This document shows positions 1 through 64,000 of a stretch of 64,000 nucleotides of DNA, in pieces (the stretch's first letter is position 1; each line of letters starts with the position of its first letter). A model generated the notes under the pieces. The model was not told the origin of the DNA and did no database searches. It was given only the letters and a program-made list of their open reading frames with translations. Source of the stretch: Promethearchaeota archaeon (GTDB taxonomy: Archaea; Asgardarchaeota; Lokiarchaeia; Sigyniarchaeales; SOKP01); assembly GCA_019894975.1 (NCBI GenBank), contig JAGXNO010000005.1, forward strand, positions 1 to 64,000, read 5' to 3'. The position numbers and the translations under genes are program-made.

Positions 1-509
1 TGCCATACCTCATCAACATTCCACAGAACGTCCCATATATACACCGCGAAAATCCACAATATAATAATTATCCCTGCGGGAAATAAATGTAAAGCTTTCC
101 GGTGTAGATCTGTTTTAATCTTATTAGAATCCTGTTGTAGTGAATCATCTTCTTTCATATCAAAATTTTTTAGAAAGTTGTTAAGATCTCTCCTTTTCCT
201 AATATCGGGATTTTTTCTTGACACCACATGGTGTTGGTAAAATAAGATTAAGAAAACCAAAAAAGGTGTAAATATACAAATACAAAATATGGAGAGTATT
301 TGAAATAGCTTGAAATTTAGATTATGTATAGATAAATAGAAGGGATATATCAAACCTGCTATAACCCAAAGGAAAAAAGTCGTAATACTATTCGCAAAAT
401 TATGCTCAAGAGGAAATTTCTGGTTAAGTTTAATCGCATAGTAGAACAAGCCTAAACCACTTAAAATAAAGAGAATTGTTACAGGCAATAATACTATGTC
501 ATATACCAT
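1..509 (-). CDS. Partial polytopic membrane protein, dolichol/phytol kinase - CTP_transf_1-like (runs off window start)
   Basis: Manual translation from ATG at 509: MVYDIVLLPVTILF...KTDLHRKALHLFPAG...; several TM helices and the RKxxH motif of polyprenol kinase/cytidylyltransferase-type enzymes. Not in the ORF track because there is no stop in the window. Confidence 0.6.
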   Translation of the reverse strand, partial: MVYDIVLLPVTILFILSGLGLFYYAIKLNQKFPLEHNFANSITTFFLWVIAGLIYPFYLSIHNLNFKLFQILSIFCICIFTPFLVFLILFYQHHVVSRKNPDIRKRRDLNNFLKNFDMKEDDSLQQDSNKIKTDLHRKALHLFPAGIIIILWIFAVYIWDVLWNVDEVW

Positions 510-590
510 GATATCTTTTAGTAAAATGGTATTTTAAAAATATGTTATGGAAAATTTAGTATTAAGAAGATATAAAAAAAAATTATATTA

Positions 591-1505
591 TTAAATTAGT
601 TGAACCTCTTTTCTTAGGTGCTTTTGTATAAACTTTCCTAATTTCTCCGTTGCTTTTTGACCCTCTGGTGACCACAAAGCAAACATCTGAAACATATGAA
701 TCATATCTTCCCAGATATCTAAAATAACGTCAACATCGGCAGCTTTCGCTTTTTCTGCAATTCGTTCCGCATCGCTTAGCAAAATTTCTGCACTTCCTAC
801 TTGTATTATCATAGGAGGTAAACCCTTGAGATCACCATATAATGGTGATATATAAGGATTCTTAGGATCATCTTCCCCAACGTATAAAGAAGCTAAGAAA
901 AACAAGTCACTTGGATTCGCAAGCGGATCGACTCTGGCTTTTGTTCGAATTGTCTCTCCCGTCATATCTAAATCTGCCCATGGTGAAAGTACAAGTGCTG
1001 CAGCAGGTAATGAGATACCCGTATCACGTAATTTTAAAAGTGTTGCTAGTGTTAAACCACCCCCTGCGGATTCACCACCTATTATTAGATTTTCAGGTTT
1101 AATTCCCTCACTATCTATCAACCACTTGTAAGCAGTAATAGCGTCTTCTAAAGCGGCAGGAAAAGGATTTTCAGGTGCTCGACGATAATCTATTAATAAA
1201 ACTCGTGAGTTTGAAACTCGAGAAATTCTTGACATGAACTCTTTATGTGTATTGATTGAGCCGTACACATAACCACCCCCATGAAAATATAAGACGACGT
1301 TTTCCTCTACAGCTTCAGGGGTACTTATCCATACGGCAGACACACCGCTTACATCTACATTATCAATTTTCACATCCTTTGCAACTTGAAAAAAACCTGC
1401 CAATTGTCCAAAACCAGTACGACTTTCTTCTATTCTTCGTTTTGCAGTAACTTTACTGTTTTGTCGAATCATTTCTGTAATTCTTTTGATTCCATCACTA
1501 ACCAT
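591..1505 (-). CDS. Alpha/beta hydrolase, HSL-family esterase/lipase
   Basis: HGGGY oxyanion motif, GESAGG nucleophile elbow, DYRRAPENPFPAALED, C-terminal H (MIHMF). Confidence 0.92.
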   Translation of the reverse strand: MVSDGIKRITEMIRQNSKVTAKRRIEESRTGFGQLAGFFQVAKDVKIDNVDVSGVSAVWISTPEAVEENVVLYFHGGGYVYGSINTHKEFMSRISRVSNSRVLLIDYRRAPENPFPAALEDAITAYKWLIDSEGIKPENLIIGGESAGGGLTLATLLKLRDTGISLPAAALVLSPWADLDMTGETIRTKARVDPLANPSDLFFLASLYVGEDDPKNPYISPLYGDLKGLPPMIIQVGSAEILLSDAERIAEKAKAADVDVILDIWEDMIHMFQMFALWSPEGQKATEKLGKFIQKHLRKEVQLI

Positions 1506-1608
1506 TTGAGATTTCCCTCTTTAAACTTTATAAAAATAGATTTCAGTAAATAAATACCCACTATGATTAAAAAATATATCTTTCAAAAAAAAAAGAAAAG
1601 AAAAAAAA

Positions 1609-2886
1609 TTATTTGATTTCTGAGAGCTCAACACCTTTAGTCTCTTTCAGAAAGAAGTATGCTATAGGGATAACGATAAATTGTCCCATTACAAAAATTA
1701 TAAATGTGGTGCCTAAACCTACAAATAGAATGATTACACCACTTAACAGTAAACCTATCGTACCTCCAATTCCACCAATTAGACTCCTAAATCCAATTCC
1801 AGTTCCTCTCCTATCAGTTGGTAGCATCTCTATTGTAATTAATCTAATAATTCCAATAGCTCCCCATGTGGATATATGTGTCAATGAATATCCTAATAAA
1901 ACAATGGAAAACGCATTTTCGGTATTATGAGCTCCAAAAACCCATATAAGCACTGATACCGGAGCTATAAATGACCAAAGATATAATAATGGCTTCCTTC
2001 CAATTCGATCTGCTAAAAATCCATTAATCGCATATGCAATAATAACCGCCAAAATTACTAAAAAAAACACCATAGTAATCTGATCTTGAGTTAGTGTTCC
2101 TACATCACTCATGTATTTTTCAAATAAACCTATATATATTCCTGAAATTCCCCGAAGGAAGACTATCAATAAAAGGAACGTATATGGTTTTCGACTCTCC
2201 GTTTTAAAAATTGATCCAATATCCTCTTTAAAAGATCTTGAAATAGTGGAACCACTTTCTTTCATAATTTGATATCTTGAAGTCTCTTTCAGCGTGAAAT
2301 AAATAACAATGCATAGAGGGAATCCTATTAACATCGGAAAAATTGTCATACCCTGCCAAAAAGAACCAGTTTCCTTTATAAAAATAAAACGAGAAATCAC
2401 CATTATGATGGGCCCTAATAATCCTGCCATTAAAATAATATTTGAATAGTAGGCTCGTTTGTTAGACTTAACTTCTTCATTTATATAAATCAACCAAATA
2501 TCACTACTAAAAAAAAACGATAAGAAAAACACAAATACCATATACATTATAAAATTAAAAGAGAAAAACATACCTAATGCTGCAAGAGCCATTCCAAATA
2601 CTGTTACACTTAGCATTTTTTTTCTTCCTAGCTTATCTGATAGGTAATGACTAAAAAATAAGAAGTACATCCCAATTGAAACAGCACCAGTTGCAAATGC
2701 CATAATCGCATTTTGAACGTTTTCAGATTTCCCACTTAAAAAACTCTCTGCTATGGCAGAAGGAATTGCTCCAGGAAATACAGTTGCATAAGAGTCTAGG
2801 ATTTGTACAAGCATCAATATAAAAATAATGTATATAAAATACTTCTTTGACCTTCCAGTAGACTTTTCATTTTTATTTTCAGACAT
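1609..2886 (-). CDS. MFS transporter
   Basis: About 12 TM helices; motif A twice (SDKLGRKK, ADRIGRKP); EMLPTDRRG; C-terminal LKETKG. Confidence 0.9.
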   Translation of the reverse strand: MSENKNEKSTGRSKKYFIYIIFILMLVQILDSYATVFPGAIPSAIAESFLSGKSENVQNAIMAFATGAVSIGMYFLFFSHYLSDKLGRKKMLSVTVFGMALAALGMFFSFNFIMYMVFVFFLSFFFSSDIWLIYINEEVKSNKRAYYSNIILMAGLLGPIIMVISRFIFIKETGSFWQGMTIFPMLIGFPLCIVIYFTLKETSRYQIMKESGSTISRSFKEDIGSIFKTESRKPYTFLLLIVFLRGISGIYIGLFEKYMSDVGTLTQDQITMVFFLVILAVIIAYAINGFLADRIGRKPLLYLWSFIAPVSVLIWVFGAHNTENAFSIVLLGYSLTHISTWGAIGIIRLITIEMLPTDRRGTGIGFRSLIGGIGGTIGLLLSGVIILFVGLGTTFIIFVMGQFIVIPIAYFFLKETKGVELSEIK

Positions 2887-3009
2887 GAAATCACTTTTTT
2901 TAAGATATTACTAAAATAAAACTTGAAGTATATTTCAACGTATGATTATTTAAGACTTCATCCCTAAATCAGCTAATCCCATTAAAAACAAGTAAATTAA
3001 CTGAAAGAA

Positions 3010-3216
3010 TTAAGTAATGAATTTGACTATTAAAATAACCCCAATGATAATTAATACCACAGCAATTCCTATTATTATAGCCATTCCAGAAAGCATTAAT
3101 TGAACGACCCATGCATCCCACTGGGTTATTATAAGCGCAAAAAGCATAATACCAAATGCTATCAAAAACAAACCAACCCCAATCAACGCAAAACTTGATC
3201 TTGTTCCATCCTTCAT
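3010..3216 (-). CDS. Small two-TM membrane protein
   Basis: 68-aa ORF with two hydrophobic helices and a purine-rich GAGGAAGTG upstream. Confidence 0.6.
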   Translation of the reverse strand: MKDGTRSSFALIGVGLFLIAFGIMLFALIITQWDAWVVQLMLSGMAIIIGIAVVLIIIGVILIVKFIT

Positions 3217-3327
3217 AATTTTTCACTTCCTCTATTATTATTAGATTCAAAGAATAATAAAACTAGTGTAAATAAAATGTAAAAAATAATTAAAAATAAT
3301 AAAAATAGTAGTAAATAAAAATAGAAA

Positions 3328-3615
3328 TTATAATCCTGTTAACAGGATATCATCAAGTGTTTTATGAACTTTCTTTACGGTATCTTCCCCAAGAGCCTTT
3401 TCTACTTCCAATTTCAGATCTAAAATAGTGCTGAAGGCTTTAACGAGAGTATTTTGGACAACATTGTTGAATTGACTATTGCCTTTATTTTGATCTTTGA
3501 ATTCTTCTACTCGGCTAAGCATAACATCTTCATATTCTTTAGCAGTGGATGTTCTGAGCTCTACTAACTTACGTATTTTCATTCCATCCTCAGTATCGAC
3601 AGTCTCTTCTGGCAT
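3328..3615 (-). CDS. Hypothetical helical protein directly downstream of tetraether synthase
   Basis: 95-aa ORF whose ATG abuts the Tes stop (TAA-ATG); GGTGA SD-like motif inside the Tes 3' end. Confidence 0.75.
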   Translation of the reverse strand: MPEETVDTEDGMKIRKLVELRTSTAKEYEDVMLSRVEEFKDQNKGNSQFNNVVQNTLVKAFSTILDLKLEVEKALGEDTVKKVHKTLDDILLTGL

Positions 3616-5352
3616 TTAAGGTTCACCTTCTTTTTTAATTCCACCATTTCGAGCTACTTGTGGTTTAACTTCTGCTACTTCTTGACCTGTAGTGGTATCA
3701 AACTCATTCCTGACTTTGGCAGTAATCTCTTTCGCAATCAGTTTTTCAATCTCTGGTCTGTGAATCGTGTTCATCGTACAGAATGAAATTTCTTTGACTG
3801 TATCATCAGGCATCGCAACGCCGAAATGTACAATACATCTCTTCGCTCTTTCAAGATCCATATTATATGCATCTTGGAAGTGCATGCTTGATAGCAATAA
3901 CGCGCCGTAACTGAATGAACTTATGCTTTCCCAGTCACCACGCATTAAAAGTCGTGAGAATAATTCCATGAGCTTTCCTGGTTTCTTCATGTACTGTAGT
4001 ATTCCAAGTAAAAATCGTGCTTTAAGCTGTGTCTTATCAAGATAATTTAAACCTTCATCGAGTGTTTTACCAAAATCTCCTAATAAACCCTCGAAAAGCT
4101 TTACTGGTTGTTTTTCTTTATTTTTGATTTTAGCCCAAAAACGATTAGCAAAATCTATTACTTTCAAGGGGTCGAAGTAATCCATAATTGGTGCCATCTC
4201 TCCCGAGTCTGGGTCAATTATCATGTACGAAGCAAACCCACAGTCTGGGTGGCATGTAAACTCGATAGGGTCAACATCCGCCAAATAGGCTATTACTCTG
4301 CCGAATTCCACGATAGTACTCAAAGGATACCACGAATTTTCCATAGCAATCCTTCCCCCCGTTTGTCTCTCAATTGCCATGAGAATATCAGCATTTGTTA
4401 TACGAAGTTCTTCTCGTTCTTCAAAAGCTATTCGACCACATAATGAGACGGGTTGAAAGGTGATCCCTCTCACTACATCAATATTATCAATAGCGTATTG
4501 AATTATGTTCCCGACTTCAATGTCAGTGATTCCTTTAGCAATTGTGGCAACTAGTACAGCTGAATCAAGTCTTGCTTTTCGAAGATTATCTATGACACGC
4601 TGCTTATACGACATTAGGTTCTTAATTCCCCTGGTCTTTTCGTAAGTCACATCATTAATGCCATCAAATTGAAAGTATAATGTGTCTAGGCCCATTTCTT
4701 TACATTTCTTGGTAAACTCAAGACCGCCTTTCTTACGTTGAAATCCATAACCGTTTGTAGCAACTATGACCTCTTTGAAACCATTGTCTTTAGCCATTTT
4801 GCAGATTTCAGGAAAATCCTTTCTAACAGTAGGTTCTCCACCAGTAAACATAATTGCAACTGCTGGAATAGGTTTGCTTCTGAAGTGTTTCATTACTTTA
4901 TCGATTTCCTCTAAGGTTGGCTCAACTAAATAGCCTGACTGCATTATATTCGCATAGCAGAAGTTACAGTTAAAATTACATCGATTTGTTAAATCTATTA
5001 AAGCTAATGAGCAAGTCGAAATATGTTGATCACAGAGTCCACAGTTATATGGACATCCTCTTGGGTCATCTCCCTTAAAATCTGGAGGATTTGTGTCGCC
5101 ATCTTTATCAAATTTCCAAACAATATTTCCATTCTTATCTTTTATTGCGTAATGCGTCCATTTATAATATTTAGCAGAACTACTGAGTAAATCTTTGTAA
5201 TCACCATGGTCTTCGCATGTTTTTCTCATCCATATTTGTTCACTATCTTCATAGATTTCAGCAGCAATTGGTTGAAGGCATTCAGGACATACACTCATCG
5301 TTTTACGATAATAAGGTTCATTTAAATATTCATCATCGTTTAAGTGGTACAT
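3616..5352 (-). CDS. tes: Radical SAM tetraether lipid synthase (Tes/GDGT-MAS, MJ0619 family)
   Basis: N-terminal CPEC...CEDHG metal site, CPYNCGLCDQH, radical SAM CNFNCNFC, CHPDCG, C-terminal CIVH...SFCTMN; this Cys layout is characteristic of Tes. Confidence 0.85.
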   Translation of the reverse strand: MYHLNDDEYLNEPYYRKTMSVCPECLQPIAAEIYEDSEQIWMRKTCEDHGDYKDLLSSSAKYYKWTHYAIKDKNGNIVWKFDKDGDTNPPDFKGDDPRGCPYNCGLCDQHISTCSLALIDLTNRCNFNCNFCYANIMQSGYLVEPTLEEIDKVMKHFRSKPIPAVAIMFTGGEPTVRKDFPEICKMAKDNGFKEVIVATNGYGFQRKKGGLEFTKKCKEMGLDTLYFQFDGINDVTYEKTRGIKNLMSYKQRVIDNLRKARLDSAVLVATIAKGITDIEVGNIIQYAIDNIDVVRGITFQPVSLCGRIAFEEREELRITNADILMAIERQTGGRIAMENSWYPLSTIVEFGRVIAYLADVDPIEFTCHPDCGFASYMIIDPDSGEMAPIMDYFDPLKVIDFANRFWAKIKNKEKQPVKLFEGLLGDFGKTLDEGLNYLDKTQLKARFLLGILQYMKKPGKLMELFSRLLMRGDWESISSFSYGALLLSSMHFQDAYNMDLERAKRCIVHFGVAMPDDTVKEISFCTMNTIHRPEIEKLIAKEITAKVRNEFDTTTGQEVAEVKPQVARNGGIKKEGEP

Positions 5353-5716
5353 TTTTTGTTTACACCAAACATTTTTTTCATGTTTATTTAATTAAACACG
5401 TATTTATACAAAAATTAGAAGAGCTCGTTTATAAATATTTTTCTACGATTCCTATTATTCCGAATATTATTTGATATACAAACTGAAAAATACAAATTCG
5501 TCCCGACTAATAGAGTCATATGATATTTTAATGTTTTAAAAATTTGAGATGTGGTATTTCTCGTTTTTTAGAATTAATAAATTAGGATATAGTGATTAAA
5601 AGGGTTTAAATAGTTAATTTTAAAACATTTCAAAATGAAGTAATATTATCTGAAATTCAAAATAAGTGTTTTTTAAAGACTTAAATTATAAGTTAAAATA
5701 TATATAGGAGAATAAA

Positions 5717-6616
5717 ATGATAATAGATGTACATTGTCATGTTTGGGAAGAACAGTATCTATCAGAAGACTTACGAGCTATCCTTGTTGGTATTGCTAAA
5801 CGACTTAATTTCGATCTAAGTTTAATATTGGATGCTGGTCCAGAAAGATTAGTGTCAGAAATGGATGATGCCGGAATTGATAAAACAGTGATATTAGGCC
5901 TAGATTACGAATATCTCTTCAAAGGAAAAGTTAGCTATAAAGAATATAATAATAAAGTTGCAGGTTATATCAATGAATATCCTGATCGACTTATAGGGTT
6001 CGCTGGTATCGATCCAAGAAGAGGAAAAGAAGCTATTGCAGAGCTAGAAAGATGTATAGAAGAACTTGGCTTTAAAGGAGTTAAATTATGGCCTTTAACT
6101 GGCTTTTATCCGGATGATGTACAATTTTATCCTTTTTATGAACGAGTTGAAGATTTAGGTGTCACAATATTATGCCATACAGGGTTGGGTCCTACTAAAA
6201 CATATCTAAAATATAATAGACCTATGTACGTTGATACGGTTGCCGTGGATTTCCCAAATATTAATATTATAATGGCTCACATGGGTGATCCCTGGGTTAA
6301 TGAAGCGATTGCAGTCGCTAGAAAAAATCCTAATGTTTACCTCGATATTTCTGGATTGGAACCAGTTTTTAAAAATACACCTTTAGTATTTTTTCAAAAT
6401 CTATTTGAGGCTAAAATGTCATGTGGCATACAAAAAATCTTATTTGGTTCTGATTGGCCCTTATTTACTCCCATTTTATCTCTTCAGGAGTATATCGAAG
6501 GAATTAAAAAAATGAAAGTGCCACCCCCAATGAAGTTAATGGGGATACCTGAATTTACTGCTGAAGAATCAAATAAAATTCTTGGAGAAAATGCAACGAA
6601 ACTGTTAGGATTATAA
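5717..6616 (+). CDS. Amidohydrolase family protein (Amidohydro_2)
   Basis: IIDVHCH, GFKGVKL, CHTG, AHMG, LFGSDWP. Confidence 0.9.
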   Translation: MIIDVHCHVWEEQYLSEDLRAILVGIAKRLNFDLSLILDAGPERLVSEMDDAGIDKTVILGLDYEYLFKGKVSYKEYNNKVAGYINEYPDRLIGFAGIDPRRGKEAIAELERCIEELGFKGVKLWPLTGFYPDDVQFYPFYERVEDLGVTILCHTGLGPTKTYLKYNRPMYVDTVAVDFPNINIIMAHMGDPWVNEAIAVARKNPNVYLDISGLEPVFKNTPLVFFQNLFEAKMSCGIQKILFGSDWPLFTPILSLQEYIEGIKKMKVPPPMKLMGIPEFTAEESNKILGENATKLLGL

Positions 6617-6651
6617 GAATTTTTTAATTTTTTAGAAAATATCTTTAAGAT

Positions 6652-6756
6652 CTAATGGATAGAGCCAATTGGTTGTTCCATTGCTTTTTTTACATTGCTA
6701 ATTAATCTATCAGTATTAAATGGCTTTCCTTTAAAGCTGAGAACACCTAGTGAAAT
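6652..6756 (-). pseudogene. Remnant of a response-regulator receiver C-terminus
   Basis: Reads ISLGVLSFKGKPFNTDRLISNVKKAMEQPIGSIH*, resembling the receiver beta5-KPF-alpha5 end; an in-frame TAA lies directly upstream and there is no start. Confidence 0.45.
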
Positions 6757-6835
6757 TTAATTATTATTAAAATAACTAATCAGTATTATTTTAGATTTAT
6801 GATTATAAAAAAAAATCAGCAAAATAAAAAAAAAA

Positions 6836-7639
6836 TTATCTTCCTGTAAAATCTGGTTTTCTTTTTTCAAAAAAAGCCTTTAATCCTTCTTGGAAATCTT
6901 CAGTTCCAGCAGTTTTAACAATATGTTCCGCCTCTCTATCTAGATGTGTTTCTAAATCATTTTTATATGATTCTTTAAGCAATTTTTTAGTAAAAGCAAA
7001 TGCTATTGGTGCTCCACGACTTATTTCAATAGCTAAGTTTTTAGTTTCTTCCATAAAAACTTCTGAGTTAACTACTTTATTCACTAGATTATATTGTAAA
7101 GCTTCTTCAGCATTAAGAACTCTATTTAGAAACAGCATTTCATTTGCTATGCTTAACCCTACAAGCTTAGGAAGATGAAATGTCGATGAAGAATCCGGAG
7201 ATAAGCCGATCCTCGTAAAAGCACAACCAAAAGTTGCGTTCCTAACGCTTATTCTAAAATCACATGCTGTAGCATAACCTAAACCCGCTCCAAAGCAAAC
7301 ACCGTTAATCGCAGCTATGGTAAGTATTTTCATGTTCTTGAGAATTTCTATACCTTGATGTAATCGACTTGCTAAGTCATTCATGAATTCAGCAGGTTTT
7401 TCTGCCTTTTGAAATTCACTTACATCACCTCCTGCACAAAAAGCTTTTCCTCTTCCAGAAAGAATTAAACACCGGATTTTATCATCATTTGAAATTTCCT
7501 TGAAAGCAGAAATAAGTTCATCGACGTATTTAATGGTAAATGCATTCAACTGCTGAGGTCTGTTCAAATAAATTATTGCTAAATGGTTGGAATCATCAAT
7601 CTCTACTTCTATAGATTCATAATTTTTCATATTGTTCAA
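6836..7639 (-). CDS. Enoyl-CoA hydratase/isomerase (PaaG-like)
   Basis: LNRPQQLNA, AFCAGGD, AAINGVCFGAG, RIGLSPD, EGLKAFFEKRKPDF. Confidence 0.92.
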   Translation of the reverse strand: MNNMKNYESIEVEIDDSNHLAIIYLNRPQQLNAFTIKYVDELISAFKEISNDDKIRCLILSGRGKAFCAGGDVSEFQKAEKPAEFMNDLASRLHQGIEILKNMKILTIAAINGVCFGAGLGYATACDFRISVRNATFGCAFTRIGLSPDSSSTFHLPKLVGLSIANEMLFLNRVLNAEEALQYNLVNKVVNSEVFMEETKNLAIEISRGAPIAFAFTKKLLKESYKNDLETHLDREAEHIVKTAGTEDFQEGLKAFFEKRKPDFTGR

Positions 7640-7672
7640 AATTAAGGATAGATTTAAAAAATTTTTAGAAAA

Positions 7673-9061
7673 TTAACGATATTTTTCTTTCAAAGAATTT
7701 GTTAACAAACTTAGTTTTTCTGAAAGCTTTAATGAGACAATTTGTATTTTTTCTAAGTTTTTATATGTTCCTGGCAATTTTCTAATATTTTCTGTATAAA
7801 ACAGTTGAATCTTATCAAGTTCTGGTAATTTAGTAATCAACTCTCCCCTTTTTAAAATAGGTTTTAATAATGATTTTGAATCTGCTGGAGCCGGTTCATT
7901 ATCTAGAGTTAATAAGTCATGCTTGAATAACCCATCTTCATCATAAAGCCTGTAAACCTGTTTTATTCCCGGATATGTTATCTTTTCTTCACTGTTTTTA
8001 ATTTTTGGGATTTTATTATATTCGATTAATTTATACACCCCGGATATGGTTGGGTCATCACGAGAAGTTGCTAATTCTGTTCCTACACCAAATGCATCAA
8101 TAGGAACACCCTTATCTATTATCTCTTTAATTTTAAATTCATTTAAATCTGAACTGGCTACAATAAGAACTTTTTCACATCCTTGTTGATCCAATATTTT
8201 TCTCACTTTCTTTGCATGACTTATAAGATCTCCGGAATCAATTCTCACTCCTTTTATCTTATTTCCAAAGCGAGCACATTTTTCAGCCCCTTTTTCAGTA
8301 TCATACGTATCAATTAGAAATATTGAGTTTTCATCAAAAATTTTAAAATAAGTTTGAAAACTCACAATTTCCTTATCAAACCTTTGAATAAAACTATGAG
8401 CCATAGTACCGGTTGAGTTTATTCCAAATTCAATATCTGCGATCACATTACTTGTACCATTAAATCCTGCAATATAACTAGCTCTAGCAGCATAGACACC
8501 AGCAAGAGGGCTATGAGATCTCCTAGTGCCAAACTCAAGCAAAACCTTATTAGGGGCAATATTTCTAATTCTTGATGCTTTTGAAGCAACTAAAGTTTGA
8601 AAATTAATTACATTGAGGAGATATGTTTCTGCTAGCTGTGCTTGAATCATTGGGCCTTGAATCCTTATAATTGGCTCATTAGGGAAAAAAAAATTCCCTT
8701 CTTCCATTGCCCACAAGTCCAATTTAAATTTAAAATTAGGAAGATACTCATCAAAAAAGCTTGGGTCAATTTTTTTGAAAACTGGTTTTTTCCTTAGAAA
8801 TTCTATTGTCTTGTCTGTAAATCGAGCATTTGTTAAATATTGAACAACCTGTTCTAAACCTGCAAAGACTAAGTAGTTACGATTTTTTGGGAATTTTCTA
8901 ACAAAAAGCTCAAAGGTAGCAATATCATTTTCTTCTTTAATATTGTTTTCAAGATTATATTGAAAATAAGCTGCAGACATTGTTAATTGGTAGAAATCTG
9001 TGCTTAAGATCATGTTATCGTCAGATACGAAACCAGAACTTATTTTTTCCATTCTCTTCAA
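7673..9061 (-). CDS. pncB: Nicotinate phosphoribosyltransferase
   Basis: TDFYQLTM, EFGTRR, GTMAHS, LIDTYD, VRIDSGD, FGVGT, GVYKL. Confidence 0.95.
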   Translation of the reverse strand: MKRMEKISSGFVSDDNMILSTDFYQLTMSAAYFQYNLENNIKEENDIATFELFVRKFPKNRNYLVFAGLEQVVQYLTNARFTDKTIEFLRKKPVFKKIDPSFFDEYLPNFKFKLDLWAMEEGNFFFPNEPIIRIQGPMIQAQLAETYLLNVINFQTLVASKASRIRNIAPNKVLLEFGTRRSHSPLAGVYAARASYIAGFNGTSNVIADIEFGINSTGTMAHSFIQRFDKEIVSFQTYFKIFDENSIFLIDTYDTEKGAEKCARFGNKIKGVRIDSGDLISHAKKVRKILDQQGCEKVLIVASSDLNEFKIKEIIDKGVPIDAFGVGTELATSRDDPTISGVYKLIEYNKIPKIKNSEEKITYPGIKQVYRLYDEDGLFKHDLLTLDNEPAPADSKSLLKPILKRGELITKLPELDKIQLFYTENIRKLPGTYKNLEKIQIVSLKLSEKLSLLTNSLKEKYR

Positions 9062-9190
9062 CGATTTTAAATAATATGTTTTAATTAATTATTCTACATC
9101 TTTCGATTATAAACCTTTTTTTAGGAAGCTTTATAGCAAAAATGTGTTTAAAGTAGAATTAAGAGTCAGGTTTCTTCATTAATTTGATTT

Positions 9191-10063
9191 TTAAGACTTC
9201 AAATTTGTTAATTTTGTACTTATTTCCCAGAGTTGTTTAGCTAGGTCCTCATTATAAGAGATTTTACCCGACTTTGCTTCTTTTCTTTTTTTATAGTACT
9301 TTCCACTCACACCCTCGACATCAGGAGAAGAGGCACAATAAATAGATGTTTTAGCACCTCTTTTCGGACCTATTACAAACAAGCTAATAAATGGAAAAAA
9401 ATATTTAACAAATTTCCTAAAGTTACGAATCATATTTGTTCTTACATATCCAGGATGAAGACTATTAATGCTTACCTCATTACCATCAAATCTTCTAGCA
9501 AATTCATAAGTAAATAGTATTAAAGCTAATTTTGAGATTGAATATGCTTTCATTTGGCTGTAATGCTTTTCTCCATTAAGATTATCGAAATCAATCGATT
9601 TGGCTTGTACACTTGAGGCCACATTCACTATTCTTGCAGGTTGACTTTCCTTAAGTGTATCAAATAATAAATTGCATAATAAAAAGGGAGCTAAATAATT
9701 TACTGCTAACGTTGTTTCAATTCCATCTTCTGTCAACTTAACCCTACTAAGATTGACACCAGCGTTATTAATTAGCACATGTAAAGATTTATATTTTTCT
9801 TTAAAATCTTTTACAAGTTGATGAATAGCTTTTTGTGAAGATAAATCAGCTAGCATTAAATAAACCAATTCATTATTAGAGTCTCTCTTGATTTCATCCA
9901 ATGCTTGTTCTCCTCTTTCTTGGTTACGGCATACCATCACTATTGTAGCTCCCATTTTTGCCAAACCAGTAGCTGTAGCTTTTCCTACCCCTGAATTAGC
10001 TCCAGTAATCATACATATTTTTCCCTTCATAAGATCAGAAGTGAGATTTCCCGTACCAATCAA
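9191..10063 (-). CDS. SDR oxidoreductase (retinol dehydrogenase-like)
   Basis: TGANSGVG, NNAG, YSISK catalytic motif, HPGYVRT. Confidence 0.92.
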   Translation of the reverse strand: MIGTGNLTSDLMKGKICMITGANSGVGKATATGLAKMGATIVMVCRNQERGEQALDEIKRDSNNELVYLMLADLSSQKAIHQLVKDFKEKYKSLHVLINNAGVNLSRVKLTEDGIETTLAVNYLAPFLLCNLLFDTLKESQPARIVNVASSVQAKSIDFDNLNGEKHYSQMKAYSISKLALILFTYEFARRFDGNEVSINSLHPGYVRTNMIRNFRKFVKYFFPFISLFVIGPKRGAKTSIYCASSPDVEGVSGKYYKKRKEAKSGKISYNEDLAKQLWEISTKLTNLKS

Positions 10064-10164
10064 ACCAATTCCCCAATAATTAAAAGTATAAACTTCCTAA
10101 AATAAAGAATAGAAGCAAATTAGAGAAGGAAAAATGGTTAATAAAATCTTTGACACTCTCCGGA

Positions 10165-11121
10165 TCATAGCTTTTGAATTTTTCTAATATTCTTTACTAT
10201 TATCCCCCAAAAATTATCTTTCTCAAGCTTACCATTTACACTAATCTTATCCTTTACATTTAGCTTATTCTCACTCTGTATTTTCTCACTAATTCTAATT
10301 TTTAATATTTCAATGTTTACAATATCTTCTTCCCGAAAATCACCCTTCCGATATATTCTTGGACCAAGCCTAATATCTTTTAATGTAATATGATAAAAAA
10401 TGGTTATATTCCCTTGAAATTCTGATTCTCTTTGAGTAATTTCTTCTATCTTACCTTCATATATTGTGACACTATTATTTAGGAATTTCATTAATTCAAC
10501 GCTATCAGAACTCTCATCTACTAAAGTAATTTTACCCGTACCTTTAGCTTGTTTATCACCGGTATCTGCGGTTGTCATTTTAATCGATTTAACACGATCC
10601 TCAAAATCCTCCGGTAATTTTGTTAATGTCCAATCATTAAGTTTTAAAAACCCCTCCTTTAAAGAAAGGATAAATCCAATCCAAAAATGACTACATAATC
10701 CCATGTTCGAACCAATTCGACAGTCACAATCCCTTTCTGGATCGTTTATATTCTTGGGGGTGATGGATAAATAGGAGCTAACATCCCAATTAAATCCTTT
10801 AAAAGTAATTTCCATTTCGTGGTTTTTAGGATTTATAATTTTGATTTCAGAAATGCTTTCTCTATCTTCCCCATTAACTTTCTTAAATGCAAGATTTATC
10901 TCATCTGATATAATCTCTAATTCTTTCTGTAAAATTAAATCCTCTAATTCTTCCTCAGATAAAGAATCAAGAATAAATTCTACTAAGTCAGATTTCTTTA
11001 ATTTTGAATATCCTTTTATCTCGAAGTCTCGACAGATCTGCTTTAAATCGTCAACATTTAAGGATTGTAATAAATAATTCAAATATTTTTTATCATCAAT
11101 TTGTCTGTTCATTTTACTCAA
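10165..11121 (-). CDS. Hypothetical protein: N-terminal HeH/Rho-N-like helices, SWIM-type Zn finger, probable C-terminal OB fold
   Basis: LNVDDLKQICRDFEIKGYSKLKKSDLV; CDC-x7-CSH (CxC..CxH); C-terminal beta-rich ...LNVKDKISVNGKL. Confidence 0.6.
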   Translation of the reverse strand: MSKMNRQIDDKKYLNYLLQSLNVDDLKQICRDFEIKGYSKLKKSDLVEFILDSLSEEELEDLILQKELEIISDEINLAFKKVNGEDRESISEIKIINPKNHEMEITFKGFNWDVSSYLSITPKNINDPERDCDCRIGSNMGLCSHFWIGFILSLKEGFLKLNDWTLTKLPEDFEDRVKSIKMTTADTGDKQAKGTGKITLVDESSDSVELMKFLNNSVTIYEGKIEEITQRESEFQGNITIFYHITLKDIRLGPRIYRKGDFREEDIVNIEILKIRISEKIQSENKLNVKDKISVNGKLEKDNFWGIIVKNIRKIQKL

Positions 11122-11435
11122 AACCTACTAATACTTCATAATAAGATAATAACTTCAATAATAATTTGAAAGATTAGTTTATATTTGTATCTATCTTGGG
11201 GTTAGTTTAAGATCGATAATAATTTTATCAAAAATGAAAAAGAAATTTGTTAATTTTATCATTCTTCGACGTATTCTCTGAAAATAATATCAAAAACTAA
11301 AACTAAATGCGAGGTTGAATCATATGAAAATGTTTAAATATAAGATTATCCTTCTTATTTAAATATAGATAAATCTTTAACTAAATAAATCTTCGATTGA
11401 ACAAAACAAAATTTGACGTTAGGTGATAATAAAAA

Positions 11436-11645
11436 ATGAGTATTGAAAGTCCCGACTTTTTGAAACATTTTGGTGAGATAAAATTCGCAGAAGAGAATAG
11501 TATGTGTATAAATGATTATGAACTTGCATTAAAAAAACATGTATTTGGAAAGAAAAAAATTCCAAGTGGACATTACAAATTTGGTGAAATAGATAATACT
11601 TCTATAAAAGATTTTAAACGATCTCTTAAAAACTATTTTTGGTAA
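11436..11645 (+). CDS. Small hypothetical protein
   Basis: 69-aa ORF preceded by AGGTGA SD. Confidence 0.55.
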   Translation: MSIESPDFLKHFGEIKFAEENSMCINDYELALKKHVFGKKKIPSGHYKFGEIDNTSIKDFKRSLKNYFW

Positions 11646-11830
11646 TTAAAAATCTCTTAGAAAACAGCCATCTAAGCACCTTTAGATCAAAATATTTTTG
11701 ATATTTTAAATTATAGGTTAAAATAAATAAATTTATTAGGTTCACCTTTCCATAACTACATAAGTGTATTTAAATAAACTTTATTTTTATACAAATACTC
11801 TTAAAAATATACGAAAACTGATCGAAGAAT

Positions 11831-12292
11831 ATGACCGAAGAAGAAGGCAATTTTCTCTGGACTATTAAACTGGATTGGTTAAATATTGTGAGTATGCTCA
11901 ACTTAGATGATATTAACCAAATTGCAGAATTCAAAAAAATTAAAGCACTGAAAAAGATAAATTTAAAATATGGATCAGAGAACCTTATGGATTTTGAACC
12001 CGAATACTTAGAAAACCTAGTCGCAGATGAGTTAAAGGAATTAATGAAAAAAGAATTATCAATTAATGCAAAGAAACAAGCAGAAAGAGAGAGAGATATA
12101 CGCAGTAAGGTGATACCATTTAAAAAAGGTGGTATAATTAAACTTGATCCTCGAGATTTAAAAGATTTCAATGGGGATGAAAAAGAGATGCTCAAATTCT
12201 TTTATAAGAAGTTTCTAGGGAGAGATGATGATGATGATAAGGACGACGAAAAAGACAAATATAAAGAGGATAACACGGGTTATTATATTTAA
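11831..12292 (+). CDS. Hypothetical protein with acidic C-terminal tail
   Basis: 153-aa ORF, charged, with DDDDDKDDEKD followed by a terminal YYI. Confidence 0.75.
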   Translation: MTEEEGNFLWTIKLDWLNIVSMLNLDDINQIAEFKKIKALKKINLKYGSENLMDFEPEYLENLVADELKELMKKELSINAKKQAERERDIRSKVIPFKKGGIIKLDPRDLKDFNGDEKEMLKFFYKKFLGRDDDDDKDDEKDKYKEDNTGYYI

Positions 12293-12320
12293 TCCTATAT
12301 TTTGAATGTATTCCAATTTC

Positions 12321-13943
12321 CTACTTTTTTAGATTTGCTAATTTATCTTTAATTTGCTTTAGATCTACATTTTTTAACTTTCTATAACTAAAACAAAAGA
12401 TTATATATATCAGTCCTGACCAGATCATCCATGATAAAGCCTGAAACGTATCTAAATTGAATAAATAATTAAAATAACTTTCTAATACATAAAATCCCAT
12501 ATCATTCAATTCACCTGGGAAATCGATTATTTCTGGATTGAGATTAATCGCGATAACTTGGTGAGTATTGTTTTTTAGAGTTTCAAAAATGTTGGGAATA
12601 GTAAAATTAGTAGGATCGACTAGCTTTAACTTGATAAATGTGTTAATGTCTTCATTTGTATGAATATCTGAACCTCCCATGCAGGTTAAGTTGTGTGATA
12701 GACAATAATCTCTTATTTGCTGATATTTCCCTCCATAGCTACCACCATTCACAATTTCAAAACCATCGACACCCCAATCTCTAAATTGATCCAAGGTATA
12801 GGGGACCCCATATCCTCCACTTGGATTTGGATCATAGTTATAATGATTAACCGTAATATATCCTCCATTTGCTTTTACATAGGTTATAGTATCTGATGCA
12901 TTCATCGCTATAGGTCCTCCAGGAGTATATGATTGAAGTGGCACAATCTCTTCTAATATACCATAATAATTCATGTGGAGATCATTAGCATTATCCGTCC
13001 ATTCTTCTCCGATTAAAACTTTAAAATCTAACCCGTTATCATCAACATATCTCTGAGCTAACTTTGCACCTCTTAAATTATCATGATCTGTAAAAACTGC
13101 ACCTGAAATACCTTGCTTTATATACCATTTAATTCTCTCCTCAACTGTAAGCCATCCATCTGAATAGGTGGTGTGTACGTGGAAGTCTAATAGAAATTCG
13201 TCATCTTCAAGTGGTACAATCGATTCTATTTCATGGGGGGGAAAGGGTGTAGAAATTAAGAGGATGTTACTACTAAGAAGTAATGTGCCTATTCCAACAT
13301 ATAGGACGATTTCTCGGTTAATACGCCGTGCCTTATCTGGAATATTCCTTAGCTTTCGATTTAAGAATTTAATAGTACTCTTTGGCCTTAATTTTGGATA
13401 AAATAATTGAATTATACTGTAGACCATTTTAATGGCTATTAAAACCATACCAATGCGAATAGCTAATTGAATGGGTACCATAAAATATCTACTTATAAAA
13501 AAATAACCTTGCAATGAAAATCCGATGAGAATATAGATTCCAACTATTAAGATAGCTAGGGATAGTATCTTAAATGAAAAGGAAATGATATCTGTGATAT
13601 AATGGGTAATAAATTTATATTTATCCGAGTTGAATCTCCCCTTCTTTTTTAAATACAAATAGATTCCTCTTACAATTGGATAAAACATTAAAAATAGAAA
13701 CATCCAAGTAAATTCATACTCTAAAATATAACCAATAACATACAAAGGTTCGATAAAATATCTCAACAAGGGATAATTGCTTGAATATTCTGAAGAAACA
13801 TCAACTTGACCAAGAGCATCATAGAAGATTACAGTTCTGTCATTTATAATAGATAAGATTATGAGGAAAACAAACCATATAAAGAAAGCAAATGAGAAGA
13901 TCGTAAAAAATTTATTATTCTTTATGAAAGATCGAATTTTCAT
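12321..13943 (-). CDS. Membrane-anchored PHP-domain metallophosphoesterase
   Basis: Multiple N-terminal TMs; DFHVHTTYSDG, TDHD, GEE, NH, GGSDIH; C-terminal TM. Confidence 0.85.
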   Translation of the reverse strand: MKIRSFIKNNKFFTIFSFAFFIWFVFLIILSIINDRTVIFYDALGQVDVSSEYSSNYPLLRYFIEPLYVIGYILEYEFTWMFLFLMFYPIVRGIYLYLKKKGRFNSDKYKFITHYITDIISFSFKILSLAILIVGIYILIGFSLQGYFFISRYFMVPIQLAIRIGMVLIAIKMVYSIIQLFYPKLRPKSTIKFLNRKLRNIPDKARRINREIVLYVGIGTLLLSSNILLISTPFPPHEIESIVPLEDDEFLLDFHVHTTYSDGWLTVEERIKWYIKQGISGAVFTDHDNLRGAKLAQRYVDDNGLDFKVLIGEEWTDNANDLHMNYYGILEEIVPLQSYTPGGPIAMNASDTITYVKANGGYITVNHYNYDPNPSGGYGVPYTLDQFRDWGVDGFEIVNGGSYGGKYQQIRDYCLSHNLTCMGGSDIHTNEDINTFIKLKLVDPTNFTIPNIFETLKNNTHQVIAINLNPEIIDFPGELNDMGFYVLESYFNYLFNLDTFQALSWMIWSGLIYIIFCFSYRKLKNVDLKQIKDKLANLKK

Positions 13944-14011
13944 AATATCTATTTGTATTGAACTTCCTAATAAATTTTAGATATATTGATGATTTTTTTT
14001 AGTTAGAATTA

Positions 14012-15205
14012 TTATGCTACTATGTATTGATCTAACGTTTTTAGAGATTCACTGAATTTCTGGTAAACTTTAACATCCAAAATAGGTAAATTCTCACAAA
14101 TTTTATCCCTTAAATCTTTTTCGTTAATTTTATATGACGGTTTTATTCCCTTGATAACCAAATATAATAAGGGCATTCGAGGATTAGAGGGGTGAATTTT
14201 TACATCTATATTGCTTAGGGAATTACGTAATTTATCAATAATAATAAACTCCAGTTTATCTTTTTTTCTAACTTCAAAGTTCAAGTTTACTGTTTTCCAA
14301 ACATATCTTCGGTTGTTTAGACGAAAAATTGTAACATATTTGACAAAAGTTTCAAGCTTTTTTGAAATTTCTACCATAAAAACTCCTCTTTTATATGAAC
14401 TGTCCATAACAGATGCCGCTTCTGAAGATCCGGGATTATAAATCCAATCTTCGAGTATATATTGCTTATGAAAATGCCCTAAAGCTAAATAATCTATTCT
14501 ATGTTTTAAAGGTTGGATATCCTCCAAATTAATACCAGGAACATTTTCCATTTGTCCTTCAATCCCAAGATGTAACAATAAAACATTAAATAACCCCGTT
14601 TCCTTGATTATTGCTTTTCTAATTTTAGAAAGCTGTTGAATTGGTTTTTCACCGAGATATCCAGAACCATACACAACTACATTTTTAATTTGGATTTTTC
14701 CACCCCTTCTTGTCTTAAAATTATATGGATTGAATATTTCTTCTGAGGATGCCTTCAAATTAGTGTCAAGCAGACAAATCAATCCTAAACTATTCAATAG
14801 TTTTAACCAAGATTGGCCTCGTCTATCAAACCTCACTCCTCTTGAGAATTTCCGAATATCATGATTACCCTCGATTGCTATAATTAATATTGACCTTTGG
14901 GTAAAATCCATGAAATCCTTCAGCATATTAACAATCTTGGTTAGCATACCAGGTAATGCTTCTAAGGAAGTAAACACATCACCTCCTAAAATAATAAAAT
15001 CAGCATAGTTTGTAATTGCTAATTCCAATATTTCTTGAAATGCCTGAACAAAATCATTTGATCTAAATTCATTTCGATATTGAGCTGCCCCAAGGTGTAT
15101 ATCACTAGCATGAATAAATTTAACGGATTTTTTGTATTCCCTGTCTGGAATCTTAAAATTTTCAAATTTATTTTTGAAATAGTTCTCAATAATCATAAAT
15201 ATCAT
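14012..15205 (-). CDS. Mre11/SbcD-like DNA repair nuclease
   Basis: SDIHLG, GGDVF, GNHD, ALGHFH, NPGS calcineurin-like motifs. Confidence 0.85.
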   Translation of the reverse strand: MIFMIIENYFKNKFENFKIPDREYKKSVKFIHASDIHLGAAQYRNEFRSNDFVQAFQEILELAITNYADFIILGGDVFTSLEALPGMLTKIVNMLKDFMDFTQRSILIIAIEGNHDIRKFSRGVRFDRRGQSWLKLLNSLGLICLLDTNLKASSEEIFNPYNFKTRRGGKIQIKNVVVYGSGYLGEKPIQQLSKIRKAIIKETGLFNVLLLHLGIEGQMENVPGINLEDIQPLKHRIDYLALGHFHKQYILEDWIYNPGSSEAASVMDSSYKRGVFMVEISKKLETFVKYVTIFRLNNRRYVWKTVNLNFEVRKKDKLEFIIIDKLRNSLSNIDVKIHPSNPRMPLLYLVIKGIKPSYKINEKDLRDKICENLPILDVKVYQKFSESLKTLDQYIVA

Positions 15206-15344
15206 TCAAAATAATTTTTAGTTAAAATATATGTATTTATGATCGACAGCTTTTAAGGAATAAAAGTCTAAAAAATAAGTGATTAAACAAAATTATTATT
15301 TTTTTTTTAATTATTCAGTTTACTAGATCAATAAATAAGTCAAG

Positions 15345-15926
15345 GTGAAAAAGGAAATGGGAGAAGTTAAATATGATATTGGTGTAATTCATGGACGGTT
15401 TCAGGTGCTTCATAATGATCATATAAAATATTTAATGGCAGGCAAAAATTTATGTAAATATTTAGTAGTCGGCATCACAAATCCTGATCCCTCTCTAACT
15501 AGAGATTCAGATGCTAATCCACACAGAAGTAAGCCTCTTGCAAATCCATTAACATATTATGAACGTTATGTGATGACACAAGCGGCCCTATTGGAACAGA
15601 ATTTAAGTTTATCAGAATTTTCCATAGTCCCCTTCCCTATAAACGTACCAGAACTTATTCATTATTATGTTCCATTAGATGCAATATTTTTCCTAACGAT
15701 ATATGATGATTGGGGCAGACAAAAGAAAGAATACTTTCAGTCGTTGGGATTAAAGATTCATGTACTTTGGGAAGTTCCTTTAGAAAAAAAGGGACTCAGT
15801 TCGAGTGATATTCGTGAAGCCATGATATCCGGTGAGAAATGGGAGCACCTCGTACCTTCTAATGTCGCAATACTCTTGAAAAAATGGAATATAACTCAAA
15901 GATTAAAAAAATTAAGTTTAAAATGA
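15345..15926 (+). CDS. Nicotinamide/nicotinate-nucleotide adenylyltransferase-like (HIGH superfamily)
   Basis: HGRFQVLHNDH, GITNPD, NPLTYYER, SSSDIR. Confidence 0.82.
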   Translation: MKKEMGEVKYDIGVIHGRFQVLHNDHIKYLMAGKNLCKYLVVGITNPDPSLTRDSDANPHRSKPLANPLTYYERYVMTQAALLEQNLSLSEFSIVPFPINVPELIHYYVPLDAIFFLTIYDDWGRQKKEYFQSLGLKIHVLWEVPLEKKGLSSSDIREAMISGEKWEHLVPSNVAILLKKWNITQRLKKLSLK

Positions 15927-16057
15927 GGAATTGACATTTCTCTAGATTTATTTATTAATCAATTCGAGTTATTAATCAATTTAAAAGGGATTTTAATTAA
16001 TTATTAATATAACTTTAACCATATAAGAATTAATTATTCTCTTTTTGGTGGAAAAAA

Positions 16058-16825
16058 ATCGCTTTATTTCAGATCGATACTACAATAACTAGAGTCATAC
16101 TAGTTTATGTTGTTCAAGGGATAATTGTTATCTATTTTTCACTCCTCGCTAATCGTATATTACGACGAAAGAAACAACGGTTAAATATAATTTTTAGTGG
16201 TTTTTTTATCAGTACGGTGATTGGGTTAATATTAAATATGATTTATGCCGGAATTAGAGTTGCTACCACAAGTATTGATCATGTTGTCGTTTTTCTTCAT
16301 TTTTTATCTGTATTCTTTGTAAATTTTGGGTTAATTTTTATTGTGATTGTAAATATGATAATTCTAGAATCTTCAATCATATTCTCAGTTAAACGCCAAA
16401 ATAGATTCATTATTTTATATGGTATTTTCCTTTTCTTTGGAATGTTAATATTGATCTACCCATTTGAATTTGTAACTGTTCATGCTTCAGGATATACACA
16501 ATGGGATCCTATTTTTTTCATATATTTAGTTCTGATAATAACTGGCCTAGCAATGATCCCAATATTTTATACTTCTTTCAAAATATACTCCAGTTTTACC
16601 ACAAAAGAATTAAAGAAGAAATGGTTTTACTATTTAATAGGTTCCTTGGGTTTAGCTATCTTTAATTTATATCCTGTTGATATCTTAAATTTATTAACTC
16701 ATAGTTTTCCAGAAAATGAGGGCTTTCTAAATATATCTAGATCACTAATTAGTGTTTTGGGAATTTCCGTAATATTCTGGGTCTCATTGATGTATTATGG
16801 GATAGGTTCTAAATTAAAACCTTAG
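16058..16825 (+). CDS. 7TM-like membrane protein; probable non-canonical ATC start (track start 16217)
   Basis: The frame is open from 16034; it adds IALFQIDTTITRVILVYVVQG... with an extra TM and an RRKKQR loop; GGTGG lies just upstream of ATC 16058. Confidence 0.65.
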   Translation: MALFQIDTTITRVILVYVVQGIIVIYFSLLANRILRRKKQRLNIIFSGFFISTVIGLILNMIYAGIRVATTSIDHVVVFLHFLSVFFVNFGLIFIVIVNMIILESSIIFSVKRQNRFIILYGIFLFFGMLILIYPFEFVTVHASGYTQWDPIFFIYLVLIITGLAMIPIFYTSFKIYSSFTTKELKKKWFYYLIGSLGLAIFNLYPVDILNLLTHSFPENEGFLNISRSLISVLGISVIFWVSLMYYGIGSKLKP

Positions 16826-17000
16826 AATGCATAACATAATATTGTTTTCTGGGCACAACCTCTTTAGTTTTATAACATATTTATCTTCAATTCTATACCT
16901 TAAATTCCCTTTTTTCACGCGAAAAAAAGAAAACCTTTTAAATGCTTTAGAAAACTATTACTTAACCTTTTAGATTTTTGTTCAAGGTAAGGAGATTAGG

Positions 17001-18107
17001 TTGGCAGCTATCAGTAGAAAAGAGTTATTTCTCCAAGAGGAAAGTATTTATTTCCAAAAATTCGTTGCTAGAAATGGCGAGGAATATGGTTTAAGATTTG
17101 GAAATCCTAATGATGCCAACACTATTTCTATGATTTTTAAAGAAATATACGGGTATAAATATATTAATCCCTTGGTGTATGAACCAAATTACCTTAAACA
17201 AGAATTAATGAACAATGATAATTATTGGCTTATTGGAGAACTAATAGATAATAAAGAAATTGCTGGCGTGGGCTTAATAGAAAAAAAGAGATATATTGCC
17301 CATAGCAGTAAAGGTATGACAAGGAAAAAATTTCAGGGAAAAGGAGTTACCACAAAAATTGGTGCAGCAGGGCTTTTATCCATTACAAAAATGCCCCAAT
17401 TTAAAGAAATTTTAAAAATTGATACAGAAGTTCGGGGACCTGAAGTAAGAGCACAAAAGCTTAACCAAAATGCTGGTGCAATAGATTATGGGTTAATTCC
17501 CGCCTATATAAATTTTGGTGATAAAAGAAGGTTTAAAGTTAATGATAACAATCCATTTCCTCCAAAACAAGAAGAAGCTGCATTCCTTTATTCTCTCATT
17601 TTTAAAAACTTATGGAGAATAAGAAAAAATGAAGTACATTTACTAGATGATGAAGATTTCCTATTTTTCTATAATCACGTCAAGAATCAATGCAAAAGGA
17701 TGAAAGATGATAATGTAATTCTTGAAAGGGGGAATAAAGATAAGGGTTACGAAATGTACGGTGTTTCTAAGGATTACTATAATGGCTTAGTGAGTTTATA
17801 TGGTTCTGCTCAGGAAAAATCAATAGATAATATATTAAAAACCTATCGTAAATGGAGAATTATTTTATGGAAAATCCCCACTACCAAAAATGGAGTCAAC
17901 TCCATGGCTCTTGCGATTGAAAAAGGCTTTAATGTAGTTGGGTACGATGTAGGCTTCAATAAAATGAAAGATAATCTGTACGATTCAGTAATTTTGGCAT
18001 ACTATCCTATTGGGGCAAGATCTCAAGTATTTGATGTGAATTATCTTGATGAGAATAAGCCTTTATTTAATAAAGTTAGAGAAATATTTTTCTCTCGCAT
18101 TAACTAA
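17001..18107 (+). CDS. GNAT-fold N-acetyltransferase-like protein
   Basis: RKKFQGKGV acetyl-CoA-binding motif A; GGAG SD before TTG. Confidence 0.65.
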   Translation: MAAISRKELFLQEESIYFQKFVARNGEEYGLRFGNPNDANTISMIFKEIYGYKYINPLVYEPNYLKQELMNNDNYWLIGELIDNKEIAGVGLIEKKRYIAHSSKGMTRKKFQGKGVTTKIGAAGLLSITKMPQFKEILKIDTEVRGPEVRAQKLNQNAGAIDYGLIPAYINFGDKRRFKVNDNNPFPPKQEEAAFLYSLIFKNLWRIRKNEVHLLDDEDFLFFYNHVKNQCKRMKDDNVILERGNKDKGYEMYGVSKDYYNGLVSLYGSAQEKSIDNILKTYRKWRIILWKIPTTKNGVNSMALAIEKGFNVVGYDVGFNKMKDNLYDSVILAYYPIGARSQVFDVNYLDENKPLFNKVREIFFSRIN

Positions 18108-18143
18108 GAACTTCCTTTTTCCCTCAAACTAAAGATTTTATAA

Positions 18144-18599
18144 TTACAATAAAAGAGAAACGACTTTTTCCTCTAAAGTTTGAGTTCCAGTTCCAAAAAT
18201 TTTGTCGATAGTCTTTCTGAATGGCTCGAATTTAGCTACTTCCGTTACTTTACACCCATTATATTCTGCAACGAATTTAGTAAGCAATTTGTCCAAAAGA
18301 GGTTTGATTGTTCGATTTAAATATTTCTCTAGTCTATCATCTTTATCTATAACCATAAAAGAAAGAATATCTTGCTTCCTCCCATAAAAATCTTCCATTA
18401 TACCTTTCTTAAAAACTATGGTATATTTGCTGCTTTCAAAATATTCTATTGGTGCCATCAAGCATTCGGCAAAGGTTAAGAGTCCACTCATAAGCCCACT
18501 TGAACATATTAGATCTGTTTTTTCCTTACTCGCTCTATGATAACTAGCAAATATGACAGGAATTCCATTGAAGATGATACCAGCTTCTCGAATTAGCAT
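18144..18599 (-). CDS. Longin/roadblock-like small protein
   Basis: MLIREAGIIFNGIPVIF...SGLMSGLLTFAE...beta strands...LDKLLTKFVAEY...FRKTIDKIF pattern typical of Asgard longin-like proteins. Confidence 0.55.
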   Translation of the reverse strand: MLIREAGIIFNGIPVIFASYHRASKEKTDLICSSGLMSGLLTFAECLMAPIEYFESSKYTIVFKKGIMEDFYGRKQDILSFMVIDKDDRLEKYLNRTIKPLLDKLLTKFVAEYNGCKVTEVAKFEPFRKTIDKIFGTGTQTLEEKVVSLLL

Positions 18600-18846
18600 A
18601 TTAACTCCAATAGGGTTTTAATACAAATCGCGATAACAATATATTCTTGTTGGGTGATCTTTATATACAACGAAATTTACGCTTTTAAATATTAGCCTAG
18701 TAATAATAATTCGTGCCGATAGAACAACACTTTTCTAAAACGAGTTAGGAATTAATTAATGTCGATTTTTTGTCGAGATTGAAATTGTAGATGATCAAAT
18801 ATTATTATCCCAATAAAAATCAGATTTGATTCTCAATTATACAAAT

Positions 18847-18870
18847 AAAAGAAAGGTAAAAAAAATTAAA
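18847..18870 (-). terminator. Oligo-T archaeal terminator downstream of cdhC
   Basis: TTTAATTTTTTTTACCTTTCTTTT on the minus strand a few nt after the TAA at 18879. Confidence 0.45.
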
Positions 18871-18878
18871 TTTAATAA

Positions 18879-20348
18879 TTATTTCTTCTTACGTCTTGGT
18901 TCTATTTTCTTAATAATTATGCTCTCTGCGTGGATCTTACAGTTCTTTAGAATTATTTTGAATCCGCCACCGCCACCTACTCCAGGAATAGTCATACCAA
19001 CAGTTCCCATTGGAACCATCGCACCTTCTTCTTCCCATTCTTCTTCTTCCTCTTCCATTCCACCAACAGCAGCTTTATATTCTTCCGTTTCTATAACGGG
19101 ATGCTGAACTTTTTCTAACCATGCGGGTAGATCATTTAAATCAGGAACTTCTTCTTCAGTTGCAATTTTATCCCTAATCCCTTCTGGGAGAAGATCATAT
19201 ACGCGATCTTTAACTGTTTTCCCCATCCACACTACTAAATCAATTCCACTTTTTAATCCTGCTTGGAAGGCGTCATACTGCTGGAACTTTGGGCTGACTA
19301 TATATTGGATGCTGATGCCATTAAAGCCAGGCATTTGCTTTCCTCCCCCAGTTTGATGTTGTCATAATTCCCGAAACGGAAATCATATTGCCATCGCTGA
19401 GAAAGGTAATCCATTTAGAGCAACACCATCATGGTTTCTATCGATAATACCATGTCCTACTCCCGTTTCAGGGATAAGAAAATCTATCGCTTCAAAACAT
19501 CCGCAGGAAGTGTGAGGGAATTCCATTCCGCTATATAGATAAATTCTATTGATTTCTCCCAATGAACGTTTTTTAATCATTTCATTGATGCCAGTGAACT
19601 CACCTGCTTCTATGTTTAAAGCCTCTCCGGGTTCTATTTCGAAGAGAGGACCCTTAGGATCAACACGGGCTGCTGCTCTAGCATCGAACCATGAAATAGA
19701 ACCACATAAACTCATACGATTTGGTGTAATGCAGCATGCATGTGTTGGTGCGAATGATTGGCAAAGTACGCACCCGTAATACATGTCGACATCTTCATCA
19801 TTAATAGTCCTTGCTCTTTCATCCCTCTTATTATAGATACCTAAAGCAAAGTCATAAGGTTCTTCAATCTTTTTAGGATCGGTTATGATAGTAACTTGTG
19901 CTTTCTTAATTATAGGCAATTCAGCTTTGTAAAGACGAATTAGAACAGTTCCAAGTAATTCAAGAGTATTAAAGCCTTTTTTATAAGCTGCCTTTGAAAT
20001 TCGCATCCAATTAGTATATCTTTGATTCAAGTGCATTATGCCGTTTACAAAATTGCAGAACTCATGAACTCTGCGCTCAAATACGGCCTCGAGATCCTCC
20101 TCAAGCTCAGGTCCTGATACTTCTACCAGAATCCCTATAGGATAGCGTTCCCCTTCTTTCATGTCTTTAAGATCGGGACCAATAAGTGTGATTTTCCCAT
20201 CTTCAATTTCTTTTTCAGGTTTCACACGTACGAGTTCAAAGTGCTTCTCTATTTTTGGGCCTCCAAGCTCAACATACATCTGGTTTCCACGAATTCTTTC
20301 TCCTTCATACACGGGTCCTACATCGAAAGGTAAATCAGAAAAACTCAT
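18879..20348 (-). CDS. cdhC: Acetyl-CoA decarbonylase/synthase (ACDS) beta subunit, interrupted by a 30-nt insert; join(19388..20348,18879..19357) = 479 aa
   Basis: Track ORF 19383-20348 has PFDVGPVYEGERIR, the A-cluster ligands CVLCQSFAP, LCG and HTSCGCFE. Track ORF 18879-19334 has PGFNGISIQY..SPKF, DKIATEE, an acidic linker and KIILKNCKIHAESIII. Both are in one frame, separated by two TGAs inside the insert. Confidence 0.92.
19358..19387 (-). other. Candidate 30-nt bulge-helix-bulge (BHB) mRNA intron in cdhC
   Basis: Intron sequence UAUGAUUUCCGUUUCGGGAAUUAUGACAAC: 10-bp internal stem, central helix UGGC/GACA (one G-A mismatch), 3-nt bulges AA^U and AC^A, flanking exon pairing; excision gives ATG GCA AAT CAA ACT GGG (MANQTG). 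Confidence 0.75.
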
Positions 20349-20391
20349 TTCATAAATCTCCTCATTTTATTTTTTAATATGTTTTTTTTAT

Positions 20392-20931
20392 TTATAGCTT
20401 TTCAATTAAACTTTCTAAAAATTCTTTCCAATCATCATCGCTAAAATTTGGTAAGCTAAATCTAGCGTTTGGATGTGAGTATTTATCTAAATCAATTGTT
20501 TTTACCCAGTTGGTAAAGTTTTTAATACGCGATAACGTTTGAGAGACATAAAATACTAAGTGACCACCGAATATTGCCATTGAATATTGTCCCTCTCCGT
20601 CCAGTCCTTCCCAGTCTTTATCACATAAACGATTTGTAAGATTAATTAAGGACATATCGTACAAAGATCCATCGGTAATTTTGTCTTTCACATAGCTATA
20701 TGCATGACCAGTAGTGACTACATGACAATTGATTTTTCCTGCGATTTCAATCAAATAATCAGCAAGTTTTTTACCATTGAGTTCCCAATTTAAAGATTCA
20801 GCACCAATAACCAAAACTTTTTTCATTGGACTTTTCAGAAAATTCGCCATTACAACAGGATCTGAAACAGAAACGCCCATTTCAGGGCCTGGTATATTTG
20901 CTTTTTGATACGGACGTGCCATTTTACTCAA
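20392..20931 (-). CDS. cdhB: ACDS/CO dehydrogenase epsilon subunit
   Basis: PYQKANIPGP, DKDWEGLDGEGQY, YVSQTLS..KNF, DKYSHPNARFS; directly upstream of cdhC. Confidence 0.88.
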   Translation of the reverse strand: MSKMARPYQKANIPGPEMGVSVSDPVVMANFLKSPMKKVLVIGAESLNWELNGKKLADYLIEIAGKINCHVVTTGHAYSYVKDKITDGSLYDMSLINLTNRLCDKDWEGLDGEGQYSMAIFGGHLVFYVSQTLSRIKNFTNWVKTIDLDKYSHPNARFSLPNFSDDDWKEFLESLIEKL

Positions 20932-21096
20932 TTTCCTCTATTCTTATTTTTAGCTATAAGTTGTAAAATTATTTAGTTGTAAAATTACTATACTTAGAAT
21001 TATTAAGGACAATTTAAAAAAATTGTTTTTATTAAGTTTAACCAAAAAAAGAGTTGAAAAAATAGAAGTTAGAAAGAAAATTAAAATGATCCCTAT

Positions 21097-22512
21097 TTAT
21101 AAATTGGGTCTTTTATCTTGCCAAGGAGCTATCTCCTCAAATGCTTTTGAGACCTGTAGAATTAATAACTCTTGGAATCTCTTACCAACGATTTGCAAAC
21201 CAATTGGAAGGTTGTTTTTTGTCCATCCACAGGGGATAGTAGCAGCAGGATGCCCAGTAAGGTTAAAAGGAAAGGTAAATGCTTGCCACGCTGTAGGGGA
21301 TACGTCAATCCCATTAATTTGGGAGGGATAAGGTTTTGTAGATTCAAAAGCGGGAACTGCTGTTGAGGGGGTGAGTAAGATATCATATTTTTTAAAATCT
21401 TCAAATATCGATTGATAAAACTGAGAACGTATACTCATAGCATTAGGTAAGCTTGAAGCCGGATATTGTAATCCCGCCTTAACCCAGCGCTCTAGACCTG
21501 GTTCTATTTTACCTTTCCATTCTTCTAAATAAGGCTTTAATTCATATCCAAACATTATTAACCACATTGTACTAAAAGCGACAGAAGGATCAAACTCCTT
21601 AAATTTTGCTTCTTCGACCTCCCACCCAAATGATTCAAACTTATGGGCTGAATTAACTACAGCTTTTTCAACTTCGTTATCTATGACTTTTGCATACCCT
21701 AGATCCGTAGTATAGCCAATCTTTAATTTATTTGGTTTTTCATTGATATGGTCAGAATATTTAATATTATCTTCTGGTAACGAATGTTTATCTCCCTCAA
21801 ATGGTCCCTTCATAGCATCAAGCATTAAAGCCGCATCCGAAACATATCTTACAATAGGGCCTATGACAGATAAAGTTTGACCGCTATGAAAAGTTCTTGG
21901 ATAAATTGCTACCCTACCAAAGCTGGGTTTAAGACCATAAGCACCACAAAAACAGGCGGGGTGTCGTATGGAACCCCCTCCATCAGAACCTTGTGCTAAA
22001 GGTCCCATTCCACAAACTACTGAAGCGGCAGCACCTCCACTAGAACCTCCCGCAGTTTTCTCAAGATCCCATGGATTTGGGGTTACGCCGAAAATCAAGT
22101 TATCAGTAACTCCCTTATAACCGAATTCAGGTGTATTTGTTTTTCCTAAAATTACACAACCTGCTTCTTTTAAGCGTGTAACAACAAGGTCATCTTCTTC
22201 GGGAATGTTGTGTTCATAGATTCTCGAACCATAAGTAGTTCTCACTCCTTTTACCGAAACTAAATCTTTTATTGAAGTTGGAATACCATTTAGAAGAGGA
22301 ATATTCTCTCTTTTCTTCACCCTATCATCAGCTTCTTTTGCCATTTCTCGTGCTAAATCGAACGTTGGAGTGCAATATGCGTTTATTATTGGATTAATCT
22401 TTTCTATTCTTTCAATAATGGTTTCAGTTATTTCCTGCGAGGTTAGTTCTTGGTTAGTTATTTTTTCTTTCATTTCCCAAGCAGACATAAAGCAAATATC
22501 GTCTTTATTCAT
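21097..22512 (-). CDS. Amidase-signature family protein
   Basis: SIKD, GKTNTPEFG, GGSSGG, GSDGGGSIRHPA. Confidence 0.92.
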   Translation of the reverse strand: MNKDDICFMSAWEMKEKITNQELTSQEITETIIERIEKINPIINAYCTPTFDLAREMAKEADDRVKKRENIPLLNGIPTSIKDLVSVKGVRTTYGSRIYEHNIPEEDDLVVTRLKEAGCVILGKTNTPEFGYKGVTDNLIFGVTPNPWDLEKTAGGSSGGAAASVVCGMGPLAQGSDGGGSIRHPACFCGAYGLKPSFGRVAIYPRTFHSGQTLSVIGPIVRYVSDAALMLDAMKGPFEGDKHSLPEDNIKYSDHINEKPNKLKIGYTTDLGYAKVIDNEVEKAVVNSAHKFESFGWEVEEAKFKEFDPSVAFSTMWLIMFGYELKPYLEEWKGKIEPGLERWVKAGLQYPASSLPNAMSIRSQFYQSIFEDFKKYDILLTPSTAVPAFESTKPYPSQINGIDVSPTAWQAFTFPFNLTGHPAATIPCGWTKNNLPIGLQIVGKRFQELLILQVSKAFEEIAPWQDKRPNL

Positions 22513-22616
22513 TTTCTAAACCTTGAAAATATATATTAAAATTATACAGATCTAAAAATTACACTCTTTAAAAGAAGTTTCTTCCCATCAATTATAGAAT
22601 AAATAAAAAAAAAAAA

Positions 22617-24071
22617 TTAGTTGAATTTTGGTTTTTTATCTTGCCAGGGTGCGATATCTTCAAAAGCTTTTGAAACCTGAAGAACGGTTAATTCATCAAA
22701 CCGTTTTCCAACTATTTGCATTCCAATAGGTAAACCATCACTAGACCAACCACATGGAATTGAAGCTGCAGGATGACCACTAGCGTTAAACGGATAAGTA
22801 AAAGGAAGCCATCCCGCTGAGGACACATTTTTTCCATCAATAATTATATCAGTGTTCATTGTTTCCATATTTATTTGTGATTTACCCAATTTAAAAGCAG
22901 GACATGCTAGGGTTGGTGTTATTAAAATATCAATGTTTTTGAATACCTTACAGATTTCCTCATAAATCATTTCTCTTTGAACTTCTGCTATCTTTATATC
23001 CTTAGTTGAAAACGTAAGACCAAGATTGATCAACTCTACAAGACCGGGATCCATTTTTTCCTTAGCTGATTCTAAGTAAGGTCCAAGAGTGTAAGCAAAT
23101 CCCGAGTTCCAAATAGTTGCAAATGTAGATTCAGGATTCCTCAGTCTAATTCTACTCTTTTGTGTTTCCCAACCGAAACCCTCAAACTTTTGAATTCCAT
23201 TTAAAACAGCTTTTTCAACTTCAGGATCGAGAGCTTCTGCAAATCCCAAATCCAAAGAGTATCCAATTTTTAATTTATTTGGTTTCTCATCAAGCCTTTC
23301 TACATAGCTATAATTTGGTTTCGGTATAGAATACCTATCAGAATCATCTTGACCTGCGATTACATCCAATACTAACGCAGCGTCTTTTACATATCTTACA
23401 AGAGGTCCTTTATGTACAAATGTTCCAAGGTAGCCCATCAATTTCATACCACTTTGTGGCACTCGACCAAAAGTTGATTTAAGACCATAAAGTCCACAGA
23501 AGCAACTAGGAATCCGAATAGAACCTCCACCATCGGATCCGATACCAATAGGGCCTAAGCCTGAAGCCACAGCACCAGCGGCACCACCGCTAGACCCTCC
23601 TGTAGTCCTCTCTAAATTCCAAGGGTTCTTAGTAACCCCAAAAATTAAATTATCGGTTTCTCCCTTGTATCCAAATGATGGTGTATTAGTTTTTCCCAAA
23701 ATAACAACACCTGCATCCCTCATCCTTTTAACAATAGCTTCATCATTCCTTGGGACATTATTTTCGAATAAAAATGAACCATATGTAGTTCTAATCCCCT
23801 TGGTCTCTGTTTCATCCTTTATAGACGCAGGAATCCCGTGTAATAGCCCTAATTTCTCACCATCCTTTACAGCTTTATCAGCTATTCTTGCAGTATCCCG
23901 AGCCAGTTCAAAAGTAGGAGTACAATAAACATTAATTATTGGATTTATCTTTTCTATCCTTTCAATGATAATTTCAGTTAATTCTTCAGATGAAATTTCT
24001 TGATTTTTTATCTTTACACCCATATCGTAAGCAGATATATAGCAAATTTCTTCTCTTTTCATGTCTAACAT
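22617..24071 (-). CDS. Amidase-signature family protein (tandem paralog; start likely ATG 24071 or 24062 rather than 24119)
   Basis: SIKD, GKTNTP, GGSSGG, GSDGGGSIRIPS; N- and C-termini closely match the neighbouring amidase. Confidence 0.9.
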   Translation of the reverse strand: MLDMKREEICYISAYDMGVKIKNQEISSEELTEIIIERIEKINPIINVYCTPTFELARDTARIADKAVKDGEKLGLLHGIPASIKDETETKGIRTTYGSFLFENNVPRNDEAIVKRMRDAGVVILGKTNTPSFGYKGETDNLIFGVTKNPWNLERTTGGSSGGAAGAVASGLGPIGIGSDGGGSIRIPSCFCGLYGLKSTFGRVPQSGMKLMGYLGTFVHKGPLVRYVKDAALVLDVIAGQDDSDRYSIPKPNYSYVERLDEKPNKLKIGYSLDLGFAEALDPEVEKAVLNGIQKFEGFGWETQKSRIRLRNPESTFATIWNSGFAYTLGPYLESAKEKMDPGLVELINLGLTFSTKDIKIAEVQREMIYEEICKVFKNIDILITPTLACPAFKLGKSQINMETMNTDIIIDGKNVSSAGWLPFTYPFNASGHPAASIPCGWSSDGLPIGMQIVGKRFDELTVLQVSKAFEDIAPWQDKKPKFN

Positions 24072-24207
24072 GACTAATCGTTCTATTTGTGTATAAATTA
24101 GTTTAAATTTAGATTTCAAATAAAAGGAAAGAAGATTTAATATAAATATATTATTCTTTTAAATCGCATTAAAAAGATAATCAAATAAATTGAAAGGAGA
24201 ATAACAT

Positions 24208-24513
24208 ATGTGTGAGTTTAAAATAATTCGAAAAAATAATAATTCTCAAATAATGGAAGATGTTGTAATGTTATATTACAATGAAGACAACGAGTTGGTA
24301 TTAAAAGATGTAATTGGTATGGGAGAAACCATAGAATCCGCTCTTATATTAGACGTGAATACCATAAATCAGAAGTGTCTAATTTTAGAAAATCCCCTCA
24401 TAAAAGACTTTGTTAATTTGTTAGTTAAATTAAATGATACTACAGCAACTAAATCTGATATGGATATAATTATAAATCAATTAGAGGCACTGAAAGAAGA
24501 GATTCCCAAATGA
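24208..24513 (+). CDS. CooT-family nickel-binding protein with C-terminal extension
   Basis: N-terminal MCE (Cys2), IMEDV, LKDVIG pattern; GGAG SD; near cdhBC. Confidence 0.65.
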   Translation: MCEFKIIRKNNNSQIMEDVVMLYYNEDNELVLKDVIGMGETIESALILDVNTINQKCLILENPLIKDFVNLLVKLNDTTATKSDMDIIINQLEALKEEIPK

Positions 24514-25373
24514 GGTCAGATGCAAGGTTCTATAAGGATATTAATGAGTTTTATGAAATAGCGTTGCCTTTTTTATTAAAAAAAGAAGTTGAAAATGGGC
24601 TTCAAATATCTATCCTCAATTCACTTAAAAATAACATCGAAAAATACGGTAAAGAAGCCCCTATTTTATGTACTGTAAGTATAGACGACGAAATTAAGCT
24701 AGTCTCATTGAGAACACCCCCTTATAATCAGATCTTATCTTATACAGACGAATTAAAAACAATTGATGTTTTAATTGATGCTTTAAACAAAGTAAAACCT
24801 GGAATTCCTGGAATTTTGGGATTTACAGAAGGAGCAAAAAGATTTTCTAAATTATGGTGTAAAAGAAATGGTCTTAAATCTAAAATAGTAATGAATGAAA
24901 GAATTTACAAACTGGAGAGTGTAGCAGAGGATACTTTAGGTAATAAGAAATTCATCAAGGCTACAGATACTTATGAAAACATTATTCTTCAGTGGGGAAG
25001 GGCGTTTATGTTAGAAGCTCTCCCTGATAGAGCTCCCGAAATGATTGAACGCTCACTAAAACACTTTAAGACGGATATAAATGAAGGGAGGATTTTCTTA
25101 TTATTTGATAATGAATTACCTGTTTCAATGGCACGTAAGGCAGGAAAATCCCCCAATGGTATTGCTGTTAATGCGGTTTATACTCCACCTCATCTTAGAA
25201 GAAAAGGATATGCAACAGAATGTGTGGCAAAATCATCCAAACTTTTATTGGAAGAGGGAAATAAATATTGTTTTTTATTTACAGACTTGAGTAATCCGAC
25301 TTCTAATAGCATATATCAAAAAATTGGGTATCGACCTATCATGGATGTAGATGAATATCACTTTTTTAAGTAG
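24510..25373 (+). CDS. GNAT family N-acetyltransferase
   Basis: VYTPPHLRRKGYA, LFTDLSNPTSNSIYQKIGY; ATGA overlap with the upstream gene. Confidence 0.9.
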   Translation: MRSDARFYKDINEFYEIALPFLLKKEVENGLQISILNSLKNNIEKYGKEAPILCTVSIDDEIKLVSLRTPPYNQILSYTDELKTIDVLIDALNKVKPGIPGILGFTEGAKRFSKLWCKRNGLKSKIVMNERIYKLESVAEDTLGNKKFIKATDTYENIILQWGRAFMLEALPDRAPEMIERSLKHFKTDINEGRIFLLFDNELPVSMARKAGKSPNGIAVNAVYTPPHLRRKGYATECVAKSSKLLLEEGNKYCFLFTDLSNPTSNSIYQKIGYRPIMDVDEYHFFK

Positions 25374-25486
25374 CTGGATGATTTTTGTTAACATTTAATT
25401 TTAACTGTTGAAAAAAATAAAATAAAAAAAAGAAACGAGAAAGTCTCCTGATTTTCTCCTGTAAATTTTTTGGGTATTATTTAGGT

Positions 25487-25777
25487 TTATCTTTTTGGGG
25501 GAAGAATTTCAATATCAATAGAAGAAACGTTATTATTTGTACCATCAGTGTTTGTAATGGATTCTGTACTAATCAAAATTTCACCATAAGTTGCACCCGT
25601 TACGAATTTATTCATAAGGATCTCTGCAACGTCTACAGCTAGTGAGATAGATCGCCCTCGAGCTAGTAATCGTACAGGCTTGTCATTTAAAACAACCATA
25701 GCTGCCATTACATAATTAAAAGATTTCTTTCTGCCAATAAAAACTTTTGAATCATCCCTACTATCTTTTTTAGCCAT
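25487..25777 (-). CDS. albA: DNA/RNA-binding protein Alba
   Basis: VFIGRK..NYVMA, ARGRSISLAVDVAE, NVSSIDI; AGGTGA SD. Confidence 0.9.
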   Translation of the reverse strand: MAKKDSRDDSKVFIGRKKSFNYVMAAMVVLNDKPVRLLARGRSISLAVDVAEILMNKFVTGATYGEILISTESITNTDGTNNNVSSIDIEILPPKR

Positions 25778-26112
25778 TTTATATCACCTTTTCGATGTAT
25801 ACGTTAAGATTTTCTTTTCTATACTTTTCGAACTTTCGTTTTCCTTATTTTTAAGTAGCTCTTGGTAACCTTTCAATAACTAATTAAGTTTTATTAGCGA
25901 TATTTAGATTTTAAAATTTATCAATTTCTGAATTTTCATAGATATAGTGAACATTATCTTTATAGTTGGTGTATAGTAAATTCTAATTGATAAATAAGCA
26001 ATACTCCGATTAATTTTCAATTAATAAAAAATAATAATAGACTGTTTCAATTTTATTGATTTATAAAATTGTATTGATGATCACAATCATTTATTTTAAT
26101 AACTCTCTATAA

Positions 26113-28197
26113 ATGCCCGCAAATATCACTGATTTCTTGACCAACGGAACTGAAGGATTAAAAAAACAAGATTTAATAAAATCTCCAAACTTAAAAACAA
26201 TCTTCAGCACCATTAATCAACACTTATATGGAAAACTAAAGTACACTGATACTGATACTAGAGCCCGTTCAAAACAAATAATAAATCTCTTGCTATGTAA
26301 GTTAGTCGATGAAGTTTCTAAAAAACCTGAAGAAGAAGTAGAATTTTGCATCAAAAACGGGGAATCTCCAGAAGAATTATACATAAAAATTCGAAAACTG
26401 TTCGATGAAAAAGTAAGAGGAAAATATGCAGATGTTCTTGACGAAACAGAGCAGATTAGGTTAACAAAAGATCTTGTATATTTAATCGTAAACGAATTGC
26501 AGCATATCTCTCTCCTTCAATCTTCTAAAGACATATTCAGTGACGCTTTTGAAATATTTGTAAGCAAAATTTTAAAGGATGAAGCGGGTCAGTTTTTTAC
26601 TCCTCCAAATATTGTGAAATTCATGGTGAATTATTTGGATCCAGAACCCAAAACATTGATTTTAGATCCTGCTTGTGGCCATGGAGGGTTCCTTCTTGAA
26701 AGTAAAGAAGTATTATGGAATAAATGCGAAACAGAAAAGGATAAAATAAATGCTGTTTCCAAGTTATTTGGTATTGATAAAGACTTATTTCTTGCAAAAA
26801 TAAGTAGATTATATTTAGATATCTTAAGTAATGGAAAATCTAAAATTTTTTGCGAAGATTCACTGGATCCAAGAAATTTTAGAGATGAACCTAGAGATCA
26901 AATAAAAGACGATACATTTGATTTCATATTTACTAATCCTCCTTTTGGAGTTAAAATCCCTATCAATAATAGTGATATATTAGAGGATTATCAATTAGGT
27001 CATGTATGGAAAAATGTAAATGGTAAATGGGAAATGCAAGATAAGCTGGTTAAGCAACAATCTCCTCAAGTTCTGTTCATTGAAAGGTGTGTTCAATTAC
27101 TTAGAGATGGAGGTAAATTAGGGATTATCTTGCCTGAAGGAATATTTGGAAATCCTTCGGATCGATATATTTGGGAGTATTTAACCTCTAAGGGCACAAT
27201 ATTAGGAATAATTTCCTTAGATCAAAATGCTTTTCAACCATATACATGTAATAAAACAAGTATCCTCCTTTTTCAGAAATTAAATAAGATTCCAAATGAT
27301 TATCTAATAGATTTTGCAATTGTAGAGAACGTAGGGCATGATAAAGATGGTAAGATTTTATATAAACTCAATAAAGATGGAAGCAAACAATTAGATTCTA
27401 CAGGTAATGCTATTCTAAATGACGATTTAATCACTTTAAATGTAAGACTAAGAGAAGCTGAAAAATTCGATTATTTAAAGGAACAGAAATGCTTTAAAAT
27501 CAACTTCAGCCATATTAAAAATTATGTGTTCATCCCTGTTTATTATACTGGGGTTGAAAAGACTTTGAAGAACCTTGCGATTAACGAAGAAATTGAACTT
27601 CTCTCCATTAGGGAATTAACTGAGAAAAAAATACTTTACACTAATAAAGGAGGGTATTTACCTCGAGGAGATGAAATTGGTTCCCATCTTTATGGATTAG
27701 GTAACGTCCCTTTTATTCGAACTAGTGAAATAAACAATTGGGAAATTAATTTAGATTCATACAAAAAAACTAGCGAAGAAGTATTTAACCGATATAAAGA
27801 AAAGCAAAATATTGAGGTAGGAGATATTCTTTTAGTAAAAGATGGAGGCCCTAATCTAATTGGAAAAACAGCCTATATAACCGAATTGGACAAGAATATT
27901 ATTATTCAGAGTCACATCTTTCAAATAAAAACACAAGAAAATAGTGAATTTATCGATTCATACCTTCTCCTGTACCTTTTAAATGTAGAAATCGTGCAAA
28001 AGCAAATTCAAGCAATCACTTTTGTTCAAGGAACAATTGCTACAATTGGAAATCGAATAATGGAAATATCCTTACCAATCCCGTCAGATCTAAATAAAAG
28101 AAAAGAAATTTCAAATCATGTCAAGAACATTATCAAACAGAAAGTGAGTGCACGAAAAAAAATTAGAAACTTAGCATTAGATTATCCCTTAGAATAA
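26113..28197 (+). CDS. N6-adenine DNA methyltransferase fused to a HsdS-type target-recognition domain
   Basis: GQFFTP, ILDPACGHGGFL, NPPFG, LPEGIF; C-terminal VPFIRTSEI, GDILLVKDG, GKTA. Confidence 0.88.
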   Translation: MPANITDFLTNGTEGLKKQDLIKSPNLKTIFSTINQHLYGKLKYTDTDTRARSKQIINLLLCKLVDEVSKKPEEEVEFCIKNGESPEELYIKIRKLFDEKVRGKYADVLDETEQIRLTKDLVYLIVNELQHISLLQSSKDIFSDAFEIFVSKILKDEAGQFFTPPNIVKFMVNYLDPEPKTLILDPACGHGGFLLESKEVLWNKCETEKDKINAVSKLFGIDKDLFLAKISRLYLDILSNGKSKIFCEDSLDPRNFRDEPRDQIKDDTFDFIFTNPPFGVKIPINNSDILEDYQLGHVWKNVNGKWEMQDKLVKQQSPQVLFIERCVQLLRDGGKLGIILPEGIFGNPSDRYIWEYLTSKGTILGIISLDQNAFQPYTCNKTSILLFQKLNKIPNDYLIDFAIVENVGHDKDGKILYKLNKDGSKQLDSTGNAILNDDLITLNVRLREAEKFDYLKEQKCFKINFSHIKNYVFIPVYYTGVEKTLKNLAINEEIELLSIRELTEKKILYTNKGGYLPRGDEIGSHLYGLGNVPFIRTSEINNWEINLDSYKKTSEEVFNRYKEKQNIEVGDILLVKDGGPNLIGKTAYITELDKNIIIQSHIFQIKTQENSEFIDSYLLLYLLNVEIVQKQIQAITFVQGTIATIGNRIMEISLPIPSDLNKRKEISNHVKNIIKQKVSARKKIRNLALDYPLE

Positions 28198-28229
28198 ATA
28201 ATTAAAATAGATCTTTATGGTGAGAAGAA

Positions 28230-28667
28230 ATGAAGATTGAAAATTTTACTTTGAAAAATTATGATAATATTATTGGGTTATGGAGAAAAGCAGGAATTAG
28301 TGTTGGATCAACAGATTCAGAAAAGGAAATTAAGAGAATGCTTACTTTAAACCCTAATCTTTTCTTAATTGGCAAATTAAAGAATAAGATCATAGCTGTC
28401 GTAATGGGCGGATTTGATGGCAGAAGAGGGTATGTCCATCATCTTGCTGTGGATCCACTTCATCAAAAAAAAGGATATGGAAAAATGATAATGGATGAGT
28501 TACTTAATAGGTTTCGTAAAATTGGGGTACATAAAATTCACTTATTTATAGAAAGAGATAATTTAGAGGTTGTTAACTTCTATAAGAATTTAGAATGGCA
28601 GGTTAGAGACGATTTGATTATGATGAGTTTTGTTCCTGATGAAAATCTTTATAAAATGCGAATTTAG
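28230..28667 (+). CDS. GNAT acetyltransferase (YpeA-like)
   Basis: MGGFDGRRGYVHHLAVDP..QKKGYG, VVNFY. Confidence 0.88.
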   Translation: MKIENFTLKNYDNIIGLWRKAGISVGSTDSEKEIKRMLTLNPNLFLIGKLKNKIIAVVMGGFDGRRGYVHHLAVDPLHQKKGYGKMIMDELLNRFRKIGVHKIHLFIERDNLEVVNFYKNLEWQVRDDLIMMSFVPDENLYKMRI

Positions 28668-28814
28668 GATGTTTACAGCCTATTTAATACCACCTGAATT
28701 GTTATTCTGTTTAAAGCTATTTTTAAAGTTTAAAAATATTATTGAACTGAATAATTTTTAATCAAAGTAAATTCTAGATTTAGAATCATTAAAAAATAGA
28801 ATTGCTGGCCAAAT

Positions 28815-29417
28815 TTAGAACTGCTGGCCGCATTTTTTGCAAACATTTATTTTCCCATACATAGGAGAATGACCGATGTATCCTAAAACTTTGGATTTAT
28901 CCTCTTCAGATTTAATATCTTTCCCTACAGCACCGCAGCTAGGACAAATCAATCTATCTTCACTCGAGTATTCTGTTGGTGCTGCTGGTTTTAACTCCGC
29001 TAATTCACCCTCAGCTTTATTCAAACTAGCTTTTTGTTCTTCAATAATTTTTTCACTTTCAGAAATCACTTTTGTAAGTTCGTCTAATTTTGAGTCTTTT
29101 TCAGTTAGAGAATTATTCAACTCATCAATTTTTTTATTCAACACTTCAATTTGCGATTTTAAATCTCCTACTTCAGAATTTATGCTCTCTTTTGAAGAAG
29201 TTAATTCTTTAACCAGATTTTCTAGCTCTGTAATTTTGGTTTTCCCTTGTTCTAGCTCAGAATCTAAATTGGAATCATTATCCTCCAATTTTTTAATTTC
29301 TTCATCCTTTTTAGTTATTGTCGCTTTGAGGTCATATAATTCGGTTTCATATTCAGCCATTTTATTACGTAATCCTTTTACAAGTTTATCATCCATACTT
29401 TTTGTTAAATCTTTCAT
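28815..29417 (-). CDS. Coiled-coil protein with C-terminal zinc ribbon
   Basis: Heptad-rich region followed by CPSCG...CKKCG; possible ATT start at 29432. Confidence 0.8.
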   Translation of the reverse strand: MKDLTKSMDDKLVKGLRNKMAEYETELYDLKATITKKDEEIKKLEDNDSNLDSELEQGKTKITELENLVKELTSSKESINSEVGDLKSQIEVLNKKIDELNNSLTEKDSKLDELTKVISESEKIIEEQKASLNKAEGELAELKPAAPTEYSSEDRLICPSCGAVGKDIKSEEDKSKVLGYIGHSPMYGKINVCKKCGQQF

Positions 29418-29467
29418 TTCATCTTGAGAAATAAAAATAACACCTCTCTTTTCGTTTCTTTTTTATA

Positions 29468-29596
29468 AGCAATCAAAAATTGCTATGTTTAATAAGCGAA
29501 ATTTGCTAAAATTTCATTTTAGCAATATTATATAAATTCTTACAAAAATTTTATAATAGAATTAATATTTAAGCTTTATTTTTACGAAATTTGCTA
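29468..29596. promoter_or_regulatory. Cluster of AGCAA/TTGCT inverted and direct repeats (putative transcription-factor sites)
   Basis: AGCAAT-N5-ATTGCT (29468-29484); TTGCTAAAAT-ttc-ATTTTAGCAA (29503-29525); CGAAATTTGCTA repeated at 29497 and 29585. Confidence 0.4.
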
Positions 29597-29643
29597 GGTT
29601 TAAAGAGGATTATATTTTCTTATTTTCTTAATAAAATGTGATA

Positions 29644-31143
29644 TTATTCCATCGAGATAGCTATATTTCGCTCAAGTGTGGCATTATACTTAATCACAAA
29701 AATTTTTCCCACTATTTCTTGGTTTTCTAATGTTAACAACATTTCTGGTTCAGTTACTATCGCTAGCGCACGTTTCTTATTTTCTAAGGTCCCCAGGAGA
29801 ACTGCTCTTTTGGCTGGCCCGTCTCGATCATAAATAATAGAGTATCCTTCAACTGTTAACTTACCATTTGCTTGGACTTCTGCGTCTGGTAAACTTTGTT
29901 TTAAAATTGATTCTTGTAGCTTTGAGTCATCTCTAGTTCCCCAGTCCTCTTTGGGTGGTTTATTCCCATAGATTCCAATAGACTGTTTAGTGTTGTATCC
30001 CCCATTAGCTATTATCATTATTTTTAATGAAGGATTTGTTCGAATTAATTCAACAGTATTGATAACAGCATGTAATGAATAATTGCTTAAAGGAGTACCA
30101 AAATATGGAAGACCTCCAGTAACAGTTAAGTCACGTGGATCATCATCCTTAATTCCAAGCTCCTTTATAAAAATCTCTACAATTGAAGGAAAACAACTAT
30201 ATAAGTCAAATTTATCAATATCACTTGATTTTAAACCCGCCTGTTTTAAAGCAACCCGAGAACCTTCCCTAACTGCAGGAGAATTATCAAGTCTTGGCCG
30301 ACGGTAAATTTGACTTATGTTTTTTAAATCAGCTCCACCCATTAAATAGACCCACTGATTTATTTCAATATTCAAGAGTTCAGCAATTTCCTCATTAGTA
30401 ATTATAATTGTTCCTGCTTGATCAACAAGATTATTAGCACACATCCGTTTAGTATATGGGTATGTAACAAGACGATTCTCAGGTGATGGAGTTGTAATTT
30501 CTTCAGCACTATATTGTTTTTGAGTCCAACTTAAAGGGTTTTTTGAAGCAACCTTTGAAAACCCTTCAAAAAGTTCTCCCATATATTTTCTATGTTCCTT
30601 AATACTGTGTTTAGATGATGCTCTTAGAGCTGTTTCAAAGATTGCATAGGTTAAAGATGGCCAATACAATCCATATTTATTTTCAATATCATATCGCTCC
30701 CAATGCTCTCCATTCATATAGGCTGGAGGTTTTTTCTCAGGCCAATGTTCGGGACGAATATTATTGAATACTCTATAAGTAGAATATGCTGCTTCTCCGC
30801 CTGTAACAAGGACACAACGATGTTGTCCAGAAGCAATAGTTTTTGCAGCTCGGTTAATTAACATTTGAGGACTTTGCCCTCCATCTGGTAAATATATTTT
30901 CTCTTTCGGTGTGATATTGAGCCTTTTACCAAGCTCACCCGGAGCATCTTCGTATGACCAAGAACTGATATTTACCATATAAATGGCATCTATACAGTCG
31001 ATAATCTTTTGAGTCTTTGTATTTTCAATTGCATCTTGAGCTGTTTTGACTATTAAACTGAGCGAATCAAGAGGTTGAGAAGTGCCTTTACGTTGTGTAA
31101 ATTGGGCAGCTCCAACTATAATCGGAATATGTTTTTTCCCCAT
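29644..31143 (-). CDS. Thiolase-like protein (acetyl-CoA acetyltransferase superfamily) with C-terminal extension
   Basis: GGQSPQ, GGEA, YPYTKRMCAN, DLYSCFP, TVTGGLPYFG. Confidence 0.85.
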   Translation of the reverse strand: MGKKHIPIIVGAAQFTQRKGTSQPLDSLSLIVKTAQDAIENTKTQKIIDCIDAIYMVNISSWSYEDAPGELGKRLNITPKEKIYLPDGGQSPQMLINRAAKTIASGQHRCVLVTGGEAAYSTYRVFNNIRPEHWPEKKPPAYMNGEHWERYDIENKYGLYWPSLTYAIFETALRASSKHSIKEHRKYMGELFEGFSKVASKNPLSWTQKQYSAEEITTPSPENRLVTYPYTKRMCANNLVDQAGTIIITNEEIAELLNIEINQWVYLMGGADLKNISQIYRRPRLDNSPAVREGSRVALKQAGLKSSDIDKFDLYSCFPSIVEIFIKELGIKDDDPRDLTVTGGLPYFGTPLSNYSLHAVINTVELIRTNPSLKIMIIANGGYNTKQSIGIYGNKPPKEDWGTRDDSKLQESILKQSLPDAEVQANGKLTVEGYSIIYDRDGPAKRAVLLGTLENKKRALAIVTEPEMLLTLENQEIVGKIFVIKYNATLERNIAISME

Positions 31144-31353
31144 GATTAGTAATAATCCTCCTAATAATATAGGAAATTTCTTATTTCTATTAAAAATTCG
31201 GTAATTTTAACTATACATTAATGCCAAATTACAGATTTTTTCTTTGTTCCCGAAGTGGAATGCAATAATTAGGTCTTTTTATTTTCTTTCTAATAATTTT
31301 TAATGGGAAAAGTACAATTTCTATTATTATAGATAATTCAACGTTTTTACTGA

Positions 31354-31379
31354 TAGATAGAAATCTTTATATATGAACT
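31354..31379 (+). promoter_or_regulatory. BRE/TATA-like promoter of first ABC substrate-binding gene
   Basis: TAGATAGAAATCTTTATATATGAACT; 22/26 identical to 35264-35289 at near-identical spacing from the start codon. Confidence 0.5.
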
Positions 31380-31462
31380 AGGGAATTATAACTCGTTGAA
31401 TTTATCCAAAAATAACATAGAATTTAATTTAAGTAAAAATTAATAAAAGAGGTAAAAATTTA

Positions 31463-32284
31463 ATGCCAGAAATAAAAAGAGAAATTGCTATAATAGCCAT
31501 AATTGCAGGTTTAGGAGTTGGAATACTGGGTGGATGGTTTATACCTTCACCTGATTTTACAACACATACACCTTTATTAGATAAAATCATTAGCCGAGGG
31601 GAACTTATTGTTGGGACAAGTGCTGACTATGCACCATTCGAAAATAAGACGTGGCCGGGTGGTGAAATAGTAGGGTTCGATATTGATCTTTCACAAATGA
31701 TTGCTGATGCGATAGGTTCAGGAGTGACCCTTACAATGGTGGATTTACCATTTGATTCTCTAATTGCTGCTTGTAAAGCCGGTACAGTTGATATGCTTGC
31801 AGCGGGATTAAGCTACACTGAGGATCGTGCTGACAAACTTGCAGCATCAATAACTTATATCAATGTAAGCCAAGTAGTTATTGCTCTGAACAATTCAGGA
31901 ATCACCATTAACCATATTGATAATGTTACAGCTTACCACGTTGGTGTTCAAACAGCCACTGTAATGTATGATGAGTTAGAAGCTTTAGGAATGATTGACA
32001 ATGTGAATCTTTTTTCGTATGATAATGCTATCGAACTTATGGTAGCCTTAGATGCGGGTACTGATATTGACCTTGCTTACATTGACGGGCCTGTGTTCAC
32101 TGCTTGGGAAGGTATTTATGATATTGAGGTCTTATTTAGCTCCGGAATAGATCCGTTTGCACTATATACTAGACATGGTGAACCAGAGTTTCTTTATACG
32201 ATAAATACAGTCATTTATGAGAGTTATCTGACCGGATCGATCTTCGATACAATAAATTATTGGTTCGGTAATATCACAACATAA
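31463..32284 (+). CDS. Polar amino-acid ABC transporter substrate-binding protein (SBP family 3)
   Basis: N-terminal TM anchor; VGTSADYAPFE, GFDIDL, FDSLI, VGVQTAT. Confidence 0.9.
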   Translation: MPEIKREIAIIAIIAGLGVGILGGWFIPSPDFTTHTPLLDKIISRGELIVGTSADYAPFENKTWPGGEIVGFDIDLSQMIADAIGSGVTLTMVDLPFDSLIAACKAGTVDMLAAGLSYTEDRADKLAASITYINVSQVVIALNNSGITINHIDNVTAYHVGVQTATVMYDELEALGMIDNVNLFSYDNAIELMVALDAGTDIDLAYIDGPVFTAWEGIYDIEVLFSSGIDPFALYTRHGEPEFLYTINTVIYESYLTGSIFDTINYWFGNITT

Positions 32285-32440
32285 TTGATGCTTTTCTAAT
32301 TCCAACTGTAATTATCCCAAAGAAATATGAAATTATGAAAATTAATATAATTAAACAATTTTTTTTTTTACAATTTTTATAATATATTGATAATTTTCTA
32401 AAGATAAATTAGAATTTCATTCTATATTAAATTAATAACA

Positions 32441-33520
32441 ATGTTGTTTACCAATATAATTGAAGCTATAATCACGAGAAATTTCACTCAGATTGTGATG
32501 TTCATAATTGGTATATACGTAATGAGATGGTATGCCAAGAAGAAGAGCACACACTATACTAAAGTGTGGGATTCATCTCTCAAAACGGCATTGATAATGA
32601 ATTTATCTTGGTTGGTAATAAGTATTCCTTGGAGTCTTACATTTAATTTCATGCGTATTGAAAGTGTGTTCATCGATCTAATTATCTCTGGAATTAATGT
32701 TTTAATTGGCTCTATAATCGTGATAATTTTATATGAGAAAAATTTGAGAGATTCTTTCTTGTTCGTAGTCGTTATTCAACTTATTATTTTCATCGCATCT
32801 ATAGTAGTAGGATTCATTTTAACAGTTGTTATGAGTTTTTTTTTATCAGGGAATTACGAAATAGCTTATTATATTCTTAAGATTGGATTACCATATACCT
32901 TACTTCTTACAATCCTTGGATTATTAATTGGATTTATTATTGGCATGGCGTTAGCCCTAATGCGTATTTATAGCGGTATTGAACTCAGTTGGATTGCAAA
33001 AACTTATGAGAATATATTCCGAGGTATTCCTATTTTAGTTTTAATCTATATCTTTGCTTATGGTTTTACCGGTCTATTTTGGTTTATAGAACTTTCTCAA
33101 AGACCACTTGCTAGTATTGTTTTAGCACTTGGTCTTCGAAGTGGTGCTTACCAATCCCAAATATTCCGTGGAGCTATACTTTCTGTGAATCCTGGTCAAA
33201 CAGATGCCGCTCGTGCTATAGGGATGAATGGAAATCAAACATTTCGACATATTATATTTCCTCAAGCTATTCGTCTGGCTGTACCTAGCTGGTCTAATGA
33301 ATATGCAGTAGTCATTAAGGACACATCATTTGCTTACGCCGTTGGTATTGTTGAAATGACTAAGGTAGCTTACGATTATTCTCGTGCCTTTCAAGGTACT
33401 TGGGCATTATCAATAGGTATTCTTGCGATTTTATATCTTCTCTTAACTTTTCCTGTAACCAAATTATTTGGGGAACGGCAAACTAAAAAACTTAAAGAAT
33501 TAGGAATGGGTGGTGGTTAA
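32441..33520 (+). CDS. Amino-acid ABC permease (HisM/GlnP-type) with extra N-terminal TM domain
   Basis: [43 protein letters not shown]. Confidence 0.9.
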
Positions 33521-33522
33521 AT

Positions 33523-34311
33523 ATAAAGGAATCTGTAATACGCGTAGATAACATCTGGAAGTCATATGATGAATTGCAAGTCCTTAAAGGAGTCTCTTTC
33601 GAATTGGCTGAACGAGAAGTTAAGGTTATATTTGGACCAAGTGGTTCTGGAAAGAGTACACTTCTCCGATGCATAAATATGCTAAGTCCTCCAGAGAGGG
33701 GAGATATTTTCCTTAGGGGTGAGAATATAACTATGCCCGGAGTTAATCTTAATGCCGTTAGAACAAGATTAGGAATGGTCTTCCAGCATTTTAACCTTTT
33801 TGCCCACCTCAAAGCTATTGATAATGTGAGTATTGGTATTCGTCGGGTAAAAGGTTTATCGAAAAAGGACGCTCAAACTAAAGCGCGTGAAGCACTAGAT
33901 CGCGTTAGAATGGCAAAATGGGCAGATCACTATCCTGCTCAACTATCTGGTGGTCAACAACAACGAGTGGGTATTGCTCGAGCTTTAGCTATGGAACCAG
34001 AGGTAATATTATTTGATGAACCTACATCAGCATTGGATCCCGAACTAATTGGGGAAGTACTTCAAGTAATGTTGGATCTCGCTAAAACAGGTACTACCAT
34101 GATTGTGGTAACTCACGAGTTGGGATTTGCCAAAGCTGTTGCATCAGAAATGATATTTCTCGGTGAGGGGGTTGTAATCGAGCGTGGAACACCTCAACAT
34201 TTCTTTGTTTCACCTAAATCTGAACGTGTAAAAAAATTTCTCAAACAGCTTGAAGTTTTATATGGAACCCACGAAGAACTTTTAAAACCTTTGGACGAGG
34301 AGGAATATTGA
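33523..34311 (+). CDS. Amino-acid ABC transporter ATPase (GlnQ-like); probable ATA start (track start 33574)
   Basis: [31 protein letters not shown]; the first strand [11 protein letters not shown] lies upstream of the track start. Confidence 0.9.
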
Positions 34312-35162
34312 AAGAGACGGTAGAACAACTTTCGGATGAGAGCAAGTTAAAGAGAAAAAAATTATTATTGGGTGCAAGTATTGCTGTTATTTTAATTATA
34401 GTTGTAATCATATTAAGCAACCTATTTTGTACTTTTCCATTTCTGGTTGAAACAGATTATTGTATCGTAACAGGATACTGGGACCGATTATTTGCAGGTT
34501 TTCTTACAACGATGTGGTTATATGGATGGGCGCTTATGTTTGGTTTTTTATTAGGACTTTTTCTTGCTCTGCTCCGTCAATATGCTGGAAGTATCTTTTC
34601 CCGGGTTGCTACTGGTTATATTGAGATTATACGTGGAACACCTCTAGTCGCGCAGTTATTTTTCTTATACTATGGTTTGAATATCTCATTAGGGAACTGG
34701 AATATATATACTCAATTTACTATTTTTGGTGGAGAAATTACTTTCGTATTCTTAAATTCCCGGATTCTTTTTGGTATCATAGCATTAAGTCTTAATAGTG
34801 CAGCATATCAAGCTGAATATCTTCGTGGCGCCATGATGTCTGTTAGTACTGGTCAATTAATGGCTGCTCAATCATTGGGTATGTCAAAGCTAGCCGGTAT
34901 CCGCCATATTATATTGCCTCAGGCTCTACGACGAGTTATTCCTGCATGGTCTAACGAAGCGGCTTATCTACCGAAGTATACTGTTGTTGTTTCTCTAATT
35001 GGAGCAACTGAACTCTTTGGTCAAGCAAAAATTATTGTTTCACAAGAATACATATCAATATTTACTTATATCATTGTTGCTATCATCTTTTTGGTTACAA
35101 TTGCGATTATTTCTCGAGGATTAGATATCCTTCATAAACGAACGGGAATTCCGGGATTATGA
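34308..35162 (+). CDS. Amino-acid ABC permease
   Basis: [37 protein letters not shown]; TTGA overlap with the ATPase stop. Confidence 0.9.
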
Positions 35163-35263
35163 TTTCTTGAGTATTGAAAAATTATTTAATTCTTTATATT
35201 TTTATATAGAACCTTAAATTTGAGATTGTTTTAACATCAGAAATAATTTGGATTTGTTGTCCT

Positions 35264-35289
35264 TAGATAGAAATTCTTAAATATTAACT
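35264..35289 (+). promoter_or_regulatory. BRE/TATA-like promoter of second SBP gene
   Basis: TAGATAGAAATTCTTAAATATTAACT, a near copy of 31354-31379. Confidence 0.5.
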
Positions 35290-35373
35290 TATGAGATCTA
35301 CTACCACAAATAGTAATCTAAAAAATTCAATAATAGAATTATAAAAAAATGTATATTTTGAGTTGAAAATCAT

Positions 35374-36249
35374 TTGAGAAGAGAACTTGGAATTATTGCA
35401 ATGATTGCCTGTATTGGGATCGGATTCGCTTCTGGATGGGTTGTGCCTGCATTCTTTATAGAAGGGAAACAATGTCCAGATTGTCCAGAATGCCCAGAAT
35501 GCCCAGAATGCCCAGAATGTCCAGAGTGCCCAGAATGTCCTATATGTCCGGAGGAACCAGAGCCATTAATTGATCAAATTATCTCCCGAGGTGAATTCAT
35601 TGTTGGAACGACTGCTGACTACCCGCCTTTTGAATACTATAATGCTACGGAAATAATAGGCTTCGATATAGATTTATCACAGATGATTGCTGATGAGATT
35701 GGTGTTAGTTTAACTATAACCGATATACCTTTTGACACCCTAATGACTGCCTGTAATGCAAGCACTATTGATATGATTGCAGCAGCAATGATTTACACAG
35801 AACCACGCGCTGAAATTCTTGCACCTTCCATCGACTACCTTACTTTAAGTCAAGATGTTGTAGTTAGAAACGATTCCGTGCTTACTATAGAAAGTTTAGA
35901 TAACCTTACATCTTATACTGTCGGAGTTCAAGCAGGAACTGTGAATCAAGATGAATTAGAATTTCTAGGTATGATCATTAATGTAAACCTTATGATCTAC
36001 TCTAGTGCCACATCCTTATTCGCAGCCCTGGATGCCGGGGCCATTGATGCCGCATACGTAGATAGACCAATTTTTGCCGTTTATAATGAAATATATGACC
36101 TTAAAATTATTTTTAGTATACCAAGTGGGTCTTTAGTGCTTTGGTGCAAATATGGTGAACCAGAACTCTTGTATATAATTAATAAGGTTATTTTTGAAGC
36201 CTATCAAAATGGGATGATTTTTAGCCTATTTGAGAAGTGGTTTGGATGA
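35374..36249 (+). CDS. Second ABC substrate-binding protein with (CPX)9 linker
   Basis: Paralog of 31463-32284 (IISRGEFIVGTTADYPPFE, GFDIDLSQMIAD, GEPE). Confidence 0.9.
   Translation: MRRELGIIAMIACIGIGFASGWVVPAFFIEGKQCPDCPECPECPECPECPECPECPICPEEPEPLIDQIISRGEFIVGTTADYPPFEYYNATEIIGFDIDLSQMIADEIGVSLTITDIPFDTLMTACNASTIDMIAAAMIYTEPRAEILAPSIDYLTLSQDVVVRNDSVLTIESLDNLTSYTVGVQAGTVNQDELEFLGMIINVNLMIYSSATSLFAALDAGAIDAAYVDRPIFAVYNEIYDLKIIFSIPSGSLVLWCKYGEPELLYIINKVIFEAYQNGMIFSLFEKWFG
35473..35553 (+). repeat. 9 x 9-bp coding tandem repeat (TGYCCAGAA) encoding CPD-(CPE)6-CPI-CPE
   Basis: Read directly from the sequence. Confidence 0.95.
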
Positions 36250-36397
36250 CTAGCCTTCGAAAATTCCCAACTGTTAATAATTGACTCTAATAACTGACAA
36301 CTGATTTAAAAACATATATTATTTAATCTAATTTTCTTTTTTTTCTATACTATTTATTTGATTTAAGATAACAACATAAAAAATTATAATAGAAACT

Positions 36398-37453
36398 ATG
36401 AAGATTATCGATTTTCGGTCTGATACAGTGACAAAACCTTCTCCTGAAATGTGGAATATGATAAAATCAATGAATAATTCTAAGCTTGGGGACGATGTTA
36501 TTGGTGAAGATCCTACAGTAAATGAATTAGAAGAAAAAGCAGCTAAAATAATAGGAAAGGAAGCAGCTCTATTAGTAACCTCAGGTACTCAAGGAAATCT
36601 GGTTTCACTTCTCTCACAGACAAATCCAGGGAATGAAATCTTGTTAGAAGAAAAATGCCATATTGTTGGGCATGAAGTTGGAAGTGCTGCACGTATCGGA
36701 GGATTAATGGTACGAACATATCCTTCGAACAGAGGTGTTCCCTCCATTGATCATCTTCAAGATTTAATTCGATATAAAGAAGACATACATGAACCAGCAA
36801 CAACTCTAATAAGTGCTGAGAATACACATAATTTTCATGGTGGAGCGATATTGAAGCCAGAAATCCTAAGAGATTTAAAAAATTTTGCCCAAAAGAACGA
36901 ATTGAAATTCCATTTAGATGGCGCTAGAATTTTTAATGCTGCGGTGGGTTTAAACACAGATGTAACAGAATTAACTAAACATGTTGATAGCATAATGTTT
37001 TGTTTATCCAAGGGATTATCTTGCCCTGTTGGTTCTATAGTTGCGGGTTCAAAAGAGTTTATATCGAAAGCTCGAAAGTTCCGTAAAATGCTAGGGGGTG
37101 GTATGAGACAAGCAGGAATTATTGCCTCTTTTGGATTAGTGGCAATTGAACCAAATTGGATTAAAAGGTTGGAAGAAGACCATAGAAATGCTAAATTACT
37201 TGCAGAAGGATTAAAATCTTTTGAGCATCCTATTAAAATCCATAATCCAGATACAAATATTGTCATTTTAGAATTTTTAAAAACACCTAAAATCTTCAAG
37301 ATATTAACTGAGTTAGGAAAAGAAGGTATCTTGGCGTTTACCATTAGTAATAAGAAGATTCGTTTTGTAACTCATTATGGAATTCATGAGGATGATATTC
37401 AATATAGCATAGATAAAATTAGGAACGTTTTGAATAGATATAATTATGAATAA
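36398..37453 (+). CDS. ltaE: Low-specificity L-threonine aldolase
   Basis: DFRSDTVT, GDDV.GEDPTV, SGTQGN, ENTHN, HLDGARIFNA, CLSKGL (PLP Lys), GGGMRQAG. Confidence 0.9.
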   Translation: MKIIDFRSDTVTKPSPEMWNMIKSMNNSKLGDDVIGEDPTVNELEEKAAKIIGKEAALLVTSGTQGNLVSLLSQTNPGNEILLEEKCHIVGHEVGSAARIGGLMVRTYPSNRGVPSIDHLQDLIRYKEDIHEPATTLISAENTHNFHGGAILKPEILRDLKNFAQKNELKFHLDGARIFNAAVGLNTDVTELTKHVDSIMFCLSKGLSCPVGSIVAGSKEFISKARKFRKMLGGGMRQAGIIASFGLVAIEPNWIKRLEEDHRNAKLLAEGLKSFEHPIKIHNPDTNIVILEFLKTPKIFKILTELGKEGILAFTISNKKIRFVTHYGIHEDDIQYSIDKIRNVLNRYNYE

Positions 37454-37484
37454 AATAACAATAAAATAAAAAAAAAGATTTACT

Positions 37485-38018
37485 TCATTTCTCTTCAGAA
37501 CTCTCTAAATCTGAAGATTTATCTTCCATCAGATCATAGTATTCTATGTCCATTAGACCTCCAATGGGATTTTCTGTCCAATGAGCTTTAATTGGCATTC
37601 CAATATATGTGTCTTTAAAATCAACTTCGGGATTAAGTGAAGCTATACTTGCTGTGTCTGCTCCATCATGATGAACTAACACCATGGGTTTCTCTTGTAT
37701 TTCTCCTGTCTCTAGATCCTTTAAGTAAGCAACAGCAAAAGTACAAACATTTCCCGTTTCTCTTAAATCAACCCATCTATCAGGTTTTACTAAACATTTT
37801 CCACAGACAAATCTAGGAGGATAGTAGACAGTATTACATCCAGAACATTTTAAGCCTACTAATTTTTTTTCTTTTAATTTCTGTAAGAAAGGTTGTAGAT
37901 GTGTTATATTATATTTGTACTTATAATTAGACAAGTACCAACTTCCCGGCATTTTTCTTGTCTCTTTATAATCCTTTTTAATATAGTCCATAGACTTTCT
38001 TTGAGTTAGTTTAGACAT
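37485..38018 (-). CDS. DUF35 Zn-ribbon/OB-fold protein (start likely ATG 38018)
   Basis: CSGC..VYYPPRFVCGKC, IGMPIKAHW; GGAGGTGA SD before MSKLT. Confidence 0.85.
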   Translation of the reverse strand: MSKLTQRKSMDYIKKDYKETRKMPGSWYLSNYKYKYNITHLQPFLQKLKEKKLVGLKCSGCNTVYYPPRFVCGKCLVKPDRWVDLRETGNVCTFAVAYLKDLETGEIQEKPMVLVHHDGADTASIASLNPEVDFKDTYIGMPIKAHWTENPIGGLMDIEYYDLMEDKSSDLESSEEK

Positions 38019-38022
38019 TTTT

Positions 38023-39270
38023 TCACCTCCATTTTCTTCTGGGTTCATCTGACATGACCATCATAGTACACAAATTAAGTGAACCACCCCACCCATGACC
38101 TATTGCGGTATGGACTGTTTTAGGAACTTGGTTACTTGCCTTACCCATTATTTGTAGTGCTGCCACAGCTGGTCTTTCAAGTGCCGAAGCCCCAATTGCA
38201 TTTGTAGAATTGACACCCCCAGAACAACATATAGGTAATTCCCCATTTAAAGCAGTAACCCCATTTTCATACATTCGTGGTGCGGTAGTTTCTTCAAATA
38301 AACCTAATTTTTCAACCCACATGAGTTCTTGGTTCGGAAATGGTGAATATACCTCAGCATAATCAATTTCCTTTCTTGGAAATGAAATACCTGCCTGACG
38401 ATAAGCCACCTCAGAAGATTTCATGGCTCCTAATTGCTCTGATGGGTCAATTTGTGCTGAACCACTTCCAGCATACCCTAGAATTGCTGTTTCATGAGCT
38501 ACACTTGCTACACCATTAACATAAGCAGGGATATCGCACATATCTTTTGCTTTTTCTTCAGTAGTAAATAAAACGGCGCAAGCTCCGTCAGAAGCAGGGC
38601 ATACCATACCGTATCTTAGGGGGAAGGAGATATATGGTGTATCAAGTACCTGTTCGATTGTTAGATCTGGCATTTTTAAATGAGCCCACCATGTTTTCGC
38701 AGCATTACGTCTGTTCTGCACAACTACTCTCGCTAAATCTTCCTCTGTGATTTTTGATTTTTGCATATAATTAGTAGCTTGATAAGCAGCTACTCCTATT
38801 GCGGCTCCTGCTGATAAAAGTCTCCCTACTTGGTCGTATGTCAGCCCTAGATGATTCAATAGGGCAACTTCACCGTAAGCAACATTAGCAAGACCAACGC
38901 TAGTATCTCCTTGAGATTGTTGTTCAAATGCAATTGCTAATACCGTATCAACACCTGGTAATCCTGCAGCTACTGAATAATATCCCGCGATGCCAACTGA
39001 CCCTCCTGTAGTACCTCCTGTAGTGACCCGCATCAAAGGTTTATTTAAAGCTCCGATTGAGTCTGTCATCCATAATTCAGGTAAGTTCGATCCCTCAAAT
39101 CCAGGCATGTTGCCAGTTGCATAAGCATCTATATCTTCGAAACCGACACTAGGGGCGTTTTTCAAACAATCTTTAACAGCTTCACTTACTAATTCTACGA
39201 TATTAACATCTGAGCGTTTAGATGCATGTTCACTAAATCCTGCTGAAGTGATTGCAACTTGTCTTCCCAT
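38023..39270 (-). CDS. SCP2-type thiolase-fold protein, Ltp3-like (no N-terminal catalytic Cys)
   Basis: RVTTGGTTGGS in place of the Cys loop, CPASDGACA, AEVYSPF, SGGVNSTNAIGAS, HGWGG. Confidence 0.8.
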   Translation of the reverse strand: MGRQVAITSAGFSEHASKRSDVNIVELVSEAVKDCLKNAPSVGFEDIDAYATGNMPGFEGSNLPELWMTDSIGALNKPLMRVTTGGTTGGSVGIAGYYSVAAGLPGVDTVLAIAFEQQSQGDTSVGLANVAYGEVALLNHLGLTYDQVGRLLSAGAAIGVAAYQATNYMQKSKITEEDLARVVVQNRRNAAKTWWAHLKMPDLTIEQVLDTPYISFPLRYGMVCPASDGACAVLFTTEEKAKDMCDIPAYVNGVASVAHETAILGYAGSGSAQIDPSEQLGAMKSSEVAYRQAGISFPRKEIDYAEVYSPFPNQELMWVEKLGLFEETTAPRMYENGVTALNGELPICCSGGVNSTNAIGASALERPAVAALQIMGKASNQVPKTVHTAIGHGWGGSLNLCTMMVMSDEPRRKWR

Positions 39271-39272
39271 TT

Positions 39273-40427
39273 TTAATTCTCACCCTCCAAGATATATACA
39301 ATATTATTTTGAGCACACATTCCAATCTGACCGGAAGCGATTGCCTTCTTAGCATCTTTAACTTGGTATCCATCCGCTTCTCCTCTTAATTGCTTTGCAG
39401 CTTCTATAATCCTAATTAATCCAGTTGCACATGGAGGATTACCACCAATAGCACCTCCCGAAGGATTTATAGGGATATCACCACCAATTTCTGAATTCGA
39501 ATCTGTACCTTGACCTACATCTGCTAAACCTAATGATTCAGAAAAAATTACTTCCTCATGGGCATAAGCCTCATAAAATTCTGCTAGGTCAATTTCTTCT
39601 CTAGGATTTTTAATACCTGCCGCTTCATATGCCATTTTTCCTGCTAATTCCATAGATGTGCTCTTAGCTAAATCACGATCTCCAAGATAATATGTTTCTT
39701 GGCTATATCCTACCCCCGTAATCCACACAGGGTTAGGAGTTATTTTTAGCGCTTGTCTTTCAGGAGCTAATAACAATGCCGCAACACCATCACAGGGTTG
39801 TGCAACCATTAGTTCCGTTACCGGATCAGCATATATCTCTGATTCTAATACATCTTTAACAGTAATATTGGCATTTTGGGCTTCCTGCAATGCTAATGGA
39901 TTTTTTGAAGCATTTTTTCTATTTTTAACAGCAATTTTAGCTACATCTTCTATGTTTACTTTATACTTTTCCATGTATGCTCTCATCTGAAATCCTGCTG
40001 CAGTAATATCATTAACATAAGCAACTGGCCTTTCCCATGTTGGGTCGGTTTCATATAGCCGTGCCGCATGATATGGAAAACATGATGCCATACTTCCTCC
40101 CCATACTAAAGCAAGTTTATGATTACCCGAAAGAATACGCATTAACCCATATAATACTGCATGAGCGCCATCCATCTCTACCTTACTCTCATCAGTCATA
40201 TATCCTCCCCCAACTTCAACAGTATAACAGTTTGAAATTGTACGCCCGTCGTAATAGTCGTTTGTGCAAGAAATTGCTGTGGTAATATCTTTTTTCTTTA
40301 AGCCAGCACTATCAATCGCGCCCCTTACAGCTTCAAAAATCATTTCATATCTTCCATAGTTTGCATCCGAATGTAATTTTACTTGATTATAACCTACAAT
40401 ACCTACTTTTTGCATTCTATTCATCAC
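39273..40427 (-). CDS. SCP2-type thiolase-fold protein, Ltp4-like
   Basis: DYYDGR, ESKVEMDGAHA, DGVAALLLA, INPSGGAIGGNPPCATGLIRI. Confidence 0.8.
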   Translation of the reverse strand: MMNRMQKVGIVGYNQVKLHSDANYGRYEMIFEAVRGAIDSAGLKKKDITTAISCTNDYYDGRTISNCYTVEVGGGYMTDESKVEMDGAHAVLYGLMRILSGNHKLALVWGGSMASCFPYHAARLYETDPTWERPVAYVNDITAAGFQMRAYMEKYKVNIEDVAKIAVKNRKNASKNPLALQEAQNANITVKDVLESEIYADPVTELMVAQPCDGVAALLLAPERQALKITPNPVWITGVGYSQETYYLGDRDLAKSTSMELAGKMAYEAAGIKNPREEIDLAEFYEAYAHEEVIFSESLGLADVGQGTDSNSEIGGDIPINPSGGAIGGNPPCATGLIRIIEAAKQLRGEADGYQVKDAKKAIASGQIGMCAQNNIVYILEGEN

Positions 40428-40430
40428 CTC

Positions 40431-40892
40431 TCACATTTTCATAAACCCTTTAATATCAGAAGGGTTTCCTTTAGGTTTTTCATCCCATTCGATTTTAACC
40501 TTCATCCCAATTTTAACCTCTTCTGGTTCTATTTTCAGAAGACGATATACGATTGCCGTGTCACTCCCATCGATTTGAACCATTCCAATTATCTGAGGAT
40601 TTTTTGCTTTTCTAGCTGTTCTATCACTTACTCTATAGTGAGTTATTGTATAATTTTGCAACGTACCTGTATCTGGTAAATTCACCCAATTATTATCAAG
40701 AGGTATTGTTTTATTGCATTCACCGCATATTTTTCTTGGTGGTACAAATACTTTCTCACACTTTGTGCATTTATTTCCTATGATTTTCTTATTTTCAAGA
40801 GAATCATAGAATTTATCCATATAAAGACCAACCCAGAAGGAGAAATCGGCTCTTACAAAACCTTTAGTTGTAACGACTAACTTTTCTGTCAT
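40431..40892 (-). CDS. DUF35 Zn-ribbon/OB-fold protein
   Basis: CTKC..VFVPPRKICGEC, IDGSDT, VKIGMKVKIEW. Confidence 0.88.
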   Translation of the reverse strand: MTEKLVVTTKGFVRADFSFWVGLYMDKFYDSLENKKIIGNKCTKCEKVFVPPRKICGECNKTIPLDNNWVNLPDTGTLQNYTITHYRVSDRTARKAKNPQIIGMVQIDGSDTAIVYRLLKIEPEEVKIGMKVKIEWDEKPKGNPSDIKGFMKM

Positions 40893-41015
40893 AATATTTC
40901 ATTTTTATTATTGAAAATTTCGATATAATTATTATTATGATGTACATGTTTAAAATATTAATTTTAAAAAAAGAATTAATAAACAATAAAAATGTAGAAT
41001 GAGATTTAGTATGGC

Positions 41016-41891
41016 CTATCTTTTGTATTTAAGCATAAAATCAATTAATTCTGAATTTCTCTTAAAGACTTTTAACTGATCTTTTTTAAGATGTTCACTT
41101 GCGATTGTTTTACACTCTTTTAACTCAATCTCTCTTTCCCCAATTGCTTCGCTTAGGACAGGTAAAAAATCACATAAAGTATGTACTTCTAACACTCTCC
41201 CTTTATATTTTTTCCTCGCTAAATCACTTACAAGAAATAGATAAACTGGTGAAATAAATTCTGGGGGAACAGTAATCGGCATTTGTTGTCCCCATTCTCT
41301 TAAATCCTCTGCCATTTTAGTTTCTACTCCTGCAGGGGTCACAACATTTACATTAATACCGTAAGGTTTTAACTCTGCACTCAAACACTTTCCCATTGCT
41401 GCCACAGCCGCTTTGGAAGCAGAATATGCCACTTTTTTTGGAGGAAAATAAACATTCCCGTTAACAGAAGACGTCATTACTATGCTTCCGCTTTTTTGCT
41501 CTATCATTTTCGGTAGTACTTCCTTTGATAAAGCATAATAACTCATAATATTGAGATTAAACAATTTTTGAGCATATTCAATAGGAGTATCAACCACAGA
41601 GGACATATGCGTCAAGCCTGCATTATTAACCAATATGTCAATGGTATCAAAATTTTCAAAATATTGCTTTGCACATTCCTTAACACCATCCAATGTTGAC
41701 AGATCTACCGGTATTGCAAATCCTTTAACCCCAAATTTCTCTATTTCTTGGACCGTATTATCTAATTGCTCTTTTGTTCGGGAGCAAACTGCTACATTGG
41801 CTCCATTTATAGCAAAATCAAGAGCTACTTCCCTTCCAATACCACGCCCTCCTCCAGTAACTAGAGCATTCTTACCTTTAAGTAATTTCAT
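41016..41891 (-). CDS. SDR oxidoreductase
   Basis: TGGGRGIG, NNAG, YSASK. Confidence 0.92.
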   Translation of the reverse strand: MKLLKGKNALVTGGGRGIGREVALDFAINGANVAVCSRTKEQLDNTVQEIEKFGVKGFAIPVDLSTLDGVKECAKQYFENFDTIDILVNNAGLTHMSSVVDTPIEYAQKLFNLNIMSYYALSKEVLPKMIEQKSGSIVMTSSVNGNVYFPPKKVAYSASKAAVAAMGKCLSAELKPYGINVNVVTPAGVETKMAEDLREWGQQMPITVPPEFISPVYLFLVSDLARKKYKGRVLEVHTLCDFLPVLSEAIGEREIELKECKTIASEHLKKDQLKVFKRNSELIDFMLKYKR

Positions 41892-42083
41892 CTATTTTTT
41901 CACTCTTTCTCAATCTAATACAAAAATTATTGGATTAAACTTATTTTTATATCTTTGTTTAAAAATTTTAGTTTGCTAACTATATTCAGTTTCATCTAAG
42001 AAAAATTTTAGGAGAAAATACTATTTAAAATTATAAACATTATCAGAAAGATAATTAAAATTTTATAATGAAGTGACTTAAAA

Positions 42084-42959
42084 ATGGTAAATGATCTTTC
42101 AAATAAGTTAGTGATAAGTGCCGCATTAGCAGGTTCTATGACTATGAAAAGCCAAAATCCTGCAGTTCCTTATACACCTGAAGAATTTGGGGAAGAAGCA
42201 AAAAAATGTTTCGATGCTGGAGCTACAACAGTACACATCCATGCAAGAGATCCAGCAACGGGATTTTCTACTCCTGATTTAGATCGTATAAGAGCCGTTG
42301 TGAGTGCTATTCATGATAAAGCACCAGAAATAATAATAAATATAACAAGTTCTGTAGGTGCTACAGTTGAACAAAGAGTTGCTCCTACGAAGACATTTAA
42401 ACCATTATTAGCCTCACTTAATACTAATTCAATGAACTTTAGCTTAGGTAATTTCAAAACAGGTGAGGTTGTAGCAAATGCAGATGGTGTATTTAGGAAT
42501 ACATTTCATATAATTCAAATACTCTCTAAAGCTATGAAAGAAGCTAAAACTAAACCAGAATTAGAAATCTATGATTTTGGTGGTTTATACAATATCCTTT
42601 TCCTTGACAAACAAGAAGGGTTATTTGAGCATCCTCTTCATTTTCAGTTTGTTTTTGGAGCCTTGGGTGGTGTCCCATTTGCTCTTCAAAATTTAGCTGG
42701 TTTTCTTAATTTAATGCCCTCTGATTCATCATGGAGTGTATGTGGTGTAGCAAAGGACCAATTTAAAGCCGGATTATGTGCAGCAGCAATGGGAGGACAC
42801 ATACGTGTAGGATTGGAAGATAATATTAGGATGCCAGATGGGGGGAAAGCTAAAGGATCTTGGGAACAAGTAGAATGGGCAGTAAAAGTAACAAAACTAG
42901 CAGGACGAGAAGTAGCTACACCAGATGAGACTCGAAAAATCTTTAATTTGTTACAATAA
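42084..42959 (+). CDS. Beta-keto acid cleavage enzyme (3-keto-5-aminohexanoate cleavage family)
   Basis: NPAVPYTPEE, VHIHARD, PELEIYD, GGHIRVGLEDN, ATPDETR. Confidence 0.9.
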   Translation: MVNDLSNKLVISAALAGSMTMKSQNPAVPYTPEEFGEEAKKCFDAGATTVHIHARDPATGFSTPDLDRIRAVVSAIHDKAPEIIINITSSVGATVEQRVAPTKTFKPLLASLNTNSMNFSLGNFKTGEVVANADGVFRNTFHIIQILSKAMKEAKTKPELEIYDFGGLYNILFLDKQEGLFEHPLHFQFVFGALGGVPFALQNLAGFLNLMPSDSSWSVCGVAKDQFKAGLCAAAMGGHIRVGLEDNIRMPDGGKAKGSWEQVEWAVKVTKLAGREVATPDETRKIFNLLQ

Positions 42960-43094
42960 TTTGTTATAATTTGCTATTTTACTGGAGAGTACTTTTTATA
43001 ATTACTTTTTAATCCAGTATAAGATGAAATCCTCTATGAGTGTGTATCACATAAAATCAAGAATAATAGAAAAAATAAAAAAAAAATAAAATTT

Positions 43095-43688
43095 TTAGAA
43101 TGTAAATCCTTCAGGTAACTCTGATTCAGGCGTTCCTTCTGGAACAAACATTAAATCCATAATTGTATACGTTGGAGCTTTTGTTCGAAAGATAGGGACA
43201 ACTATATTCCCAATTTCAGGCTCCCCCACAGCAAGAACACTCATAAGAATGGTAACTACCTCTTTATCAAATTCAACATTAATGAATTTTATTGGTAGTG
43301 GGAGTGAGTTGAAAGCCCCAGATCGATGAGTTACGATAAAAGAATGGATAGTTGCAGGTTTATCGGATATATCAATAGGTGTTGCTCTTCTCAGGCAATC
43401 AGGACAAAAAATTCTAAAAGGCTCATAAATAGAACCTTTTGTTTCGCATTTATCATTATCACATCTTGAAGCAATGAGTTTACCTTTCCCCAGAGATTCA
43501 AAAAATATAGCTTCACTACCGTAAGAGTGTATATAGGTCATATCACGTGGATTGGTTACACCTGCTAACTTTCCGGTATCCTTGTTAATAATTGGTTGAT
43601 TTGCTTCTGGTACGTGAAATGTTCCTCTTGGCTTGTATCTACCATTGATGATATCAACAAAACCTTTCTCATTTTCATTTTTCACCAT
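43095..43688 (-). CDS. DUF35-like Zn-ribbon/OB-fold protein
   Basis: CDNDKC...FCPDC, NVEF, EPEIG..VVPIF; directly after a thiolase. Confidence 0.78.
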   Translation of the reverse strand: MVKNENEKGFVDIINGRYKPRGTFHVPEANQPIINKDTGKLAGVTNPRDMTYIHSYGSEAIFFESLGKGKLIASRCDNDKCETKGSIYEPFRIFCPDCLRRATPIDISDKPATIHSFIVTHRSGAFNSLPLPIKFINVEFDKEVVTILMSVLAVGEPEIGNIVVPIFRTKAPTYTIMDLMFVPEGTPESELPEGFTF

Positions 43689-43690
43689 AA

Positions 43691-45112
43691 TTAGTCCTCC
43701 TTTATTAAATTATTTGGATCCATTAAAATAGTACAAGTTACATGGGAACCTACTCCTGCATGGCTTATAGCTAAACCTCTTTTTGCTCCTTTAACTTGTA
43801 AACTCTCCCAATCTTTAGGTTTTTCTCTTCCAAAAGCTTTCCATTTCTCCTCAGGTTCATGGATTTCATCCCAACGATTCCAGATATGATAACCAATCTC
43901 TGCTATTTGCATTAAGCCTGTTGCTCCTACAGCATGCATACATCCTATTAATCCACCACATGGGTTACTAGGTAGTTTTCCCGGTTTCTTTGTTTTTGGG
44001 TTTATAACATAGGCATCTCCGCTTTCGATATATGTTCTTCCATCTCCATAAGGTCTTATTCCAATATCTTCATACGTTTGAATATCACTAATAGTAAAAG
44101 CATCATGAAGCTCAACTACATCTAGATCTTCACTAGGATCTTTCACACCAGCCATATTATAAGCATAGTAAGCAGACATCCTAGCAGCTAAGAAACTTGT
44201 AAATCCTGGATATCGATCTCCTCCTGGAAATCTTTTACCTAAATCATCATATTGACCTTTTGTTTCATTAGGTAATAGTGGAATTTTCATATCACGACGA
44301 TCAGCTACTCTTAAAGTATGACTCCCCGCTGCAATGTAAATCCTCAATGGTTTATCTGTAATTTCATATGCGGTTTTTTCATCGCACACTATTCCGCAAG
44401 CAGAACCAACACTCATTAAACAACAATCTAAGGCACGGAGAGGAAATGCAACTATAGGAGAGTTTTTTACATCATCTATGGTTATTTTCATGGGTCCCTG
44501 AGCGTGAGGATTCATTCTGGCATAACCTCGATTTTTTACTGCTATTTCTGCCATAGTGTCCCTAAAAGAATCTTCTTCCTTCCCAAAAACTTTCCAGTAT
44601 CGTTGAGCCATGACGGCATAATATCCTGTATAAATATGGCCGAGAGGTGTTTCCCAATCTTTATCTGCTGCAGCCGATATAAGATGGTTTCCCTCATCTG
44701 TTGGTACTTCATCCATCCGCTCCCATCCTAATGCCAGAGTACAATCACTATATCCAGATGCCACGGCTTTCACAGCTTCCCACATAGCAGAACCTCCTGT
44801 AGCACCCCCTGTCTTTACACCAACATTTCCTAACGGATCCAATCCGAGTCTATCATGAATTACTGCTTCCCCAAGTAGTTGATCTCCAAAATGATCAGCA
44901 AAATGGCCATAATAACAAGTATGAATATATTGTTTTAATTCGCTTGGAGTCATTTTGACAAAATCCGCTGCTGCTGTTAATGCATCAACACATAGTTCTT
45001 CTGTTCGAGTCTCTGGAAAGGCTCTATCAAATTTTGACATTCCCACCGTAGCTAAGTACACAGGTCGCATTAATTTTGGTATTTTTAATTGTTTTTCGCT
45101 AAATTTAATCAT
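43691..45112 (-). CDS. Thiolase-fold protein lacking the N-terminal nucleophilic Cys
   Basis: KTGGATGG, DCCLMSVG, VVELHDAF, NPCGGLIGCMHAVGATG, HAGVG. Confidence 0.85.
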   Translation of the reverse strand: MIKFSEKQLKIPKLMRPVYLATVGMSKFDRAFPETRTEELCVDALTAAADFVKMTPSELKQYIHTCYYGHFADHFGDQLLGEAVIHDRLGLDPLGNVGVKTGGATGGSAMWEAVKAVASGYSDCTLALGWERMDEVPTDEGNHLISAAADKDWETPLGHIYTGYYAVMAQRYWKVFGKEEDSFRDTMAEIAVKNRGYARMNPHAQGPMKITIDDVKNSPIVAFPLRALDCCLMSVGSACGIVCDEKTAYEITDKPLRIYIAAGSHTLRVADRRDMKIPLLPNETKGQYDDLGKRFPGGDRYPGFTSFLAARMSAYYAYNMAGVKDPSEDLDVVELHDAFTISDIQTYEDIGIRPYGDGRTYIESGDAYVINPKTKKPGKLPSNPCGGLIGCMHAVGATGLMQIAEIGYHIWNRWDEIHEPEEKWKAFGREKPKDWESLQVKGAKRGLAISHAGVGSHVTCTILMDPNNLIKED

Positions 45113-45422
45113 ATTGTTTTCACTTCTTAGAATTTCGATTTATGTGTAAATTTAGAATTTTGTTTTCTAATAAATTTAATATTTTATTGTTATGTTTTAT
45201 TTTGATTAAAAGATTTCTAATTAAAACAGTTGAATTCTAGTGGGAATAAAATCCTATTTCAGATAAAAAGAGAATCTCTGAATATAGTTCTTGTATGAAT
45301 AAAGACTCTAAATCAAATCTATTTTTTAAACAATGTACCATTTATGGATAATGTTAATTTTAAATTCATGTTCAAATAATAAAGTATAATTTTCAAAATT
45401 ACAGATAATCGAATGATATATT

Positions 45423-46757
45423 ATGGATACCAGAATAAGTGAGTTTGAGAAAATCCAGATCCAACGATACGTTCCAGAGTTGGATTTATTAAGCAATCCT
45501 ATATTAAATGCTAAAGAGAAGGAATTCTTAGCAGATCTATATGATTTTATGGAGAAAGAACTTGATCCTGAATTAAGAAAATTGGAGGACCTAAATTATT
45601 TCGTTGAGGAACCAACTCAAGAGCAGAAAAAAGAAATTGTAGTTAATATAATGAAAAAGTTAGCGGAAAATGGATATTATTCAACCATACTTAACACTGA
45701 GAATTATGAAGTTGGGAGAATAACTCGAAATGCCCTCATAGCTTTCGCAATATGTGGTGGTCGATGGAGTGAATATAGTGAAAAATACATAGCTGGGAAC
45801 TACAGTATAGAAATGGGAAGATTATCAGGTGGAACTCTTTATTGCAATCCTGTAAGTTATGCTTCTGATGAGATTCAAAAAGAGAGATTCTTACACCCAG
45901 TGGCTAAAAACGGTCAAATTGGAGCTTCAGCTATGACTGAATTTAATGCAGGTTCAGATATCTTTAGAATGGAAATGAGATTACATGAAAGAGGTAATAA
46001 GTTAATTGCAAAGGGCAAGAAACTTTTTATTACAAACGGGATGATTGCAGATTTCATAGTTTTATATGGAAGGTTAGATAACGGACAATTAGGTGCTGTG
46101 GTTGTTGATACAAATCATCAGAAATTGAAAAACTTTAGGAGTACTAGAGTAAGAACTTATGGGATGACAGATGCGTTTGTAAGTCGTTTAAGTTTTGATA
46201 GAGTTGAACTTCCTAAGGAAAATATGCTTCATGGTCATGGACTTGATATAGCATTTCACCAATTAACTGAAGAAAGATTAGTTATTAGTGCTGAAGCACT
46301 AGGAGACGCCATGAAAAAACTCCTTTATTCTCATGCATATGCACTCCAACGTATGCAATTTGATAAAAGATTACACCAATATCAGGTAATTCGTTTTCCG
46401 ATCTCTCAAAAAATTCGTGAATTAAATTTAATGCTTTCAGCTTTAATCCAATATGCAAGACAGATGGATGAACACCCAGAACTAGGAGGTTCCAAATTAA
46501 TGGCTGCTAATGCAATGGGATTAAAAATCAGTTCAACTGAATTAGGATTTGAAAGTGCTATTCATTGTTTCAGAACCTTAGGTGGACGGGGGTTCACTCG
46601 ACAATATGCCAATGAAATAGGATTGTTAGATCCTTATTGTATGCTTCATGGAGGGGGATCTAATTATGTTTTAGAGGATAGTGAATCTCGTCGATTCTTT
46701 AAACATAAACCTACCAGAAGAGAGGGTGAGGATATTATTCCTAAAATAGACTATTAA
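45423..46757 (+). CDS. Acyl-CoA dehydrogenase
   Basis: AMTEFNAGSD, KKLFITNG, RMQFD...YQVI, LGGRGF. Confidence 0.9.
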   Translation: MDTRISEFEKIQIQRYVPELDLLSNPILNAKEKEFLADLYDFMEKELDPELRKLEDLNYFVEEPTQEQKKEIVVNIMKKLAENGYYSTILNTENYEVGRITRNALIAFAICGGRWSEYSEKYIAGNYSIEMGRLSGGTLYCNPVSYASDEIQKERFLHPVAKNGQIGASAMTEFNAGSDIFRMEMRLHERGNKLIAKGKKLFITNGMIADFIVLYGRLDNGQLGAVVVDTNHQKLKNFRSTRVRTYGMTDAFVSRLSFDRVELPKENMLHGHGLDIAFHQLTEERLVISAEALGDAMKKLLYSHAYALQRMQFDKRLHQYQVIRFPISQKIRELNLMLSALIQYARQMDEHPELGGSKLMAANAMGLKISSTELGFESAIHCFRTLGGRGFTRQYANEIGLLDPYCMLHGGGSNYVLEDSESRRFFKHKPTRREGEDIIPKIDY

Positions 46758-46885
46758 AGAAGATCTTTTGGAAGCTAATTAGATTTACTTTTTTCTTTAA
46801 ATTATTTATTTCTAATGGATTTTAGTTTTATTATAAACCTTAAGAGAATAAATTATTAAATACTATATCCTAATTATTATAGATA

Positions 46886-47863
46886 ATGGCTTCTCACAAC
46901 TCTCTAACTTTTGATGTCACTGATTTGGTGGAACAATATCGCGGTATGAAATTAGAGGAAATATATCAAGAAAATCATCAGATAAGAGCAAACGCCATGG
47001 GAACGTTCATGGAATTAATATGGGAAGAAGATGATTTTCCTTGTAGCTTGAAGCTACATCAAACTAGAAAAAAGCTGCTTTATAACCTCAAAACAGTTCA
47101 TTACATTGGAGAATTTGTAGAAAATAGGTTAAAAGGTAGAGGTATAAGAACATTAAAAGATTTAAGGTTTTTAAATTTAAAGTATAGTACTTCTGCTAAC
47201 TCTCTTTTAAAGTTAATTGATCAAAAGGATTTTAATGCCTTGAAAAATAATAAATACATTGACGATTTAGATGTAAGCTTCTGTTTTGAGGTAGAAGATC
47301 TACTCTTTCTTGATATTGAAACCTTAGGTTTATTTAACAACGCAATAATTATTTTAGGGATTGGTTTTTTTAGAAATACGAAATACGAGATTCATTTATT
47401 TTTTGCTCGGAGCCTTGAAGAGGAAATCGCAATCTGTGAACACTTGAGAACGGAAATTCTTCCTCATTTTAAGTGTTTCGTTTCTTATAATGGAAAACGT
47501 TTTGATATCCCTTACATAGCAAATCGTTTCCTCTATTACTTTGATGAAAATCCCATGATCTCAAAAGAAGATATCCCTTATGAGGTAAATAATACTCAAT
47601 TTCATCATATAGATCTTTATCACATAGCTCGAAAAAGACTCAAAGGAATGTTTGAAAGGTTTACTCTTACGAACATTGAAGAAGAACTTCTTGATATGAG
47701 GAGAGAAAATGAGCTTCCGAGTTCAATGGTTCCATTGTGTTATAAAAAGTATCAAGCAAACCCCGGAAGATACATTGGATTAGTTAAAGAATGCATTGAA
47801 CATAATTACTATGACGTTTATTCAATGCCATTAATCTTCCAAAAACTGCTGAATACAAAATAA
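46886..47863 (+). CDS. RNase H-like (YprB/RNase_H_2) predicted exonuclease
   Basis: FLDIETLGL, SYNGKRFDIPY, HIDLY, EHNYYDV. Confidence 0.85.
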   Translation: MASHNSLTFDVTDLVEQYRGMKLEEIYQENHQIRANAMGTFMELIWEEDDFPCSLKLHQTRKKLLYNLKTVHYIGEFVENRLKGRGIRTLKDLRFLNLKYSTSANSLLKLIDQKDFNALKNNKYIDDLDVSFCFEVEDLLFLDIETLGLFNNAIIILGIGFFRNTKYEIHLFFARSLEEEIAICEHLRTEILPHFKCFVSYNGKRFDIPYIANRFLYYFDENPMISKEDIPYEVNNTQFHHIDLYHIARKRLKGMFERFTLTNIEEELLDMRRENELPSSMVPLCYKKYQANPGRYIGLVKECIEHNYYDVYSMPLIFQKLLNTK

Positions 47864-47930
47864 AAGAACCTAATTAGCGAATTCGAGCATTAAAATTATA
47901 GTGCTATAGAAAAGTAGAAAATTTTTGAAT

Positions 47931-48314
47931 TTAATTTTTTAAAATATGTTCAACTATCTTAGAAACTTCATCATCTTTAAAAGGTTTTGTAATATATTCT
48001 TTTGCTCCTTTCTCCATAGCCTCAGCAACTGAGAGTTCTTGGCCCATCGCACTAACAACCACAATCTTTGCAGATTTATCAATTTTCATTATGGCGTCAA
48101 TTGCTTGAAGTCCATCATAATTAGGCATTACTAGATCCATAGTTACTAAATCTGGTTTTAGATCTTTATATAAGGAAACAGCATCTTCTCCATTTGAGGC
48201 TTCTCCTACGACTTCAGCAAATTTAATCTTATCTATTATTTTTTTAAGTCTATTTCTTACGTAGGTAGCATCATCAACAATTAATATCTTCTTCATCGAC
48301 ATTTTTGCTAACAA
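47931..48314 (-). CDS. Stand-alone CheY-like response regulator
   Basis: ILIVDD, PDLVTMDLVMP, VSA, YITKPF; the true start is probably one of the downstream ATGs. Confidence 0.92.
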   Translation of the reverse strand: MLAKMSMKKILIVDDATYVRNRLKKIIDKIKFAEVVGEASNGEDAVSLYKDLKPDLVTMDLVMPNYDGLQAIDAIMKIDKSAKIVVVSAMGQELSVAEAMEKGAKEYITKPFKDDEVSKIVEHILKN

Positions 48315-48515
48315 CCTTTATTGATAATAATTAGCGTATTAAGACTTTAAATTAGTAAAAGAACTTTTTTATAAACTTATCTTATAGCTAAAAATTACGT
48401 TATACTAATTAGTACATGGAATGAAAAATTGAATTTAACATCAGAAAATACAATAGAACTCATTTAATATAGTTGATTAAAGTAAGTTTAATTACAAAAT
48501 AATCACTTTACAATT

Positions 48516-50207
48516 TTGATATTAATGACTATGATAGAAGAGAAATTATTTGATCAATGTTGGAATTATAAAAACCGCAATGAAATACTCAAAAGACTTC
48601 GAGAGACTCATTATGATATTATTGTAATTGGTGCGGGAATTACAGGATCGGGAGTAGCACGAGAAGCTTCTATTAGAGGACTGAAAGTTGCTGTTGTAGA
48701 TAAACAAGATTTTGCTGCTGGAACATCCTCAAGAAGTTCGAAGCTAGCTCATGGAGGTATAAGATATCTCGGACTTGGGGAGATGGATATAGTCCGAGAA
48801 TCTACAACAGAAAGAAATTGGATGAGAACACATATCCCACATCTAGTAAGACCGATACCTTTCCTTTTTGTTGCAATTGAGGGTGGAAAGTATAAAAAGC
48901 GAGATATAACTGGTGCTTGTAAAATTTATGATTTCTTAGGTGAAGATAAGTCTGATTTCAAAAATTATAGAAAACATAAATGGTATTCCCCTGAAAAAAT
49001 TTATGAGATGGAACCAGAGTTCATTAGAGAAGGTAATAATGGTGGTGCAGTCTATTATGATAACAATGTTGATGATGCAAGATTAACAATTGAGACTTTA
49101 AAAGAAGCTATTATTAGAGACGCAGATGCAATTAATTACTGTAAAGTGACTGGCTATCTTAAGGAAAAGGGTAATATTCAAGGTGTAAAGTGTACAGATT
49201 TGGAAAAAGGATCTGATTTTGAAATAAAGGGGACTTTGGTGGTAAATGCTACAGGAATTTGGACTGATGAATTATTAGAAAATTATCCTGAAGATATACC
49301 CAAACCATTAATTCGTCCTACTAAAGGGGTTCATCTACAATTTAAAAGAGAACATGTTAAAAATAATATGGCTACAATAATCCGCTCTATTTCTGATGAG
49401 AGAGTTTTTTTTGTCCTTCCTCGAAACGAAAATTTTACGATAATAGGAACAACTGATACAGATTATAAGGGTGATCTGGAAAATCCATTCTGTAACAAGG
49501 ATGATGCGGATTACTTATTAAATTCAGTGAAACATTATTTTCCTAATGCGGATCTAGATTATGATAAGATTTTATCTACATATGCAGGGATCAGACCCTT
49601 AGTTATGCAAAAAGGTAAATCTGAGAGTCAAATCTCCCGAAAACATACAATCTTTTTCTCAAATGATGGCTTGTTAACGATAACAGGAGGAAAACTAACT
49701 GCATTTAGGAGTATGGCTGAAGATTTATTTAAAAAAATTGAGGAAACAGAGTTATTTCCGAATATCGGTAGGGAGAATAATTTTTCAAAACAAAAGTATT
49801 TAATTTCCTTGGATACACAAGATTGGCATGAACACTTGAAAAATTCAGGTATAAACTTGGAAAAAAATGTAGCTGATCATATTTATCAACAGTATGGAAA
49901 GGGGGCTTTAAAAATTCTTGAAATTATAAAGGAAAATGAATCATATAAAGAAAAAATCATTGATGATAATTATTTTATTAAAGCTGAGATAATATATTGT
50001 TTGAGGTACGAATTAACACAACATTTAAGTGATCTTTTTTGCCGTCGAACAGAGATGTCACTCTGGATTAGTCATAAAAGTGCAAAAGAAGCGGCTACAA
50101 CGGTTGCTAATATAATGGCTACGGAATACAGCTGGGATGAAGATAAGAAGAAGCATGAAATAACTGCTTACATTAAATATGTGGAAAAAACAGTTTCATT
50201 CACCTAA
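48516..50207 (+). CDS. FAD-dependent glycerol-3-phosphate dehydrogenase/oxidase (GlpA/GlpD family)
   Basis: IGAGITG, GTSSRSSKLAHGGIRYL, DDARL, KGVH, GTTDT, AGIRPL, GGKLT. Confidence 0.92.
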   Translation: MILMTMIEEKLFDQCWNYKNRNEILKRLRETHYDIIVIGAGITGSGVAREASIRGLKVAVVDKQDFAAGTSSRSSKLAHGGIRYLGLGEMDIVRESTTERNWMRTHIPHLVRPIPFLFVAIEGGKYKKRDITGACKIYDFLGEDKSDFKNYRKHKWYSPEKIYEMEPEFIREGNNGGAVYYDNNVDDARLTIETLKEAIIRDADAINYCKVTGYLKEKGNIQGVKCTDLEKGSDFEIKGTLVVNATGIWTDELLENYPEDIPKPLIRPTKGVHLQFKREHVKNNMATIIRSISDERVFFVLPRNENFTIIGTTDTDYKGDLENPFCNKDDADYLLNSVKHYFPNADLDYDKILSTYAGIRPLVMQKGKSESQISRKHTIFFSNDGLLTITGGKLTAFRSMAEDLFKKIEETELFPNIGRENNFSKQKYLISLDTQDWHEHLKNSGINLEKNVADHIYQQYGKGALKILEIIKENESYKEKIIDDNYFIKAEIIYCLRYELTQHLSDLFCRRTEMSLWISHKSAKEAATTVANIMATEYSWDEDKKKHEITAYIKYVEKTVSFT

Positions 50208-50320
50208 ATATTTACATCTGTTTTTTTTTTTTAAATATTGGACTATATATTTTTAATATATATTGTTTTATATATTCATTATAGTAACATATCCAAAATT
50301 AAATTAAAAAGTGATATAAA

Positions 50321-50998
50321 GTGATTTTTGCTTGGGATTTTAAGGAAAACCTTTTGATACCCTTAGGAGAATTAGGTGGTTTTTTCATGTTACTTTTAGG
50401 AATTATATGGTTACTTTATGCCGTATATGAAACTAAGAGGAGGAAATCATTTAAAAAGAGAAAAGTGGAAGACTGGGATTTCGATATGACTAAATTTCTG
50501 AAAGGATTAACATATATTGGATTTATCGTTGGTTTACTATGCATTGTTTCGGGAGTATCTGGATTAATGTTTGATATTCCTCCCAGTGTAGCATATAGAG
50601 CCTTTGAACCACCACCTGGTAGTCGTAATCTTTTTACCTCTATTTTGTTAATCGTATTTGGAATTCTAACATTTGTAAAACCGGCAAACGATCTTCCTCT
50701 TGCTAGTATAGTGGGGATGTTAGCCGCAACTCTTGTAGTAATTTTATTAGCTCTTCTCATTCCACAAACTGTAATAGATGTAATTGCGGCATTTATAGAT
50801 CCAAAAATCTTGCTGTCAATAATATTTATAATCATATTTGCAATTATAGCCCTTACAGCGAAATTTTATACAGCGGGTTTTATGGCGGTTTCTAAGGCAC
50901 TTTCATGGCCTCCTTTAGCCGTTATTCTTGCGGTTTTTTGCTTACTTCAAGGATTTCTATTAGTGGTAATAGGAGTCTCAATTTCAGGGGTATTCTAA
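50321..50998 (+). CDS. Hypothetical multi-pass membrane protein
   Basis: About 6 hydrophobic helices. Confidence 0.75.
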   Translation: MIFAWDFKENLLIPLGELGGFFMLLLGIIWLLYAVYETKRRKSFKKRKVEDWDFDMTKFLKGLTYIGFIVGLLCIVSGVSGLMFDIPPSVAYRAFEPPPGSRNLFTSILLIVFGILTFVKPANDLPLASIVGMLAATLVVILLALLIPQTVIDVIAAFIDPKILLSIIFIIIFAIIALTAKFYTAGFMAVSKALSWPPLAVILAVFCLLQGFLLVVIGVSISGVF

Positions 50999-51027
50999 TA
51001 CAAATTTTTTTTTAATTTTTTTAATTG

Positions 51028-52140
51028 TTAGAAGAAGCTAAATCTATGAGAGGAATTTTGATTAATTTTCCCAATAATATCATTTTTCAAATCATATGCA
51101 CAATTTGGGCATTTCTTATCTTCAGTAACATCTATTTTCTTAAATGTATATCCTCTTCTCTCAAATAACAAATATCCACAATTAGGACAATATGTGTTAC
51201 CTCCTTGTTCATGGTTTATATTTCCTATATAGGGAAAATACAATCCTTTTTCTTTTGCAATATTATACGCCATGTTAAGAGTTTTGAAAGGTGTTCTTTT
51301 CTCAGAAGGTGCTTTAAAATCAGGATGATACGCAGAAAAATGAGTTGGGGTATCTTTTCCTAAGTTCTCTACAATCCAATTACACAATTTCTCAATATCT
51401 TGTTTACTATCATTCAAATCGGGAATGATTAAATTTGTAATTTCGACATGCATACCATTCCTTTTAAAGTATTCCGTGGTATTTAGAACCGGTTGAACAG
51501 ACTTAACACCACATATTTTTTTATAAAATTCATCTGACATTGCTTTAATGTCAATATTAGCAGCATCAATCCCTACATCTACTAGTTCTTTGGAAGCTTC
51601 TGGAGTGGAGTAGCCATTTGTGACCAAAATTGTTTTGATTTCTTTTTCTTTAAGTAACCGTGCCGTATCCAATACCCATTCGTGCCAAATCAAAGGTTCA
51701 TTATAAGTGTATGCTAAGGTCCTTGCCCCACTCTTAACAACCTTGTTTACCAACTGTTCAGGAGTCATCTCAACCAATGACATTCCCCGTCCATTTAATC
51801 CATCTTGATCATAAAATCCATTCTTTCCATTATCTCTGGGATTTGCTTGTGAAATTGACCAATTTTGACAATTTTGACATTTAAAAGAACATCCAATAGA
51901 TGCAATAGAGTAAGCTGTAGCCCCTGGCCAGAAATTGTAGAGCGGTTTTTTTTCTATAGGATCCAAACTACCTGAAGATATATGGGAACCATAAATTAGA
52001 GTATATAATTTTCCATCGAAATTCTTTCTTGTTCGACAAATACCTACTTTACCTGAAAATATAACACATTCATTAGCACATACATGACATTTAACTTTTT
52101 TATCATCCAAACTTTCCCATAATCTTGCAATAACTTTCAA
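51028..52140 (-). CDS. amrS: AmmeMemoRadiSam system radical SAM enzyme
   Basis: CHVCANEC..GIC, DPIEKKPLYNF, GCSFKCQNCQNWSISQ, YTYNEP, TYCPNCG. Confidence 0.9.
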   Translation of the reverse strand: MKVIARLWESLDDKKVKCHVCANECVIFSGKVGICRTRKNFDGKLYTLIYGSHISSGSLDPIEKKPLYNFWPGATAYSIASIGCSFKCQNCQNWSISQANPRDNGKNGFYDQDGLNGRGMSLVEMTPEQLVNKVVKSGARTLAYTYNEPLIWHEWVLDTARLLKEKEIKTILVTNGYSTPEASKELVDVGIDAANIDIKAMSDEFYKKICGVKSVQPVLNTTEYFKRNGMHVEITNLIIPDLNDSKQDIEKLCNWIVENLGKDTPTHFSAYHPDFKAPSEKRTPFKTLNMAYNIAKEKGLYFPYIGNINHEQGGNTYCPNCGYLLFERRGYTFKKIDVTEDKKCPNCAYDLKNDIIGKINQNSSHRFSFF

Positions 52141-52262
52141 AAAAAATACATTCTCCGGATTATTATTTAACTTCCATATCTCTAGATATATAATAGATAT
52201 GAAATGTTATAATTCTTATACATATAGATATTAGTTTATGAAACAAAAAGGAGCTAATTGAA

Positions 52263-52697
52263 ATGTCAAAAGTAGAAGAAGCTATTTCTTATTTTAAGGA
52301 TAAATATAACTGCGCTCAATCAATACTTGGACCATTTTGTGTTCAATATGGATTAGATAAAAATACTGCTCTAAAACTAGCCACAGGTTTTGGAGGGGGA
52401 ATGGCTGGTTTTGGTAGAACTTGTGGTGTCGTGTCTGGAGCCTATATGGTTATTGGATTAAAACATGGTATGGGAATTAAAGATGATATAAAATTGAAAG
52501 AAAAGACTTATCAGTTAATACAAGAATTTTCTCGTCGATTTACAGATATCCATGATTCTGTTATTTGTAGAGAATTACTTGGTTGTGACATAGGTACAAC
52601 TGAAGGTAAGCAATTTTATAGTCAAAATGAATTATTTGAGAAAAATTGTCTCCAGTATGTTAAAAACGCAGTAGAAATTTTAGAAGATATTCTCTAA
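52263..52697 (+). CDS. C_GCAxxG_C_C family putative redox protein
   Basis: YNCAQS, GFGGGM, TCGVVSGA, ICRELLG, NC. Confidence 0.88.
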   Translation: MSKVEEAISYFKDKYNCAQSILGPFCVQYGLDKNTALKLATGFGGGMAGFGRTCGVVSGAYMVIGLKHGMGIKDDIKLKEKTYQLIQEFSRRFTDIHDSVICRELLGCDIGTTEGKQFYSQNELFEKNCLQYVKNAVEILEDIL

Positions 52698-52736
52698 TTA
52701 AATTAGATCAAAGAATTACTAGAAATACAAGACATA

Positions 52737-53654
52737 ATGATTAAAGACGAGTCAGAATATAGTAAAGAAGAATTGGAACGTCTACTAAAGGAAAAGCAAG
52801 GAAATTTAGAAGAGCTAGAAAAAATTAGTAAGAATTCTATCTATATGAAAGAATTAAGTGATATCGCTTTGATACAGCTTCAGTTAGAACGTTATATTGA
52901 CTCAGAAAAGAATTACTTGATATGTCTAAAACATTTTGAATTGCAAAAAGATAGATTAGGACAAGCTAGTGTTTACGGGATATTAGGGACATTATTTTTT
53001 AAAATGGGTGATTATCTAAAATCTATAGATTATTATGAAAAAGCATACGAGATATCTGAAGACTTAATGCAAAATCAAGAGCAAATTATATGCTTAAAGG
53101 GAATTGGCGCAAATTTGATAAAATTAAACAAATTGGATGAAGCCTGTGACATTTTTTTTGATTGTAGTGCTTTATGTTCCGATAATAATGATATTTACAA
53201 CTTATTAGATTGTCTAGGAAACCTTATATTCATTCATGAAAAGGATGAAAAATGGGACGTTGTTTTTGAATTGTATATGAAAACATTAAAAGCTTTTAGA
53301 GAATTAGAAGACGCTAAAGGAATCATTACTTCGTATTATAACTTAGGAATACTTGAAAAGAGAAATAATAATATGAGGGAAGCTTTACGATATTTTAAAA
53401 AAGGTACTAACAATGCAATTGATTCTAACATTGCTGAATTAATTATTAAAGGATTAGGCTATGTTGGAGAATCTTTGTTTCATTTAGGAGAAATAAAGGA
53501 AGCAAAAAATCAATTCATTAAAGCTTTGTATTTAGCAAACAAAATTAATGCAGAGAATGCTAAAGCTCAGTTACGTATCTTACTTCAGTCACTTGGGTTA
53601 AATGATAAACAGATTACAGATGAATTAGAAGGGATTGATGAAAGCAGGAAATAG
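52737..53654 (+). CDS. Tetratricopeptide repeat protein
   Basis: Repeated LG..Y...G.Y..A..YY..A helical motifs. Confidence 0.85.
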   Translation: MIKDESEYSKEELERLLKEKQGNLEELEKISKNSIYMKELSDIALIQLQLERYIDSEKNYLICLKHFELQKDRLGQASVYGILGTLFFKMGDYLKSIDYYEKAYEISEDLMQNQEQIICLKGIGANLIKLNKLDEACDIFFDCSALCSDNNDIYNLLDCLGNLIFIHEKDEKWDVVFELYMKTLKAFRELEDAKGIITSYYNLGILEKRNNNMREALRYFKKGTNNAIDSNIAELIIKGLGYVGESLFHLGEIKEAKNQFIKALYLANKINAENAKAQLRILLQSLGLNDKQITDELEGIDESRK

Positions 53655-53658
53655 GATT

Positions 53659-54441
53659 TCATGAAAACTTTGAAAAATCAGGTTTTCTTTTTTCAAAAAA
53701 TGCTTTAAAAGCTTCCTGAGCTTCAGGAGATCTCTGTCGTCTTAAAAATTCAGTCATTTCAGCAGGCATTAGTTTTTCAAGAATCCCCGCATAGTATTTT
53801 TTAATATACGCTTTTATTTGTCGTAAAGCCTCTGGAGGTTTTTCTGCTAACCTTTCAGCTAAAAGAATTACTTCACTTATAAGGGCATTTTCTGGATAGA
53901 TTTTGTTTACCATTCCAATTTCTTGAGCTTCTTCAGCACTAAACCAATCTCCAAAGAAAAATAATTCCGCCGCTCGTTGACGTCCAATTAATTCTGGTAG
54001 TAGAAATGTGGATCCAATCTCAGGGATTAATCCTAAATTAACAAATGGAAATTGAAACCTAGTACCCTCAGCAGCATATACTAAATCAAAATGTAATAGC
54101 ATAGTAACTCCCACCCCAATTGCATATCCGTGCACAGCAGCTAGTATCGGTTTCCTAGATTTTAAAAGTAAATCTATCCAACTTCTAGTTGGCTGGGTTC
54201 TTGGTCCAGGATCCAGATCTTGAAAATCTTTTAAATCATTTCCTGCGCAAAAACATTTTCCATTACCATAGATTAAAATAACCCTAATTTTTGGATCAAT
54301 TTCGGCTCTTTCTATTCCTTCAGCAAGTCCATCATACATAACTCTTGTGAGAGCATTCCTTTTCGCGTCTCTATTAAAAATTATCTGAAATACTCCTTTT
54401 TCGGATTTAAATATGATTTGATCATCCAATTTCATAAGCAT
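53659..54441 (-). CDS. Enoyl-CoA hydratase/isomerase (ECI2-like)
   Basis: FCAGNDL, AVHGYAIGVG, PFVNLGLIPE, AFFEKRKPDFS. Confidence 0.9.
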   Translation of the reverse strand: MLMKLDDQIIFKSEKGVFQIIFNRDAKRNALTRVMYDGLAEGIERAEIDPKIRVILIYGNGKCFCAGNDLKDFQDLDPGPRTQPTRSWIDLLLKSRKPILAAVHGYAIGVGVTMLLHFDLVYAAEGTRFQFPFVNLGLIPEIGSTFLLPELIGRQRAAELFFFGDWFSAEEAQEIGMVNKIYPENALISEVILLAERLAEKPPEALRQIKAYIKKYYAGILEKLMPAEMTEFLRRQRSPEAQEAFKAFFEKRKPDFSKFS

Positions 54442-54608
54442 AGTTCTAAATATTTTTGATATAATAATAGTAAGTATAGCATTATTTTAAAGAAGAAAGA
54501 TTTAGAAAATAAACATTTAAATCAGACAATAACTTCTTTAAGTTCTTATTTAATTACAAGCTCAGATGACTCATAGAGAGAGACTTTACAACCTGTTATT
54601 TCAAAAAC

Positions 54609-54761
54609 TTATTTATTATAATTTTTATAATCTACTTTTTCTGCTTTTCTGAGAGAATCTGCAGCTCCACATTTATCACAGTATTCTTGTTTTGTGTGTG
54701 CAAATTCCCCACATTTATTACAGATATAAGGATAAGTTCTCTTGAAAAGTTTTGTGTCCAA
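54609..54761 (-). CDS. 50-aa CxxC/CxxC zinc-finger microprotein (not in ORF track)
   Basis: TTG start: MDTKLFKRTYPYICNKCGEFAHTKQEYCDKCGAADSLRKAEKVDYKNYNK*. Confidence 0.7.
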   Translation of the reverse strand: MDTKLFKRTYPYICNKCGEFAHTKQEYCDKCGAADSLRKAEKVDYKNYNK

Positions 54762-55079
54762 AATTATTCACTGCTTAGTACTCTTTTCATGTTAAAAAAA
54801 ATTGATCAGTAAAAAGTTTTTGTATGATTTTATAATTCTTTCAAGATACAAAGTTACATATGAAATTCTGAAGAAATATTACAAAAATTATCTATATTAG
54901 CTTTTTGTGAAGAAAATCCCTAAATTATGAATCATTCAATAATACTGGATACTCCGGAAGGATTTATCTTCATTTAAGATAATGGCTTTAATGATATTTC
55001 TTTTAATTAATTATAAATAAGCTAATTTTCATTTTTTAATAAAGCTATTTTAGAAAAAAAATTTAAAATTTTAATATCT

Positions 55080-56501
55080 ATGAAAATTTGCCCTTACTGT
55101 AGCCAATTAATTGAAGATAACCATCCTTATTGCCCAAATTGCAACAAACCTTTAATTTCAAATTTAGAGAAATCCGTAGATAAAAACGTTAATCTTGAAT
55201 CTAGTGAATCTGACCCTTTTTCTTTTGATGTGGATGAGCAAGATGAAATATATGAGGAGACAATCATAAAAGATGATGAAATAGATCGGAAAATACAGGA
55301 AATTGATGAAGTCTTAGAAAGAAATGAAATTTTAGGGGATCCTATACCAGGATCATTGCTACTAGAGAAATCGAGTTTATATTACAAAAAAAGAGATTTA
55401 CCTAATGCTTTAAGAAATCTTGAATTAGCCTTAAGAAATTTTGAAGAGGAAGATGATTTATTTAATGTAGCAATTTGTCATAATGAAATTGGACTAATGC
55501 AAGAAGACACAGGATATTTTGATCAAGCTATTTATCATTTTAATAGATCTCTTGAAATTCTTAAAGAGGTAAATGACAACCAAAAAGTTATCAAAGTTCT
55601 AAATAATTTAGGAAATATTTATTATTCAATTAAAGATTTAGAACATTCTTACAAATTTTATCAAGAAGCTCTTGATATATCTAAACAAGAAAATCTAATT
55701 TATGAAGAAGTAAAAACTTCAAGCAATTTAGTCGAAGTTCTTTACTTACTTAAGGATTATGATCGAATTAAGAGAATTTTAGCCCGGAATTTTGAATTTT
55801 TCGAGCAAGAAGAAGATGGTTATGGAATAATCGCAACTAAAATAAAATATGGCAAACTATATTACTATATAGGAACGGACTACGATTTAGCAAGTGAGGA
55901 GCTTAAAATGGCCTTACAATTAATAGAAAGGGTCGATAATAGTCTTTCCGTTTTTATTAGGGCGAAATTGGAATGGGAATGTTACCTATACCTTGGAAGA
56001 ATAAATTTAATGTGGAATAATCTTGATTTTGCTGAAAATTACTTTGTTAAAAGCCTTGAAGCTGTCAGAATATTCGAAATTGGCGAAAATATTAATGAAG
56101 GACAAGTAATAGAAAATTTAGCTGAATTATATAATACAAAAGGGGAAACTGAAAAAAGTAATGAATATTATAACCTTTCTTGCGAAATTTACTATAAATT
56201 CGGAAATAATAAGAAATGCGCTCAAATCAAAATTAAAATCAGTGAAAATTATCTAAATATTGACGATAAGTCAACAGCAATAAAGATTTTACACGAAGCT
56301 TTAGATATTTATGAAAATCTCCGTTATACAAAAGAACTTGCAGACATACACGATAAATTGGGAGACATTTATATTAGTAAAAGAAGTTCTGATATTGCGC
56401 TAGAACATTATGAAAAAGCACGAGTTTATTATTTTGAACTTGAAGATGAAGATAGCCTGAGGATAATCGAAGGGAAAATTAAGTCTTTACAGAATGATTA
56501 A
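55080..56501 (+). CDS. Zinc-ribbon plus TPR protein
   Basis: CPYC...CPNC, acidic linker, multiple TPRs. Confidence 0.85.
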   Translation: MKICPYCSQLIEDNHPYCPNCNKPLISNLEKSVDKNVNLESSESDPFSFDVDEQDEIYEETIIKDDEIDRKIQEIDEVLERNEILGDPIPGSLLLEKSSLYYKKRDLPNALRNLELALRNFEEEDDLFNVAICHNEIGLMQEDTGYFDQAIYHFNRSLEILKEVNDNQKVIKVLNNLGNIYYSIKDLEHSYKFYQEALDISKQENLIYEEVKTSSNLVEVLYLLKDYDRIKRILARNFEFFEQEEDGYGIIATKIKYGKLYYYIGTDYDLASEELKMALQLIERVDNSLSVFIRAKLEWECYLYLGRINLMWNNLDFAENYFVKSLEAVRIFEIGENINEGQVIENLAELYNTKGETEKSNEYYNLSCEIYYKFGNNKKCAQIKIKISENYLNIDDKSTAIKILHEALDIYENLRYTKELADIHDKLGDIYISKRSSDIALEHYEKARVYYFELEDEDSLRIIEGKIKSLQND

Positions 56502-56504
56502 TCC

Positions 56505-57188
56505 TTAATTAATTTCAAAATCTTCTTTTTTGTACACTTTTCTCTCGTATTCTTCAAATCCAATACCATTCATGAATGCATATGAACGTAAATTATCTCT
56601 ATATACTTCTGCTCTAATTTCTTTCACATTATTATAATTTTCCTTTATAAAATTCCATATATAAGCACCTAATATTTTACCTAAACCCCTTCTTTGGAAT
56701 CTGGGGATTACTGCTAACGCTGCAATTATTGCATATTCATTTTGTTCTCCCTCAAAATCAAGCAGAACGAAAGCTGCATCAATACCGTAAACTTTTGCTA
56801 TAAGAAAAACAGTTTCTGGATGTTCAAGAATAGTTGACAGATCAGTTTTTGTTATAGGACGAAAGGGAGTATTACTCGTTAACCAAGCTCGATTATAAAT
56901 GTTTTTAAGACTCTCTAGATCTTCCTTTTTCGCCTGTCGAATTTTTGCTTTAAGGATATTGTGTTCTACTTTTTGTTTTAACTCCTCTTCAAACTCTTTG
57001 GTGATATCTTTAACCGAAAGTTTCATTTGGATATAAACCATCCCATCTTTATAGAGTTCTTCTACTTTCTCATCAACAATATCCTTATGTTTTTTTTTCT
57101 TTTCTATTGAGAGAAATAACGCTCTAATTCTTCTCTTTTTAAGATCAACTTTTTTACTACGCTCTAGTTTAGATCCAAACATAATCAA
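56505..57188 (-). CDS. GNAT family N-acetyltransferase
   Basis: LAVIPRFQRRGLG, EVYRDN..S..F...GF. Confidence 0.85.
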   Translation of the reverse strand: MIMFGSKLERSKKVDLKKRRIRALFLSIEKKKKHKDIVDEKVEELYKDGMVYIQMKLSVKDITKEFEEELKQKVEHNILKAKIRQAKKEDLESLKNIYNRAWLTSNTPFRPITKTDLSTILEHPETVFLIAKVYGIDAAFVLLDFEGEQNEYAIIAALAVIPRFQRRGLGKILGAYIWNFIKENYNNVKEIRAEVYRDNLRSYAFMNGIGFEEYERKVYKKEDFEIN

Positions 57189-57206
57189 TAAATTAGAATT
57201 TCAGAA

Positions 57207-58835
57207 TTAAGGTAATAAATTTAATTTTTCTCGGATTTTATTTTCAATGCTTTCAGTAATGAGAATACTCTCTTTTAATTTTGAGATACCAAGTTGTATT
57301 TTCTTCTTGAGATTAACGTCTTTTATCAAATTTTTTCTTTCAGATGAGAATTCAAAATTAGATCTTACTGCCATATTATCTTCAATGATTTCACCTAAAG
57401 AGTTTTTTAATTTCATCATGGGATCTGATATATTTACATAAATATTGTTTGGATCGTTTGTGACATACCCCGGAAATAAAATATTCATATATTCTTCTGT
57501 TTCTTTTTCAATAAACATTACATATATAGGCATATAAATCCATTGAATCGGTCTTGAAAACAATTCTGATTGAGTATCCGTCAATGACCACTTAATTAAC
57601 TCTTGGGCTTCTTGATGACATGCATTATGTTTAATTCGTATTATTTCCTTTATATTGGTAAATATAGTTTCAATCCTTTCTGATTGTGTTTTTAACTCCG
57701 CAATTTTTTCTTCTTTTTCGATCCCAAATTCAGATAATAATTTGTCTCTATCTTTTAATTTTACATCCTGTGATTCTCTAAATTCTTCTAGTTTACTATT
57801 AGCTTCTTGATCTATTTGATTAGCCCTCTCTTTCAGTTCAATAAATCTTTGTTGTAGAACTTCAAGTGATTTTAAAAAATTCTCTCCTTCGGCTTTTAAA
57901 TAATTAAAATGATTCTGGAAATGAGGTAAAATATCTGTGAAAACTCTACTCTTAAGAGTATCGCTATTAACGAAAAATTTATTCTTTTTAAGTATCTCCT
58001 CAAGATTTCTCTCAGATGTTTTAAACAATGTTGACATGCCCTCAATTATTTTTTTTTTCTCTTCTACATTCCATTGATCTATCTTATCTTGCTCCAATTT
58101 TCTTTTATGATCAATTTGAGAGGGATCTATCGTCGAAGATGCTTTATTGATTTGGCTTGAATATCTAGTATCAAGATCCTTCAGCTGTACATTTAAATCT
58201 ACTAACCATTTAGTAACTTCCTTTTCTATTAATTCCACCTGAGTATTCCATCTATAAGCGTTTCCCTTCATTGTATTGATTATATTCCGATAATTCTCTG
58301 CAATAGTTAATGCATTTTCCGTAGTAATACTATGATCTAACACAGTATAATCAATAATAGGTTTGTAATCTGTCAAGGGGATTATTTTTGTTAATGTTTG
58401 AAGAAATTCTGGATTTATTAAACCATCCAGCTTGAGTGAATGATATTCAGACTCTTCTCCCTCTCCTAATTCTTCTGCTTCTGTATCTTTATAAGTTAAA
58501 ATTTCAATTAACTTATTTAATTCTTCTAATTTTGTTCTATTTTCAACATTTCGTAGAATATGACCAACTAAGGGCTGACGGGGAGGGTTTGAAAACTTAT
58601 CACTCTTTCTAAAAAGACCTAATCCATCCAGCATAATATGAGTAGCAATAACTCCTTGGATACTTAATATAGGCCAAAGAAGTCTTGAAAAGGAAACAAT
58701 TTTTTCGTTTATACCTAATTCTTTCGTTAAAAGATAAAATGCAAGTGCTAATTCATCATTTCCTTGAATAAAAGAACGCTTTGTATTTTTATCTATAAAA
58801 AGAGGTAATAAATATTGGTTACCGTGTACAGACAA
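57207..58835 (-). CDS. Hypothetical protein with long central coiled coil
   Basis: 542-aa ORF; globular ends flank an E/K/Q-rich helical region. Confidence 0.78.
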   Translation of the reverse strand: MSVHGNQYLLPLFIDKNTKRSFIQGNDELALAFYLLTKELGINEKIVSFSRLLWPILSIQGVIATHIMLDGLGLFRKSDKFSNPPRQPLVGHILRNVENRTKLEELNKLIEILTYKDTEAEELGEGEESEYHSLKLDGLINPEFLQTLTKIIPLTDYKPIIDYTVLDHSITTENALTIAENYRNIINTMKGNAYRWNTQVELIEKEVTKWLVDLNVQLKDLDTRYSSQINKASSTIDPSQIDHKRKLEQDKIDQWNVEEKKKIIEGMSTLFKTSERNLEEILKKNKFFVNSDTLKSRVFTDILPHFQNHFNYLKAEGENFLKSLEVLQQRFIELKERANQIDQEANSKLEEFRESQDVKLKDRDKLLSEFGIEKEEKIAELKTQSERIETIFTNIKEIIRIKHNACHQEAQELIKWSLTDTQSELFSRPIQWIYMPIYVMFIEKETEEYMNILFPGYVTNDPNNIYVNISDPMMKLKNSLGEIIEDNMAVRSNFEFSSERKNLIKDVNLKKKIQLGISKLKESILITESIENKIREKLNLLP

Positions 58836-59012
58836 GAATATTCTCCTACTTTATAAATTGTTTTATTAAAAAATAAATCTAAATATATTAAATTTATAGT
58901 GATTCGGTTTTAAAATTTTAATCTTTTTTTAGAAAATAATAAAAAACTAGGTGCTCAATTATTATAGATTTGTCTTTAAGTAAGAAAAATAGGAGAATTT
59001 ATCCTTATGAGA

Positions 59013-59873
59013 TTATTTGAGTTGTTCATAGTTATTAGCCATTACCAATATGAGGAGTGCTAACAATATTAATAATGTTGGTAATATCGCCTTAACATGA
59101 GGTAAATCTGCTACGTCAAGTGCGCCCTGTAATATCCTTCCTCCTATGAAATACAAAAGGAACCCAATAGCGTTTAAAGCATAAGATTTTCTTAATACTC
59201 CAAAAGTTTTCCAGGCAAGATATACAAAGATAAATGGAATTAATGCTAAGAATAACGGCATAAAAATGAAATTAAACAATAATCTCCCGAGAGGATATTC
59301 CCATGAACCAATTTTCACAGTGATAATATTAGGGGATATACCATATTGGCTTGGAAAATCTGGATCCATAAAAAGCAGTTCAGATAACGATAATGAAAGA
59401 ATTCCTATAACAACAGGAACGATAACTAGGGCTAAACGAACTAGTAATTTAATGTTATTTTTATTTCTGAACCAATCTTCAACAGATTTACTTTTATCTT
59501 TGTTTTTTTCAATCTGAGTATCTGGAGGAAATAATAATATTCCCAACACCCCAACAGCACAAGCAGTACCAACCCAGGTAAAAAATGTTGCTAATCGATA
59601 GTTAATCATTAAAAATTCTACTACTTCCGCCCCATTACCTACATCAAATAATTCTGGGCCGAAGAAATAATATATTATGAAAAATACTCTCGCAATCCCA
59701 AAACACAAAAAGAACAAACTAAAGAATAGCCAGTATATTTTTTTTGTTGTTCGAAACCTTATGAATAGGAAGTAGAAAAACAATAGAAAGAAATACCCGA
59801 CGATTATAAAATATAACCCTAATTCGAGAGCGTCCCAAAACCCAAAATATTGAAAAGTATCTTGAAACAACAT
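59013..59873 (-). CDS. 7TM-like membrane protein
   Basis: About 7 hydrophobic helices, with no soluble output domain. Confidence 0.75.
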   Translation of the reverse strand: MLFQDTFQYFGFWDALELGLYFIIVGYFFLLFFYFLFIRFRTTKKIYWLFFSLFFLCFGIARVFFIIYYFFGPELFDVGNGAEVVEFLMINYRLATFFTWVGTACAVGVLGILLFPPDTQIEKNKDKSKSVEDWFRNKNNIKLLVRLALVIVPVVIGILSLSLSELLFMDPDFPSQYGISPNIITVKIGSWEYPLGRLLFNFIFMPLFLALIPFIFVYLAWKTFGVLRKSYALNAIGFLLYFIGGRILQGALDVADLPHVKAILPTLLILLALLILVMANNYEQLK

Positions 59874-59991
59874 AATATATCATTCATTTTAATCATTTTA
59901 AATAATATTATTATCTTTTAGTTGTATAAAAATTTATTTTAATTTTGATTTTAATCAAATACAAATATTATCAATTACTTTAAAAATCTAT

Positions 59992-61479
59992 ATGAAAATC
60001 GAGAATAGCATTGAGACGTTTAACTCATTAGTAAAACGTCGTGGGTTCATTTGGGGGCCATCCCCCGAAATTTATGGTGGATTTGCAGGATTTTATTCAT
60101 ACGGTCCGGCAGGGATGGCTCTAAAGAATAATGTGTTAGATCTATTTAGACAGGAATGTCGTTATTTTGGTTTTGGGGAGGTTGAGTGCCCAACGGTCTT
60201 ACCAAGTATCGTTTGGGAAGCTTCGGGGCACTTAGAAAGATTTATTGATCCTGTAATCAGATGTAATAAATGCAATACAATGTATCGGGCAGATAAATTT
60301 CTTCAAGAAAACCTTCCAAATCTTATGATTGATGGTTTATCATTTGAGGAAATGGAGAATTTAATTAAAAAACATGAATTAACTTGTCCTAAATGCGGTA
60401 ATCCTTTCCAAAATATTGAAGAATATAATTTGATGCTTAAAACATCTGTAGGAAACAATGTAACAGCATATTTACGACCTGAAACAGCTACTACAACATA
60501 TTTACTCTTCAATCGATTGGATCAAGATGCACGAAGACAATATCCTATTAAAGTCTACCAATTTGGTAAAGCTTATAGAAATGAGATCTCACCTAGACAA
60601 GGGGTTCTACGAATGAGATCTTTCGACCAATTCGAACTACAAATGTTTATCAGTAAAGAACAGGAAATGCAGTTTGAGGATTATGAAGAAGTGAAAAATA
60701 TCAAACTACCCCTATTAGACTGGAAACTTCAAGAAAAAGGAATAAATAAGCCTAAACTTATTTCTCTTGATACAGCTATAACAAATAAGACTCTTAAAAA
60801 ACCTGCTTACGCCTATTGCCTATACGTGGCGCATTACTTAACAACAATTTTGGATATTCCACAAGAATTAATTAGATTTAGACAACACTCAATTAATGAA
60901 AGAGCTCATTATGCCGACGATGCGTGGGATTTAGAAATTAAAACAAGACAATTTGGGTGGGTTGAGATATGTGGTATCCATGATAGAACTGATTATGATT
61001 TGAAACGGCATGCTGAATATTCGAAGCAGAATTTTGAAGTGCAAATGAGTTCTGATTCAAATGTCAAGGAAACACCTCAAGTTCTTGAGATTGCCTTTGG
61101 TATTGATAGAATTTTATATTGTTTACTCGAAACTACTTTTAATGTTGATCAGGGAAGAATTATATTAAAATTGAATTCAAGATTGGCACCAAATACGGTA
61201 GCAGTATTTCCGCTTGTTCGGAATAAAGAGGATATCAAAATCTTGTCATTGAAGGTCCACAGAGAGTTATTAGAAAATCGAATAGGCTCTTTTTATGATT
61301 CTGCTGGATCTATAGGTAAAAGATATCGAAGACAGGATGAGATAGGTACAAAATGGTGTGTTACTATAGACTATGAGTCTTTAGAAGATAAAAAAGCTAC
61401 CCTTAGAGATCGAGATTCGATGGACCAATCTCGGATTGATATTTCAGATCTTTCAGAAATAATAAAAATGAAACAATGA
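59992..61479 (+). CDS. glyS: Glycine--tRNA ligase (homodimeric archaeal/eukaryotic type)
   Basis: EIYGG, ASGH, YLRPETA, GKAYRNEISPRQG..R, GWVEICGI, FGIDR, SIGKRYRRQDEIGT. Confidence 0.95.
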   Translation: MKIENSIETFNSLVKRRGFIWGPSPEIYGGFAGFYSYGPAGMALKNNVLDLFRQECRYFGFGEVECPTVLPSIVWEASGHLERFIDPVIRCNKCNTMYRADKFLQENLPNLMIDGLSFEEMENLIKKHELTCPKCGNPFQNIEEYNLMLKTSVGNNVTAYLRPETATTTYLLFNRLDQDARRQYPIKVYQFGKAYRNEISPRQGVLRMRSFDQFELQMFISKEQEMQFEDYEEVKNIKLPLLDWKLQEKGINKPKLISLDTAITNKTLKKPAYAYCLYVAHYLTTILDIPQELIRFRQHSINERAHYADDAWDLEIKTRQFGWVEICGIHDRTDYDLKRHAEYSKQNFEVQMSSDSNVKETPQVLEIAFGIDRILYCLLETTFNVDQGRIILKLNSRLAPNTVAVFPLVRNKEDIKILSLKVHRELLENRIGSFYDSAGSIGKRYRRQDEIGTKWCVTIDYESLEDKKATLRDRDSMDQSRIDISDLSEIIKMKQ

Positions 61480-61640
61480 GAATAAATCCATATATTTTTG
61501 CTTAATATTCTGATCTTTTTGATCCTTTCAGAAAAAATTTTAAAGAGAAGGATTTTTTAAAAATATAATTTAAAAATTAAACTATTAATTAAAATATACG
61601 TCTTGTTTAATCTGAAATGAGTTTTTTTAATTTCTTTACT

Positions 61641-64000
61641 ATGGGAAAGAAAAGAAGGCTAAATAGAAAATATTCAACAGTTATATTCTCTATTTTCTTT
61701 ATATTGATGTTTGGTCTTAGTTTTTTAAATTTTTATAACCCTTCAAATCACGATAATTATTCTAGTGATAGGATCAATGAGGTGGATGATAATTTATTTA
61801 ATTATGACAATAATAATCTAGAAACTGCCACGGATATATCCATGCTTCAAAATCCTTTTATTACAAATTTTGATGCATTGCGTAATTTTTTTATAAATAA
61901 GTTTGAATCAAGTTTAGATTTAGATATTCCTCTCTATTATCGGGAGGGAGATTCAAGTGGGATAATCATAGATGACACAATTTATTCAGAAGATAATTTA
62001 CAGATGTATTATTCATTGCTGCAATCGGAACTTAGCCCAACTGAAACTTTTGATACCTATTTAAAGTTGAAATCAACACCATTGTGGTATGAAGATGGGA
62101 ATGGTCAGTATAATTATGGTTTTGTAAAATCAATTGATAATTCCACAGGTCAAGTGAAGAATGATAATAGATATTTAATAGATAATGTATTGCCAATTTT
62201 TCTATTAATTGAAAATATCGGAGATGGTATAGACGACATTTTAATAGACGGTAAGCATCCAAAAGATTCAATAGAAGAAATGTTTTACCTTATAAATTCT
62301 ACTGATTTTTGGGATGAAACTAATGATGGATTTATGAATTCGAATTCAACTATTAGTAGTAAATATTCGAAAAGTAATTTTTATGCCATTCTAGCAAATC
62401 TCCTGATTCATCGCACATATGATCAGCTTGGTTTAAGCGGAGTTATAAAGGGTAGAGCTTATGACTTAGCAAATAAAACAATGTATGCGGTATCCAAAAC
62501 AAATAATATGTGGGATGCAACAGATAGGGCATTTTATCACAACGCGGATAGAAATTGGGCTACTTCAGGGCCAGGACAAAAATATTATCATTTAGATGTA
62601 AACGCCTTAGGGATTATATCTCTATTAGAGTTTTGGGTCGGATCCGGGAAAGAAAACGATTCATCATTCTTATTAAAAGCAACTCAACTTTACAATAGTT
62701 TAGATAATAACTTATGGAATAATATTGACAAACTATATCATAATGTATCTCAACCTAATTGGAATATAATTGATTTTGATTATGATCTTAATGCAAATGC
62801 TCTAATGATGAAAGCTTGTTTAAGATTCTTCCAACTTACGGGAAATATAACATACTATAATAGAGCTATTGAACTTTACGATACATTTGAAAACGATTTA
62901 TATGATATTATAAACAATGCTTATGATTTTTCCCTAACAGACAACAGTAAGAATTTCAACTCAAATTTAAAGCTCTTTGATGCCTATCTGGAAGCCTCTG
63001 AAACGTATAGTAGCACATTATTAGATGCTAATTATAATTTAACAGCAACTATTCCTAATTTTGTTTTTAATCAAGACACTATGAATTTAACATCAGTGTA
63101 TGCATTTGAAAAAACAGAAACTTATTATAATCTTACAACAGAAACTTATCTTCCATTCACTACAAGATATAATATAACTGATGCGGATATAAATTATCTT
63201 TTTAAGTATCAAAATGGAACATTCTTATATCAATTTGAACATCAGATTAATAATCCAGATGATTCACATACACTTATACATACTATAGAAGACACTTTGC
63301 CAATAGAAGATGGGTATTACATATATATCTGGGCAAATAAATCATATTTTAGTGTAGGAAACACTCTAAAACGATTTAATGTATTTGGTGGTTTAATTAA
63401 TGAGACAATTGAGGGTTTGGTCAGTTTATTATATCAAGGACCAATCGTAAATGTGTCTCTGCCCATTAATTATACTCGTAATGATAACTTAACTTTGATG
63501 ACCTCTTTAGAGGGGAAAGATATTGTCAATTTTACGGCTCAAGAAGTAAATTTCACAGCAAATCCCGAATTAGATGAATTTACATATATTGACTTTAATC
63601 TTACTGCTAGACCCGGAGCTATTCCTGGTCCTAGTGAAATTGTTTTTAAAATTTATCAAGGTAATTTATTATATTTAGAAGTAAAGAAATTTATAGAAAT
63701 TGGGTATTCGTTTGATTATGAACATTTAATATACCAAAGTCTGGTTGTATCTGGAGAAAATATCCACGTGTATCTAGATCTAATCAATTTTTTACCTAAC
63801 GCTACACAATCCTTAAACGTAAGTTTTACGGGAATAACTGAACCATCGATTGAACCATTTATCCAAGAGGAGACTCTAGATGAAAATGAGATTAGATCTG
63901 TTTCTTATTCTCTACAAACTCTTGAAAACATTGTAAACGATACAATTAAAATTGAAATGAATGTTTTACAAAATACAACTCTCTATTATACTGATATACT
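61641..64000 (+). CDS. Partial large secreted/surface glycoprotein with six-hairpin-glycosidase-like repeats (runs off window end)
   Basis: ATG 61641: MGKKRRLNRKYSTVIFSIFFILMFGL (basic then hydrophobic N-terminus); FWDETNDGF, MWDATDRAFY, LWNNIDKLY repeats; many N-x-S/T sequons; the frame appears open to 64000. Confidence 0.75.
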   Translation, partial: MGKKRRLNRKYSTVIFSIFFILMFGLSFLNFYNPSNHDNYSSDRINEVDDNLFNYDNNNLETATDISMLQNPFITNFDALRNFFINKFESSLDLDIPLYYREGDSSGIIIDDTIYSEDNLQMYYSLLQSELSPTETFDTYLKLKSTPLWYEDGNGQYNYGFVKSIDNSTGQVKNDNRYLIDNVLPIFLLIENIGDGIDDILIDGKHPKDSIEEMFYLINSTDFWDETNDGFMNSNSTISSKYSKSNFYAILANLLIHRTYDQLGLSGVIKGRAYDLANKTMYAVSKTNNMWDATDRAFYHNADRNWATSGPGQKYYHLDVNALGIISLLEFWVGSGKENDSSFLLKATQLYNSLDNNLWNNIDKLYHNVSQPNWNIIDFDYDLNANALMMKACLRFFQLTGNITYYNRAIELYDTFENDLYDIINNAYDFSLTDNSKNFNSNLKLFDAYLEASETYSSTLLDANYNLTATIPNFVFNQDTMNLTSVYAFEKTETYYNLTTETYLPFTTRYNITDADINYLFKYQNGTFLYQFEHQINNPDDSHTLIHTIEDTLPIEDGYYIYIWANKSYFSVGNTLKRFNVFGGLINETIEGLVSLLYQGPIVNVSLPINYTRNDNLTLMTSLEGKDIVNFTAQEVNFTANPELDEFTYIDFNLTARPGAIPGPSEIVFKIYQGNLLYLEVKKFIEIGYSFDYEHLIYQSLVVSGENIHVYLDLINFLPNATQSLNVSFTGITEPSIEPFIQEETLDENEIRSVSYSLQTLENIVNDTIKIEMNVLQNTTLYYTDI

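What the first reader, a model, noticed from the sequence alone, without database searches (positions are those of the whole stretch)
19342..19406. Candidate bulge-helix-bulge mRNA intron in acetyl-CoA synthase beta (cdhC)
Seen in sequence (minus strand): CCUUUCUCAG C GA UGGC AA^U AUGAUUUCCG UUU CGGGAAUUAU GACA AC^A UC AAA CUGGGGGAGG. The two halves of cdhC are in frame, but read A-I-*-F-P-F-R-E-L-*-Q-H-Q where homologs, from memory, have A-x-Q before (T/S)GGGKQ, so there are exactly 10 extra codons. The RNA folds into a 10-bp exon stem (19406-19397 with 19351-19342, G-U allowed), a 2-bp GA/UC helix, a 4-bp central helix UGGC/GACA (3 of 4 paired), two 3-nt bulges each 3' of the central helix, and a 10-bp intron hairpin. 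Established: archaeal EndA cuts after the second nucleotide of each bulge and RtcB ligates. Applying that rule removes exactly 19358-19387, deletes both stops and gives FSAMANQTGGGKQMPGF (479 aa). The well-known archaeal mRNA case is crenarchaeal cbf5. Inference: this is a tRNA-type mini-intron in a Wood-Ljungdahl enzyme mRNA of an Asgard archaeon. It may belong to a wider class hidden as 'split' or 'pseudo' genes, and is mechanistically reminiscent of eukaryotic HAC1/XBP1 non-spliceosomal splicing.
Basis: partly seen in the sequence, partly recalled or inferred. Interest (0 to 1): 0.95.

Follow-up and report, generated by a model that had tools for sequence, protein, structure and literature searches.

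The report
tRNA-type mini-intron in Asgard cdhC
The only acetyl-CoA synthase (cdhC) gene of this Loki-type Asgard archaeon is broken by a 30-base hairpin insert shaped and positioned like an archaeal tRNA intron, and relatives carry such inserts at seven sites in the same gene, so the mRNA is very probably cut and re-joined by the tRNA-splicing enzymes, which print reports for only one other archaeal gene (cbf5).

Summary
Observation confirmed. cdhC (minus strand, 18879-20348) carries 30 extra bases (19358-19387) with two in-frame TGA. An independent metagenome contig has them too, so this is not an assembly artefact. 41 of 46 same-genus cdhC genes lack an insert and read ...SAMANQTGGGKQMPGF. 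Of 14 possible 30-nt deletions, only the one set by the bulge-helix-bulge (BHB) rule restores that sequence.

Across about 141 distinct Loki-type cdhC genes I found 11 stop-bearing or frameshifting inserts (ten of 30 nt, one of 32 nt) at 7 sites. All share one geometry: 4-bp helix, 3-nt bulge, hairpin, 4-bp helix, 3-nt bulge. Covariation supports the pairing (88.6% of cells paired against 64% in shuffles; 12 of 15 pairs change on both sides).

Intron-bearing genes are under strong purifying selection (dN/dS about 0.05). The genome encodes EndA alpha and beta subunits and RtcB.

Best reading (0.85): an EndA/RtcB-spliced pre-mRNA mini-intron. No RNA data were available, so splicing itself is inferred. 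This scan has noted the same class in other genes of this genome and in other Asgard genomes. The held literature reports only the crenarchaeal cbf5 case.

The parts
19388..20348 (-). cdhC exon 1 (codons 1-320 plus the first base of Asn321). It ends ...GCG AUG GCA A.
   Evidence: ORF and translation; Pfam PF03598 and PF19436 positions 1-148.
19358..19387 (-). 30-nt mini-intron: U + AUGAUUUCCG UUU CGGGAAUUAU + GACA + AC. It is in phase 1 and carries two in-frame TGA.
   Evidence: This is the only 30-nt deletion register that restores the invariant AMANQTGGG. It occurs once in the genome. It is present in an independent DNA contig.
18879..19357 (-). cdhC exon 2 (AU of Asn321 through the stop codon).
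   Evidence: Translation; Pfam PF19436 positions 151-242; the spliced frame is open for 479 aa.
19390..19393 (-). Central BHB helix, 5' strand (exon): UGGC.
   Evidence: Pairs with GACA at 19360-19363, 3 of 4 pairs with one G.A. The orthologous intron in L031 has UGGC/GCUA, 4 of 4.
19360..19363 (-). Central BHB helix, 3' strand (intron): GACA.
   Evidence: Two of the four central-helix pairs change on both sides across alleles.
19387..19389 (-). 5' bulge AAU. The predicted EndA cut lies between 19388 and 19387.
   Evidence: BHB geometry; the cut register is confirmed by the protein alignment.
19357..19359 (-). 3' bulge ACA. The predicted EndA cut lies between 19358 and 19357.
19364..19386 (-). 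Intron hairpin (h'): 10 bp with a UUU loop.
   Evidence: Fold. Nine of the nine hairpin pairs counted show changes on both sides across 7 alleles, and 96.8% of cells are paired.
19394..19406 (-). Outer helix, 5' arm: exon stem CCUUUCUCAG (19406-19397), an unpaired C, then GA (19395-19394).
   Evidence: Fold. It pairs with 19342-19356.
19342..19356 (-). Outer helix, 3' arm: UC (19356-19355), AAA, then CUGGGGGAGG (19351-19342).
   Evidence: Fold. This exon-exon complementarity comes largely from the LPFS and TGGG codons and is also seen in intron-less alleles.
20392..20931 (-). cdhB (CODH/ACS epsilon subunit), directly upstream and co-directional with cdhC.
   Evidence: Pfam PF02552, E = 2e-22.

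Best explanation
The 30 bases at 19358-19387 are a bulge-helix-bulge (BHB) mini-intron in the cdhC pre-mRNA.

Proposed mechanism:
1. The transcript folds locally into helix - 3-nt bulge - 4-bp helix - 3-nt bulge - helix. The 5' strand of the central helix (UGGC) is exon. The 3' strand (GACA) and the 10-bp hairpin are intron.
2. The heteromeric (alpha-beta)2 splicing endonuclease EndA cuts after the second base of each bulge (AA^U and AC^A).
3. RtcB joins the exons to give GCA A|AU CAA (Ala-Asn-Gln). This restores the 479-aa acetyl-CoA synthase beta subunit. The 30-nt intron is released, probably as a circle.
4. Unspliced mRNA would yield only a 321-aa truncated protein.

Shown here: the insert is real DNA, the exact junction, the structure and its covariation, purifying selection on the exons, and the presence of the enzymes. 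Inferred: cleavage and ligation in vivo. Whether splicing is regulated is not known.
For: 1. Junction. 41 of 46 same-genus cdhC genes have no insert and read LPFSAMANQTGGGKQMPGF. Of 14 possible 30-nt deletions, only the one given by the BHB rule restores this.

2. Recurrence. I found 11 insert alleles at 7 sites in about 141 distinct Loki-type cdhC genes.
- Site 1: the window, L031, L109 (32 nt, frameshifting), L170, L200.
- Site 2 (GGG|KQ): L032, L033.
- Single alleles: L021 (GP|LY), L078 (PH|TSCGCF), L092 (GCV|LCQ), L101 (NG|IMH).
- Every one has the same layout: 4-bp helix + 2 nt, cut, 1 nt + hairpin + 4 nt + 2 nt, cut. Each restores the conserved residues.

3. Covariation. On the 45-nt cores of 7 alleles, 88.6% of cells pair against 64.4% in shuffles (0 of 500 reach the observed value). 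12 of 15 pairs change on both sides. Controls with partners slid by 1-3 columns pair in 30-53% of cells. Between L032 and L033, a synonymous exon change U->C in the central helix is matched by A->G in the intron.

4. Selection. dN/dS is 0.054 (window vs L031) and 0.047 (L032 vs L033), against 0.045 for an intron-less pair. Synonymous sites are saturated (pS about 0.66), yet the introns differ at only 5 and 6 of 30 bases.

5. Gene status. cdhC is the only copy in the genome and sits directly behind cdhB.

6. Enzymes. The genome has two EndA paralogues. One has Tyr/His/Lys at the aligned catalytic positions, read by eye from the BLASTP alignment. The other lacks the His and shares 30% identity with the first. 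RtcB is also present. Asgard EndA is reported to be the (alpha-beta)2 type with the L1 loop that gives broad substrate range (PMC5829648).

7. Context. ARAGORN finds only 16 tRNAs, 6 with introns, in a 95%-complete genome. This fits heavily interrupted Asgard tRNA genes (bioRxiv 10.64898/2026.10.13.758758). dnaG (37 nt), a JAMM protease (31 nt) and a histone gene in this genome are split in the same way.

8. Real DNA. An independent-study contig contains the insert with no differences.
Against: - There is no RNA evidence for this locus. No RNA run holds the stretch. No full-length protein identical to the spliced product appeared among the best 120 representatives at 90% identity; the closest was 91%.
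- In the window's allele the central helix has a G.A mismatch (3 of 4 pairs). Two other alleles (L200, L101) have only 2 of 4.
- ViennaRNA prefers a non-BHB conformer by about 9 kcal/mol.
- The outer helix next to the bulge is only 2 bp before an asymmetric loop.
- The exon-exon stem is not specific to intron carriers. Intron-less alleles average -9.4 kcal/mol and range down to -15.7, against -10.4 to -14.6 for carriers.
- Whether Asgard EndA cleaves this substrate has not been measured.
Confidence: 0.85

Rival explanations
1. The gene is a pseudogene, inactivated by insertion of a small palindromic or hairpin element, and the BHB resemblance is fortuitous.
For: There are two in-frame stops. 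The carriers are scattered on the gene tree rather than forming clades, as sporadic inactivations would be.
Against: dN/dS of 0.05 in carriers equals that of intact genes, although synonymous sites are saturated. There are no other lesions in any of the 11 alleles. It is the only cdhC copy. The insert is unique in the genome, so it is not a repeat family. Eleven inserts of 30-32 nt share one asymmetric geometry that restores the frame exactly. The structure covaries.
Confidence: 0.04
2. The enzyme is two-piece, or a truncated product is deliberately made. The unspliced mRNA is the functional state. It gives a 321-aa N-terminal protein, with or without a separately initiated C-terminal piece starting at Met (MPGF, ATG at 19334).
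For: An ATG-started 151-aa ORF (18879-19334) follows the insert. Split enzymes do exist in archaea.
Against: That Met is part of the conserved KQMPGF motif in intron-less genes too. The break point differs among relatives, with 7 sites, including inside the Cys-Gly-Cys metal motif (L078). Several of those sites leave no start codon at the break. The idea does not explain the BHB geometry or the covariation.
Confidence: 0.05
3. The insert is handled by translational recoding: ribosomal bypassing over the hairpin (as in T4 gene 60), or stop-codon read-through or reassignment that yields a 10-aa insertion.
For: A stop codon sits at the start of a stable hairpin directly after the last conserved codon, which superficially resembles the gene 60 take-off site.
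Against: The insert splits the Asn codon (A|AU), so hopping cannot recreate the invariant Asn. No matching take-off and landing codons exist. Different alleles carry TGA, TAA or TAG, so no single reassignment works. L109 has 32 nt and shifts the frame. No stop-free 10-codon insertion is seen in any same-genus gene; all match lengths are standard.
Confidence: 0.03
4. The insert is an assembly or sequencing artefact.
For: The genome is a 175-contig MAG with 8.6% estimated contamination.
Against: An identical 1193-nt contig from a different study (X4 record 13) spans the insert, as do the three probable source runs. Homologous inserts occur in 10 other independent assemblies.
Confidence: 0.01

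Closest known systems
BHB intron in the cbf5 (pseudouridine synthase) pre-mRNA of Crenarchaeota (Aeropyrum, Sulfolobales, Desulfurococcales; Watanabe 2002, Yoshinari 2006, Yokobori 2009 = PMC2738675)
   Same: Both are short introns in a protein-coding gene, bounded by a bulge-helix-bulge motif. Both hosts have a hetero-oligomeric EndA. Both show a patchy distribution with intron-less relatives, interpreted as gain and loss.
   Different: The gene differs (a Wood-Ljungdahl enzyme) and so does the lineage (Lokiarchaeia/Promethearchaeia, Asgard). Here there are at least 7 sites in one gene rather than one, a nearly fixed length of 30 nt, and one intron family present at two neighbouring sites. 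Splicing of cbf5 was shown experimentally; here it is inferred.
[quoted passage not shown]
   Same: The motif, the cut positions in the bulges and the EndA/RtcB machinery are the same. Introns occur at many positions, are gained repeatedly, include relaxed motifs, and persist where the exon context can form the helix.
   Different: The host RNA is an mRNA. The exon half of the motif is therefore built from codons (UGGC from Met-Ala or Gly-Gly). Splicing must compete with translation. The intron breaks a reading frame rather than a cloverleaf.
HAC1/XBP1 unconventional cytoplasmic mRNA splicing in eukaryotes
   Same: Both are non-spliceosomal, protein-enzyme cleavage of an mRNA at two structured sites. 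Both leave 2',3'-cyclic phosphate and 5'-OH ends that are joined by a tRNA ligase (RtcB in metazoa). In both, the short intron decides which protein is made.
   Different: The HAC1/XBP1 endonuclease is Ire1, which recognises twin 7-nt stem-loops, not EndA on a BHB. I did not search for an Ire1 homologue here. HAC1/XBP1 splicing is stress-regulated, and regulation here is unknown.
Other BHB-type mini-introns noted by this scan in Asgard protein genes (same genome: dnaG, UXS, histone, JAMM, cobO; other genomes: cdhA, acs, rrp41, kae1, RFC)
   Same: They share the size class (17-37 nt), the hairpin-plus-BHB layout and the lineage. Two notes report RNA-derived contigs that lack the intron exactly as predicted (e1-5425751, e1-5425387); I did not verify these.
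   Different: These are unpublished AI notes, not literature. The present case adds the multi-site picture for cdhC and the sharing of one intron family between two sites.

Membership tests
Archaeal BHB intron (EndA-cleaved, RtcB-ligated) | [quoted passage not shown] | tested here: met
   The window has UGGC/GACA with bulges AAU and ACA, 3 of 4 pairs (one G.A). The orthologous L031 has 4 of 4. Across 11 alleles the central helix is 4/4 in 5, 3/4 in 4 and 2/4 in 2. The motif is therefore relaxed in some alleles.
Archaeal BHB intron (EndA-cleaved, RtcB-ligated) | Flanking helices h (outer) and h' (inner) | tested here: met
   The inner hairpin is 10 bp. The outer helix is GA/UC plus a 10-bp exon-exon stem after a 1x3 loop.
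Archaeal BHB intron (EndA-cleaved, RtcB-ligated) | Cuts at the symmetric bulge positions give a precise, functional exon junction | tested here: met
   Only the BHB-rule register, 1 of 14 tried, restores the invariant AMANQTGGG. The same rule restores the conserved residues in the other 10 alleles.
Archaeal BHB intron (EndA-cleaved, RtcB-ligated) | The structure is conserved through compensatory change | tested here: met
   88.6% of cells paired; 12 of 15 pairs change on both sides; 0 of 500 shuffles reach the observed value; slid controls pair in 30-53% of cells. Caveat: the alleles were aligned by their cut sites, and some may be independent insertions.
Archaeal BHB intron (EndA-cleaved, RtcB-ligated) | The host encodes the splicing endonuclease and RtcB ligase | tested here: met
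   EndA alpha-like on C22 and beta-like on C55; RtcB on C90.
Archaeal BHB intron (EndA-cleaved, RtcB-ligated) | The intron is absent from mature RNA, or an excised or circular intron is detectable | not testable with these tools
   No RNA run holds the stretch. Only DNA contigs could be laid.
cbf5-type pre-mRNA intron (as a homologous family) | Located in cbf5 at the conserved crenarchaeal position | tested here: not met
   The host gene is cdhC (Pfam PF03598/PF19436). This intron works like the cbf5 intron but is not an orthologue of it.
Pseudogene | Relaxed selection (dN/dS approaching 1) and accumulation of further lesions | tested here: not met
   dN/dS is 0.047-0.057. There are no other stops or frameshifts in the carriers.
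Programmed translational bypass (T4 gene 60 type) | Matching take-off and landing codons flank the gap, and the coding sequence resumes on a codon boundary | tested here: not met
   The insert lies inside the Asn codon (phase 1), and no matching codon pair exists. L109 has 32 nt.
HAC1/XBP1-type Ire1 splicing | Ire1 kinase-RNase and twin stem-loops with conserved 7-nt loops at the splice sites | not tested
   The structure seen is a BHB, not twin loops. I did not search for Ire1.

The most novel reading that the evidence does not exclude
cdhC is one of many mRNAs in Lokiarchaeia/Promethearchaeia, and in other Asgard lineages, that need tRNA-type splicing. On this reading a population of roughly 30-nt BHB mini-introns colonises coding sequences wherever codons can supply the exon half of the motif, giving at least 7 sites in cdhC alone. 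The introns move between nearby sites that share the exon word UGGCAA|A: one intron family occupies both site 1 and site 2, which lie 18 nt apart. They are also lost precisely. Routine protein-catalysed mRNA splicing would then be a feature of the archaeal relatives of eukaryotes, and many Asgard 'split' or 'pseudo' genes would be mis-annotations.
Probability: 0.5. Interest if true: 0.9.

Novelty: new member of a known kind. Interest (0 to 1): 0.8.

Why it matters
Outside tRNA and rRNA, the literature I could search confirms BHB splicing for only one archaeal protein gene, cbf5.

- **A core gene depends on splicing.** Here a central carbon-fixation and acetogenesis gene of an Asgard archaeon depends on it, and the same gene carries such introns at seven positions across relatives. 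Enzyme-mediated mRNA splicing may therefore be common in the closest prokaryotic relatives of eukaryotes.
- **Annotation.** Gene callers report these genes as fragments. Metabolic reconstructions could then score the Wood-Ljungdahl pathway as broken.
- **Intron origin.** The case offers a handle on how BHB introns arrive and move, because one intron family sits at two sites that share a 7-nt exon word.
- **Coupling to translation.** It raises the question of how splicing coexists with coupled transcription and translation.

All of this is directly testable with recombinant EndA/RtcB and with metatranscriptomes.

Tried and rejected
- **RNA evidence.** No RNA holder was listed for the gene, so splicing could not be observed.
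- **Spliced-form protein.** I looked among the best 120 representatives (clustered at 90% identity) of the 5.8-billion-protein collection for a full-length protein identical to the spliced product. None was found; the closest to the window's spliced product is 91% identical. Identical members inside clusters cannot be excluded.
- **Genome-wide BHB scan.** The scan gave 1.86 million structural candidates. 12,616 of them restore an ORF, against 11,234 for random decoys. It is dominated by noise in this 32%-GC genome. There is no excess at 30 nt.
- **Two scan hits checked.** The best extra hits (C120:77592-77621 and C142:62549-62579) are adjacent genes and a terminator-like hairpin, not introns. 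The scan's thresholds also missed the short-exon cases (dnaG, histone), which I then confirmed directly.
- **Repeat or MITE hypothesis.** The 30-mer and the 65-mer have no other copy in the genome.
- **Selection for the exon-exon stem in carriers.** Not supported. The stem is largely inherent in the LPFS and TGGG codons and is equally strong in some intron-less alleles.
- **L201 (339-aa fragment).** This is a 1-nt frameshift, not an intron.
- **X7 'joint' (19340 to 19489, 115 letters between).** This is a diverged relative, not a spliced form.
- **First hand-fits of L092 and L101.** They gave 28-nt or poorly paired solutions. Re-registering against the consensus residues (VL and GIM) gave regular 30-nt BHB solutions.
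- **Including L021 in the covariation alignment.** MAFFT shifted it by one column, so it was left out of A3.
Full report
**Observation**

On the minus strand, window 18879-20348 encodes CdhC, the CODH/acetyl-CoA synthase beta subunit. Pfam PF03598 and PF19436 cover both halves, and only profile positions 149-150 are missing at the break. The frame reads ...LPFSAMAI*FPFREL*QHQTGGGKQMPGF..., with TGA at 19383-19385 and 19362-19364.

The surrounding 81 nt fold far better than shuffles (-28.7 kcal/mol, z = -4.87).
- exon stem 19406-19397 with 19351-19342;
- GA/UC;
- UGGC/GACA, with one G.A mismatch;
- bulges AAU and ACA;
- a 10-bp hairpin.

The insert is real DNA. A contig from a different study (X4 record 13) covers 19064-20254 without a single difference. 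The 30-mer is unique in the 3.9-Mb, 175-contig genome.

**What relatives show**

The genus holds 54 genomes, 46 of them with cdhC. Forty-one have no insert in the C-terminal domain and read LPFSAMANQTGGGKQMPGF.

Five genomes, including the window's, have 30-nt stop-bearing inserts at three different sites:
- the window and G018 (L031) between Ala and Asn;
- G015 (L032) and G028 (L033) six codons downstream, inside GGG|KQ;
- G017 (L021) about 80 codons upstream, at GP|LY.

Scans of metagenome contigs, species-representative genomes and the protein collection added more alleles:
- L109: site 1, 32 nt, so frameshifting;
- L170 and L200: site 1;
- L078: from record LAZR01016863, inside PH|TSCGCF, the metal-binding Cys-Gly-Cys motif;
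- L092: GCV|LCQSF;
- L101: NG|IMH.

In total there are 11 alleles at 7 sites among about 141 distinct Loki-type cdhC sequences. Close relatives are titled Promethearchaeota or Promethearchaeia MAGs, so the Asgard assignment holds.

**Geometry**

In every allele the excised segment is 1 nt + a hairpin (23 nt; 25 nt in L109) + 4 nt + 2 nt. It is preceded in the exon by 4 nt + 2 nt. The two 4-mers pair with each other: 4/4 in five alleles, 3/4 in four including the window, and 2/4 in two. This is the BHB layout with cuts after the second bulge base.

For the window, I tried all 14 possible 30-nt deletions around the insert. Only the BHB-rule register gives AMANQTGGG. In 200,000 shuffles of the 45-nt core, none matched the observed motif.

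After removing the predicted introns, all five genus alleles are open full-length frames.

**Covariation and selection**

I aligned seven 30-nt alleles on their cut sites (A3) and counted pairs:
- 88.6% of cells form pairs, against 64.4% in shuffles (0 of 500 reach the observed value);
- 12 of 15 pairs change on both sides;
- sliding the partners by 1-3 columns drops pairing to 30-53%.

Between L032 and L033 there are two double changes in the hairpin. There is also one in the central helix, where a synonymous exon change (GGU to GGC) is matched by A to G in the intron.

Exons of carriers evolve at dN/dS 0.047-0.057, the same as an intron-less pair (0.045). Synonymous sites are saturated (pS about 0.66), yet orthologous introns differ at only 5 or 6 of 30 positions. 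The genes are therefore functional and the introns are constrained.

On the CdhC tree the carriers are not sisters. L031 pairs with the intron-less L023 (support 97/91), and L033 with the intron-less L018 (99/95). The distribution therefore needs repeated precise loss, transfer or re-gain.

**Machinery and context**

The genome encodes two diverged EndA paralogues of 202 and 200 aa, 30% identical over the catalytic domain. One has Tyr/His/Lys at the aligned catalytic positions, read by eye from the BLASTP alignment. The other lacks the His. RtcB is also present. This fits the (alpha-beta)2 EndA with the L1 loop reported for Asgard archaea, the type that tolerates relaxed motifs (PMC5829648).

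ARAGORN finds only 16 tRNAs, 6 with introns, in a 95%-complete genome. This agrees with heavily interrupted Asgard tRNA genes (bioRxiv 10.64898/2026.10.13.758758).

Following leads from earlier notes of this scan, I confirmed three other split genes in the same genome:
- dnaG is split AIFGQ|TEGLL by 37 nt (C87);
- a JAMM protease is split HSHPGF|KVMMSHID by 31 nt (C120);
- a histone gene on C110 carries a GGCU/GGUU BHB.

cdhC is the only copy in the genome and directly follows cdhB.

**Intron families**

An identity matrix of the 30-nt introns shows three close pairs: the window with L031 (25/30), L032 with L033 (24/30), and L170 with L200 (22/30).

L170 and L200 (site 1) are as similar to L032 and L033 (site 2) as they are to each other: 19-22 of 30, against 6-15 for unrelated pairs. 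Sites 1 and 2 lie 18 nt apart, and both follow the exon word UGGCAA|A.

The simplest reading is that one intron family has occupied both sites. How this happened (sliding, reverse splicing or recombination) is not known.

Site 1 itself holds at least three unrelated hairpins: the window/L031 type, L109, and L170/L200.

**Caveats**

- No RNA data exist for this locus in the resources available, so excision is inferred.
- ViennaRNA prefers a GAUG/CAUC conformer over the BHB conformer by about 9 kcal/mol.
- The window's central helix has a mismatch.
- The exon-exon stem is largely a by-product of the LPFS and TGGG codons, and some intron-less alleles have it equally strong. It may explain why the site is permissive, but it is not evidence of selection for splicing.
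- My ab initio genome scan could not separate real introns from noise.

**Rivals**

- **Pseudogene.** Contradicted by dN/dS, by the single-copy status and by the absence of other lesions.
- **Two-piece enzyme.** Does not explain seven break points, one of them inside the Cys-Gly-Cys motif, or the BHB geometry.
- **Bypassing or read-through.** Fails because the insert splits a codon, the alleles use all three stop codons, and one insert is 32 nt.
- **Artefact.** Excluded by independent assemblies.

**Comparison and novelty**

The mechanism is that of the crenarchaeal cbf5 pre-mRNA intron (PMC2738675) and of tRNA BHB introns. Seven literature searches found no report of BHB introns in Asgard protein genes.

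This scan has noted the same class repeatedly, in this genome and in other Asgard genomes. It includes cdhC at sites 2 and 3 and a cdhA case said to be absent from RNA assemblies. I verified the cdhC sites independently but not the RNA claims.

I rate the finding a new member of a known kind, with high interest. A central metabolic gene depends on splicing, and the multi-site, shared-family pattern speaks to how such introns spread.

Noticed in passing
G000:C87:33420-33456; G000:C120:71353-71383; G000:C110 about 33263-33320 (same genome, outside the window): Three other protein genes of this genome are split by short hairpin inserts. dnaG is split AIFGQ|TEGLL by 37 nt. A JAMM/MPN protease is split HSHPGF|KVMMSHID by 31 nt. 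A histone gene has a GGCU/GGUU central helix with bulges GAA and AAA.
   Followed up: partly
L170:1259-1288 and L200:1045-1074 (site 1) against L032:1311-1340 and L033:1355-1384 (site 2): Introns at two different cdhC sites 18 nt apart belong to one sequence family (19-22 of 30 identical, against 6-15 for unrelated introns). Both sites follow the exon word UGGCAA|A. This suggests intron relocation between the sites.
   Followed up: partly
L078:1856-1885 (record LAZR01016863.1): In a marine-sediment metagenome contig, a 30-nt BHB insert with a TAG sits inside PH|TSCGCF, right at the Cys-Gly-Cys motif of the acetyl-CoA synthase metal cluster.
   Followed up: partly
whole genome G000: ARAGORN detects only 16 tRNA genes, 6 with introns of 9-30 nt, in a 95%-complete genome. 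Most tRNA genes are probably too interrupted to be recognised.
   Followed up: no
window 21097-24119 (-): Two tandem amidase paralogues (471 and 500 aa, PF01425) lie directly upstream of cdhB-cdhC. cdhA is not adjacent to cdhB-cdhC in this genome.
   Followed up: no
L201:about 1040-1110: A metagenomic cdhC allele has a single-base deletion in GGA AUU (NG|ISIQY), which shifts the frame. This is a plain frameshift or sequencing error, not an intron.
   Followed up: yes
G000:C48:320-1171: A second, partial RtcB match (profile positions 150-426) sits on a 1.2-kb contig. It may be a second copy, an intein-split fragment or contamination. The genome's estimated contamination is 8.6%.
   Followed up: no
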